DNA of 64,000 bases from contig NW_025964334.1 of NCBI RefSeq assembly GCF_023055435.1, positions 35,898,001 to 35,962,000 of the forward strand, read 5' to 3'. The position numbers were made by a program, and so were the translations under genes. Shown here in pieces: positions 1-64,000 of this stretch. The first letter of the stretch is position 1; each line of letters starts with the position of its first letter. Under the pieces are notes generated by a model. It searched no databases. It was not told the DNA's origin and saw only the letters and a list, made by a program, of their open reading frames with translations. The DNA is from Haliotis rufescens (Eukaryota).

Positions 1-409
1 CTCATCATGTATTTGAATACTGGATGAGCCCCAATTATGATCCTTGGTCTGTCTGCACCATTCCTGATTTTCACCTTTAATTTAGTTCTGTTTGTTGTTG
101 ATACATGCATGCTGTTTCTCCCTCTGGATGGAGGGGCCCCAGTAAGTCACTGCACCATACACACATTTCAAGTCGGTGTGTATTGTAGGTTCATGGGACA
201 CATTGGTGCGTTCTTACTGAAGCTGATGGCATTGGAACCATTGCATGTTATAGATAGAACTTGTTTATCATATTCTTTCAAGAGGCCCTAACTAAAATGA
301 ACAATTACACTCTGAGAAGGTCAAAACAGCTATATTGATATTCTTGATGTTGCTAGTATTGTGGCCGCCATGCAGCGGAGGATGTTCCTGGATGGCAAGG
401 ACAGTGTTC

Positions 410-666
410 TTGAGATCCGGAATAGAATAGGTCTTCAGCAACCCATTCTTGCCGTAAAAGGTGACTGTGCTTGAGGCAACTAACGGGTTCAGGATCAGGT
501 GGTCAGGCTCGTTGACATGGTTGATGCATGTCATCGTATCCCAATTGTGTGGATCGATGCTCATGATGTCAATCACTGGTTTGTCTGGTCCAGACTCGAT
601 TATTTATAGACCACTGTCGCATAGCTGGAATATTGCTGAGTGCGGTGTTAAACAACAAACAAACAG
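410..666 (+). mobile_element. Family C copy
   Basis: Match to family C consensus with (AAAC)n tail. Confidence 0.82.
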
Positions 667-3644
667 TGTTCTTGATGTTCAGAGCTCCAGATAAGCTTTT
701 GGTGTTGCGGGTATTTTACCCATGCATTTTAAAATCATTGGGTATCAGTAATTCTATCTGCGTATTCAAATTTCTGTTACCCATTAGTTTTTACACATGT
801 GGGTATTTAAGTTGAATATTTAAAAACACTATTCATCCAGTCCCTGCAAACTGGTGTCGTGTGGGTTTGAGAGCTTTATAGGACTAGAAAATACCACGAT
901 ACTTCCACACGAAAGTGTGATGGCAAATGATCATGATGTGACTGTCATCGTGGAGTTTGGCAAGGTTGAGGGAATGCCTGTTTATAATTTCAAAATAAGT
1001 TGCTGATTTGCTAATCGAATACGCAGGGTTACTTCACAATATTTTGATGATACGCTCAAATATTATTTTTGTACCGTATCTGTAATGTTCGTTGCGTATT
1101 TGATATGCTTGGATTATATTTTACTGCGTATTTCTGCATTTCTGATGCGTATTTCACACAGATACGCAGCTTATCTGGAGCTCTGATGTTGGTACTCTAC
1201 TCCACTCCTCCCACCCTATCTCCCCCTTTACATACTGCCTATCATGGTTGTGTTCGGTGATGCCCAGAGTACAATGTTGACAGGAACATCAAGCGATGTT
1301 GGTGTTCCTTATGGTGTGCTCATCCAGTGTGGGGAGATAGTTCAACTGTTGAAGCAGTATTGCCAAACATGCCCACAAGGAGAACAGCCTGTAGCAGCAA
1401 CCATATTCATCACTGAATACAGTTATTCTTATGTGGTGACATTTCTAGGAATCTTCTTCTGTTAGGATCCTCCATAAAAAAGATCTAGTGTTCCTGTTTG
1501 GAGCTTCAAGGCTAAATATGTCCTATCTTCCATGAGTGTCGACAGAAGAGGCTAAAAGTAGGCATCTTGTGGCCTAGTGCCTGAAATATGTACCAACAGT
1601 ATCTCCATCTTTGAGCACAGTGAAGAGCCACTCTAACTTCCATAGTGTGTCTTAGACAAAGCTCAGGGGGTGTAAATAGGAGAAATATTAATGGGTCTTG
1701 GGGCAAGAACACTGTCAAATATACTTGTCCAAATAGGATGGCAACTTGTCTGGAATAACTTGGACACAATATCTCAACACCACTGTTTTGCTGTGTGAGG
1801 TTGAACTGTGATATTCCTGGGTTTGTACTGAAGGACATGTGCTACTCAAAAGAAGTTAGGACCTGTGAATGTCCGGGCTAGAATTGATCTTCAGCAACCC
1901 ATGCTTGTCATGAGGGGACTTCATGGGATCTGGTGGTCAGGCTTGATGACATGGTTGATGCATGTCATGAAATTATTATGGTTCTGTTCTGATGTTGAAA
2001 ACCTCCCGAATGGTGTGCTAGTTTTCTTGGGGTTTACTGCTGGTGTCACAAGAGACATTACGATTTTATTTACAAGAACAACAAACAATTTCTTAACTAT
2101 AGCTGTGGATGCTGCAGAGTCGGTTCAACCCTCTGGGCCCAGTGTGAGAGGTCTGCTTGGTTTGAGCGCCATGCAAACTTCTTCTGCCTAACATCTTGCT
2201 TCTCTGTGTATTTAACTAAAATTTAGAACAATAAAAAGGATTATGATTGGTTGTTGATACACAATGGGGTGTGCCCTACAGTTAATGAATAGCTGGACAG
2301 AGGGGAATACTTAATCCTGATGGACTGGCACTCATCTTGTTGACATATTTACTGGGTGCTTGGAAAGAGATTATGGTATCACAATAGACGGTACCCAATA
2401 GACAGGCTTGTATGGGGCTAATCCTTAATTAGTCTAAAATTGAAGTATTTGCTCAATGCGATTCTAATATAGGTGATGACAGATTTACTTAAATAAGATA
2501 GTTCAAGGCAATCTATAAAATAAGATAGTTCAAGGCAATCTATAAAAGTATGTTGACATAACTTTTATCTTATTGTCTGGGAGATGGGTTCTCGTAACCT
2601 TAGGCTAGTATCTATCTAAAAAGCTCTTACTGAAGCTACTAATATTTTGTATCTGCATTTTTCCTGGATCCTAATATGTATTACTTGCTGTTCTATGATT
2701 TATATGAAATTTTGTATAAATGTTACACCATGATAACTTGATAAACATGATAAAAGCACTTGCTGTGGATGTAATTATTATGTGAAAAGGTAGTATAAAA
2801 GTTATGTCATGATAATTTCCCAAATATCTTGATCGATTCTCTGTCATTCACAAGATTGTTTTGTCCAGACTTGATTATTTACGAACATCCGTCATATAGC
2901 TGGAATATTGCTGTGTGGGTTTAAACAACAAACAAAAGAAGTAAATAACACCTGTTTTTGTTTTTTTTCATATGACTATTGTTAATCTGTCATGAAAGAA
3001 TTGTGGTGTTCTTTAACTTGTTTTGAGTAGTATATTTGGACCAAGAAGAGGGTGGTCATGCACCATGTTTGACGTATCCTCGACATTTTCACATTGTACA
3101 TTTGGATGTGATCGTAAGTGTAAATAAATTGCAAAGCTAAGTAACTTGGTGACATGTTCTCCATGAAGATGACATGACAACTAACAGAAAGTACTTGACA
3201 AGTTATTTGCATTCATCTGCCGTTGGATCTCAATGTGTGTCCAATAATGCACTCCTCCTTTACAAGAAGCCATAGCCTTGCTTGAAGACTGTCTTGACTT
3301 TTTCATCACAAATGCTTTTTCCTAATAAATTGAGAACCTTGAATGTCAATGAATTATTCATGCATGTAGTCACACTCATTGGTAATCCCTACCTGACAAC
3401 CAGTCTGTGTTTTAACATCCAACCAAACTTGTGGAGGAAATGAACTTACAAATTGTTGTGTATCAGGTCCAGGTAATTATGTTTCAAAGGTTGTTTTCAA
3501 TTTCTGGAGGATTTTTAACTCTTCGTGGACATCAAGACTGCATAATTGTACTTGCCTGTCAGTATTGCTCAGTAGGTCGAGAGTGTTTAACTTGACGTCG
3601 TCAATAGCTGTAGTTAATATTGCAAAGACATTATGGATTGAATT

Positions 3645-4110
3645 CCCTCCCTCTCCTTTTCTAACTCACTCCTTTTCTCCAACACCCCCTCCCCCTCACT
3701 CCCACTCCTTCTCCTACTCCCTCACCCCTCCCTCTCCTCCTCACTCTTCCCATCCCTCTCTCCCACCTTCACTCCCACTCCTTCTCTAACTCCCTCCTCT
3801 CGCCCTCCCTCTCCCCCTCACTCCTTCTACTCCCTCACCCCTCCCTCTCCCCTACCTTCTACCCCACACTCTTTCTCTCCCTCCCTCTCTCCCTCCCACT
3901 CTTGCCTTCCCTTTTCTCACTCTTCTCTTCCCCTCCTTCACTCATTCCCACTCGCTCATCCTTCTCTTTCACTCCCTTCCTCATTCACTCAATCACTCTT
4001 GACTCACTCTTTTGCACGTTCACTTCCTCACTTTACAGCCTCCCTCTTTGACTCATTCATTTCTCCCTCCTCTATGAATTCTCACTCCCCCTCTCTCACT
4101 CAACCACTCT
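3645..4110. repeat. Pyrimidine-rich low-complexity tract
   Basis: Almost G-free C/T-rich sequence with CTCC and CACT motifs. Confidence 0.85.
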
Positions 4111-5699
4111 CATTTCATTCTAATGATTTTGTCAAATCAAGAATTGTAATTTTGTCTAATACTCATTCTCTGGATTTAAAAAAAAGTATTACTCCATTGA
4201 GGTATTACCTAGCCCCCCAGTGACACACAGTCTAATTTGGTATGCAGTGCTAAGAGCAATTAAGTTTTACTCTCTGAAAGCCATCCTTTAGTACTCCCGT
4301 AACTGTTCCGAAGGTAACGTTGGCTCCCTGAAATTGAAAAACTCTCCATACGGAGGACTTGATTGTACACTTAGGACCACTTCACAGTCTTCATGCGACA
4401 TTTGCTTTCCTAAACTAAACAGTAATTTCAAGCGACTAATAGCCTGCTCACTAATGTCACATATTCCTTCCATAAAGATAGTGGATTTCGGTTCCAATCG
4501 AAATAACATGGATCCTTTTATGAAGACCTGTCTGGCCTCTGACCCACAACGATGGACCAATCAGGTCAATGCAAGTATAGATATAGGCTAATTGTCTGTA
4601 CGGGGACCAACACTGATTGTTTTTGCATCTTGGCTTGAAGGACTAGCCATAGATATTACTGTTTGACATTGACGCTATGTGCGTCACTCATTGTGATATT
4701 GATTAGCGACACGCAATCCACTGTCATTCTCCTCCCCGATCCTCGTTCATTTCCTTGGTGTCGCCAATATCCACTCCTCCACAGCGAAGAACGCCTGGGG
4801 GAGAGGAGAGGCAGGCTCCCAGCGAGCTGGCATGGCAGCGTTCTGCCGCCTGTCAATTATGGTCTATTGCGGATGTGTACCAGATTAAGTTTCAGTGCTC
4901 ACTTGAATATTGGCCTATAGTCACCATTAGTGAATTTTTAAAAGATTTGTGTAATTGTCCAAGAACTGGGATTTCTACACAGTAGTATTATCTTGTCCAT
5001 ATCCTTATTTCCTGATTTATTGCTAAAATGGTCATTGGGAGAGTTTAGTATTGGTCTGACAATTTCATGATTAAGTGCTTTTTTTCTCTTTTTCCTAATA
5101 AAGAAATTCCTACCAATTTTGTCATATCTGGCTATCTAATTGGAAAGGTAAAATGTATCTATGTTTTAAAAGAAAAAGTCACTTTTATCAGATTTTCTCC
5201 CTTTTAGAACAATGATGAAAACACAAATATCAATACAGAACATGACAATTCCAAATCCATCAATGTCCAGTGATGTGGAGTTAATTCATCAAATTGATTC
5301 TGTGTTTAATAACTGGTCTTCAGCAACTATTTCTGTCCAGTAATTATTGGTGTTATTGAACTTTCTGTTGCCTGTTTAGACAACCAGTAATGCCATCGGT
5401 CTGGCCATTCAGACCTTCATCTACTCACAGTCTCCTGTGCAGGCCAGTTTGTATCAGTGGTGGGAAGGCATATAGTCTGTCACACAGACCCTGAAACAAA
5501 TATATCCAATACAGCCCATGCAAGTCTATAATGTTTGGCAAGTCTAGATTACTGCTGTATCATCTGAAAATGAAGAAAGTCTCTGGGCTCCTTTTTATCA
5601 TATTCTTTAACTATAATTTAACAACTGTTTTCTCTGTAAAATATGTTAGATGCTAGTCTGGAAGGCATACAACCATTCTGGTTTATTTCCAAGGCTGCC

Positions 5700-5872
5700 T
5701 CTGTGTCTAGTGCATAGAGCATCTGCCCGGAGAGCAGTAGGTCAGTGGTTGATCCCCTGCCCCGTCATACGATAAATGGTACTTGTTGTCACCCTGCCTG
5801 GCGCTCGGCATTATGGGTATAAACCAAGGACTGGTTGGCTCGGAGTCAGGATACTGTTTCTGAGTAGGGTAT
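5700..5872 (+). mobile_element. SINE family B copy (3'-truncated)
   Basis: Head and central-domain match. Confidence 0.7.
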
Positions 5873-7302
5873 CCACCCATTTGGTCCTGAGATTGACCAG
5901 CCCATTTTGTTCAGTGTATTTGGTCTTCTTTGGTCAAACAGTATCTATTCAGCACATATCGTTATTTGTGGTTTATCATTTAACAAGTATGATCAAACAT
6001 AAGCGAAAGTGTCTTAATGTAAATTTCAATTATTTGCATACCATCTTATTAGAAAAATTATTAACCATTTCATTAATTGATAAAACCCTGATAAGATGTT
6101 AAATTTCTTTTACTTTTCTTTTCCGCCATTAAAATACTTAAACCATCCTTGAAATGTAAGTAGAGTTACCTGCCCTTGTCATTTACTAATTTTTGGACAG
6201 AGAAAAGTTAACAATATTTCTTTTTCTCATTGTACATAAGAGAGCTAAAAAATTGAAAATGAAACTATATTATGATTTAATTTTGTATTTTCTTTAAGAT
6301 AATGTATGCTCAACAACAAGTATCAATATTTTTCAAGAGGGCACCTTGTTTGTTGCAGGGAATGAATGCTCATACAAAAATCCCTCTGTCTATCTGTGCT
6401 GTCTTATCACAGCTTGTTGGTAAGCACCTGACCTTACAATGGAGTGCCTAGCCAGGTTTAACGGTTGTAAGATCGAGTGTATGTGGAGGCAGAAATTAGC
6501 AATGCATGATATTAATACATACATTAAGGTAATAGCAGCGTGGAGGAATGAATAGGTAAGTATGTGTGCGGACGTACAGGCAGCTAAGCACAAATTGTGT
6601 CTTTATGATCTTGATCCAAATAAGCCATCATTACTGACGATAGCACCCAAAGTTGCATTGAGCTCATACGGAGGTCGTTGAAGCATGTAAACTGTTGTAA
6701 CATGGCCTGTCGTCTCTCATACCTCCACCCCATTAAATTTATTCATCTTCCACAAACCACTCCACTCTTCACTGACTGTGTTTTTAACCTGTAAAATACA
6801 GAAGAGGAATTCGGAGTGTCGTCCCAACACTAAGCCTGGCCCAGCTTTATGTTCGTGGTGAATAGACCCTTTGAAAGGCAAGGTATATGCCGTCTGCCTG
6901 GCTTTTCAAAGACAGCGTATATCTGTATAAACTGGTGACCTGCCCCTGTGAAAGCACCCAGCCTATTAGGAGGGGGAGCGAGTATATTCCTCGCTTGCTG
7001 GGGTCATCTCTGTGACCTCAAGCTCACAAACCCTATCCAGAGAGTCAATGGAACAAGGTTCTATAAATAGCCTGGGTTCGTGTGTTGAGATAGTGGTGTT
7101 TATTGATATGAGTAGAATACAACTGTACAGAAGTGTACCAATCTGTTGCTGGTGTGATTTATGCTGGCTTGGTTTTGTTGCTTGCAAGTCGGTCTATTGG
7201 TGTAACCTGTGTCCTCTCCCTCGTTGCTTTGTTTATTGACAAAAGGTGGACCATGTGATCACTCGATGTCGTAAAGGACTCCTGGTACTTATTTCCCAAC
7301 AG

Positions 7303-7402
7303 ACTTTTTGCCACCCGACAGATTAAAAGTGTTACGGCAGCCAGGGATGGAGTCGAGATGAGGCGGGGATAATTTTGTGTGTGCAGTCGGCATACGGGGC
7401 AG
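7303..7402 (+). other. Candidate non-coding (5'UTR) exon, possibly of the BCL9 locus
   Basis: tttcccaacag acceptor, consensus CAG|GTGAGT donor at 7403, locally GC/CpG-richer. Stops in frame and only tiny uORFs. Confidence 0.35.
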
Positions 7403-9579
7403 GTGAGTTCCCCTTGGTCTTCGGGAGGAAGCGGGTTGGACAGTGTGACAGTTCATTGTGGTCATATGGTGTTATGACTAAGTGTGCCCAAGTAGATGTG
7501 ATAATTTGACATTGATATTGTAGGTCATGTGTGGTGCAGGTGTTTACAGGGGGTAGCTGAGTGCAGTTCGCGGAGGAAGGGGCATATGGGGGGGTTCAAA
7601 TAATGGGCTCACATTTAGAAGCCGAGGAAAGGAACAGTTTGACATCGGTACTGGATGTGATGAAATGTGACTTAGAAGGGGATTTGGGAGCTGAAGGTGG
7701 AATAGACTCGCTGTTAGTTTAGTGACACTGCTGTTAGTTTAGTGACACGGTTTCTGTGAGGGGTTTCTGTGAGGAGTTATCGGATGGAATGGAGTGACAA
7801 TGTGAATAGCAAATGACAGGTGTTGATAACACTGGGGGAAGTAGGTCAATGGGAGGAATAGGAGAGGAGGAAGATACTAAGGAGGGAGGAATATTTCAAG
7901 AATACCCATCCCAATTTTGTCATATGTTGTAACTTTTGGGGATATAACAGATTTTCTGTTTTTGAAATCAGGTCTTGAGTTTCTTGAGGAATTTTAGTAT
8001 AGTATTTTAATCAAAGGGTATCCTTAATCTGTTAACTTCAATGTTGGGATCATGAAATAGACCCTTTATAACTTTCATTTTTAAATTCAAATAGTGTTTG
8101 TTTTTTTATTGTAGTTTTGAATTTAACTGGTGTTTGTTTTGAGAATTAGTGATGTTTGCTTAGTACAATGAAGTTTAATGATTAAGGCACGTAAAATCAG
8201 ATTGATTATATTTTTTAAATAAATAATAAAATTAAATTTCAAGAATTGAATATTTGAGTGTTTAGAAATTTGACTTACATCAGGTGAATTAAAATGTATC
8301 CCCTAAGAATTGTTTATGAACCATTAGATAACTGAAGAATATATGTGTCTGGGATTTGATAAACAGACATAATTTGATAACCTACATATCATTCTAAGTA
8401 TTGTTTGTCTTTGACATCAGTTCAGAACGGAGTCCATTTAGCGAAAATGTCAAAAAAAATTGTACATGTATGTTTTCCATGCAATTCTATACATAAGCAG
8501 TGGTTGGCCCCATACAGTCGTTACATTTAAGATTGGTGTGATAAATGCATCACTTAATGTGTTCCACACTTACCGATTAATGATCTATGTCATCAGAGAC
8601 AAAGAAGTTTCATTAAGGAAATTGTCCACAGTGCACAGGATATGTTTTAAGCTTGATACAACAAAATCAAACTACAGTCCAAAGTAAAAAATATTGATCG
8701 GAGAGAAAATTAGGATGTGTTATGTGAGGAGGCACTGTTTCATGAGATAGTTGGCACTCCAAGAGCAAAAGGTGCATTACGAGATTTATTGCGCTCGCCA
8801 AATGTGTTATATGTAATTGTAGATTTGGGTTAACACGTTGCCCTCAACTATGTTGAGAGTGTGGAGGTCACAGAAGTGCTATGTTGAGGCATATAAAGAG
8901 CTAGTGGGTGAATTTGGCCTGCATGGGCACCCTATGCTTCTTGTACTAGTTTATTGGCGTGTTTATCTGTCATAAATCTGTGTCATATGTATGTTCGGAG
9001 GTGAATAAGTACTACTGATTTATGACAACATGATATGACTCGTATCTCAGTTGTCAAGACAATAGCTTGAATATCATCACAGAAAAGATAAATACAATGT
9101 TTGTTCCAGGGGATATAGAACAATGGTTAATTTACGTGTTTCTTCAACATTTTGTATTAATGTTACAATTTGGCTATCAGTGATAGTTACATGATTTTAA
9201 TTTTCATGGTGATGTACGGTACCTGTTTTTGATGTTACAATTTGGCTATCAGTCATGGTTAAATGACTTTTATTGTCCATGGTATTGTACCTATAGTGTA
9301 TGTGTTGTATACGTCTGTAAGTCCTTATATCTTTAATTGGTTGACAAATATTTTTGACTAAAATTCAGTGTAGGTGTTGGAGGAGAAAGAAGAAAAAATA
9401 TGTTTTCAACTTCCTAATTAGTACTGCTACTAATGAAAAAAACCAAACTCATAGATCACGCATCATGGAAATATGGTCCAAAATGATCCCAAAAGATAAC
9501 TGATTATGTTTTTTGTTGGTATAAAGATTTTTATACACATTATTCACCATTTCTTTCATTTCAACAGCTTATTATAAAA

Positions 9580-9846
9580 CTCTGAAGATCGGGGGTAGAA
9601 TAGGTCTACAGCAACACATTCTTGCCGTAAAAGGCGACAATGTTTGTTGTAAGAGGCGACTAATGGGATCGGGCGGTCAGGCTCCCTGACTTGGTTGATG
9701 CATGTCATCGTATTCCAACTGCGTGGATCGATACACATGATGTCAATCAGTGGATTGTCTGGTTCAGACTTGATTATTTACAGACCGCCGTCACATGGCT
9801 GGAATATTGCTGAGTGTGGCGTTAAACAACAAACAAACTAAAACAA
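9580..9846 (+). mobile_element. Family C copy (full length)
   Basis: Match to family C consensus. Confidence 0.85.
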
Positions 9847-10785
9847 TCAGCTCTCCAAATTTGTCAAAAGTTTGGAATTTTTTAAAACTAATTTCTGTAT
9901 GTTTTTTTCGGTTGTGTTCATTAACGAAGTAAATAAAACATCTGGCCTATGGGGACGGAAGTAAAGGAGCATGTTACAAGGATACTCTCCCTGTCGTTCA
10001 ACTGCTGGTGTAGAGCATTCAGGGGTTAAGAGGGTGGTAATTTGTGTAGAAAGGGTCACATACCCAGGCTGTCTGATCAGAAGGGCCTGACAATTTATGA
10101 GCTTGTGTTCAGGGGTTACAGGGGACAAGCTGATCCAGGCAAGCCTTGGGACATGGGCTGACCACAGCCCTTGTAGAGGCTTGGGCTTTCTCAGACAAGA
10201 GGCCTTGGGAGGAGACAGGCCCTTAGTGAATAGTTTGGGGGACTAGAATAGGGGTCAGAGTAGGGTCTTTATTTCCCAGGAATTTGCTGATGGGGATTAT
10301 GGGAGGTTGTTTATGAGAATATTTTATGCAGTATGTGAGAAAAATATGAATTTCATTAAAGGATGCATTAGGGTTTGCTGATAGTAATATTCGAAGCACA
10401 GGTCCGTATTGAGTCTTGACAATTACCTTTGTGCATGGAAATTAGGAATTCTGATAATGTGTTCGGTAAATCTTTTAATGACCAAGAGACTTTCATCTTC
10501 TATTGGGTGTTGTATCTTAGCACAAAGCAGGAGACCAATGTGGCTATAAAACAGGCTTACACCCTCTGGTATGCATGTCATTACTCAATTTCAAGACAAT
10601 AATACTTGAAAACAATTGATGTTGATCCCATTTCATTGCCCCTTTTCTAGGGTTGTTTTGTAGGAGATTATTTGATTTTCTTTAAGATCTAGTTTGACGT
10701 TGTTATGTTTTTCATGTTTATGATTATTATGTATGAGAGTGGATTATGGTTCCTACGTTAGTTATTCAATATTCCACAGGTGTAT

Positions 10786-10964
10786 GGGGCGGTGGGGTAG
10801 CCTAGTGGTTAAAGCGTTGCTCATCACGCTGAAGGCCCAGGTTCGAAGCCCCACATGGCTACTATGTATGAAGCCTATTTCTGGTGTCCCCTGCCATGAT
10901 ATTGCTGGAATATTGCTAAAAGCGACATTAGACACTCACTCACTCACTCACTCACTCACTCACT
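10786..10964 (+). mobile_element. SINE family A copy
   Basis: Same head, body and tail as 40072-40243; (ACTC)n tail. Confidence 0.85.
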
Positions 10965-13030
10965 CCACAGGGGTAGTCGTCGTGAGGTAACTCCCAAATG
11001 ATTCACAATTCATTGGTACCATCATATACTGCTTAAAAAACGTAAGGATCACACATTTCTTTCATATTACTGTACTTAATCTGTCATGGCAGGACAGATT
11101 AACTATCATAATATGAAAGAATGGAGTGATCCATAACTATTTTAGTGGTATAGTAACATTGCTCCATTTTTGTCGTGTCACTGCCTTGGACAAGTGGACT
11201 TGTGGAACCCAGCTAAGACAAGTTAAAGAGATTCATTCAACACTACAAAGGGACATATAAACTGTGTATTGTTATGCAGGAGCCTCTTCCCCACTTGGAA
11301 CTGTTGCATTTGAATTAGAACATTACCTTTGAAGTAATATCATGGGTGAATTTGAAAGTGAGTCCGACTGCCTGGCTGTCTTCACCCACATTCTGGGATG
11401 ACAATTAGTCCAGCGGACTCGTATCAAGCTCTCACTAATAGACCTATTATCTTTGATTATCAAAAATTGGAGTTTGTGGAAGGGAATGGCTGTCTAATTC
11501 ATCTTGCTCCTGATTGCTTGGAGAGTGTTGTCAGTAGCCCAAATTGTGGAAGATGTTGTGCCAGCTGTTTGCTCGGCTGGATCACGACAACTAGCAGCCA
11601 TTGATGCTAATGATGAGCTTGTAAAGATGACACAATTAATCCAGGAAAGTAAAGAAGTCTTTGGCCAAGGTTGCCTGCATCGCTTGCGGTGTTTGCTTTA
11701 TGAAAATTGCTGTATTGGTTGCATGTACTGAAGAAAAATCAATTTCCCTCAGGATGATTTAACATCGGTAGCAGGATGGTAAAAATTAGATTGTTCAAAG
11801 ACGCACTGTTAAGACATCCTGTGGAATAGATATAGTTCCTTATGATACATTACCTCTATTACATTATAGCATAATTCCTATATTTTGGCAGTCATCACGC
11901 TTTAAAGCCTTTAGATTTTCAACAGATGCTCTTCACTGTCAGTTATCTGATAAGTCGTGGGGTAAACATTAGAATGTTCAAAGCCACAATGTAAAGACAT
12001 CCTAGGAATAGATATGTCATTAGTGACGAACGGATTTACAATGGCAGCATATTTTGACTGGAAAAAAAATAGGAATATGTAATTGGGAAGTTGGTGTTCA
12101 AAAACTATGGATGTTAGGCATGTATGGCCATGTTCTTTTATTGCAGATTAAAAATGCCACATCCAGTTTTTCTTTGCCAGATGTAAAAACTGTTACAGTG
12201 TTACACTGCAAATACTTCTTTTGATTGATTGACATGTCATGCAGGGAAGTTCACCCGAGGGCATATTTTGCCTGTAGTATTTGTATTAGGCGATAACTTT
12301 ATGTGTTTTCAGATTTGTGGGTGCTGTGAGTAATTGATATTCCAATTTCATTTGAGACCAGTGGCATTAGTTGGAGGTTTCAAATGGTTACATTTCCAGA
12401 CATTAAGTACTCAGGTGTATACCCAAATCAGTTCATTCACAGTGTTAATAGGCAGCTTATGATTGTCAATGGCAGATCCAGAGATGGGTTGCAGGGTGCA
12501 CACTAGACCTGGCACGATACACCAACTGTGCGATCCGATACGTAGGACAATACCTTGCTCTCTATCCAATATGTATCTCGATACTTGCACATGCTCTTTT
12601 TGGTGGTGGGTAAGCCATGTTTTTCATAGACAGGAAGGCCAAATACCTGGCACACGAACAATTTACTATTGGCATTTTCAAGTATGGTGCAATGGATGAA
12701 AATATTTACATTATCACTAGTAATTAGCGTTTGGTGTAACATTTATTAAGGAATACATTTAAGGTTAGAATCGATACTTTTTACTCAGTACTTTTTACTA
12801 TTGTGATCGAGAAGTAAAAAATCTGATCCACTGATGCATAGGTGTATTATCCCGCTACTGGTGCACACCTTCCCTTCATGTCAACCAATCATGAGATTTT
12901 GTTCATTTTGAGACTTGAGTGTAGTGTCCGCCACACCACTCATTCATCCCTGTTTCAATGTCCTTGATCTGTCCCTGTGATAATGATAACAACAGTAGTA
13001 TCCTTTCCATTTCCGTTACATGGCTGATAC

Positions 13031-13160
13031 GGGGCGGTCGAGATGCCTTGTTGTTAGAGCGTTCGCTCGTCACGTCGAAGACCCGGGTTTGATTCCCGAC
13101 ATGAGTACAATGTGTCAACCCAATTTCTGGTGCCCCCGTCGTGATATTGCTGGAATATTG
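13031..13160 (+). mobile_element. SINE family A copy, 3'-truncated and fused to an inverted family C copy
   Basis: Matches family A up to GCTGGAATATTG. Confidence 0.8.
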
Positions 13161-13392
13161 CAATATTCCAGCTATATGACGTCGGTCTGTAAAAAATTGA
13201 ATCTGGACCAGACAATCCAGTGATTGACATTACGAGCATCGATCCACGCAATTGGGACGGATGACAAACATCCATCAAGTCAGCAAGCCTGTCCATCCGA
13301 TCTCGTTAGTCGACTCTTACGACAAGTATGGTCGCCTTTTACGGCAAGCATGGGTTGCTGAAAACCCCTTCTACTCCGGATCTTCACGGGTC
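13161..13392 (-). mobile_element. Family C copy (tail lost at fusion with family A)
   Basis: Reverse-complement match. Confidence 0.82.
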
Positions 13393-15382
13393 TCATTAAC
13401 CTGAAGTCTTGGTCACTTTGGCATTATACAATAAACAAAATAACGGATGTACTTTTGGTTAGGGCTGTTGTAGCATTTTGGTAGTACTATGAAGTGTATC
13501 AGATATTGGGAGATAACTGCATGTATTTCACTCTTGCCATTCAGATCTAGTGCACCAGTGTAGCCATTTTAGTTTTAAATGAGACAAACATCAGATATGT
13601 GTCAGCTGGACTCTTGAATCATTTGATTATGAAGACTCAGACGATACGATCATTTATATCCAACATGGTGAGTATTGGATAGAAAATGCATATGAAAACT
13701 ATCACCCAGGTATAACAATGTTAATAAAAACAATCCCTGTATGGATTTGTAGTGTGAATATATAGCTGGTGTAGACAGCTGGAGTGTGATAATGAATCCT
13801 ACAGGCAATGGACGAGGTGTTGGGTTTGTCATTAGTGTCACTTTTAACTGTGTAAATGTGTGACAGATGTCCCTCGTATTGCTTCCCTCGTTCTCCCTGA
13901 CTGATGATTATTGTAGATCATCATCATCATCATCACTTCCAATTCATCAGCTGTAACGCCACGAAGGAGGTTGATATTGATTACAGCTTGTTAGGATTCA
14001 TCATGGTCAACTTGTAGATGGAAGCTTGTGTGTAACTCTGGTCTCAGGTGAAGAAGCATTGTCTTGTTTTTAAGATCTGATTGCAAAACCTATTCAGCCG
14101 TCTGATATATTTTATTGACTGGTAATAAAGGCTAGTGACGGACAAAACTAGCCCTCTTAATGCCACACTTTAAATTACTTTTATAGATAAGGGAATAAAA
14201 TTAGTTTGTTCAGTGTTGAGTATTAGCTGACTCGATGTTTGGTTAACATGTCATGATGTAAAGTAATTTCTATGGCTAGAATTAATGTTACCAGTCTACC
14301 AAAAATCTGGCAAAGTAGACACAATTTATGGATAACAACTTCTTTAATTACTGTAAGGCTAAAAGCTTTTGGTTCCACCAGACCGAACTTGATTTGTGAT
14401 CATTTTTAGTAGATTTATATTTTGTATGGATAATTGTTAGGTGAGCTTATTGTCCGAATTGAAAGTAACTGACTTGGCAGCTTAACTATATTAATATGAA
14501 AGCATCGGGTGTGTTTTACTTCTTTGGAGTTGTAGGATTACGAAATTGGTCCACATCCGCTGTGGGTAGTATGTCTCTGTTGTGAAGGAAGAAAAACTTG
14601 GATTAAATCCACAGCTTTGTGTTTCTTTAATGACTTTCAAACCAGGCTCGAGCATAAATAAATGACTAGATACATCGACAAAGATTTGCATTACGCAATG
14701 CTAAAAATAACTGCCGTATCAAATTAATTAGCTGTTATACGATTACACAACCATACAAAATTAATGTGAAAGATATGACCACATGAAAACAAAGAGTGAA
14801 ACCGACATTATTTCGACTATAACAAAAAACGAACAAATTTAATTTGTGCAACAAATGTCATTAAAAGCTATCCATGAATTTAACATTATTGACATTTAAT
14901 GATCAGTTAGAAATGATGTACTCACTGGTGATAGATATTACTCCATGTATTATGAATTTCTACAAATCGGCTACACCGATCCTTTGTTCCTTTATAAAAT
15001 ATGAAAGCTAACTGACTTGTGGTATTTGACACCGAATCATTTCTTTGATAAGCTTCATGAAGTCGTACCCTAAGTATGAATACAGAACCATATAGATTAC
15101 CCTATCAGGCGTTACAGTTAAAATCAATAATTCATCGACATTTCACCGAACATGTGTTCTCTTTCTGTCGTCTTCTGTTGAACAGCTCTGCGGAAATCTA
15201 TTGCTACACACATGCTGTCGCAGGATAAACATAAGTACTGTGACGTAGGTTCTTCAGCGAGGATGGCAAATAAGAAGTGAAAGTTTGCATAGGTTGGGTA
15301 GAGTATTAGGTAACCAGTATCAAGACCTTCAGGCTGCTTCGGCAGAAGGAAAAATGTATAGGGTATAGTAATAATGTATGCT

Positions 15383-15860
15383 AATGATATATAGCATAAA
15401 CAAGTTATGAAAAAGGAAATGTTTGGCAGAATTTGTATCGCATCTGATGATATATGGTATAAGCAGGTTTTGAGAATTGAAGGGTTTGGTAGACAAAACA
15501 ATGTGCAGATCAAAGAATGTATATCACTGCTGATGATATATAACGTAAACAAGTTATAAAAAGGGAAATGTTTGGCAGAATTTGTATCGCATCTGATGAT
15601 ATATGGTATAAGCAGGTTTTGAGCATTGAAGGGTTTGATAGACAAAACGTTGTGCAGATCGAAGAATGTATATCTCTGCTGATGATATATAACGTAAACA
15701 AGTTATAAAAAGGGAAATGTTTGGCAGAATTTGTATCGCATCTGATGATATATGGTATAAGCAGGTTTTGAGAATTGAAGGGTTTGGTAGACAAAACGTT
15801 GTGCAGATCGAAGAATGTATATCGCTGCTGATGATATATAACGTAAACAAGTTATGAAAA
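15383..15860. repeat. Tandem repeat, 149-bp unit, ~3.2 copies
   Basis: GTTTGGCAGAATTTGTATCGCATC at 15421, 15570 and 15719. Confidence 0.93.
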
Positions 15861-16099
15861 GTGAAGAGTTTGGTGGACAAGAGATTGTGTGATGACAGAA
15901 GTCGGAGGTTGCTAAAAGGTTTTAGGTTATATTTGGGGGCACCTTGACACGTGAGGCTGTTTTGTAATCGGATCCTGAGATTATGTTTAAAAGGGTGTCT
16001 GGGCTTGGGTAGATTGGCAGCCCCAGCCAGTTTCAGACAAGTTGTCCAAACACCACCTTTTTCTCTCCAGACTGTCGTAATATCAGTTTTAAACAAAAT

Positions 16100-16320
16100 T
16101 ATTTTGTTGTTTAAAGCCACGCTCAGCAATACTCCAGCAGTATGACAGCGGTCTAATAATTTGAGTCTGCAACGGACAATCCGGGCATCATGAGCATCAA
16201 CCTACGCATTAGGATATGATGACATGCAGCAACCAAGTCACAGCCTGACCACCCGATCCCCATAGTCTTCTACTCATACGCCGAGCATGGGTTGCTGAAG
16301 ACCTATACTAACCCAGATCT
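16100..16320 (-). mobile_element. Family C copy (diverged)
   Basis: Reverse-complement match. Confidence 0.75.
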
Positions 16321-16591
16321 TGTCTGTTCTGACTGTGATTCTTGGTTTGTCCGCACCATAACCAGGCTTTTGCTGACTTACTGTGATATAAATAGTGGTA
16401 TTAAACCCTTTCACTCATTCACTCACTCACTCTAAAACTCTTAAACTTAAGAAATACAACAAATTGATTCATGGGCAGTAACTTATTTTTTTTGATAAGT
16501 TGCTACATTTTTCTTTACCTTATAGTACAGTATAGGGGTAATAATTTTTGTGGTTTTACTACAATGTGCAACATGCTTCAATGTGAGGTTA

Positions 16592-16750
16592 GGGGTGTCC
16601 GGGTAGCCTAGTGGTTAAAGCGTTCGCTCGTCATGCCGAAGATCCGGGTTCGATTCCCGACATGGGTACAATGTGTGAAGCCCATTTCTGGTGTCCCCCG
16701 CTGTGATATTGCTTGAATATTGCTAAGAGCGGCATAAAATCATACACACA
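16592..16750 (+). mobile_element. SINE family A copy
   Basis: Sequence match to family A. Confidence 0.85.
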
Positions 16751-17986
16751 CAATGAGAGGTGGAGAAGTGGAGAAGGGTGTTTTTGAAATCCCAAGTATT
16801 TTGAACCACACCTTTTGGGTTCTAAGCCTAAAATACTGGTGATACTAATGCCTTTGTGGTTAAGATGTGATTTTCATATTGTTTGTCTCCAAAAACATTT
16901 CACCTGTTTTAACATATTAATCTCAATTTAATGAGATGAATTTTTTTGTTGTACTTAGTTGTGAAACTCTGTAATATTAAATTTGCAAAATAAATTTCTT
17001 TTCGGAACATATAAGCCTAGAAGATTCTTGCAAGCACTGTAAGACAGTGGGCTGGGTGTTTCTATACATTACATAACAAACCTCAGTTCAACTGCTGACT
17101 GCATTGTTAGATAAGTGCCAACAGACAACCTCTGTAAACACACACCGAGAACAAGATTGTGGCTGTTCCTAGACTTGCTGAAAGATTCCAACACACTCCA
17201 CCCTCAAGATGCCATCACATCGCACATTTTTCTCATCATCATATCTAGCTCATCGGCAAGATGTGCCTTTCCATGTTTGTTTATGTAGCTCCCATGTCTA
17301 CCAGCAGGGCTACAGATAGGTGTGGTGTAGGTGTTGGTAGAAGAGAGACTGGTGGTAAGTCTAGGGGATACCTAACACCAACAGGTGCTTGCTGTGTATG
17401 TTTGCTGTCTGACAGCACGCAGGCGGTTGTTACCTGTGCAACACTCTCTCAACTCCGAGCTCCATACTTGAGAATATACAAGACGAGAAAATCCATACCA
17501 TGTGCACCAGTCACCAGGCAGGGAAGACTAGCATGGGAGAGATGTATTTACCATTTGAACAGTTTTAGATACAGCTTTGAAAGTGTGGATTCTGGATCAG
17601 AATTTGGACAGGGTACTTCATGCTTGTTGTAAGGGCATGGATGATGGGATGGGTAGTCAAGCCCTGTGAGTCCTGTTGTTATTCCTGGCCAAAATGGGCA
17701 GTGGGGTAGCCTAGTGGGTAAAGCGTTTGCTTATCATGTCAAAGGCCCGGGTTCGATTTCTCACATTCTCGTGACGTTGCTGTAATATTGCGTAAAATCC
17801 AACTTGTTCTCTCCTAGCTAGTTATATACATGTTGTGGAATGAGGATGTGTGTGTCATTAAATCCTGATGGTGTTGATCGTCGCTCATTGTTTGCCTGGT
17901 GCAATCTCAGAAAAATGAGGAATTTGTAGTTACAGCATGGGATTTTTAATATTTGTATGTCATCTTACCCTGAGCCATTGAATGGC

Positions 17987-18036
17987 TCACTCACTCACTC
18001 ACTCACTCACTCACTCACTCACTCACTCACTCACTC
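17987..18036. repeat. (ACTC)n microsatellite
   Basis: About 12 perfect units; others at ~21104-21140, ~22871-22897 and ~50017-50045. Confidence 0.9.
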
Positions 18037-18435
18037 CAGCAGTTTTATGCAGAACATACCATTGACATGACGTTTCAGATGTAATTTCTTTTCTGTGCCA
18101 GAGATGTTAGGGAAGTCTAGTATTTAATGTGGTTGCTCTGCAACCCAAAGATCCTGGTTTGATTACCACAAGAGAAACATAATCCAGTTGTGTACCCAGC
18201 TGTGACAGGAAACTTTGCACATTGATCATCATGCAGGCAGGGTAACAACAAGTACCATCTTTTAACATCTGTTGATGTGACGCTGCCAGGGAGTCCACAA
18301 CTTACTTCCACAATAAATTAATCATACAGCTCAACATTTGAGAGGGATACTGGGATATTTCATACTGTTACATAACTAGAGAACAGATACTTGAATTGTG
18401 TACTTACTGTTATTAACCTTACAGAAGCCAAAAGC

Positions 18436-18690
18436 CTGTGAAGATCTGGGGTAGAATAGGTCTTCAGCAACCCATGCTTGCTGTAATAATCGAGTCTGGA
18501 GCAGACAATCCAGTGATTGACATCATGAGCATCGATCCACACAATTGGGATTCGTTGACATGCATCAACCAAGTCAGCGAACCTGACCACCCGATCCCGT
18601 TAGTGGCCTCTTGTCGTAAGAGGCGACTAACGGAATCGGGTGGTCAGGCTCGCTGACTGCATGTCATCATATCCCAATTGCGTGAATCTG
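18436..18690. mobile_element. Rearranged family C copy with internal inverted segment
   Basis: + head 18436-18482, - body ~18485-18610, + body resumes ~18609-18685. Confidence 0.78.
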
Positions 18691-20637
18691 GACATGCTCC
18701 AGTTGCATGTCAATATGAGATACTATTTGTGTGACACCATCTCCCAGCAGCAGTTTATAACAAACTGTTTTTTGGTCCCAGCCATTTACTGTATATATGC
18801 ATATAATGAACTAAAGTTATTTAGAACTAAACTATGTGGTCCCTTTGAGTTTGTTATAACTGTAGTTTAGTGTATGTATGTATTTAGATAATCAAAGAAA
18901 TTTGTTCATCACCTGTCGATGAATGTGCTTCATATGAATGTAGAATGTTGTGTATGATGTGCTTCAGGCAACACACATCGCAAGTTTCTTTGTCTGTAGA
19001 GACTTGGGGACAATAAAGTACTATGTTGTGAAATTACTATGTTGTGACACAAATGTTGCATTCCGAAATAACATTTCATAAGACTCCATCTTGTATTATC
19101 AAGTTTCTCAACAGTAAACTTTATAATACTCTATTATTTAAAAAAAATTATTTTCAGAAATGTTAATTTTTCAATTAAACTTATCATGAGGTTTGTCTTT
19201 CCATGAGATTCTAGTGGTGCCTCCACAAGCTCTCATTGGGTGAAGTTTGTTTTGCACAGCCAAGCCTTGATCAGAGACATTTTAAGTCATAATCACATAA
19301 TCACACAAATTCTAAATTATGCGTAATAAGTTAGGGAAATCCAGTCAGCCATTATGGTTTAAACTTCATCTTGCTACAACGATTGAACTGCCATGGTTGC
19401 TGAGCTGTAGTTGGTAAAATTTACAAATTTCTATTTGATTAGCGATGAATAGATATCTTTCAGCCATTGAGTGTCTTATTAACATAAAAAGCTGTCATTT
19501 TGCACTCACTGAGATATTTGCTTTTACTGCAAAATCTCAAATCGGCAGTGTCTTGTCATTACAAGCACTGCGATCGATAGCATGATGTGGTTTCCTGTTG
19601 ATCTCGTGTCATATTTCCACCAGAATGTTGCCGGAGAATCGGACTTTGGTACGTCATACCTGTACAGGCCTAAATCAGACATCTTTTGTGATGGCAAACC
19701 CCATGTTGTTAAAACCATCCATTGTGAAAGCTATCTACGCCAATTTTAGGTGCAATTTTGCTAAGTAGAGAGTAATGTGACTTTCCGATGTCTTCAGCCT
19801 GGGTGGAATGACTAGAGGAATACATACACCCATCTTCACTTCCTGGTAGGCGAATATCAGCTTTAATTAACAATAGTCCAGTGATGAGGACTCCTTTCTT
19901 CTGACGGTGTGCCTAGCCTTCTGAAATTGATTTCATTGCGAAATGGAGGCTTCTCTGTGCCGGAGAAATTGACGCTAAATAGATGGGGAGCATCTCGTTT
20001 CTAGCGTCTAAAAAGTGGACTGTGATGCCGCAGTGAACTCGAAGATGCCACTTGACGTGGGATTGTGTTTGGATCGGATTGCGATCCTGGCGAGGGATGC
20101 CGGCATTAGCGCAAATTACTTTCCATTTTCTATACGCGACCAGAGAAATGTCAACTTCGTCATAAACCACACAAGCAACCATAGTTAGGTTCTGATAGTT
20201 TTGTCCTCCGTGCTCAATTTTGAAATAAATATTTTGTTTTCCCAATAACTGACAGTTTAGTGTGGTCTATTTCATACACGATGTTCTCATTATGTTTGAG
20301 AAAATATGCTGGAATTAGAAATTTGATGTTGTTGAGGTTTGTTTGAAGACATCTTGTTTATTCTGTGTGGCAGTAACTAGGGTCGTAGTAACTATATGAT
20401 TGGGGCTGTATTCATGAAGCTATTATCTTCCACTGGATCAATACGCAAGGTTTTGTGTCCTTTTCAATTACATTGTTTGTCCAAAGAGAGAACCCAAGGA
20501 ATGTTAAATTCAACAGAGTATTAGGCTTGAAAAAAAAGGGAAATGTTTCTTGGGCATTGGCGCGTCACTTAAACTGTGCACGTCAGTTATTTTTATTGCA
20601 TATATTGAAAAAGAACATGAAATTTCTCAGTCATATA

Positions 20638-20832
20638 GACCTATGAAAATCCGGGTTAGAATAGGTCTTCAGCAACCCATGCTTGTCATAAGCAGTGACA
20701 ATGCTTTTTGTAAGAGACGACTGATGGGATCGGGTGGTAAGGCTCGCTGACTTGGTTGATGCATATCAGCGTATCCCAATTGCGTGGAACGATGCTCATG
20801 ATATGAATCACTGATTGTCTGGTCCAGACTCA
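20638..20832 (+). mobile_element. Family C copy (3'-truncated)
   Basis: Match to family C. Confidence 0.78.
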
Positions 20833-21147
20833 CTCATCCACACTTAACCTACTGTGTTCCACAAATAGTCTGCTTGTTGTGGCCTTACTCCACTGCACAT
20901 ACCATGTTACCAGGTATTTGAATCCAGAGACAACCTAAATTTTTTATCTTTTGACATGAGCATGAACACCTTGACTTTTTTAAATTGGTGCCTATTGTTT
21001 CACTCATTGCAAGTGATGATGGTGTGAATAGGTGGATTCCATTCCCCACATGGGTACAGTGTGAACCCCATTTCTGTTTTTTTCCCACCCCGTAAAAACT
21101 GTCACTCACTTACTCACTCACTCACTCACTCACTCACTCAGTTTGAA

Positions 21148-21400
21148 GGGGGCCCATTCATCTAAGGTGCCACAATTCGATGTGCAGAGTTGCATCCCTT
21201 GGGCACACAAGAAACCTGTGATTGGGTGCGAATACCAGTTCGCCCCGATTATGTTTCTAGGTTTGAGCGCCATACCCGTGCTCGTTGGTTTCACCGAAGT
21301 GGTAAACATCTGAGACCTGCATCATTTCAGGTTTTAATTCCACATGAAGCTGAAGTGATATGTGTGGAATACAGTTGAAAGCAGTGTTAAACCCAACTCA
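21148..21400 (+). mobile_element. SINE family D copy (diverged)
   Basis: Match to family D. Confidence 0.75.
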
Positions 21401-22149
21401 GATATTGAAGATTGTGTAGGTCCAGAAACTTGCCTACCTGCCTGAATTTCCTTCAACATATGTTTTAGGAGATTTTACTCTGTGCCAGGTGAAGCCTAGC
21501 AGGAAGAAAGGAAGAAACTGTGAGCTACGACTGCTTCGTTTTGGCCCCTCACACATGATGTCATGCAACCCCCTAAGCACACAGATAAATGACATACTAT
21601 ATGTGTGCTACTTCTCTTGGGAAATTATTCAATAGCAAATTCAATTTTCATAATTGTTGATTACAGAGTAAACAGTTATCTTTGTATCATATACGCCTGC
21701 ATCCTCCTCTGTTATGTCAATGTGCTGCAGTCAAGAGCAGGATAATTTAGCTGTTTACAGATATTTGTTAATAGTAATTACATTAGATAGTGTGGCATTT
21801 TTGTTTCAATGGCCAAAGATGTTTTGCTTATTTTACGTTTGTTCAACGTTTGTTCAACGTTTGTTCAACGTTTGTTCAACGTTTGTTTGTGCCCACTATG
21901 CCATGCTTGTCTTAAGAGACAGCATTGATGGTGACTATGTACCACCTGGGCCGAGCTTCACATTAGTATTGTAATGATCAGACTTGCTTGCTTTAACACA
22001 AGATAGCCCTAGCACAATAAACACAGCCCTACTGGCTTGTTGTATACACCCTGCTGCCACACCAAAGTTCAGCAGATTGATTCCTGAGTTTCTGGAGCTT
22101 TGGTTCTGCTCTACACTGAAGCACATGTAGCACATCTGGTGTCACCTTA

Positions 22150-22415
22150 GGCTTGTGACTTTGTTTGAAATTTGCCCGTGTTCACCCAGCAGTGAATGGG
22201 TACCTGGTAGGATGAGAATTTAGTGTGACCGTTCACCTGTTAGCACCTTACAGGCAGCTTGGGATTTATGCTTTCCGGGGAGCCGCGAATAAAATTGAAT
22301 GCACACTGATCCATTGACCGGGGTAATTACGTTAGCGCGTTGAGTATGTTTATGGATATATTTGATGCTCTACAAAAATGCACGTTATTATTATTAATTT
22401 TTTAATATTATTATT
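22150..22415 (+). mobile_element. Older SINE family E with CAGT(A/G)AATGGGTACC core and L2-like 3' end
   Basis: Shared with ~51170-51415 (AATGGGTACC.GG..GGATG, GGCAGCTT, TGATCCATTGA, GATA.ATTTGATGCTCTACAAA); ends in (TTA)n or (TAA)n. Confidence 0.55.
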
Positions 22416-24095
22416 ACAAAATGTAGCATCCATTTGATTTCTACGGGGTGGGTTCATGATCACCAATACCACATCTAAGACCTGCAACACTTTGGGCTTT
22501 CCGCTTTTTAGCCTTGATATGCCTGAAGTACTGTGAAATGGCATTAAACCCAACTCACTCACTCACTTCATATCACAATGGCAATCTTTCAGCTGACGAT
22601 ACAGGTGTAAATGTTTTCTCATTTCCAGACCAAAACATTATGGACTTGTATTCACTGACTTGACTTTAAGACAAATACAAGGTCGAATATCTTTTGCCTG
22701 TTGGTTTTATGGTTTACATACTAGTTTTAAGTAAAATCTGTGTACATCTATTTGTTTTGCTGTCCTTTGTCGACATGTTTTATATAGTTTAAATTTATTA
22801 ATTATCATTGTATACTGTGTTGGAGTCACTATTTTGTCTGAAATAATGCTGAAGTGACTTTAAATTTGAACTCACTCACTCACTCACTCACTCACTCTCT
22901 GATGCTGATGTCTATCTGTTGGTGAGTGCTAGACTGCATACATTATTCTCACCATGGTAACATATTTTGCAAGTTAATATGAAGAGCTCATAAAACGTAC
23001 TTGCTTGCTGTCTGACATTTACCATGGTTTACAGTTCATGGCTAGAAGAATCTCGCGTGACGTCAAACAATTTCTATAGCTCTATCTTAATTTCTTGCAG
23101 ACCTGTCGACAAGGGCATGCATATCTTAGTCTGCTGGTTTTGAAGTCTTAAACGTTAATCCTTTGTTATTGCCAAACGATTGTGATGATTTGTAACAATG
23201 TGCATACTAGTAGGATACACAAGGTTGCCGTACCTAGAATCGGGACAAAATCTTGGAGTTTCGATGCTTGTATTGTTGTTTGAAGATTATTTACATGATA
23301 GATAATAATTGTTTTATTCAAATGCAGAATATTCAAAATGCATTTAAAATTCAAAATATTCCACATACATTTAATATTCAACATATTCAATATACATTTA
23401 TTATTCAAAATACTCCAACTTTATTTTATCTTTCGAGTGTAATCTATCCCCGAAGTATTAGATGTAAATATAGCATTGCTTCACTTTGCTTGGTGAAGAA
23501 GACACCCGAGCAGGTTAATTTACTGTATAATAATGCATGAGTCTCCCAGAATCCAGCGTCGTCGTATTCACTCCTAAAAATTCTTCCTGGACTGTGTGGA
23601 AGTCATTTAGCAGTGACTTATCATATGTCAATAGTGCATTATTAATGAAGCCTCAACTATGGCATTCGCATCTTCATCTTCATGACATAGAGCAATAAGA
23701 ATCGGCGGTCGGCTTGCGTACCTTCCATATTCCTTTGTCAGCGCCTACCATGATAAACACCGCCTTCGTTACTGTTGCTGTAACTGTTCGTACCTCTGCC
23801 ACTTTGTGTACCTTGGTTTTCATAATTGATGTTTTGTGTGGCCTTAATGTGAAATTGAAATTTATATTGGCTGTGTTAGAAGATGTCATACAAGTTACCA
23901 TGGTTGGAGTGTTAGCTTGTTTGATAAATATTCATTAACAGGTATAAGTTGGTGCATTCGTGTCATCATTTTACAGATTTCCTCAACACAACATCAAGTG
24001 CAAGAGATAAATGCTGCAACATCTTGCTAGCAATACGCAGTTAAAACAGGATGGTTTCTTGAGAATGGAGTTTATATATCGGTGTTTGGTTTCAG

Positions 24096-24283
24096 ATCTG
24101 CGACTGTACAAAGAGACAAGCGGCAAGAAGGGCACACGCAAGGACTGGGAGACGGTTTGTGTGACTCTCGCAGACTGGAAGCTCTTCCTCAGGCATTTCC
24201 GCAAAACCACCAACCCTCAGGAAATACTACTATATCACTACCTGAAGGAGGAGTTATTCCCCCTTGTGGAAGTTTCTCTTGAG
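24096..24283 (+). CDS. Coding exon with a WHIM-like (CECR2/RSF1/Ioc3-type) module; putative N-terminal exon of the BCL9 gene
   Basis: Acceptor tttcag|24096 (phase 1) and donor GAG|gtacag at 24284 (phase 0). Translation DLRLYKETSGKKGTRKDWETVCVTLADWKLFLRHFRKTTNPQEILLYHYLKEELFPLVEVSLE resembles, from memory, the CECR2 pattern R(M/L)YKE...W..C.T..W....F......E..LY..L.E...P. Phase matches the next exon. Confidence 0.7.
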
Positions 24284-24485
24284 GTACAGTACATAGATCA
24301 AAGATCAGTTCTAATTTGTAATTTATATTATAATGACGTTTACTGTCATATTTTTAGCAAATATCATCCTTTTATTTGGCAAGTTAAAATTAAACTTATT
24401 CTTGAACTCAACTCAACTCACTCACTGGATTATTCAGTTTTATAAGCCCTATGTTCTAAAGTACAATTGATTCTACAACAGATTA

Positions 24486-24643
24486 GGGGCGGTGGGTTAG
24501 CCTAGCAATTCAAGCGTTCGCTCATCACACCGAAAACCCAGGCTTGATTCCCCACATGGGTACAATGTGTGAAGTCTATCCCATGTGTCCCCTGCCAGAT
24601 ATTGCTGGAATATTGCTAAAAGCTGTGTAAAACCATGCTCACT
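24486..24643 (+). mobile_element. SINE family A copy (intronic)
   Basis: Sequence match to family A. Confidence 0.8.
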
Positions 24644-24780
24644 ACAACAAAATATATTGTCACATGAATATATCGAATTTACATTTTCATGTATCATTTA
24701 CACAATAACTAAATTATTGCTTAAAGATGTGTGGAATTACACTTGCTCACAATATTTATACATCTACTATTCTTTTCCAG

Positions 24781-25087
24781 AACCGAATCTTAAACGAATC
24801 TAGTTGTGAAAATTTGGAGTTGGATCCAGATTTCTTGATGAAACGTGAGCGGGAAGAAGTGAACGCAATGTTGAAAGACTCTGACAGCATGAACCATGAC
24901 GTGAATGGCTCTGCAATCAAGAGTGAGAACGGAATGGACATTAAGGAAGAGAACGCAGAAGATTCAGCTCAGAAAAATCTGGAAAACTGCGGTTCGGCTC
25001 CCAATTCGAACAAAATGGCTAACGGAGACATGGGAAAAGGTGTGGAAGATTTATACAATTTTCTCCCTATGTCCATCTGTGCTGGGT
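24781..25087 (+). CDS. BCL9: BCL9/Legless internal coding exon (acidic, low complexity)
   Basis: Acceptor tcttttccag|24781 (phase 0), open frame NRILNESS...MKREREE...; donor GTAAGT at 25088 or alternative AAG|GTGTGG at 25040, both phase 1 and compatible with the next exon. Confidence 0.72.
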
Positions 25088-25101
25088 GTAAGTTCTGACT
25101 C

Positions 25102-25813
25102 AATGTGCTTAAATACTGGTGCCAAGACTAAATGTGCTTGAATACTGGCGCCAAGATTAAATGTGTTTGAATACTTGTGCCAAGACACACTATGCTTGAA
25201 TACTAGCACCAAGACACAATGTGCTTGAATACTGGCGCCAAGACGAAATGTACTTAAATACTGGCACCAAGACACAATGTGCTTGAATACTGGCACTAAG
25301 ACACAATGTACTTGAATACTGGCACTAAGACACAATGTAATTGAATACTGGCACCAAGTCACAATATGCTTGAATACTGGCGCCAAGACACAATGTACTT
25401 GAATACTGGCACCAAGACACAATATGCTGGAATACTGGCGTCAAGACGAAATGTACTTAAATACTGGAACCAAGACACAATGTACTTGAATACTGGTACT
25501 AAGACACAATGTACTTGAATACTGGCACTAAGACACAATGTACTTGAATTCTGGCGCCAAGGCACAATATGCTTGAATGCTGGCACCAAGACACAATGTA
25601 CTATAATTCTGGCGCCAAGACACAATATGCTTGAATACTGGCGTCAAGACACAATGTACTATAATTCTGGCGCCAAGACACAATGTACTATAATTCTGGC
25701 GCCGAGATACAATATGCTTTAATACTGGCATCAAGACACAATATGCTTGAATACTGGCATTAAGACACAATGTACTTAAATACTGGCACCAAGACACAAT
25801 ATGCTTGAATACT
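25102..25813. repeat. Minisatellite, 29-bp unit, ~24 copies (BCL9 intron)
   Basis: Unit TACTGGCACCAAGACACAATGTRCTTGAA. Confidence 0.95.
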
Positions 25814-26186
25814 TGTGACAAGGCCTCCAGTAACTTGTTACTGTGTAGGAGTGAATGGGATGGTCACAATGATGTTGAGTGTAGATGGACGGCAACCACA
25901 GAAGACATGGCTGTACTCACTGTTTTGTCTGTATCTTCACCATGGGTTGGTCTGGTCCTGGGTGACTCTCATGCTGTGATGTATCTGACAGTGTTGGAGA
26001 ACTAAATTCCCTCCCTGAAAAGTATAAATAAGCCTGTCAGGAATATACGTAGGATTCCAAACCATGTGCCGTTCCTTTGCAGATAAATTGTGGTGGGATC
26101 ATCATGTTGAGCTAAATTGGAATTTTTGTTTTGAAATAGAGGTATTTTAACATTGCATTAAATACAATAGTGCCTTTTCTTTTTAT

Positions 26187-26527
26187 GGGGCCGCCCGGAC
26201 AGCGGAAGGTCCGGGGTTCGATCCTCGGCCGCGTCATACCTAAAGACGTTAAAAGATGGTACTTATTGTTACCCTGTCTGGCGCTCGGCATTAAAGGGCT
26301 TAAACAAGTACTTGTCGTCTCAGCGTCAGTATACTGTGTCTGAGTGGGGTATTCATGTTAAACTGCGGCATGGTATCTCAGTGAGCTAGCACTATAAATC
26401 GGCATCAGTCCGGACAAGTACAAGCACACACAAGCACGCACACGCACACACACACACACGTGCATGCACTATATAAATGCAATAATCTTGGACGTGACGT
26501 TAAACCCAATTTTACCTCACCTCACCT
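26187..26527 (+). mobile_element. SINE family B (tRNA head plus Meta/MESC-like central domain, (CA)n, CACCT-repeat tail)
   Basis: B box GGTTCGATCC, central GTCATACC.AAAGACGTTAAAAGATGGTAC...CCCTG.CTGGCGCTCGGCATTAA, recalled as the MetaSINE domain; tail TGCAATAATCTTGGACGYGACGTTAAACCC. Confidence 0.78.
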
Positions 26528-26533
26528 TTTTAT

Positions 26534-26682
26534 GGGGCGGTGGGGTAGCCTAGTGGTTAAAGCATTTGCTTGTCGAGCCAAAGACCCTGGTTCGATTCCC
26601 CATTTGGGAACATCGAGTGAATCTCATTTCTTGTGTCCCCCACTGTTATGTTACTAAAAGCCTCGTAAAACTATACTCACTC
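26534..26682 (+). mobile_element. SINE family A copy (diverged), directly behind a family B copy
   Basis: Sequence match to family A. Confidence 0.75.
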
Positions 26683-26990
26683 TTCTCTTTATTGGTCCTG
26701 TTATCAGTGAATATAACCTAAAAAGACATAGGTTTGTTGTAACTTTATTTTAACATGAGTTGGGAATTTGTACTGATATTTGCAAAAGAGTTTGGGCTGA
26801 ATATCAGCCTCTGAGCAGGTTTTGATAAATCCCTGACAAGATGACAAGAACAATGGAAGAGTTAACTCCCTTGATCATCCTTGTGGAAGACATTCTCTTC
26901 AAGTCCTGATCATCTTACATGTTTTCTGCATTTGTCATGTACATGGATTATGTTGACGTCAATCAGTTCGCCTGTGGATTGTTTTCACAG

Positions 26991-27062
26991 ATTCACAAAT
27001 AAAGCATGAAGACAGCCCAACAAACAAAACACAGCCGGTGAGCACGGGTCCGAATAAGAAAG
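26991..27062 (+). CDS. BCL9: BCL9/Legless 72-nt coding exon
   Basis: gttttcacag|...AAG|gtaaga; phase 1-1, open (DSQIKHEDSPTNKTQPVSTGPNKK). Too short to appear in the ORF track. Confidence 0.7.
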
Positions 27063-27730
27063 GTAAGAAAGGTACTATCAGACTTCATTATTTTACTTTT
27101 TCTTTCCTATATATACTCACCTCATGACAATGCAGCCTGTGGGGTCATAAAAAGCACCTCAATGGATCAGGTGGTCAGGCTCAGTGACTTGGTTGAGTGC
27201 GCATTATTGCACCCCGACAGCTTGGATCATTGCTCACAATATCGATCACTGGATTGTCTGATCCAGACTAGATTATTAAGAGGCCGTCGTCATACAGATG
27301 GAATATTGCATGTTGCGTTAAAGAACAGACACACAAAGAATCTGATATCTTGATATTTTGGCAGTGTAGGCTGAATTGAAATCGGGGGTCAAAGTCGTAA
27401 CCAAAAAGCTAAATGTGAAGGTTCTGGGGATCTGAGATACACAAACTACATCATCGGGAATTTTATTTGACAAGTTAGTCTTTAAAATACCATCTTGAAT
27501 TCTACTAATTGTGTTAACTTAAGTACATTTTGGTAATTATACTTAACCCTCCTTTCTTCCTTCTCTCTCTCTCTCCCCCCCCCCCCAAAAAAAAATAAAT
27601 AAATAAATAAAAAGACAAACAAACAACAAACACTTGGTCTTGCCTTAAGTGCCATAAGCTGGGGAAATACATTTTTTTTAAAATTATTATAAATATTCTA
27701 ATAACATCTTTTGTTGTGTGTCCTCCACAG

Positions 27731-27999
27731 CCAAGATAGAGAAAGGGAATACGCCAACTAATGATGGGCCTCACAAGTCTCCCGGGTCCCAGCTTCCGCC
27801 ACCGATGCCTCCTGGTGGGCAGACGAAGGCGCAGCAGATCCAGATGTCGATGGAGCCGCCGTTCATGCAGCAGCAGAGCCAGATCTTCGTTTTCTCCACC
27901 AATATGGCCAACAAGGCAGCTGAGTCTGTGGTCCAGGGGCAGTACAAGAGCATGCTAGACTTCCACCTGGACCAGGCCAACACAAAGAAGTTCCTTCAG
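27731..27999 (+). CDS. BCL9: BCL9/Legless exon encoding HD1 (Pygopus PHD-binding)
   Basis: tcctccacag| acceptor (phase 1) and CAG|gtaagg donor (phase 0). SQIFVFSTNMANKAAESVVQGQYKSMLDFH matches human BCL9 HD1 (VYVFSTEMANKAAEAVLKGQVETIVSFH). Confidence 0.95.
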
Positions 28000-28001
28000 G
28001 T

Positions 28002-28538
28002 AAGGAGGTGTTGGAATCTAAGGGGATGGGTGACATGGAATAGGAGGTGTTAGAATCTAAGGGGATGGGTGACATGGAATAGGAGGTGTTGGAGTCTAAG
28101 GGGATGGGCGACATGGAATAGGTGGTGTTGGAATCTAAGGGGATTGGTGACATGGAATAGGAGGTGTTAGAATCTAAGGGGATGGGTGACATGGAATAGG
28201 AGGTGTTAGAATCTAAGGGGATGGGTGACATGGAATAGGAGGTGTTGGAAAATTGGGGGATGGGTGACACGGAATAGGTGGTGTTGGAAAATTGGGGGAT
28301 GGGTGACACGGAATAGGTGGTGTTGGAATCTTACTGGATAGGTGACACAGATTAGGAGGTGTTGGAATATTGGGGGATGGGTGTCACGGAATAGGTAGTG
28401 TTGGAATCTTAGGGGATGGGTGTCACGGAATAGGTAGTGTTGGAATCTTAGGGGATGGGTGACACGGAAGGTGTTGGAATTTAAGGGGATGGGTGACACG
28501 GAATAGGAGGTGTATGTACTAAGGGGATGAGTGACATA
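28002..28538. repeat. G-rich minisatellite, 39-bp unit, ~14 copies (BCL9 intron)
   Basis: Unit AGGAGGTGTTGGAATCTAAGGGGATGGGTGACATGGAAT. Confidence 0.95.
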
Positions 28539-28727
28539 CATCCGTTTTCTTGGAATCAAATCCACTACAAGGGAAGTAACTCTTTGTCAGTGATCAATGA
28601 TTCCAAGGTAATTGTCAGGAAATCTTTAAGATTATTTTATCTTCAGACCTCAAAGATTTTATATATATATATATAAAATATATTTCAGTCATTATATATT
28701 TAAGCTTGTTTCATATGTCATGTTGTT

Positions 28728-28992
28728 AAGATCCCGGTTAGAATAGGTCTTCAGCAACCCATGCTTGTTGTAAAAGCCGACTATGCTTGTTGTAAGAGGC
28801 GACTAGCGGGATCCGGTGGTCAGGCTCACCTGACTTGGTTGATGCATGTCATCGTACCTCATTTGTGTAGATCCGTGCTCATGATGTCAATCACTGGATT
28901 GTCTGGTCCAGACTTGATTATTTACAGACCGCCGCCATATAGCTGGAATATTGCAGAGTGCAGCGTTAAACAACAACAAATAAACAAAACAA
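28728..28992 (+). mobile_element. Family C copy ending ~45 bp before the BCL9 terminal-exon acceptor
   Basis: Match to family C. Confidence 0.85.
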
Positions 28993-29037
28993 ATCATATC
29001 TCAAGTGCCTAAACTGTTTTTTTTGCATTTGTTCAAG

Positions 29038-30879
29038 AAGCACCCCTTGAAGCCAAGTCAGTTTGGCCGAGGCTCTGTGATGCCCATGGGCAACATGCGG
29101 AACCCCAACCCCAACATGATGAAGGCACAGGGCATGGGAGGATTCGGCCCCAATCCTGCCTCCAGCATTGAACAGTGGGTGCAGCAGCAAAACGCAAACC
29201 TCAAGGAACAGGGCATGGGGATGCCAATGAACAGTGTGAACGGGCCGCCTTTCCCAACAAATAACCCACGAATGATGGGCTGGCAACCCAGCCAAGGAGG
29301 GATGGGCCCCAACTATCCCATGTTCTCCGAATTCGATGAATTCAATGCAGTTAACCACATGAACCTTTTGCAAAACAAAGTGCCAGACGAAAGCTTAACG
29401 CCACAACAGCTGCAACGACGAGAAGAACATTTGGCAAGTTTGCGTAAAATTCAGCAGATGTTGTTCCCTGATCAGCCTCGAGGTCCCGGGGGGCCTCAGC
29501 AGCATCAGCAGTTCCCGCCCGGTCCGGGGCCAGGACCGGGGCCGGGGATGATGCAGGAAGGGATGGGGATGCAGGGTGGCATGTTCCAGCAGAGCATGAT
29601 GTCGCCGCACGGGATGATGTCGTCACATCAGGGCATGATGTCCCCCAACCAGGGAATGATGGGCTCTCAGCATGGAATGATGACGTCTCAACAACAGTTC
29701 ATGATGTCGCAAGGAATGTCTCAGTTCGGGCCAGGTGGGCCCCCACCTCAGAACAATTTAAGCCCTGCTCAAAGAGAGTGGCTGCGATTGCAGCAAGAAT
29801 TTTATAATGAAAAGCGTCGTATAACAATGAATCCAAACATTGATCATAATGGCCCACCCCCACCATATTACAGTTCGATTGCTCATAAACGACCAGGAGC
29901 TATGGGGATGAGTGCATCTACCTCGCCTAATATGAATGGACCTCAAATGCATGGTATGGGCACTGAACAGGAGATGGGTATGTTTCCGAGGCCACGGAGG
30001 CCATCACATCCACAGATGGATCCCGGCCCAATGATGGGGGGCCCCGGATTCAGCCCACCAATGCCCCCTCAAGGGGCAGGTTTTGACTCTGGCATGATGC
30101 CTGGTAGAGGTGGGCCAGGTATGATTCCACCATCAGTGTCTCAGATGAAAAATTCTCAGATTTCATTACATCGAGCGGGCAATCCTGAACAATTTCAGCC
30201 GGAATTGGCACCGTCTGGTCCACCAGGGCCTCAGAAAAATAACAAACCTCCGCCCAGTTATGCCCAAGCTCAAAAACGAAAAAGAGACGATCATCTCGAG
30301 GATCTATATAAAAACTTACAACCCACACCTTCACCTCAGCAAATAAATTATCTGAATCAGTTTGAAGGGCAGGAATTGACTATTACAAAACAGTTGAACT
30401 CTGCATATCGTGATTCAGGCATACCCAATGAATCGCAGCCCCCACACTTACCAAATCACTTCCAACAAAATCAAGTGCATTCGCCTATGCATGGACCAGG
30501 CTCAAACAAAGGACCCATGTCAAACTCTAGCCAGAACTCTAGTGCTGGGCCATTATCAAGCCCAGGGCCTATATCAGGTCCGTCCCCCCTGTCTGGCCCC
30601 TCTCCCATGTCTGGTGCTAACATGAGATTATCACATTATGATCCGCCATCCAACAACAGCATATCTAGTGCTCCAACCACTCCTACAGCTAAATCGTCCA
30701 TGTCGAATATCACATCAGCAAGTCTTGCCAATTTGGCAAAAGGCGTGGAACATTTGTCAAACCAAATGCAACAAAATATGATGCAAGGTGGTCCGTTTCA
30801 CAGTATTCAGGTACAAGGACAAATGAACAATGGCAATGGTGGTAATGCCTCTCAGGGGGGACCTCCTCAGCAGCAGCAG

Positions 30880-30911
<32 letters not shown>

Positions 30912-32451
30912 GCAACTACCCCTTCCTCCACATGGTCCTCCTCATCAACAACATCCGCAACATCCTCAACATCCTCAACAACATCCGCATCAACATCCAC
31001 CACATCTGCATCCTCAAGGACAACCTCAACCTCCCCATCCCATTCAACAGCACCAGCAGCATTCAACTAACACTTCCAGTATTGCGCAAACAACAACTAC
31101 TCCAAGTGTGAACAATACATATGTCAATGCAACCATGTCCATTCAGCAATTGAACATTCAGAGTGTGAACGCGCCCAACAATCCTGGTGTGGGCAATTAT
31201 AACCCTTCCATGCAGGTTCAGCAGATGAACAGTGAAACGTCTCAGATGAACGTTCCCGGGGGACCGCAGGGTCCCGGAGGGCCCATGCAACCTCACTGTT
31301 CCCCTATGTCCTCAGGGCCGTCCATGTCACAGTCACAGATGATGACGACTAGCCAGTGTCCTCCATCAATGGGGGTTAAGGCACCTCATTTCTCAAGTCC
31401 CAATCATCCCTCCGCGGGTGGAGGTCCCAGCAATCCAATGATGGGTCCTGGGGGCCCAGGGAGAATGAGCCCATCGAATTTCCCCGCCAGCTCCGTGGGC
31501 AATGCAAATGTCCAGATCCAACCCAAAGCACCCAATACTATCCAATATCTACCAGCAAATCCACCAGCTTCACAACCCAACATGGGTGGTCAGAAGAGAC
31601 CTGATTTGGAATTTATGCAAAACTTCTCACCACCACTCACAAACATAGAAGCGAAAGCTCCAACATCGACTTTGCAATACTTTCCAAACAATTCTCCAAC
31701 ACACAGTGGCCGACCAGGAATTCCTTCCCCTTTCTCACACCAACAGCACATGGCCATGCAGCAATCAATGATGATGCGAGAACCAAATCACGAGTTCCCT
31801 GGCATGCCTGGGTCTCGACCAGGACCTGGCATGCACCATCCATCAGCAGGGATGTCAGGCATGGACGGGCCCCAAGGTCCAATGGGGCCGATGGGCCCAA
31901 TGGGTCCCGGTGGGAACATGCCGCCAGAGGCCATGATGAGCATGGGGGGACCGGGAATGGGTCCCGGAGGGCCGGGGCCGATGCCTGGAATGAACCCCGG
32001 ACCTCAGGGTCCCATGGGACCTATGTCGCCTATGGATCCACGCAGTCACATGGGCAATGGTCCGAATCCTGCCTACATGCCCAACGGACAATCGATGATG
32101 AGCCAGAGTATGATGCAAAGTCATATGCAGATGCAGGGGCCCGGACCCGGACCCGGACCTGGTGGAATGCCTAACATGCCTATGCAGGGTCCGGGGCCTG
32201 GCATGCCGCGACAGTCCAATCAACCCATGGGAATGCCAGGTCAGGGGAATCCATCCATGCCAGGTGGTCCCGGATGCCCCGGGGGACCAGGAGGTCCTGG
32301 CGGGCCGGGCTATAACGCACAATATCAGCAGTTTCAGCAACAGTTATATTCTCAGAGCAGACAGCGACAGATGTCTCCAATGGGAGCGATGATGGGGAGT
32401 CCTGGACAACCGTATATGGGCATGATGCCAAATATGCATGGGCCTACATGA
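29038..32451 (+). CDS. BCL9: BCL9/Legless large terminal coding exon: HD2 (beta-catenin-binding), HD3, long P/G/M/Q-rich disordered region
   Basis: About 1137-codon open frame after the polypyrimidine tract and AAG. HD2 PDESLTPQQLQRREEHLASLRKIQQMLFPD (~29380-29472) matches human PDGLSQEQLEHRERSLQTLRDIQRMLFPD. HD3 SPAQREWLRLQQEFYNEKRR (~29761-29820) matches human TPEQIAWLKLQQEFYEEKRR. Stop TGA ends at 32451. Confidence 0.96.
30868..30915 (+). repeat. Coding CAG/CAA repeat (poly-Q, 16 residues) in BCL9
   Basis: Directly visible; followed by a PQH/HPQ-rich tract. Confidence 0.9.
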
Positions 32452-35400
32452 TAAGTGAGTGTTGTGAGAATGTGTGGGTCAACGTGTGGCAGGGCTGGGC
32501 TGGATACCTCACCAGTGCTATACATGTAGATCAATGGAGGTGTTTGGAGGTGTCGTTATCCATGTGATCTCATGAGTGTCCCATTATAGCCTGTCTACTT
32601 AGCAGTGAAGCCAAGCTTATGTTTGTGTGTGTTCACCTTAAAACTCAAAAGATACAGTGATTGTGTGTGATGGACTAAGTTTTGCTCAACTATTGTGCGA
32701 CTTCAAACGTCTTGCTTCTCGAGACAAGTATTACACATATTTGCCAATATGTGCTGGATTTTACCAGGACCTGTGTGGGATACCTACGGAGGAAGATAGT
32801 GGGGAAGAGTTATCTCTCCTTGTTTTGTTTGACCGACTCCCAAGCGTGTGATATTCCTACACCAATGAAATCTTTGACAGTGCAATGATGATGCCCTTCA
32901 TAGTTTGTAGGAGTATGTAACCTGGCCATATTTTGCTGAATCGCCCCATAATGGAACAATTATGAGCTTGAGATAATATTTTTGTAAAACATAGTGAAAT
33001 TTGTTGTTGACAGCAATTTGACAAGATGGCTGTGACTTGTGTTTTTGCGTTCTACCATGCATATCTGCTTAATGTTTGACATACCTCAATGCCAATGTCC
33101 GCCATTTTGTTTTCTGTCTGTATGCTAACATGCTGAATGTGGATTCAGAATAATAACGAACTCTAGCCTATCTCAGGGCCAACATAAACCATTCGCTTTA
33201 ATGGATTTGTATCAAAGAATTAGGATTTAGATTGTACCAAATCTTGCTGGATCTCAAAGTGCAATGTGATTATTTTTGCATTATTATTTTTTCCAGGAGG
33301 TATTGGAATTGCATAATCGTATGTTTATTGGAACTAACACTATTAACATATCATGGATGGAAAGTAATGTACAAACAGTTCAATAATATCAGAGTAATTT
33401 AGATGTTTAGTTTTGTCAAACATGTATTGTATGTCATGACATCAACAAATCAAATCTTATCAAGAATAAACAGCTGGGGTTTATTTCTAGGAATACTCTT
33501 GTCAAAGAAAACATGTTGAAATGTGAAGTACTCCTTATTTAATTTGCATTTTAATGAGCATGAAATTCTTTAAAAGAAGTACTGGTTTTGAAATATTTTT
33601 AAGCAAGAATTAAACTGCTTAGCTTTGTGTGTGCTGATATTAAGTAAGACCTGAAAAACTTTTTGATTATTTATTTTTCAAGTATGTTTTGTTTCTGTTG
33701 GGGGTTGGTAGGTCTAAAACAAATCAGCTGGAGTGGTAGGATGTGCCTTCCATTTCTTTCATTTGCAATATTCTGGTAAATGGGTAATAAATTTAATATC
33801 TTTTTTCTTTGGCATTTGAAACTGCATCCTAGACATGTTTCAGCCAGTGACTTTGTGTTCTTACTGCATGCAGGTGTTATTGACAGGAGGGTCACTAGAT
33901 TCAGCTTGGATGGTGATAGACAAGGACTTGTGTGTATCTTGCAATATCAGAACTATCCTGTTTTTCGTTTTCGATGTTGGATCATTTATGTACTTGCTAT
34001 TGACTCATTCACTTGAACCACCTCTCAAAATGATTTGTCTCAAACCTGCTTATCTCAAAGCCAGATTGTCTCGAACTCACTTATCTCAAAACCAGTGTAC
34101 CGGTATTCCAAATCTTTTGTGTCCCTGTTAAACCAACGGCATCACTTGTTTTTTCGTTGGTTTATCTGCAAATGTTGAGTGTCTCATATTGTCCTCTGGT
34201 CCTGTCCTTTATGAGATACAGCCACCCACCACTCTCCATGCAATCTCATGTATCAGATATTTCACCATTTTCATGGTTAGGCCACACTTTTTTAATTTTG
34301 TGTTTCACGGATTTATTCAAGCTTTTCCACACAAGGCCGGTCAAAATAAAAATAACATAAATATGGATGTCTATCATTTAATTATTTATTTGTCATTCTG
34401 CCGTTGAATTAAAACTGCAGTCTTTTTTAATCACTGACAGTGGGCATGGAATTTATGTATAACAATTTTTATTGTATGAGGGGGTCTTTATTACTAGGAG
34501 ACATAATGAAAATAAATATTTTTGTGAATAATTTATCTCTTGACCGGCTACTTCTTGGAAGGGGCAGAGGGCCCATGAAATGGAAAAATAAAAAAATGTG
34601 TGGCCTTGGAAAAAATAGGGAAATATTCACAAGTTTACAATGAAGATAATTATTTTAGTATTTTCCCAGATCATATTTGAATGCCGGTGAAGATATATTT
34701 TCAAAGATGTAAATTGGTCGATTTGGTTTTCATCTTTTACAAATGGTCTCTTCTTTCATAGCAGAACAAGCATTTTAGATTGAGAATATTAGCTTACCAT
34801 ACCTTGAGAAATGTTACAATTCCAGATACGAAGTGTAACACTTGGATACAATTCTGTGTTTTGAATGGGATCATGGCCCTAACAATCCTCTTTTAGGACT
34901 CGTATGATAAACTTGATGGGTTAATTTTTAAATTAATTTCTTGTTTTTTAGACCAGCCATCTCTGCACAGGCTTTGGGAAACACAAATTTCAAACATACA
35001 CCTTATGTCACTTTTCAAAACCATTGGCTGTGTTCAGAGGAGGTAATCAATATAAGCACTTCCGGTAGAACATCTTTCAATACTGAGTGTCAACCAAATT
35101 CTCCATAGTTATACATACCAACATGTGTTCACGATATTTTAGTCGTTTTACCACATAATTACAGACTACTATAAACGTTGCACTTCCAATTGCAACATCG
35201 CTATACAAGTGCAATAATCTTAAATGCGACATTAAACCCAATTTTGCCTCACCAACACTAACCTGTAGAAGTTTTAAAGATTTTTCCTTCATATCAGCTG
35301 TTTTCTAAAAAAATTGAACATTTTCTGGGTTGGGTGCTTGTCCTGATCCACAAATGTTTTAGAGTGCTGGGACAGTGAAGTCTAGTTGTGATGGTCATAT

Positions 35401-36313
35401 CATTACAAATTTAACTTGTCGATACGGGACAAGCCCTGTTAAACAAAGTCATCTTGGGGCTATGATTATCAATATTGATATGCTTCATCACGGACTTATG
35501 ATAGTGGTAGCACCAAGATCACTATCTTCACCAGGCCCTTGTCTTCAAGTATTCTGATTTGCGCGACACTGTTGACGCTAACTGGTGAATACAGACATTG
35601 CTTGTGTTATGACAATCGTTGTCTCAATATTGACTTTGTGTCGGGGCAGATTTTGAAGTTGGTATTAGTCGTTATAAATGAAGTAATTACAAGAGGTGTA
35701 CCTGAACTATTCTGCTCAAAAGATGTTAAGGAACACCTGATTCCTTCATTTTACTATAGTTAGTCTGTCATGGCAGATTAACTGCAGTAATATGAAAGAA
35801 TCGGGGCTGTTTAACTTTTTTCAAGTAGTATATATAGGGAAGGGTTATCATGATAGCAGCTAAAGCATCATAAGGTTAATTTCGTGGCTACCAATATTTC
35901 CGCTTAAGTGGCTAGATTATATAGGTAATTTAACTAATATTGAAATAGAGAGAAAAATGGGGGGGTAAGAAGAATGTGATGTGTCAGCACTTTCCGTCTT
36001 GGAGACATACAGTACTTGCATCTAGTTGACTTTAATTCTAGCAGTAGTGTTGTGGTCAACCTTCCTACGTCACTAAGCAGCTGTTCAATCCCAGCATAAC
36101 AGAAAGCAGTTACAGTCTCTCGTATATGTGACAATGTTTGACAAATCCATTTGTGCCCTGTTACGCCTGGTGAGACCTTGAAAGGAGAGATCATGTTTTG
36201 TATTATAATGGTATAATATTTGGTGCAATATAAATCAAATTGACTTCAACCAATAGGTTAATGTTTAATAGTTGTTTGGTCATTGGGGTAATCAACTCTC
36301 GTGCTTTTTATAT

Positions 36314-36443
36314 GTACCACTCAAAAGAAGTTAAGGACCCCATTATTCTTTTATATTACTGTAGTTGGTTTGTCATGATATGACAGATTACCTATAGTAA
36401 TATGAAAGAATAATGTGGCCCTTAACTTCTTTTGAGTAGTATA
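36314..36443. mobile_element. Short palindromic Tc1-like MITE (~125 bp)
   Basis: TIR TAC(C/T)ACTCAAAAGAAGTTAAGG with internal inverted arms; related copies at ~11026-11150, ~35707-35832, ~53177-53291 and ends at ~1842 and ~2980-3033. Confidence 0.75.
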
Positions 36444-38242
36444 TGAATACTCTACCACATTGAAAAGGGATTTCATTAAGTTTATTGATGAAGTACAAGC
36501 GTTTATTAAGTACTAAAACATATGTGTATAATTTCTAAAATATGAGTTTTAAGAATCATCTTCTTTTTTTTCATCAAGTTCAGCAGATTGGAGTTAGTTT
36601 TACTTACAGAATATGTCATCAAGATCTCCTACTCACGATATGGAGAATTATGGATAACAACTTCTATATTATACAAACACAGTGTTTCAGGGCTATTTCT
36701 TCCCCCTTCATCGTTATGTATGTATAATAAAGTAGTTGTTATCTTGTATAATAAAAAGTTTACCCATAATACTTCATGTCGTGACTGCTTCCAACTTGTT
36801 TTTGTTTTAAACATTATCTTGACATAAATGGTCATTTGGATTGGGCAAAAGTTATCCATTTTCGGTGTCCCTCTCCAACTTCTACATGCCTGTGAAGACT
36901 CAATCACTTTTACTGTTCTAACAACTAAATACACCCATTAATTACGGTAGAGTCTAGCAACACAAGTTTACTCTTCTTCCCAATGGCATCTCATAGTAAC
37001 ATGACATGTGATATTGTCTTGAGTTATCTGTCATGAAGTGCCAAGTTGTTCCACTTAGACCTAGTGTGCTATGGACATTTGCATGACCTTGTTAGAAATC
37101 TGGCCCTTGGTAAAATACTCATTCAGACTTATCTTGACAAATTGGTATTTTGTCTGTTGAAGTGAAACCAAATATCACCCAAAGGACAACGAAAAGATTG
37201 TTTTGATTAATGTGTGTTCACATCATGTTTTTATTTGGGATTATGTTTTGAGGAACTACCTTCTTTCTTTTTTTGTAATCTGATGGTTCTCTACCAATGG
37301 CCAAGTAGCTATTTATGCATGCTGGATTCAGTGTTGACCTTGAACTATATACTGCTGCTTACAATGGGTAAAACTACTTTTCTTTGGTGATCTTTCATGA
37401 GAAACATGGTTCAAACATTTTGGATAAATTTACTTTATCTTCTAAATCATATTTCATAGAAACTATTTTAGAAATATTTATAATTTAATTTGTAATATTT
37501 AAGAATTATTCATTGTCATTAGAAATATTTTGATGAAAATCTCCTTTTAACTTCATCCTGCTCAAATCTGGATAGATGTAGAGTTATCCAATCTGTTGAA
37601 TGGCCCGTTTCTGCTCGTCATAATGGAATATTGTTAAATAACCAAATATTACTCTTGTACAAATGACCTTGTGGTCTTCATCATACCTGAGCTAGGAGTC
37701 AGTGTTGACTAATGGTCCCCATCTGTTGTGTTCAAAGGGGCGAAATTGTTAATCATGTACTACGTATAAAATATATATATATACATATTACATCCATATA
37801 TTATATGTACATAGAGTTGTGTACAGTTGTAAAAACAAGCTTAGATAGTTGATGACAGAATCTCTTGAGAATGTTGCCGGAGATTACTTGTAGCTGTGCT
37901 AAATAGTTACCAACCATAGATCCCTATGTTGTTCCCACATTGAAAATGGCTGATGATGGTAGTCAGTGTCTGCTCTGTTCTTGTTTTAACAGCTGGTTCT
38001 AACGATTCTATTTTTGATAAATTTTCTATATTGTCGACCGCTGTCTCCCATGCAGGGAGATGATGATGATGATGTTATGATGATGCCTGTACAGAACTTT
38101 TATAAAATGAATGCCTTACTAATCGGGTGTTTTCGTATGTCAACTGGCGGATAGTCAGGGGACTGACGTCTGCAGAACGTAGAAATTCTGACTAGTAAAA
38201 TTGTTTAAAATTGTTTTGTCCTTGTGTTGTTATTGGACCATT

Positions 38243-38465
38243 GTTTGTTTGTTTTATGCTGCTCTCAGCAATATTCCATATATATGAGGGCAGTCTGTAA
38301 ATAATCAGATCTGGGCCTGACAATCCAGTGATTCACATGAGCATCAATCCACTATATTGGGAGACGATGACATGCATCAACCACCCGATCACCGATCCCG
38401 TTATTATGAATCTCTATGACCAGCAAGAGTTGCTGAAGACTGTTTCTAACCTGGATCTACATTGG
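38243..38465 (-). mobile_element. Family C copy (diverged)
   Basis: Reverse-complement match. Confidence 0.7.
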
Positions 38466-39000
38466 ATCATTGAGGACTGAAGATCAACAACTACAGTATT
38501 GAAGATGATGAGGTCAGGATATGTACACACAAAGGTGGAGGACACTAAGTTTCAGTGGGTAGCTATGCTGCTGATTTACCATGAATAGGAATCAGATAAG
38601 GGGCCGATCATTTTATATCCTGGAGGGGGTCCTGGGATTTTGTATCCAGATTAGATTTTTTTTAGCTTCAGCTGCAAAACCAGATATTACTTTTTTTTAA
38701 ATTCAACTTTGAGCCTGAATTCTTTTTAAAGAAAAACACCTGGCAACAATGAAACTGCAGTCAATTCTTTTCTTCTTTTTTTTAAAGGTCTGGAACATAG
38801 TTATATATATTTTTTCAAGATTTTTCAGGGACAATATTTCGTTTTTTGGATAAAATATGGTCTGTCCCTAAATCAATGTTATTTAATTTATGGTAAAAAA
38901 AACCCAGCTACAACAACCCAACTCACAAACCAAACTTTATGCTTGTTACAAAATGGATATACCTTAACTTTCCTATTATATTCAAACTACATATACACAA

Positions 39001-39143
39001 GGCGGTGGGGTAGCCAATTGGTTAAAGTGTCCTTCCCAAGGCTGGGTTTGATTCCTCACATGACAACAATGTGTGAAACCCATTCTGTGTTCCCTGTGAT
39101 ATTGCTGGAATATTGGTAAAAGCCTGAATACCATACTCCCTCA
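39001..39143 (+). mobile_element. SINE family A copy (diverged)
   Basis: Sequence match to family A. Confidence 0.7.
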
Positions 39144-39704
39144 CAACATATACACAGACAGTTCCCACCAGGCAGTCCCTTAAGTAAAGGGGGAGTTGCC
39201 TCTGAGCAGTACTGTAGCAATGATGCAGGGAGGAAATAGTATATTGTGTAGCTGTCAGGATCAGATATAGAGGGAAACATCCTTGAAGGACCTTGATTGC
39301 AGGAGTCTCCACTTTATTGTAACTGTATGATGGTGAAACACACCTGTACTCTGGAAACTGAAAGGTACACCTGGACATGGAATCAAATGTCTATATTTAA
39401 AGCAGTTTTCTTCCAAACTCCATGTAACACTTATTTCTGATGCTCATGGTAGCCTTGATATGGTCTTGGGGTAGAGGGTTTGCCCAAAGAGCGGAAGGTC
39501 GGGGGTTGGATCCCTGACCCACGTTGAAAGATGGTACTTGTTACCCTGCTTGGTGCTCCATTAAAACGCACGCACACTTATCTTGAACGCCGTCTTAATA
39601 TTGCTAAAAGCGGCGTAAAACCATACTCGCTCACGCACTCACTCTGTCCGGAGAGCGAGATTCCAGTGATTCATAACAACATGTATTAAAAAAACAAGTT
39701 TCCA

Positions 39705-39812
39705 GGGACCCGTTCCACAAAACGCTTTAGCGCTAAGACGGTCGGAATACTTTAACATAACCTTACGATAGTCGCAGCGCTGTAGCCTATAAGATCACTG
39801 TGCAGCGGGCCC
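39705..39812. mobile_element. Possible decayed MITE (GGG.CCCG termini, Harbinger-like)
   Basis: GGGACCCGTTCCACA...TGTGCAGCGGGCCC; related end at ~40360-40410. Confidence 0.35.
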
Positions 39813-40071
39813 AGATATTTGTATGGATTTGAACCACACCATTAGACGAGGACGAAAAGGGGATGTTTTAAATGTATTTTGGAAATGGGGACTGCTTCCA
39901 GTCAAGGGAGGACTTTTGGGAGGGTCCATCTTATATCTCCAGCCCACTCGGTGCAATAGGACCCAGAAGATGTCAGCGTGGGACCAGATTATGTCGCCAG
40001 ATAGACCAAATTCAAAAAAAGTATTGAGGACAAATCAAATTTTGTTGTAACATTCCGTTCATGTGTTTATA

Positions 40072-40243
40072 TGGGCGATCGGGTAGCCCAGTGGTTAAAG
40101 CGTTCGCTCGTCACGCCGAAGACCTGGGTTCGATTCCCAACATGGGTACAATGCGTGAATCCCATTTCTGGTGTCCCCCGCCGTGATATTGCTGGAATAT
40201 TGCTAAAAGCGGCATAAAACCATACTCGCTAGCGAACTCACTC
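40072..40243 (+). mobile_element. SINE family A (tRNA-Asp-like head, ~170 bp, (ACTC)n tail); representative copy
   Basis: A box TAGCCCAGTGG and B box GGTTCGATTCC around a GTC anticodon-like loop; tail GATATTGCTGGAATATTGCTAAAAGCGGCRTAAAACC. About 15 copies or fragments in the window. Confidence 0.88.
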
Positions 40244-40889
40244 TTGTGTTTATAGGCTACCAGGAATCCAAGTATATTTCGAACTTTCTATTAAAAAGAG
40301 GTTGAAGATGTGGGACTGTGTTTGGCTCAGTTGCATGGCTGTCCTAGCAAGTTTAACTAAAGCTTACGACAGTCGTATCTCTACGAAGGCTATATGATGA
40401 ACGGGGCCCAGACCTATTGACTTATGGTCACCGTAAGTGCTGGACAAGGGGCATCTCAAATGATCTTTTGCCACGCTATTGTTAGACGGATTGGATTGAC
40501 CAAATCGATCCCTTACTTTATATTGGCCTCAGAGAATGTCCTTTTTCTTGACACAAAAACCGCTAGGGAACGTCAAAATATGGGCATGGATAGCTGATGA
40601 AGATTACGACAGGAAGCGTGGGGTGACTGCTCCACTCTACAGTCAATACACGAAGCTTTTCTATATGCTGTTCTGTGAAAACGAAATTTCATCAAACACA
40701 ACAAAAGAAAACCGGCTGCTTTTAAAAAAATTTACTGATAAGTCACAAACTGTTTTTTAGAAGTAGCAGTAAAGACAGGATATTTTACGGTTGAATAAAG
40801 AAGTTGTCATCTTGTCTTTACTGCATGGATGCAGGTCACGCAAACCACAATGAAATTTGAAATGAATGAACGAGAACGCTCAATATGAT

Positions 40890-41102
40890 TGCGGTCTGTA
40901 AATAATTAATTCTGGGCCAGACAATCCAGTGATCGATATCATGAGCATCGATCCACACAATTGGGATACGATGACATGTATCAACCAAGTGAGCGAGCCT
41001 GACCACCCGATCGCGTTAGTCGCCTCTTTCGACAAGCACAGTCGCCTTTTACGGCAAGCATGGGTTGCTGAAGACCTATTCTACCCCGAATCTTCACGGG
41101 TC
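40890..41102 (-). mobile_element. SINE-like family C (non-tRNA structured head, ~260 bp, (AAAC)n tail); representative copy
   Basis: Consensus GACCCGTGAAGATCCGGGTTAGAATAGGTCTTCAGCAACCCATGCTTG...GTCGTAAGAGGCGACTAACGGGATCGGGTGGTCAGGC...ATAGCTGGAATATTGCTGAGTGCGGCGTTAAAC; about 15 copies or fragments in the window. Confidence 0.85.
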
Positions 41103-41445
41103 GTCTAACCATGTAAAACTGCCGCACTCACACAGGCGCTGGTATAAAACACGTCTAACAGCAACAGCCTTGAATGCGACGTCAAACCCTATTTCACCAC
41201 TATACCATCACGACTGCAAACATGGCGTCGTTCTGTCAACAATTATTCAACATCTGCAACTCATCTGGGCTCAACAGCTGTGGCCACGTTGACATGTGGT
41301 TGTAAACAATGTAGCAATATATTTCAAAATTCAAATTGCGAACATTAGTTCTGATTCAGGTCAAAGGAATCAGGTGCTTTCGATGTGTGTGGGATTATGT
41401 AGACAAACATGGCTGTAAATAATTTAACTGCTTGGCTGGTATTCG

Positions 41446-41622
41446 AGTGAGTGAGTGAGTGAGTGGGTGGGTGGGTGAGTGAGGTTTTACGCTGCTTTTA
41501 GCAATATTCCAGCAATATCACGGCGGGGGACTCCAGAAATAGGCTTCACGCGTTGTACCCATACCGGGAATCGAACCAGGGTCTTCGGCGTTACGAACGA
41601 ACGCTTTAACCACTAGGCTACC
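41446..41622 (-). mobile_element. SINE family A copy
   Basis: Reverse-complement match with (GAGT)n tail. Confidence 0.85.
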
Positions 41623-41635
41623 AGAAATTGGCGAG

Positions 41636-41816
41636 TAAATAAGAAAACAACTTTATGGATAACAACTTCTGGTTTATTGCATTTAACAACGTTTCGATGG
41701 AGATTCTTACTTAGTTTTCAAGCTGTCCTGATTACAGTGTAAGAATATACATCGAAACGTTGCTTTATGCAATAAACAGAAGTTGTTATCAATAAAGTTG
41801 TACGTTTTCTTATTTA
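41636..41816. mobile_element. Inverted-repeat remnant of a Penelope-like element end with degenerate minimal hammerhead motifs
   Basis: Two ~88-bp inverted arms, each with CYTGA...GTAAGAAT...CATCGAAACGTTG...AATAAA. Confidence 0.55.
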
Positions 41817-41831
41817 ATTGATTTGGCACTA

Positions 41832-42006
41832 CAGTAAACTACGGTTATAACGAACTCAAAGGGACTACTAATTTTAGTTCGTTATAACCGTAATTCGTTA
41901 TAAGCATATATACAGCATAACTACAGCAAATAGTCGGGACTAAAAAGTGAGTTCGTTATATCCGTCAGTTCGTTATAAGCGTGTTCGTTATAACCGTAGT
42001 TTACTG
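41832..42006. mobile_element. MITE, Tc1/mariner (pogo/Tigger-like), 175 bp
   Basis: Perfect 24-bp TIR CAGTAAACTACGGTTATAACGAAC, flanking TA dinucleotides, internal repeats of TTCGTTATA. Confidence 0.9.
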
Positions 42007-42222
42007 TATATGATTAATGGGACAGTTCAGTCAAGCACTATATCCATATGCTTTAACTGAAGTTACTTAATTTATAACTTAAACATCGACTATTGTAAGA
42101 ATGGCATTACATATGATATAATATTATTAAGCTCACGCACTATTTTGTTCTTGCTAATGTTTGATATCTATTATACGAAAACACACGGGGATAATAATCA
42201 CACCACGACGTTTATTTCAAGG

Positions 42223-42784
42223 TGGTGAGGTGAAATGGGGTTTAACGTCGCGTCCAAGATTATTGCACATATATGACGACGTGCATGCACGTGTGTGGCT
42301 GCTTGTACTGAGCCTACTGAGATACCATGCCGCAGTTGAACATGAATACCTCACCCAAACACAGTATACTGACACCGAGACGACCAGTACTTGTTTTAAT
42401 CCCCCTAATGCCGAGCGCAAAACAAGGTAACAATAAGTACAATCTTTTAACCGCTTTAGGTATTTAGAAATTGGGTTTAACGTCGCGTCCAAGATTATGG
42501 CACTTATATAGCGACGTGCATGCACGTGTGTGTGTGTGTGTCTGCTTGTACTAGTCCGGACTGGTGCCGATTTATAGTGCTAGATACCATGCCGCAATTA
42601 AACATGAATACCCCACTCAGAAACAGTATACTGACTGCAAGCCGGCCAGTCCTTGTTAGCCCCTTAATGCCGAACGCCAGACAGGGTAACAAGTACCATC
42701 GTTTTTGTGGTCTGACGCGGCAGGGGATCAAACCCCGGACCTCCCGCTCTCCGCGCAGACGCTCTACCACTAGACCACGGGCCA
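42223..42784 (-). mobile_element. Two tandem SINE family B copies (partial ~42223-42450; full ~42470-42784)
   Basis: Reverse-complement matches to family B. Confidence 0.8.
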
Positions 42785-43199
42785 TATTAAGAGTGAGTGT
42801 GTTTAGTGGAGTGTGAAGCTGAAGATAGGCAAACTGGTTACGTAGTGCAAGCTGTGACTATTCTGCATGTGGCAGAGGTACAAGACTGGTCGGGCTCCCA
42901 CTCTCCTACCCAGAGTTCCATGCGGCCAGCATAGTACCTCTGCCACAGGACCGCGCCGTTGCCGATTCGTCACATCTTACACAGTCCATTCAATATATGT
43001 TTTTCATCTGTTTCATTTTTTTACGACTCTACACATTTAGATATGTCATAGAATGGTTAACTTTCATCGAGAAAATATCCTAAAACGTGAGAAACTATTT
43101 TCATTTGCGTAGTTGTAGTCGCCATCCATATAATTATGCAAAAGAATATAAAAAACACACCGAAAGGCTTGCAGATGAGGCCAGTTTGTTCTGAATTCA

Positions 43200-43450
43200 G
43201 AATAAGCGCGTTTGTTTACAAACAAGAGAAAAGTCCGGTCACGTGACATGCAAATTAGCCCCCGTGGCAGTGGTGTTTTGCTGAGTCACCACTACGCCGG
43301 AGTGTGCTGGGTGTAAAGCTGGCAATGCGTATGACGTCATAGACACGCGACGTCACAATTGTCATTCGTCGGTCATACTCGTCTCGAAGTTACAGGCGAG
43401 GGAGGTGCGGCGCCGTTCATACCGTCACCATGCCGTAAAAAAGGTAGGTG
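43200..43450 (+). promoter_or_regulatory. CpG-rich promoter and probable non-coding first exon of the kinase gene
   Basis: GTCACGTGAC E-box (43238-43247) abutting octamer ATGCAAAT (43248-43255), CRE TGACGTCA (43332-43339), near-CRE CGACGTCA (43348-43355), high CpG density, donor AAG|GTAGGT at 43444. Confidence 0.6.
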
Positions 43451-43759
43451 AAATGATTTTGTTGATCAGCACATTTAAATTCTTCACAGAAACAATACAG
43501 ACATGTTCTGATTGCGTACCATCGTGTCCCGATGGCGAGGATTACGCTTTTCGGTTCAATGACTGGTATTCGTGCATGGTCTGAATAACCGCCTCACCTC
43601 TGGTGGTAATCAGATATAAATCAACGTCATCAGAAGCTCAACTTACGTACCACGCCCCCAAAGTTCACATTAATCCATTTTGGCATCAATCGAGTTTCTT
43701 TCCAATTTCAACTTTACTGGATGCAACTTCTGTTTCAATTGAATGCCATTGCCTTGGGT

Positions 43760-43913
43760 GTCACCACGAGCGCAGGTATGGTGCTGACAAATCTAGAAAC
43801 AATCGGCGCGAACCGGGATTCGAACCCACGATCATGGGTTTCTGGCGAGCCCAATGGACACAACTCTGCCCAGCGGATTGCGGAGCCTGAGACGTCTGGC
43901 CCACCCCTGCCCC
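43760..43913 (-). mobile_element. SINE family D fragment (head)
   Basis: Reverse-complement match. Confidence 0.7.
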
Positions 43914-44053
43914 CACAACTGATGTGACGTTAACGAGGGTGTCTGTCCTACATGTATTTCGAACAGATATGCGAGCTACACATAAACCCACAAACGATTA
44001 GACATTTATTTGGGACAGCATACAAGCATAGTGATAAACATCCCGCCGTAAAA

Positions 44054-44302
44054 TACGGAAGCCTTTTAGGGCCATTTATTTGTTGTTGTTTTTTCAATTA
44101 AAAATTGAAATTTCAAGATGCTAAGTTGAATCTTAGCATCTTGAAATTTCAAGATAATGATTTTAAGATACTAAGTTGAAATTTCAAGATACTAGCTTGA
44201 AATTTCAAGATAATAACTTGAAATTTCAACTTAGTATCTTGAAAATTCAAGATAGTATCGAAAAAAAACAAAAAAAACAAATGGCCCTAAAAGGCTTCCG
44301 TA
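44054..44302. mobile_element. MITE with 24-bp TIR and internal TTGAAATTTCAA palindromes
   Basis: TACGGAAGCCTTTTAGGGCCATTT ... AAATGGCCCTAAAAGGCTTCCGTA. Confidence 0.88.
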
Positions 44303-44507
44303 GTATATAGATATCAGCATCATTATCATGGTGAAAAAGAAATGTTTAGAGGACAGCATCAAAATTTGATAATTAACCTCACAGTATTCTTCAGAAAGTT
44401 AATAATACCTTCTCAAGCGAACCCGGATATTTTATTGATATGTCCTGAGTATCAAAGGTATTGCGTAATGGTGAAATCTTTTGTTTTGGACATTACGTGA
44501 TGTAATA

Positions 44508-44788
44508 GAGTGAGTGAGTGAGTTTGGTTTAACGCCGCTTTTAACAGTATTCCGATATATCACGGCGTGTCAGCTTAATGTGGGAGGAAAGCCCGAAGTG
44601 ATGCAGGTCTCAGACGTTTAACACGTCGGCGAAACCCACGAAAACGGGTATGGTGCTGACAAACCTGGAAACATGATCGGGGCGAACCGGGATTCGAACC
44701 CACAATCATAGGTTTCTGGCGTGCCCAAGGGACGCAACTCTTCACAGCGAATTGCGGCGCCTTAGACGACTTGGCCACCCGTGCCCCC
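44508..44788 (-). mobile_element. SINE family D (long tRNA-Leu-like head, V-domain-like core, shared tail, (ACTC)n)
   Basis: Minus strand GGGGCACGGGTGGCC.AGTCGTCTAAGGCGC...GTGGGTTCGAATCCCGGTTCGCCCC; core GTGGGTTTC...GGCTTTCCTCCCAC; tail GGAATACTGTTAAAAGCGGCGTTAAACC. Confidence 0.82.
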
Positions 44789-45181
44789 TGATGTCATAGA
44801 GGTATATCCACACAAAAATTTAAGCAAATTGTTTCACTCTGACAATTCAGGACAATAGGCAGGTGTCTGTGATCTTTGTAAGATGTACAAACTTGAGGAC
44901 CGTGCAGTAAAGCTGGATCTGGAACGTTATTTGTGTGAAGGTGATGATAGGTTGTAAGATGTATCATGTCGTTCTGTAAATAAACGTACCTATAGGCAAG
45001 AGGAACCAGTGACTGAAATCTTTAGCATCAATCTAAGTCACATTGTTACCACACAACCTTCTGACGATCGTTTCATGCATGTTTGTTGTATTTGTGTTCG
45101 CATCAATGTGAATCCTCTTTCAATGACGTCATCAGATACTACATCATCGACTGCGGCGGACTCACCCACAGTAGAGACACC

Positions 45182-45212
45182 ATGAAACCACCGGCTGGGG
45201 AGAGGCCCACAG
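45182..45212 (+). CDS. Probable first coding exon of the Ser/Thr kinase (MKPPAGERPT)
   Basis: Kozak-like acaccATGa; donor CAG|gtacc (phase 1) fits the phase-1 acceptor acacacag|46065 and supplies the ATG that the GTG-started 726-aa ORF lacks. Confidence 0.6.
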
Positions 45213-45283
45213 GTACCAGCTTATCTTCTTTATTTACTTTGTGTCCACCATCAGAACCAATCATCTGCACTCTACAAATGCCA

Positions 45284-45450
45284 GGGGCGGTCGGGTAGCC
45301 TAGTGGTTAAAGCGTTCGCTCGTCACGCCGAAGCACCGGTTTCGATTCCCGACATGGGTACAATGTGTGAAGCCCATTTCTGGTGTCCCTCGCCGTGAGA
45401 TTGCTGAAATATTGCTAAAAGCGGCGTAAAACCATACTCACTCACTCACT
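45284..45450 (+). mobile_element. SINE family A copy (kinase intron)
   Basis: Near-consensus match. Confidence 0.87.
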
Positions 45451-45694
45451 ACAAATGCCGTGCATGATGTACTGGTGACGGATCAATTCTGCAAATTCGG
45501 AGGCTGGCGTATAGCGGTGTAATCAGATCGTGCCAACATGTCACTCTAGAATAACTGAATGGTGATCACGTGAAAAAAATAGTATACCGGAGTGATCGAT
45601 TTTCTTTGCAAGTAGTAGTAATTTGACATTGCTGCATTGACGATTTGACAGTCCAAAACATAACCATTTATTACATGGTCACGTTAAGTTGGAT

Positions 45695-46003
45695 CACCTC
45701 CGTGGTACCGTGCTCGGAGAGCGGAAGGTCGGTGGTTCGATCCCCGGCCGCGTCAAACCAAAAGGCCTTAAAAAGATGGTACTTGTTGTTAAACTGCCTG
45801 GCGCTCGGCGTTAAGGGGATAACTTGTCGGCTCGTAGGCAGTATACTGTGCCTGGATGGGATATCGATGTTTAACTGCGGCATGGTATGTCACACGCACG
45901 CACGCACGCACGCACGCACGCACACACGCACGCACGCTAGATGCACGACGCTAGATAGGTGAAATAATCCTGAACGCTACATTAAACACCATTCATCTCA
46001 CCC
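45695..46003 (+). mobile_element. SINE family B copy (kinase intron) with (GCAC)n
   Basis: Match to family B. Confidence 0.78.
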
Positions 46004-46064
46004 AATATGAGTTTGAATACGCTGGGAAACATTATTAAAACTTGTAACCTTATTTAACACACAG

Positions 46065-48268
46065 ATCACATCCAGATCCTGGGCTCCGTGTCGGACAAGG
46101 ACTCAAGAGCTAGCAGTTATCAACATGAGAGACGCCCGTTGAATGAGTATGAAGGAACCGTCCCAAGCTTCTTCAAGGACAGGAAAGGTCAATCACAGTT
46201 GGGAACCCTTGGTGATTCAAAACTCTGCCTAAAACTGCAGCTGAAATCAGTCAGAAGCGAGGCTGCATCCCGATGGAAAAAACACCTTGCGAGGGTTGAT
46301 GAAGATTCTGATGATAGTCCATTTGCCTGTGCTGCTGCTGCTGCGGAAAGCGGTGAGCAAAGAGGAAACAGACTTGGGGAGGGTCGGGGAGTTGCACAGT
46401 TTGAGGACACAGGGCTCGTGAAAGGGGCCATCAAAGATGGTCAGGACATCCAAGTGGATGAATACAAACTACAAGCTAATCATTTTCTGATTTTCGATCT
46501 CTTAAATGTTCCTCTGAAAGATCTAAAGAAAGGTCGTCGGAACCGAAATGCTAAACAAAGCCAGGTAGGTAAGCTACGTCATGATCGAATGGGACATGGG
46601 AAGGATATAAAACACTGGCTTGATCGGTGTCAGCGTCAGTCTGACCATAGTGAGCAGCACCATGAAGAGCCGGATCTTCACCAGGGACATCCAAAGTGTG
46701 TCACGGTCAGAATGTTTAAGGAAAAACATGATCGACATGGTAAGAAGCCTGCCCCAAATCATCGGAGACACTCAAGCCGAAACACCACGAAACAAGTTTG
46801 TCTTGCAAACCACGAAGAACATGACACGGTTTGCGAAAAACGCCAGCATCAAAATCAAGGTCACTCGCAAACTCGGGATAATGGAGGACCTGAAATGAAG
46901 ACCAGGACAAAGCAGACTCAAGACCACCATCAGGACAAATGTATCGAGAACCAGGATTCGGAAAGAGGTCAGAGTCAAGGTCAGGATCGAGGTCAAGGTC
47001 AGGGTCAAGAACGCCATTCACTACTTGTGTCACAAGACCTTGCTTTGCATCCACTGAGAAGGACGAAAGCCTACCTGACCCTTCTATCGCTCTCAAACAT
47101 CTCTTTACACGAGTCCGAGCTGGCTGATATATCATCCAGTGAGTCTGACGAGGATTCGGTAAGGTACAAAGAACCAACAGCGACCAAACTCTCGTCACAA
47201 GAGACACAGCATGCTGTCGCAAGAAACGGTTGCGAGGTGCCTCGGGCAGAGTTCATCTCCGCGGACACAGGTCACGGCCATTCCCAGGTGTGTTCTCGTA
47301 CATCCGGGTTAGTACGTCACGGTGCCACAGATGATAGACAGGAAGTCGAACCACAGCAGCAAGACTCTTCAGATGTCTCTGGGGAAAGTTCACTGTTTCA
47401 AAGATCTACACCTGAAAACAGCTTTACCGGAAAGAGCATCAATGGATATGATTTTGGGAAGATCTTTTCTGGCGGTGCGTCTTCTGTCATCTTTAAAGTT
47501 ACAAAGGGAGGCAACACATATGCTGCTAAAGTTTTCAAACGAATTCATCCCTACGAGGAAAGGCTTCTCAACATCTCTAAGCGTGAATACAAGATTATGA
47601 AGAAGTTGAACCATCCACACATTGTTAAAGTTTACGATTATTTTGTGTTCCGCCAACATGGAGTTATCGTCATGGAATACGTAGAAACCTCAGAACTGTG
47701 GACATTCTTCGACAAATCAAATTGGGCAATGTCCCTACCGATCCTTAAGAAAATTCTGTGGGGCATTCTCAGCGCCTTGAGACACATCCACAAACATCGT
47801 ATCTCCCACATGGATATCAAGACCAATAACATGCTCGTCAACAGCAAAGGGTTTGCCAAGATAACAGACTTTGGAGGAGCGGTGAAATTCAACAGATTCT
47901 TCTCAAAGCGCCACGTGGTGAACTTCTTCACGCCCGACTTCGCCCCTCCTGAGAAGCAATGGCAGCGTGAGAGTGGGGAGTTGTGTGTGGTTCACTACAA
48001 GCGTTACGACATGTGGAGTGTCGGGGTGATGTTGTATCACTTGTATACTGGGAGGCTCCCCTACACGCTGCCAGAGGGGAGACAGTACCTCCCTGCTAAG
48101 CTGTTCACGGGTGTGGTTGACCTGCCGTCGGGGGTGAAGGAGGATGCAGAGGTTCTGTCGCTGGTCAGACAGTGTATGCAAGTGGATCCGCTGGATAGAA
48201 TGACGGCCAAAGAGGCCTTGGCACATCCGTTTTTTGATTCCGTGCGACACAAAGGAGTCAAGAAATGA
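46065..48268 (+). CDS. Ser/Thr protein kinase (CAMK-like, non-RD) with long disordered N-terminus and C-terminal catalytic domain (~47446-48240)
   Basis: Uninterrupted ORF with kinase motifs: degenerate Gly loop FSGGASSVI, YAAK, alphaC KRE, HMDIKTNN, DFG, TPDFAPPE, DMWSVG, DRMTA..AL.HPFF. Confidence 0.93.
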
Positions 48269-48638
48269 GCGCGTGTGTGTGCGCGCGTGTGTTTATAGCT
48301 GAGATGAAGAAATACCCATTTTTCGAGGAACGTTTATATAATGCCTCGTTTGAAGTGAACTAGTGTACACAAATTCACTTCTAATGAACATTTTAAATTC
48401 TATGCCAATGAATCATACACAGCTTTACATTGTACACACATATCATAGTGTGTTTTTTTACAAATTGTTGATTGTTTTTTTCCTTTTATTCTTTGGGGGT
48501 ATTACAAATGCCCAATGTCTGTAGTGAAACCTGATACCTTCATGTCGTATTTGTTTTGTTGTCTCACTGATATATTATAATGATTTTGTTATGCTTGTGA
48601 ATGAAGAATATAAAATATTGTGTGGTAAGACAATGTAC

Positions 48639-48644
48639 AATAAA
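48639..48644 (+). terminator. Candidate polyadenylation signal of the kinase gene
   Basis: AATAAA about 370 nt after the stop, with TGTA upstream and a T/GT-rich tract downstream. Confidence 0.5.
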
Positions 48645-48910
48645 ACTACTTTGTGTTATTTTTCAAACACAACATGTTTTGCTGAATCAATCAACTGAGA
48701 GATATGTAATTAAATGCTGTAGTTGGCAATATTTCGGCCGTATCATGGAAATGTATAAATAATGTCATCTAAACTATAGTGGTTGACAGCACGAGCAACA
48801 TCCCGGCCGACGGGGGACGATGACACACAATCAACCAGGTCAAAAATTAAACCACGATTTTAGTTTTCCGGCCAAGATCAACATGCACAACTGCGAACTC
48901 GTGTACACTG

Positions 48911-49512
48911 GAACACCAAGACGTGAGTGAGTGAGTGAGCGAACACCAAGACGTGAGTGAGTGAGTGAGTGAGCGAACACCAAGACGTGAGTGAGTGAGT
49001 GAACACCAAGACGTGAGTGAGTGAGTGAACACCAAGACGAGAGTGAGTGAGTGAGTGAACACCAAGACGTGAGTGAGTGAGTGAGTGAACACCAAGACGT
49101 GAGTGAGTGAGTGAACACCAAGACGTGAGTGAGTGAGTGAACACCAAGACGTGAGTGAGTGAGTGAACACCAAGACGTGAGTGAGTGAACACCAAGACGT
49201 GAGAGAACACCAAGACGTGAGTGAGTGAGTGAGTGAGTGAACACCAAGACGTGAGTGAGTGAGTGAACACCAAGACGTGAGTGAGTGAGTGNNNNNNNNN
49301 NNNNNNNNNNNNNNNNNNNNNNNNNNNNNNNNNNNNNNNNNNNNNNNNNNNNNNNNNNNNNNNNNNNNNNNNNNNNNNNNNNNNNNNNNNNNNNNNNNNN
49401 NNNNNNNNNNNNNNNNNNNNNNNNNNNNNNNNNNNNNNNNNNNNNNNNNNNNNNNNNNNNNAGTGAGTGAGTGAACACCAAGACGTGAGTGAGTGAGTGA
49501 GTGAGTGAGTGG
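48911..49512. repeat. Compound satellite: GAACACCAAGAC plus variable (GTGA)n; spans assembly gap
   Basis: Constant 12-mer separated by 2-6 tetramer units; Ns at 49292-49461. Confidence 0.93.
49292..49461. other. Assembly gap (170 N)
   Basis: Run of N. Confidence 1.
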
Positions 49513-50795
49513 GTGAGCATGATCACTCGGGGTATATGGGGTTTTATGTGTCCCGCATAAGGTTTTATACCACAAGCTCTCGTGATCCTGCTACAACTTA
49601 TAATATCTGACCAAAACATGTAGACGTTATTCCACATAACATATATTTGCTTCATGTCAAATGGTGTAATGGACAAAAAGAACAAGTACACAAGGCTGTC
49701 TTGGTGGCCATGAATTTTATGGATGAGAATTCCGAGAGCAGTGACACCATCACTTGGATCATTTATGCAAAGTATCTGCTTGTTTAAAGGAGTTGCCAAA
49801 TATGCAACAGTTTGCGACTTCCAGTCAGGGAGCTAACAAAAAAGCAGCATTTCTTTCTTGCAAAAGGAAAATCATAAACTTGACCTTTTCTTATGACAAC
49901 TGTGCCAACCGGGCCCCTTTCAACACAATAAATTGGTGATGATTACGTGGAAACCATCTTAACATCAATACAACTTATAAGTTCAAGGTCACTTCAACAC
50001 CTCATCAAGTGGAGTGTGAGTGAGTGAGTGAGTGAGTGAGTGAGTCAGCCAACAATGGGCTCAATTAATAAATACAACACTAAATACAGCATCAAATGAC
50101 TGTAGCGCTCGTAAAATGTCTACGTTGAAAAGAAAGGGTTCCTTTCCTTGGTTGTTCTTGAGCGCGCGCACGCACGCACGCGCACACACACACACATAAA
50201 CAGAGAGGATGTGCAGCATGACGTTCAATGAGTTTTGCGATGTGACAGTTTCTGGAAGGCTGGCTGTACCTCTTTAAGAGTGCGTTTTGAGGCCCATTAC
50301 GACCTGACTCGCGTCTTATCTACTCGCCAAGTACCGATGGGATACATACTAGTATCTCAAAGCACCCAATTCCGCAAGCTTCTTACACAAATCACCAGAT
50401 TCAAGAACGGAGACAGTCCTGTTTCAAGACATTGGACACTGACAAAACTATGGACATACGTGAGTACACAATATATTCTAAGGCCTGTTACTCATTGCCG
50501 CGGTCACTTCGTTGACCCATTGTATTGTATGTTGTGATTGTAAATTTAAAACTGTGTGTTTGAAGGTCATTTGTTCATTATTATCTTGCGTGGTCATTTG
50601 CTTATTTCACAATTTCTTTCTGTACATAACAATTAGCCTTTGCTAGATTTGGAAATCACCTGGTAACAAAGATAATAGCACCTAGATCAGTGGTAGGACC
50701 CCATTGGTGAAAAGTAAGTTATCCTTAAGTCCACTTCGTATCAAAGTGTCAGCTTCTTGCGTGAGGAAAGCCTAACGTGACACAGGTCTTTCATA

Positions 50796-51067
50796 GTGAG
50801 TTGTGTTTAACGCTGCTTTTAACAGTATTCCAGTTATATCACAGCGTGTCAGCTTAATTTTGGAGGAAAGCCCGAAGTGATGCAGGTCTCAGACGTTTAC
50901 CACTTCGGTGAAACCCACGAGCACGGGTATGGTACTGACAAACCTAGAAACATAATCGGGGCGAACCGGGATTCGAACCCACAATCAGAGGTTTCTGGCG
51001 TGCCCAAGGGACGCAACTCTGCACAGCGAATCGCGGCGCCTTAGACGACTGGGCCACCCGTGGCCCC
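50796..51067 (-). mobile_element. SINE family D copy
   Basis: Near-identical to 44508-44788. Confidence 0.85.
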
Positions 51068-51169
51068 TGGTCCAGATTTGATTAGTTACATGCTGCCATC
51101 ATATAGCTGGAATATTGCCAGTGCAGCCTTTAACAAAAAACAAGTGCTTGGATGGGTGACAGCATTCGG

Positions 51170-51470
51170 CAGCTTGGTTCCTGAGAGTTTCAAGGGCTTG
51201 GATCCTGTCCCACACAGGTAGCACATGTGATGTCTCCTCCAGCAAGTGACTTTGTCGAAATATGCCTCAGTAAATGGGTACCCGGGAGGATGTGATGGTA
51301 AAAAATATGACTGTTAACATTCTTGCGCCTCAAAGGCAGCTTTTCGTATCCTTCCCAGGGGGATAGGAATGAAAATTGAGTGCAACCTGATCCATTGATC
51401 TGCATAATATTGTTGATAATACTTATTGATAGATTTGATGCTCTACAAATAATAATGATGATAATAATAA
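51170..51470 (+). mobile_element. Second family E copy
   Basis: Shared blocks with 22150-22415. Confidence 0.55.
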
Positions 51471-53394
51471 TAGAAAAAGGAGAAAAGAAAAGAAAAAAGA
51501 AAATGATAACAATTCAAACACACTCGTTGAACACATTTATTCATTGTGTACATAGTCATTTATTCATAAGTCAACATGATGTAATGACAGTTCGAAGAAA
51601 AGTCCTGAAAGAATAAAGGTTCTATTTCTCTGTATCAACAAGACAGAGCCCTGAGCATGCTGAGGGGTCTCCATATTTATCTTGTATCAAAATTAACAAC
51701 TTTCAAAACTTTTGTTAAATTTCATAATTAATTCAGATTTGAAGTTAAGTCCTATAATGGCCACTATTGCCAAACAATGGTAAATATAGTATTGAATGGT
51801 CAGTCTATGCAGAGACAATATGTAAACAGTGATAGATCATATAGGAAAGAAATATATTAAAGGACATAGAAATATCATAGAAATTTAATTCTTACAGAAT
51901 ATCTACCTGAGACGGGATCATATCATATTATGATTTTATTAGAATAAGTATTAAAAAAAACAAAATATATTTGTTTCTATCCTACAACAAAACTGATGCC
52001 ACTTAATTTCTTCTTACAAAAGGTATAGCGAATGAAACTTAAGGTTTAGTATTTAGGCCCTCTGTTACATATTGTGAGAGAAAAATTAATTTTTTGTTTA
52101 AATTTAATTAAACAATGAGCCCAAAGTTATAGGCTCTAGGTTTAAAGAAATATTACCAACGTTGCAAGTTACTAGACCAAAACTTTTTCAAACAATTTTC
52201 CTCAAAACTTCTTTCCTTTCTGCTTTTGTCCTACACTTAAACTGTCAGTAAGAATTGCAAATGTAATATACAGTGGCATGTAGAGATAGATTAGTTTTAG
52301 TCTTGCAGCAAACACCCCCAAAATGCCAATTATTTTAAGAAAAAATCCATTTTCGAAAATGGAGCAAGTGGATTCTCAATCTACCGGTAATAGTTTGGGT
52401 CTGAGTGTACATTTCATCTATGTTGCTTAAACATGCCCTTGCAATTGTCATGCGTTAGATTCAGGAACAAGACCTGTTGCCAAGGATAGAAACTAATAAA
52501 GCAGAACCTGAAATTACATAATTCTTTTCTCAAAAAAGAAAAGAAGATATAGTCCTATTGAAAACCTAGAAGTAAATCATCTTGTTTAATATCCCCGTAT
52601 ATAATCCTGACAACCTGTTTATCAAGGAATCTTAACATATATCTTTGTTGTTAAAAAACAGAAAGTTGCTATCTTGGTTCTAGTTACAAGCAGTTATTGA
52701 CCATATACGGACGGACAATACTCCACAGAAATCAAGCTCATAAAGCAAGTGATATATGTAGGAAAAGTTCTCCATAAAATGTTCATCTACTGAAGCACTC
52801 ATTCTACTCTACTCAGCATTATCTACCACATTCACACAATGCCCATACCTTGCAGCAGGAAAAGTAAACCTCAAAGAACAGAAAACACCCCAAAAAGTAA
52901 CAAGAAAACTCAACAAAGCTGAACGACTAAAAAATAATTAAACAATTCTGAATTTGTTCTTCTATTATCACATGTTAAGACTGTTCTGTAATCATAACTG
53001 ATTATCAGTGGTTCAATGTGGGGAATAAATAATAGTTGACTAGATGGCTGTGATTGGTCATCTTGGAAATAGGTTGGCCAATCACAGAGTGTTATTAAAA
53101 TATTAATACATATAATATACTACACAAAGCGATTTCTGAGTGACTTATAAATGATCTATGCACAATCACTGATATTTACTACTAAAATGAGGTTAAAGAA
53201 CACACGATTCTTTCTTTTATATGACCATAGTTAATCAGTCATGAAAAGTCATATGAAAGAATCGAGTCCTTAACTTTCTTTGAGTAGTATAGTTTCAGGG
53301 TACCTGGGTCTTCACTGTTGATGGCAAGAGATTGTTTTTAAACATCCATATCAGCCTATAGAAACAACACTAAGACACTATAATCTCACGCTTT

Positions 53395-53610
53395 GCTTGT
53401 TTGTTGTTTAGTGCCACAATCAGCATTATTCCAGCAATATGATGGCAGCCTGTAAATAATCGAGTCTGGACTAGACAATCCAGTGGTTGATATTATGAAC
53501 AACGATCTACGCCTTCGTGGTTCGATGAAACGCCATTAACCATATCTGACCACTTGATCCATTAAGTCGGCTCTTAAAACAAGCATAGAATGCTGGAGAC
53601 CAATTCTAAC
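53395..53610 (-). mobile_element. Family C copy (diverged)
   Basis: Reverse-complement match. Confidence 0.68.
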
Positions 53611-53738
53611 TCACAATCCCCATGGGGTAATCTCATGCTACATGGTGTATGAGTATTCATAATACCCTACAAATGAAAGAGTAATGGAACAAACCTCCAA
53701 CAGAATTCTCATCTTTATCAGTTGTTCATCACACTGTT

Positions 53739-54413
53739 AGTGAGTGAGTGAGTTGGGTTAAACGCCTCTTTTAACAGTATTCCAGTTATATCATAGCGTG
53801 TCAGCTTAATGTGGGAGGAAAGCCCGAAGTGATGCAGGTCTCAGACGTTTACCACTTCAGTGAAACCCACGAGCACGGGTATGGTGCTGACAAATCTAGA
53901 AACATAATCAGGGTGAACCGGGATTCGAACCCAAAATCATAGGTTTCTGGCGAGCCCAAGAGACGCAACTCTGCACAGCGAATCGCGGCACCTTAGACGA
54001 CTGTGCCACCCGTGTCCCCCATCACACTGTTAACAAGTGAGTGAGTGAGTGACTATAGTACGACACTGCTTTGAACAGTATTCCAGTCACAGCATGTCAT
54101 GTTAATGTGGGAGGAAAGCCTGAAGGGATGCAGGTCTCAGACGTTTACCACTTCGGTGAAACCCACGAGCACGGGTATGGTGCTGACAAACCTAGAAACA
54201 TAATCGGGGCGAACCAGGATTTAAACCCACAATCAAAGGTTTCCGGCCTTACCACTTTGGTGACACCCACACGGGTATGGAGCTGGTAACCCTAGAAACA
54301 CAATCGGGGCGAACCGGGATTCAAACCCACAATCAAAGGTTTCCGGCCTGCACAAGGGACACAACTGCACAGCGAATTGCAGCGGCTTAGAGGACTAGGC
54401 CACCCATGTCCCC
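53739..54413 (-). mobile_element. Two tandem SINE family D copies, the second with an internal duplication
   Basis: Copies at ~53739-54020 and ~54037-54413; segment ~54148-54248 repeated at ~54249-54348. Confidence 0.82.
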
Positions 54414-55107
54414 CACTGTTAACAGTTGTAACGATCTCCACAGAAATTCTTCATTCTATACATTTTGTCTCAGTTTCTCCCTCAATCATTACAATCCTAA
54501 ATCATCACAGATTATCTGCCCTTTTTTCCTTAGTCTCGTACATCCATTCAGCTCAACTCAATCCCATTGTCATTGCAAGTCCTCTAAGTCAGCACTGAAA
54601 ACACCCAATTAACTTAATTCATGTAAATAATCACAGGATGCATAAATTCATAGATATAAAAATATCATTATGTTCAGTTGAACTATTCCTACATGCCAGT
54701 ATCCCTGCTGTGACCTTGGGTAGGGGACCTGCTTCAACCTTTGTCGTTATCACACAGCCTCCCATCTTGTTCACTGAATGATTTTTTATTTGTTTTTCCC
54801 CTGCCACTGTTAAGTTAAGAAAAAAACAACCTTTATCTGGCAAAAAAAGCTTTCTTGTTTCTATAATATATACCAGGAATGAAATTAAGCACCACCTTCT
54901 GTATAAATCTACATTAAAATAGCCACTTCTAAACATCATATTCTGTATTTATTACCTGACGAAATACATTTGTTTTTGTTTACAAAATGACATACTCGTA
55001 TTGAACTATAACATTTACTATCCAATTGCATTTGTTCCAATGGCAAGAATACTGCTGTGCAGCATCAGGTAACAAACACTTACATTTATATGCAAATTGG
55101 TGGCGTG

Positions 55108-55970
55108 TGGGTGCTTCTGGTAGGGCAGGAAATGCTTACCCTTTTCGCAAAAACCTGGTGTCATAACTGATTTTTAGTGATCCATTCATACAATTTTTAC
55201 TTCTATTTTGTCCCTGATGAGATCTATTTCGTCGGATAAAGACTGATTATTCTGTGGCGTTGATGTTTTATACAATATTGTAACAATTCCATGGCAATAT
55301 GGATGGTACCGGTAGGGCAGGAAATGCTTACCCTTTTCGCAAACACCTGGTGTCATAACTGATTTTTAGTGATCCATTCATAAAATTTTCACTTCTATTT
55401 TGTCCCTGATGAGATCTATTTCGGTGGATAAAGACTGATTATTCTGTGGCGTTGATGTTTTATACAATATTGTAACAATTCCATGGCAATATGGGTGGTA
55501 CCGGTAGGGCAGGAAATGCTTACCATTTTCGCGAACACCTGGTGTCATAACTGATTTTTAGTGATCCATTCATAAAATTTTCACTTCTATTTTGTCCCTG
55601 ATGAGATCTATTTCGGTGGATAAAGACTGATTATTCCTCGCGTTGATGTTTTATACAATATTGTAACAATTCCATGGCAATATGGGTGGTACCGGTAGGG
55701 CAGGAAATGCTTACCATTTTCACGAACACCTGGTGTCATAACTGATTTTTAGTGATCCATTCATAAAATTTTCACTTCTATTTTGTCCCTGATGAGATCT
55801 ATTTCGGTGGATAAAGACTGATTATTCCTCGCGTTGATGTTTTATACAATATTGTAGCAATTCCATGGCAATATGGGTGCTACTGGTAGGGCAGGAAATG
55901 CTAACCATTTTCGCAAACACCTGGTGTCATAACTGATTTTTAGTGACCTATTCATACAATTTTCACTTCT
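55108..55970. repeat. Tandem repeat, ~192-bp unit, ~4.4 copies, derived from a dispersed element
   Basis: GGTAGGGCAGGAAATGCTTACC at 55119, 55311, 55503, 55694 and 55885; same motif inverted at ~61981-62018. Confidence 0.92.
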
Positions 55971-56156
55971 AATATAGCACCATGGCTTTTAATAAAAATT
56001 GATATGGTCAGGCGTGAACTGTCAAATCTTGAAAGTGTAACAGATGTGGTTGTCCACTGCTACTGTTAAGTCACATAAGGCACAGGAGACCTCATGACAA
56101 GCTAGGCGGACTACTGTATGTACCAGACACTATAGGACAGCTCGGAACATACAATG

Positions 56157-56508
56157 CTCCATCTTCCCGAGGCAAAGGAGTTAACTGACTATAAAAGTCC
56201 AGTTTCCACCCTTGCCAAACTAGGCTGGTATTATGGAGTTACATTTTGTCTGGACTAACGAGTCTATGCATAGTCCAATCAAAATCGCACACCGAAATCA
56301 AAATCCAGTTCGTAAACTGTCATGCAGATTTTGATCAATTGCAGGATTGGCAAAGCATGTGCATCGCCAATTCGTTGTCAGCAGATATTTTCCATATCCT
56401 TTCATGTTTTTAATCAAGGTGCTCACATGATTTGATGTATTTGGCGATGTAAGACCCGTTTTATCACAATATAGATCTTGATTATTGATCAGATTGTCCT
56501 TACTGGGC
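56157..56508 (+). mobile_element. Truncated copy of the 58010-58575 element
   Basis: Colinear similarity to 58017-58376 over ~350 bp. Confidence 0.78.
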
Positions 56509-56899
56509 ACAGGGTTTCGTGGTTTTTATTTACTGATTGTGGTACATTGTATTCCAATAGATACCTCCCCACCCCAATGGAATTTAAAGGGAGACCTCTG
56601 GAGTTTAACAGGCAGTCCTTGCAAACTGTAAAGCCACTTTCTTTGTCTGTAAATTGAATATTTTTTAGTAATATCAATCTAGACCTAGACAGAAGATTGT
56701 CCCCAGAGAGTGGAACCTCTCTTTAACACTGCACCATAATGGAAGTTTTACATTCTTCATAATTGTTGCATTGTTCTCAGAAAAAAATCATCATTACTCG
56801 GACACAATTCGAGTCATGCTTAGAATTTTGTGCCAATCAGCTGTAGTGCTCAACTTGCTCAATGCCTGTATGGAGAATGTACGTCTCATGGAGATTACC

Positions 56900-57282
56900 T
56901 TTCATGGTCACGTTCAAGATTATTGCACTTATATAGCGACGTGCATGCACATGTGTCTGTGTGTGTGTGGCTGCTTGTACTAGTCCGGACTGATGCCGAT
57001 TTATAGTGCTAGCCCACTGCCATTTAAGATGAATACCCCACTCAGACACAGTATACTGACTCCGAGCCGACCAGTCCTTATTTTAGCCCCTTAATGTCGA
57101 GCGTCAGACAGGGTAACAACAAGTACCATTTTTTAACGTCTTTTGGTATGGCGCGGCCGGGGATCGAACCACGAACCAAAGCTCTCCGGGCGGACACTCT
57201 ACCACTAGACCACGGAGCGGTCAGTCACCCTCAAACCTTAGCTCTCTGGGCGGATGCTCTACCACTAGACCATGGAGGCGGT
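56900..57282 (-). mobile_element. SINE family B copy with duplicated tRNA head
   Basis: Reverse-complement match; two A-box heads joined by the linker GAGGGTGACTGACCGCTCC. Confidence 0.8.
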
Positions 57283-58009
57283 CCTACCTCTCATGATGAA
57301 TTATAGTATGCATCTTAATGACCACATCTGTTACCATGGTTACTGTAATTCACCAAATATTGAGAAACAAAGTTCAGGCAGTCATTCATAACATCCACAC
57401 GACTATGTCACAAATACAGCATCACCAGTATACTCAATCACGTAAGCACATTGTAGCTTGCACCATAGAAAACTTCGCTTCGCATAAATTCTCAAAAACA
57501 AAATTTAAAAAATACAAATAAACAAAACATAATGAGTGCTATGTACAACTGTGTAATACATATATACATCTTTTACATATGTGTGTCATGCTATCTCAAC
57601 ATATGGAATTCTATCACTTTGGCAAAAATGAAAACATCTGGCAAATCATATATACATATGCTAGATTGAAATTATGGACTGGACGATCATGAAATCACCT
57701 GCAGCAGGGGTTAAAATAATAATATCTTTGGACAACAATACAATATGTCTTACAACAAAACAAAGAGTATTCAGGATACATTGGTGTAGCTTTGTGGTAT
57801 TGAGATGATATATACTTAACAAAAAAAATTAGGGATCATGAAATAATTCTTTTCTTAATCATCAATTTCATTCAAAAACTTTTAACATTATAACAAATAT
57901 ATTCATAATCCATGAGCTTTTTTGTTCGGTATATTTGCCAAGGAAAAGAAGCAGCTAAACTCAATGGCAGTTAACTTCTCACAGAAAGAGATTCAAAGCT
58001 TACCGTAGA

Positions 58010-58575
58010 CCTAGGGCCATCTACCCGCGGCAAAGGTGTTAACTGATTTTATAAGAAAGTCCAGTTTCGACCCCTTGCCGAACTAGGCTGGTATTATAGA
58101 TTACCGGTACATTTGGGCTGGACTAACGAGTCTATGCATAGTCCAATCAAAATCGTGCAACAGAATCAAATCCAGTTCGTAAACTGTCGTGCAGATTTCG
58201 ATCGAATGCAGGATTTGCAAAGCATGTGCACCACCAACTCGTTGTCAAGAGATATTTTCCAAATCTTTTCATGTTTTTAATGAAGGTGCTCGCGTGATTT
58301 GATGCTTTTCGTGACGTAAGACCCGTTTTATCACAATATAGATCTTGATTATTGATTAGATCGTCTTGACTGGGCGCCGCCATTTTATTTAAAGCAAATG
58401 CAAGTGATATGACAGGTGGAATCTGATTGGTCCATAGGAGAGGCTTGGAAAGGACATAACTCATAATAGCCACTGGTGGCGCCACGATCGAGCCCAGGAA
58501 TTCCAGCCGAGTTCGGCAAGGGTGGAAACCGGACTTTCATAGTCAGTTAACTCTCTTAGGTGAAGATGACCTAAG
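58010..58575. mobile_element. Non-autonomous DNA transposon (~565 bp) with ~70-bp imperfect TIRs
   Basis: Left GTTAACTGA...AAAGTCCAGTTTC.ACCC.TTGCCGAACTAGGCTGG is inverted at 58503-58572; a second truncated copy is at 56157-56508. Confidence 0.75.
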
Positions 58576-59615
58576 GCATGTTCAACAAAGCAACCGTAGG
58601 GTAACATGAATGTTGGAACTCACTGCACTCATTGTGACCCGGAAGGTAGATGTGGCCTCAAGGACTGTGTCTCAAAACCTGACCTGAACTTGAGTACCCA
58701 ATTTCAACAGAAACATGCCAGATGATCGACATTTTGTTGTTTTATCTTGGCATCATCTAAGTTGACTTCGCTCAGACACTGAAGCCACTTCCCATCCATG
58801 TCTGCAACATGCTTGTCAGAGAAGTGAGGATGTGAGTTATCCCCCCTGGTTGTGAGTCCCTCTAAACCCTGCTTGTGCTTGGGTAGCTGTCAAAGCCCTA
58901 ACACTGACACAGACTTAGATAGTCTGAGAAGGGATTTTGAATAAGTATGGTTGCACGCCGCTTTGGGCAATATTCAAGCAATATCACGGCAGGAGACACC
59001 AGAAATGGGCTTCAAACATTGCTCCCATGTTGCGACCTTGAAAAATATTATATAACATTTATTTATTATGGGTTTAGGTTTTGTATTAGGAGGAATGATA
59101 TTCAATACTTGTGTTCACAATGAGTAAGGATATTTTACTGCTAAATATCATTATCTTTTTGGTTCCTAGTTTTAAAGAAGTGATGACACAATGTTACACA
59201 ATTGAGGGGCAACTTATTGATTTTATTGAGTCAAATCTGAGATCCATGATAGCACTGGGCTACTGTGAGATCAATCTGTTTGTAGCAAAAATGTACATAA
59301 GCAGGATCCAGTTGATGTTTTTTGTGTGATGATTTTACTGATGAGGCATGAACACTTGAAACTGATAAACTGATTATCAGTCATTTTGCTGAAAGTGACG
59401 ATGAATGTTTTTTGAAGTGAATCACAACCCCATACAACTATAAATAAACATTTCATTGCATGATGCTCATGTGGCAGTGTGGTGTGGGATGAATCAGTTA
59501 GTCGACTGTCGTGTTATATTGTCGGAACGTCTTCACCAGAACATATGACACCCTGCCCTGTCACAATAAAGTCATACATACATTACCTTTGGTGTCTTTG
59601 ACATAAAAAGCCATG

Positions 59616-59917
59616 AGTGAGTGATTTGGTATTACACCTTTTATATTATAATATTATAATATTCCAACATCACAACAGAAGTAGGCTTCACACATTGTAC
59701 CCAAGTGAGACCGAAACCAGGCCTTCGGTGTGATGAGCGAACACTTTAACCACTAGGCCACACCACCATCCTTAAGTAAGCCTTGAAACCTGACTGACCA
59801 CCCATCTCATAGTGAGTGAGTAAGTGAGTGAGTATGGTTTTACGCCGCTTTTAGCAATATTCCTTCAATATCTCGACGGGGGACACCAGAAATAGGCTTC
59901 ACACATTGTACCAATGT
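59616..59917 (-). mobile_element. Two adjacent SINE family A copies or fragments
   Basis: Reverse-complement matches at ~59616-59770 and ~59811-59917; another fragment at ~58945-59030. Confidence 0.7.
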
Positions 59918-60866
59918 CGCCCCTCCCATAGACCAGCAATGGACAATCAAACTAAGAGTGACTGAGTGAGTTGGGTTTGATGCTTCCATCACCTATACCA
60001 GACATTGGTCCTTCTTAACCACGTAGTGTGTCGTTTACACTACATAACAATTACAAAAGTAGCCAAATTCTACGACTATTACAGCTAAATGTATAATTCA
60101 AGACTAGAATTTGCAAAATGCAAACATTGTTGACAAATATGGAACATATCCAAAAAAAATCTCTTCCTGAGTTGTTTATGGTTTAAACATCTAGGAATGC
60201 TATTTTCTTTGTTTCATAGTGGTTACCATGGTTACAGGTTGGTCTTTCAGATGTAAACAGCCACATTTGGCTGCTTTTTTCTTAAACAAGGATAGATGTA
60301 CTGCTTATTTAAAAGAAACAAGTCTGAAAAAAGAAGAAGAATATTAACAAGGTTTCTACTAGTTTTGGTTTTATCAGGAATAAAAAAACAAGATGCCAAA
60401 CATAATTGGTGTTCATTTTTGGTATTTATACATTTTTTTTAGTTTTTATGAACATATCAACATGATCAAATTACAGCAGGACTCATTAACCAGCATTGTA
60501 AAATAATAACTGATTCTAGCCCAATAAAACACCTTAAATATTGGTAAACTTGGTACCTATTTCTAGGATGCCATTTTGTAAGCACACACTGAAGATAGGT
60601 TTTAATTGAACAAAATAATCATTCTGGAATGTGGTACATAACAGGTAAACCTTGCATGTTTTCAATTTCATTAAAAAAAACATACTTTGAAACAACTGAA
60701 CTGAACACATGTTCCAGTAAAACACATTTGATATATACTGGTTCTACATCTATAGCTGTGGATGTGTGTGTGACTCAGATGTGGAGTTTCTAAGGGAAAT
60801 AACCCTGCAAGCCTAAATGCTGGATTCGAGCACCAGAGGGAGCCTCCATCACTGAAGAGTGGGACA

Positions 60867-60907
60867 TCAGTGTGTTAGAGCTGGCTGATGACGGGCGTCA
60901 ATCATGT
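60867..60907 (-). CDS. KIAA0930: KIAA0930-like last coding exon
   Basis: ccttctttccag| acceptor (phase 1); DMIDARHQPALTH-stop, comparable to the human ending DILEVRQKPILMT. Confidence 0.82.
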
Positions 60908-61176
60908 CTGGAAAGAAGGATACAATCAATCATTCTCTCTACGTGAATACTAAATGTCAATCAAGTAAGGTGAGTTGTTATATATTTAATGTGATTAATG
61001 ACGATTAAGTGATGATGATGATTCAACACTAAATAAAAGCGACAAAACACTTTCCATAATCACATGAATATTTTTCGCTGTAAGCCGAGTCCATTACACG
61101 ATTAAAACTATATCATAAGCATATGGTTAATTGTTATGTTATGTGTATTGTACATGCACATGTTTGCTGAAAAAGA

Positions 61177-61968
61177 GTCCGCCCCCGTGGTCTAGTGGTA
61201 GAGCGTCTCCCCGGAGAGCAGAAGGTGGAGGGTTTGATCCCTGCCTGGAGAGCTAAGGTTCGAGGGTGACTGACCGCTCCGTGGTCTAGTGGTAGAGCGT
61301 CCGCCCAGAGAGCTAAGGCTCGAGGGTGAATGACCGCTCATGGTCCTGTGGTAGAGCGTCCGCCCAGAGAGCTAAGGCTCGAGGGTGACTGACCGCTCAT
61401 GGTCCTGTGGTAGAGCATCCGCCCAGAGAGCTAAGGCTCGAGGGTGACTGACCGCTCATGGTCCTGTGGTAGAGCGTCCGCCCAGAGAGCTAAGGCTCGA
61501 GGGTGACTGACCGCTAATGGTCCTGTGGTAGAGCGTCCGCCCAGAGAGCTAAGGCTCGAGGGTGACTGACCGCTCATGGTCCTGTGGTAGAGCGTCCGCC
61601 CAGAGAGCTAAGGCTCGAGGGTGACTGACCGCTCATGGTCCTGTGGTAGAGCGTCCGCCCAGAGAGCTAAGGCTTGAAGTTCGATCCCCGGCCGTGTCAT
61701 ACCAAAAGACGTTAAAAGATGGTACTTGTTGTTTCCCTGCCTGGCCCTCGGCATTAAGGGGCTAAAACAAGGACTGGTCGGCTCGGAGTCAGTAAAATGT
61801 GTCTGAGTGAGGCATTCATGTTAAACTGCGGCATGGCATCTCAGTGGGCTAGCACTATAAAATTTGGCAGTCTGTACTAGTACAAGCAGCCACACACAGA
61901 CAGTCACACACATCGCTATATAAGTGCAATAATCTTGAACGCGACGTTTAAGACCCACCTCACCTCAC
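61177..61968 (+). mobile_element. SINE family B copy with internal 59-bp tandem array of the head (~61250-61675)
   Basis: Family B body and tail preceded by ~7 tandem 59-bp head units. Confidence 0.85.
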
Positions 61969-62040
61969 TATACTGCTAAAAAAAGGGTAAGTGCTTCCTG
62001 CCCTACTGGTGGCACCCGAAACAAACAAGCCTGTACCTAC

Positions 62041-62193
62041 CTGCGATGATTCTATGCCATGGTAGGGTGATGTATGTAAGGTAAGCGTTGAGGGCCACAC
62101 TACTAGCTCGCTTCTGTTCCTTGAACCAGTGCCATGCCTGACCAAAGGACTTGCCCCAGAAACCATTGTACTGATCCAAGTTGGTGTTTAACT
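62041..62193 (-). CDS. KIAA0930: KIAA0930-like exon
   Basis: tttctttgcag| ... CAG|gtaggt; 153 nt, phase 1-1. ELNTNLDQYNGFWGKSFGQAWHWFKEQKRASSVALNAYLTYITLPWHRIIA resembles the human KIAA0930 C-terminal LTYVTLPLHRILT. Confidence 0.85.
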
Positions 62194-62468
62194 CTGCAAA
62201 GAAACACTGGTGTGGTGACTGGTACACTAACATAAAGAGGGATACATGGTACAAGTGAGTCAGGACGTGAGTGATGCACACACTGTAAACACCCAATCTC
62301 CTCTTACAGCAGCTCTCGGATGCTGGGATCTTTATTCTCTTCGAGCATCCCAGCAGTGTGTACGGGTCACCAGTCTCATGCTACAGATGACACGAAGATC
62401 ATGCAACATAAGACATGCTTTAATCTGGACATCATTGCCTCCCACCTCAGACAAGCAAGAAAGTAAAG

Positions 62469-63292
62469 CTATGTTGGCTACCACTACCCAGTAAGAGAAG
62501 CCATGTTGGCTACCACTACCCAGTAAGAGAAGCAATGTTGGCTACCACTACCCAGTAAGTGAGGCAATGTTGGTTACCACTACCCAGTAAGACAAGCAAT
62601 GTTGGCCTACCTACTACCCAGTAAGTGAAGCAATGTTGGCTACCACTACCCAGTAAGAGAAGCAATGTTGGTTACCATCTACCAGTGAGAGAAGCCATGT
62701 TGGCTACCACTACCCAGTAAGTGAAGCAATGTTGGCTACCACTACCCAGTAAGAGAAGCCATGTTGGCCTACCCACTACCCAGTAAGTGAGGCAATGTTG
62801 GCTACCACTACCCAGTAAGAGAAGCCATGTTGGCTACCACTACCCAGTAAGAGAAGCCATGTTGGCCTACCCACTACCCAGTAAGTGAGGCAATGTTGGC
62901 TACCACTACCCAGTAAGAGAAGCCATGTTGGCTACCACTACCCAGTAAGAGAAGCAATGTTGGCTACCACTACCCAGTAAGTGAGGCAATGTTGGTTACC
63001 ACTACCCAGTAAGAGAAGCAATGTTGGTTACCATCTACCAGTGAGAGAAGCCATGTTGGCTACCACTACCCAGTAAGTGAAGCAATGTTGGCTACCACTA
63101 CCCAGTAAGAGAAGCCATGTTGGCCTACCCACTACCCAGTAAGTGAAGCAATGTTGGCTACCACTACCCAGTAAGAGAAGCAATGTTGGCTACCACTACC
63201 CAGTAAGAGAAGCAATGTTGGCTACCACTACCCAGTAAGAGAAGCAATGTTGGCCTACCCACTACCCAGTAAGAGAAGCAATGTTGGCCTAC
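62469..63292. repeat. Minisatellite, ~32-bp unit, ~25 copies (KIAA0930 intron)
   Basis: Unit ATGTTGGCTACCACTACCCAGTAAGAGAAGCM. Confidence 0.95.
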
Positions 63293-63467
63293 CCTCTTGT
63301 AGTGTGCCTGCCTCCACTTCATGGCATCCATCGTCAGCGATGGTTTCTACATTTTCTGTTTCTGATTGCGACTTCTTCATCCCAACTGCTCGTCGAAACC
63401 CGCCGCGCATCAGCGAACTGAACCCTGAGCTGGGATCACTCATTCTCCTCTGTGCATACTGGTTTTG
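63293..63467 (-). CDS. KIAA0930: KIAA0930-like exon
   Basis: ttcccccag| acceptor (phase 0), QNQYAQRRMSDPSSGFSSLMRGGFRRAVGMKKSQSETEN...LQE, G|gtaggc donor (phase 1); 175 nt, phases consistent with both neighbours. Confidence 0.82.
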
Positions 63468-63687
63468 CTGGGGGAACACAATTCATTCCACATTAAATGT
63501 AGATCAGATTCTGCCCTACATGTTCTTGCATGTTTGACAGAAAAAGATTTGATTTCTGTTTCAGCTTTTAATGTGTTTAATTCAGTGCATTTATTATATG
63601 TTAAGAAGGCTGCTGGTTGTGATCTAGTTTGATGAATTTAGGATTTGTTGAGTATACAGAGCCTCTCCTCTATTTGATGAAATACCT

Positions 63688-63850
63688 GAGTGAGTGAGTA
63701 TGGTTTTATGCCGCTTTTAGCAATATTCCAGCAGTATCACGACGGGGGACACCAGAAATGGGCTTCACACATTGTACCCGAATCGGGAATCGAACCCGGG
63801 TCTAAGGTGTGACGAGTGATCGCTTAAACCACTAGGCTACCCGACCGCCC
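63688..63850 (-). mobile_element. SINE family A copy (KIAA0930 intron)
   Basis: Reverse-complement match. Confidence 0.85.
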
Positions 63851-63936
63851 TAGACGAAATAAACTGAGAGAGGTTATGTTAATCATGTGAAACCAGGTGT
63901 TTTGTCTATTAACACAAAATGACAAAGTGAGCTCAC

Positions 63937-64000
63937 CTGATCATCAAAATCATCTACAGGAAAGTTTTCCATGTCTGGTGTTTCTGGTCCTGAACCCTTG
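63937..64000 (-). CDS. KIAA0930: KIAA0930-like exon (truncated by window end)
   Basis: Minus-strand frame KGSGPETPDMENFPVDDFDDQ ending CAG|gtgagc, phase 0. Confidence 0.75.

Follow-up and report, generated by a model that had tools for sequence, protein, structure and literature searches.

The single BCL9/Legless gene of the abalone Haliotis rufescens probably encodes a complete DDT-WHIM head, a paralogue of the N-terminal module of CECR2, in addition to the usual BCL9 scaffold. We put the probability of this reading, the best explanation of the data as a whole, at roughly three in four. BCL9/Legless proteins are viewed as mostly unstructured adaptors whose folded contacts are only the short helices that bind Pygo and beta-catenin, and this picture derives from human, mouse and fly; we know of no DDT-WHIM head in human or fly BCL9. 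In Haliotis, the one BCL9 gene is predicted to encode a folded, conserved head of ~225 aa of the type that defines ISWI remodelling complexes, and the same head is found on the BCL9 of corals, annelids, nemerteans, chelicerates, damselflies and amphioxus. A full-text literature search returned no paper in which BCL9 is tied to DDT or WHIM, nor anything pertinent on BCL9 and ISWI together.

Structure of the gene

The gene extends over ~134 kb on the plus strand (G000:C556:35796172-35930451), and its 3' two-fifths lie inside the window, the 64,000-nt stretch that was analysed (positions 35,898,001 to 35,962,000 of contig NW_025964334.1; Table 1). The window exons exF to ex5 have AG/GT borders and share a single frame that runs through HD1, HD2 and HD3 to the stop codon. 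Joined by script, they amount to 4203 or 4251 nt, a count that includes 1 base carried from the exon upstream of exF, and terminate at TGA without an internal stop. The two lengths reflect alternative ex2 donors at 25039 (AAG/gtgtgg) and 25087 (GGT/gtaagt), either of which leaves phase 1. An internal ATG (MKREREEV) is present in ex2 at window position 24838. Specifically, exF contains the end of the WSD/WHIM2 strand (LRLYKE) followed by a CECR2-type segment, W..VC..L.DW...F......E..LY.YL..ELFP, and, judged from its sequence, it is the final exon of the N-terminal DDT-WHIM module.

Six further plus-strand exons were located upstream of the window, 102 kb to 1.1 kb before its first base. Five of them were collinear tblastn matches of the chiton N-terminus, with AG/GT borders and matching phases, and the start exon consists of an ATG opening MPRKSKSQ+G/gt. 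The start, the DDT part and the WHIM1/WSD part are encoded by these exons, whose phases connect without a break to exF at 24096. Together, the lengths of the module exons make up whole codons, and the six pieces tile the alignment of orthologues with no gap and no overlap. Long introns of 49, 28, 17 and 25 kb lie between the upstream exons; within the window, the chiton N-terminus matched exF only, and the remaining module exons lie outside it. The long form, a model built from genome sequence alone, has 11 coding exons and ~1,564-1,580 aa, and its first seven exons encode a compact, complete DDT-WHIM1-WSD(GxD) module of ~225 aa.

A sequence-only reading of the window had proposed that five exons with chained phases join exF to a BCL9 gene. 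The splice borders and the unbroken frame to TGA bear this out, as does the phase 0 exit of exF, with ex2 keeping the frame into HD1, HD2 and HD3. That reading had also seen no DDT/WHIM1 or start exon upstream and had called the module partial. Both statements were overturned by the six exons beyond the window edge, which chain in phase and complete a set encoding DDT, WHIM1 and WSD/GxD.

Table 1. Coding exons of the long form and homology domains of its BCL9 part (a slash marks a splice border)
Feature	Location	Strand	Description
ex0	C556:35796172-35796196	+	start exon
exA	C556:35844994-35845100	+	module exon
exB	C556:35873416-35873510	+	module exon
exC	C556:35879296-35879410	+	module exon
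exD	C556:35880114-35880209	+	module exon
exE	C556:35896891-35896945	+	module exon; GxD signature, VGQDALNNNYWYF
exF (exon F)	window 24096-24283	+	acceptor tttcag/AT, donor GAG/gtacag; phase 1 in, 0 out
ex2	window 24781-25039 or -25087	+	acceptor ttccag/AAC; acidic linker
ex3	window 26991-27062	+	short linker exon; phase 1 in, 1 out
ex4	window 27731-27999	+	carries HD1; phase 1 in, 0 out
HD1 (Pygo PHD-binding helix)	window 27880-27975 in ex4	+	48-78% identity to HD1 of named BCL9 models
ex5	window 29038-32451	+	HD2, HD3, long Q/P/M/G-rich tail, stop codon
HD2 (beta-catenin-binding)	window 29395-29508 in ex5	+	Pfam BCL9 PF11502, 42.8 bits, cut-off 25
HD3	window 29758-29820 in ex5	+	reads LSPAQREWLRLQQEFYNEKRR; assigned by eye

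By sequence, the gene is the only BCL9/Legless orthologue of the genome, in which the HD2 match at this locus was the single PF11502 match. Moreover, exD and exF are also single-copy, exF occurring once in 1.33 Gb. When the family profile was compared with PDB chains, it matched HD1 of Legless (3zpv, E 1.4e-9) and of human BCL9 (2vpe, E 2.5e-6). No HD3 profile exists; judged by eye, LSPAQREWLRLQQEFYNEKRR resembles the HD3 of relatives, for example, AQREWMRLQEEFY in P0001. The order of HD1, HD2 and the putative HD3 and the low-complexity C-terminal tail are common to this gene, human BCL9/BCL9L and Drosophila Legless. In the abalone gene, ~225 residues predicted to be structured precede the linker to HD1, a head that the human and fly proteins are not known to have.

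Probable membership in the DDT-WHIM class

The module is homologous to the DDT-WHIM class, as indicated by the Pfam DDT domain in corals, the collinear CECR2-like matches, the GxD signature and the structural match to Ioc3. The Pfam DDT domain (PF02791) reached 22.7 and 22.8 bits in coral orthologues (cut-off 22), and 7 of the 21 aligned proteins, which comprise the BCL9-type proteins and fungal relatives, had DDT matches at E<=1 (chiton, E 0.0085). WHIM1 (PF15612) was matched by 6 of the 21, between DDT and GxD, with a best E of 0.012 and all scores under the 19.1-bit cut-off; matches to WSD were weak (best E 0.0056). Most orthologues score under the Pfam cut-offs, and the sub-threshold DDT, WHIM1, WSD and KIAA2026_hel matches of the non-coral members are in the correct order. 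The abalone exons exF, A, B, C and D, tested singly against Pfam, gave noise only.

Additionally, the whole family keeps the GxD signature and the helices of DDT and WHIM1. A GxD followed by an aromatic strand, as in WSD/WHIM2, is formed by VGQDALNNNYWYF of exE and LRLYKE of exF; in alignment A1, G149 and D151 are near-invariant, and no variation is seen at Y157 and R164. A bromodomain protein of the CECR2-like type from a coral matched the module in three collinear blocks (E 1e-3, 6e-5 and 3e-10; database-wide E 4e-8). The nearest language-model clusters bear WHIM1/DDT/WSD or are RSF1-like, and two fungal PHD proteins, P0044 and P0047, were direct phmmer matches of exF. Thus, the earlier assignment of the exF motif to the WHIM region of the CECR2/RSF1/Ioc3 type agrees with the Pfam order, the CECR2-like blocks, the clusters and the Ioc3 fold match. 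In the Pfam search suggested with it, exF alone had no match, and coral orthologues reached the DDT cut-off.

CECR2 is a subunit of the CERF complex and a partner of SNF2L/SNF2H. It shares with the BCL9 head the motif order W-E..FC.LF..F (DDT), an L..L.D helix (WHIM1), G.D....YWYF..RLY.E (WSD/WHIM2) and W..VC..L.(D/E)W...F......E..LY..L...(F/L)P, and the genome's own CECR2 has these same motifs. Unlike CECR2, the BCL9 head is missing an insertion of ~100-170 aa between RLYKE and W..VC, and YWYF and RLYKE, which lie in one CECR2 exon, are split by an intron in the BCL9 gene. An intron position common to both genes at the YWYF/RLYKE point was looked for and not found. Moreover, the module is followed here by HD1, HD2 and HD3, with no bromodomain within megabases; the genome has 28 bromodomain matches, all of them away from C556:35.79-35.93 Mb. 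We therefore rejected the identification of the gene as CECR2 proper, since it has no downstream bromodomain and the true CECR2 is located 23 Mb away on the minus strand (C556:12.84-12.873 Mb), with its own DDT, WHIM and bromodomain exons.

RSF1, BAZ1A/ACF1, BAZ1B, BAZ2A/B, BPTF and fungal DDT-PHD proteins likewise resemble the module through weak DDT, WHIM1 and WSD matches in the right order, but in these proteins the module is paired with PHD, bromo, WAC or MBD readers rather than with docking helices of the Wnt pathway. Six members also had collinear sub-threshold matches to the helical domain of KIAA2026/BRD10 (PF23450) over the DDT and WHIM1 stretches. All of these fell below the 27.8-bit cut-off, and in the KIAA2026/BRD10 family the domain precedes a bromodomain.

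Predicted structure of the module

In an AF2 model of a related protein, residues 1-250 had a pLDDT of ~90, and the region equivalent to exF reached 87-98 in AF2 models. Among 48,161 PDB chains, the top match of the module model was 2y9z_B, Ioc3 of the yeast ISW1a complex, with a Z of 10.7, which is within the chance range of helical models; 231 of ~243 residues were aligned at 14-15% identity with an rmsd of 8.2 A, which is high. For a sub-model from WHIM1 to exF, Ioc3 ranked second (Z 5.1, tied with other folds; rmsd 4.6 A) and alone covered the whole sub-model (170 of 184 residues). These comparisons suggest, with moderate confidence, that the module is folded like the solved DDT-WHIM protein Ioc3. 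Ioc3 (PDB 2y9y/2y9z) is the best structural match of the entire module, although it is much larger, with extra DNA-binding inserts. Foldseek found nothing in the PDB at E<=0.001 for either model, and a family-profile sequence search of the PDB returned HD1 and HD2 chains and low-complexity noise, with no module chain. From the GxD strands to exF, the module has a superficially PH-like look.

Distribution among animals

The sequence-only reading had regarded the fusion as special to 'this lineage' and had named conservation of exF at related BCL9 genes as a check. In a library of 1.84 billion proteins, exF had 12 matches at E<=1e-10 and 29 at E<=1e-3. Its identity was 67% to residues 162-224 of the chiton BCL9 model P0003 and 50-66% to orthologues of six other phyla (E down to 1e-19), so the exon is conserved, and the supposed restriction to one lineage gives way to a range from corals to amphioxus. 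No vertebrate BCL9 and no dipteran protein was among the exF matches in this library. P0026 (frog), the sole vertebrate entry, and P0041 were discarded as repeat-driven false matches, and P0023, with 98% identity to exF, runs into the intron and was set aside as a genomic ORF rather than a transcript.

The module joined to HD1, and to HD2 wherever the protein model extends that far, was seen in a chiton, an annelid, a nemertean, horseshoe crabs, scorpions, a sea spider, damselflies, amphioxus and reef corals. DDT-WHIM, HD1 and HD2 occur together in Liolophura, Owenia, Tubulanus, Limulus/Tachypleus, Centruroides, Hetaerina/Ischnura and Branchiostoma. DDT-WHIM with HD1 only was seen in Nymphon, a partial model, and in the corals Pocillopora/Oculina, which had no Pfam BCL9 match. 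The order, strand and reading phase of the module and the BCL9 part are identical in at least seven phyla, and the predicted architecture was shown to be conserved from Cnidaria to Chordata. Because it is present from corals to amphioxus, the fusion would be ancestral and lost in the lineages studied so far. CDNA-like contigs also exist: coral contigs of 3-5.5 kb carry the entire 988-aa ORF, and scorpion contigs of ~7 kb join the exF equivalent to HD1 and HD2.

Possible role in ISWI recruitment

To our knowledge, all DDT-WHIM proteins tested so far form ISWI complexes (BAZ1A/B, BAZ2A/B, BPTF, CECR2, RSF1, Itc1, Ioc3 and plant DDT proteins). An ISWI gene is present in abalone, and a SLIDE exon of it was located at C583:34219321-34219536. 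A complex prediction for residues 1-250 of the coral module and the 70-aa ISWI SLIDE exon, a partial and poorly folded domain, scored 0.00, a result that speaks neither for nor against binding. A review (PMC8536118) reports that DDT-WHIM modules attach to SLIDE of ISWI and have a role at linker DNA, and postulates that all WHIM proteins bind ISWI. Since such modules dock onto the SLIDE/HSS of ISWI and touch linker DNA in every characterised family, the long BCL9 isoform would most likely be an ISWI accessory subunit. Its CECR2-type module would hold the remodeller and its scaffold exons would supply HD1 for Pygo, HD2 for beta-catenin, HD3 and the low-complexity tail, so that the nucleosome-spacing motor would be brought directly to TCF/beta-catenin/Pygo enhancer complexes. 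Reasoning from family membership, we regard this role at Wnt enhancers as evenly balanced between true and false.

If the head binds ISWI, there would be a direct physical path from Wnt signalling to nucleosome spacing, and a clear example of repeated domain loss in model organisms. More tentatively, and somewhat short of an even chance, the ancestral animal BCL9 might have been an accessory subunit of ISWI and formed an eighth DDT-WHIM family next to the other seven (BAZ1A/B, BAZ2A/B, BPTF, CECR2 and RSF1), and the original Wnt enhanceosome might have had its own nucleosome-spacing motor. The link would then have gone unnoticed because vertebrates and flies, the only lineages with BCL9 studied, lost it independently.

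It is possible, if on balance improbable, that the module genuinely belongs to BCL9 but does not recruit ISWI, and that it instead binds DNA, nucleosomes or a different partner, or serves just to stabilise the scaffold. The KIAA2026/BRD10 helical domain, to which six members had the weak PF23450 matches, might have a role of this kind, and the module is without the insertions and the PHD or bromodomain readers of classical ISWI subunits; the PH-like look of its last part also fits. However, the family-wide conservation of GxD and of the DDT/WHIM1 helices argues for the ISWI reading, as do the reported SLIDE binding of DDT-WHIM modules and the ISWI binding postulated for all WHIM proteins (PMC8536118). 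Even if the head does not bind ISWI, the fusion would be a new, ancient domain architecture in a cancer-relevant scaffold family.

Isoforms and the gene model

A short, conventional BCL9 may also be made, starting at Met 24838 or arising from an internal promoter. The bivalve BCL9 models P0002, P0008 and P0013 begin at the point aligning with this Met, oyster transcript-like contigs begin at or slightly before its equivalent, and the scorpion RefSeq isoform X1 begins at it. The proposal of the sequence-only reading that a short isoform starts there is thus plausible, and because the bivalve models and one scorpion isoform are without the module, the module may be dispensable or isoform-specific. 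The same starts, together with the long upstream introns, could mean that the long form is rare or silent in abalone, with the working BCL9 made from Met 24838 or an internal promoter and the upstream exons limited to a tissue or stage. We consider this unlikely, because none of the seven module exons is broken or out of phase and all are strongly conserved (exF, 50-67% to other phyla), which is not expected of unused exons; it would in any case be compatible with a DDT-WHIM head on BCL9.

Several orthologue entries are automatic models, and gene predictors might have merged two adjacent genes, a small DDT-WHIM protein and a conventional BCL9. This is very improbable, since exF exits in phase 0 without a stop and ex2 keeps the frame, both parts lie in one ORF on the coral and scorpion contigs, and separate genes would not keep the same order, strand and phase since the cnidarian-bilaterian ancestor. 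The absence of a Pfam match to exF alone would suit a chance open frame or a decayed CECR2-derived fragment, a reading to which we give almost no weight given the library matches of the exon and the distance of the true CECR2, which has 28% identity over the exF-like stretch.

The BCL9 gene and its upstream exons

The five BCL9/Legless exons that the sequence-only reading had proposed (exF and ex2 to ex5) are all present in the window, and their borders and open frame were verified by direct reading and by script. With one carried-in base, the chain from exF to ex5 has no internal stop ahead of its terminal TGA for either of two candidate ex2 donors, both of which leave one base over. exF itself finishes in phase 0 with no stop codon, its frame being carried on by ex2. 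The beta-catenin-binding helix (HD2) in ex5 scored 42.8 bits with the Pfam BCL9 profile (PF11502; cut-off 25), and the Pygo-binding HD1 of ex4 is 48-78% identical to HD1 in named BCL9 proteins. The PF11502 match is the single one across the 1.33-Gb genome, indicating that this is the sole BCL9 gene.

The same reading had described the N-terminal WHIM-like module as partial. When the N-terminus of P0003, the BCL9 model from a chiton (Liolophura sinensis), was compared with the window, exF was the sole match inside it, and five collinear forward-strand matches (exA to exE), with AG and GT at each border and compatible phases, were found in the 160 kb upstream. The peptide of the start exon, MPRKSKSQ, has the counterparts MPRKNKSQ, MPRKSRS and MPRKLKSQ in orthologues. 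Together, the six upstream exons supply 493 nt (164 codons and one further base, completed by exF), which brings the full predicted BCL9 coding sequence to 4695 or 4743 nt, encoding 1564 or 1580 aa. Entered as fragments in a nine-orthologue alignment, the six H. rufescens pieces covered the module end to end, with neither gaps nor overlaps; exD and exF each occur once in the genome. The rest of the module is thus encoded by six in-phase exons upstream of the window, and it had looked partial because the window edge cuts the gene.

Features of the BCL9 locus, the CECR2 orthologue and other elements (bare positions refer to the window; C556 is the contig carrying BCL9; a slash marks the splice border)
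Feature	Position	Strand	Remarks
Start exon	C556:35796172-35796196	+	ATG CCC AGG AAG AGT AAA AGT CAA G/gtaggg
exA	C556:35844994-35845100	+	reads ..DPYEDIRAMWELPY..TIQ
exB	C556:35873416-35873510	+	AG/GT borders
exC	C556:35879296-35879410	+	AG/GT borders
exD	C556:35880114-35880209	+	reads LRVVKWVVDE...
exE	C556:35896891-35896945	+	reads RPVEVGQDALNNNYWYFD plus G; just 1.1 kb ahead of the window's first base
exF	24096-24283	+	acceptor tttcag/AT, donor GAG/gtacag; read directly, script-checked
ex2	from 24781	+	acceptor ttccag/AAC; candidate donors 25039 (AAG/gtgtgg) and 25087 (GGT/gtaagt)
ex3	26991-27062	+	borders read directly, script-checked
ex4	27731-27999	+	contains HD1
ex5	29038-32451	+	contains HD2; terminates in TGA
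Putative HD3	29758-29820	+	in ex5; recognised by reading only
CECR2 orthologue	C556:12840555-12872654	-	own DDT, WHIM1, GxD and bromodomain exons (loci L002, L026, L031)
Intronic minisatellite	25097-25813		29 bp x 24.7 copies; begins 10 bases past the 25087 donor (58 past 25039)
Intronic minisatellite	28003-28536		39 bp x 13.8 copies; immediately past the ex4 donor
726-aa ORF	46088-48268	+	uninterrupted; ~13.6 kb downstream of BCL9
Run of 170 N	49292-49461		inside a CACT/THSL-type simple-repeat tract (~48840-49800)

Identity of the N-terminal module

Homology of the module to the DDT-WHIM class is well supported (probability roughly 0.85-0.9), and its nearest branch is the CECR2 type. The BCL9 exons were searched singly, and orthologous database proteins were used for profile, folding and complex prediction. 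Pfam gave no match for exF alone. The chiton protein gave sub-threshold matches in the correct order, namely DDT (E 0.0085), WHIM1 (0.012) and WSD (0.21). Among 21 aligned proteins, comprising BCL9-type proteins and fungal relatives, DDT was matched in seven, WHIM1 in six, WSD in three and the KIAA2026 helical domain in six; these matches were mostly below threshold, and the coral proteins attained the DDT cut-off (22.7 and 22.8 bits vs 22).

Additionally, a paralogous coral protein with a GCN5/CECR2-type bromodomain (P0086) shared three collinear blocks with the BCL9-type module of corals (database-wide E 4e-8), covering the beginning of DDT (E 1e-3), the stretch from WHIM1 to GxD-YWYF-RLYRE (E 6e-5) and the W..VC..W...F...LY.YL..P segment that is the counterpart of exF (E 3e-10). 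The G and D of the GxD signature are almost invariant across the module family. In the AlphaFold2 model of the coral protein, built from the family alignment, residues 1-250 had a pLDDT of ~90, and an exhaustive comparison with 48,161 PDB chains ranked Ioc3 of ISW1a (2y9z_B) first, with 231 residues aligned over model range 1-243 and a Z of 10.7, a moderate score for a helical model given the rmsd of 8.2. For a sub-model from WHIM1 to exF, Ioc3 was at rank 2 with a Z of 5.1, tied with other folds, and was the sole match spanning the entire model. Foldseek gave no significant match for the module models, and by language-model features the closest clusters were WHIM1/DDT/WSD and RSF1-like.

An alternative, that exF is a stray piece of CECR2, was rejected, since the genome contains a separate, true CECR2 orthologue on the minus strand of the same contig, 23 Mb from BCL9. 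Its DDT exon reads EIRKWWEIPCVAHFCSLF, and its further exons encode WHIM1, GxD-YWYF-RLYKED, a segment with RWHLVCQSLVDWEQLAENF..LY..EDFLPE, and the bromodomain.

The AlphaFold2 model of the protein P0033 gave many weak PH/PTB/FERM-F3 matches (Z 4-5) over residues 82-184, which correspond to exE plus exF; these matches involve the strands of GxD and exF together with the C-terminal helix, and exF itself gave weak Pfam PH matches (PH_MRCK, E 0.057). A PH-like half-barrel within WHIM2 is possible, though none of these matches is significant.

Distribution of the architecture

Among the BCL9 relatives found with ex5 as query was P0003, a RefSeq model of 1579 aa whose residues 162-224 correspond to exF at 67% identity; 161 residues lie ahead of this copy, and HD1 and HD2 come after it. 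In a phmmer search of 1.84 billion representatives, exF had 29 matches at E<=1e-3, 12 of them at E<=1e-10, and a word-indexed query with the N-terminus of the chiton protein added further full-length proteins. According to local BLAST of chiton segments, the order common to these proteins is DDT-like, WHIM1-like, exF-like, HD1 and HD2. Specifically, the module and BCL9 occur together in Annelida (Owenia), Nemertea (Tubulanus), Chelicerata (Limulus, Tachypleus, Centruroides and Nymphon, the last with a partial model ending ahead of HD2), Odonata (Hetaerina and Ischnura) and Cephalochordata (Branchiostoma belcheri, and a partial model in B. lanceolatum). Two candidate relatives of exF, P0026 from the frog Engystomops and P0041, were rejected as tandem-repeat proteins in which 7-8 weak repeat matches had been summed.

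The reef corals Pocillopora damicornis and P. meandrina encode a BCL9-type protein (P0034) with relatives in Oculina. The module and HD1 are present in corals, and an HD2-like helix was recognised by reading only; the Pfam BCL9 (HD2) profile had no match in the coral proteins. Since the module and HD1 co-occur in corals, this architecture predates the cnidarian-bilaterian split.

Transcripts and isoforms

Contigs from other animals speak for the module and BCL9 being parts of one gene. In corals, Logan contigs of 3.2-5.5 kb span the entire 988-aa ORF, module and HD1 included; in scorpions, the exF-equivalent is linked with HD1 and HD2 on contigs of ~7 kb. Because these sizes leave nearly no room for introns, the contigs are cDNA-like. 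Bivalve BCL9 models start at the point corresponding to the internal Met of the window (24838), as does scorpion isoform X1, while isoform X2 includes the module. Therefore, a short conventional BCL9 translated from the internal ATG, as had been suggested earlier, is plausible alongside the long form.

A possible link to ISWI

Long-form BCL9 presents a folded, strongly conserved DDT-WHIM head on a Wnt scaffold. DDT, WHIM1 and WHIM2 combine into one helical module whose binding partners are the ISWI SLIDE domain and linker DNA; all WHIM proteins have been postulated to bind ISWI (PMC8536118). An ISWI gene with a 70-aa SLIDE exon is present in the H. rufescens genome. ISWI complexes are known for every mammalian DDT protein, for yeast Itc1 and Ioc3, and for the DDT proteins of plants. 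By analogy, long-form BCL9 might dock ISWI via its DDT-WHIM head, and the docked ISWI would then bring nucleosome spacing activity to TCF/beta-catenin/Pygo complexes, a proposal to which we give even odds. In the literature searched, BCL9 was not found together with "DDT domain", and texts containing BCL9 and WHIM or ISWI were unrelated to a link between BCL9 and the module. As far as can be seen, the DDT-WHIM domain of BCL9 is undescribed, though the protein models are public.

Other features of the window

An abundant short interspersed repeat has copies in both orientations in the introns (24440-24640) and lies in many ORFs elsewhere (e.g., 458-691, 9653-9838 and 28761-29012); its translated frames (..GSGGQA.LTWLMHVIV.. 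and ..IAGILL..ALN..) bear no relation to the BCL9 gene. The 726-aa ORF, apparently a kinase gene that lacks introns, starts with a long basic or low-complexity N-terminus, and its C-terminal residues 463-716 match the protein kinase domain (Pfam Pkinase, E 3e-47).
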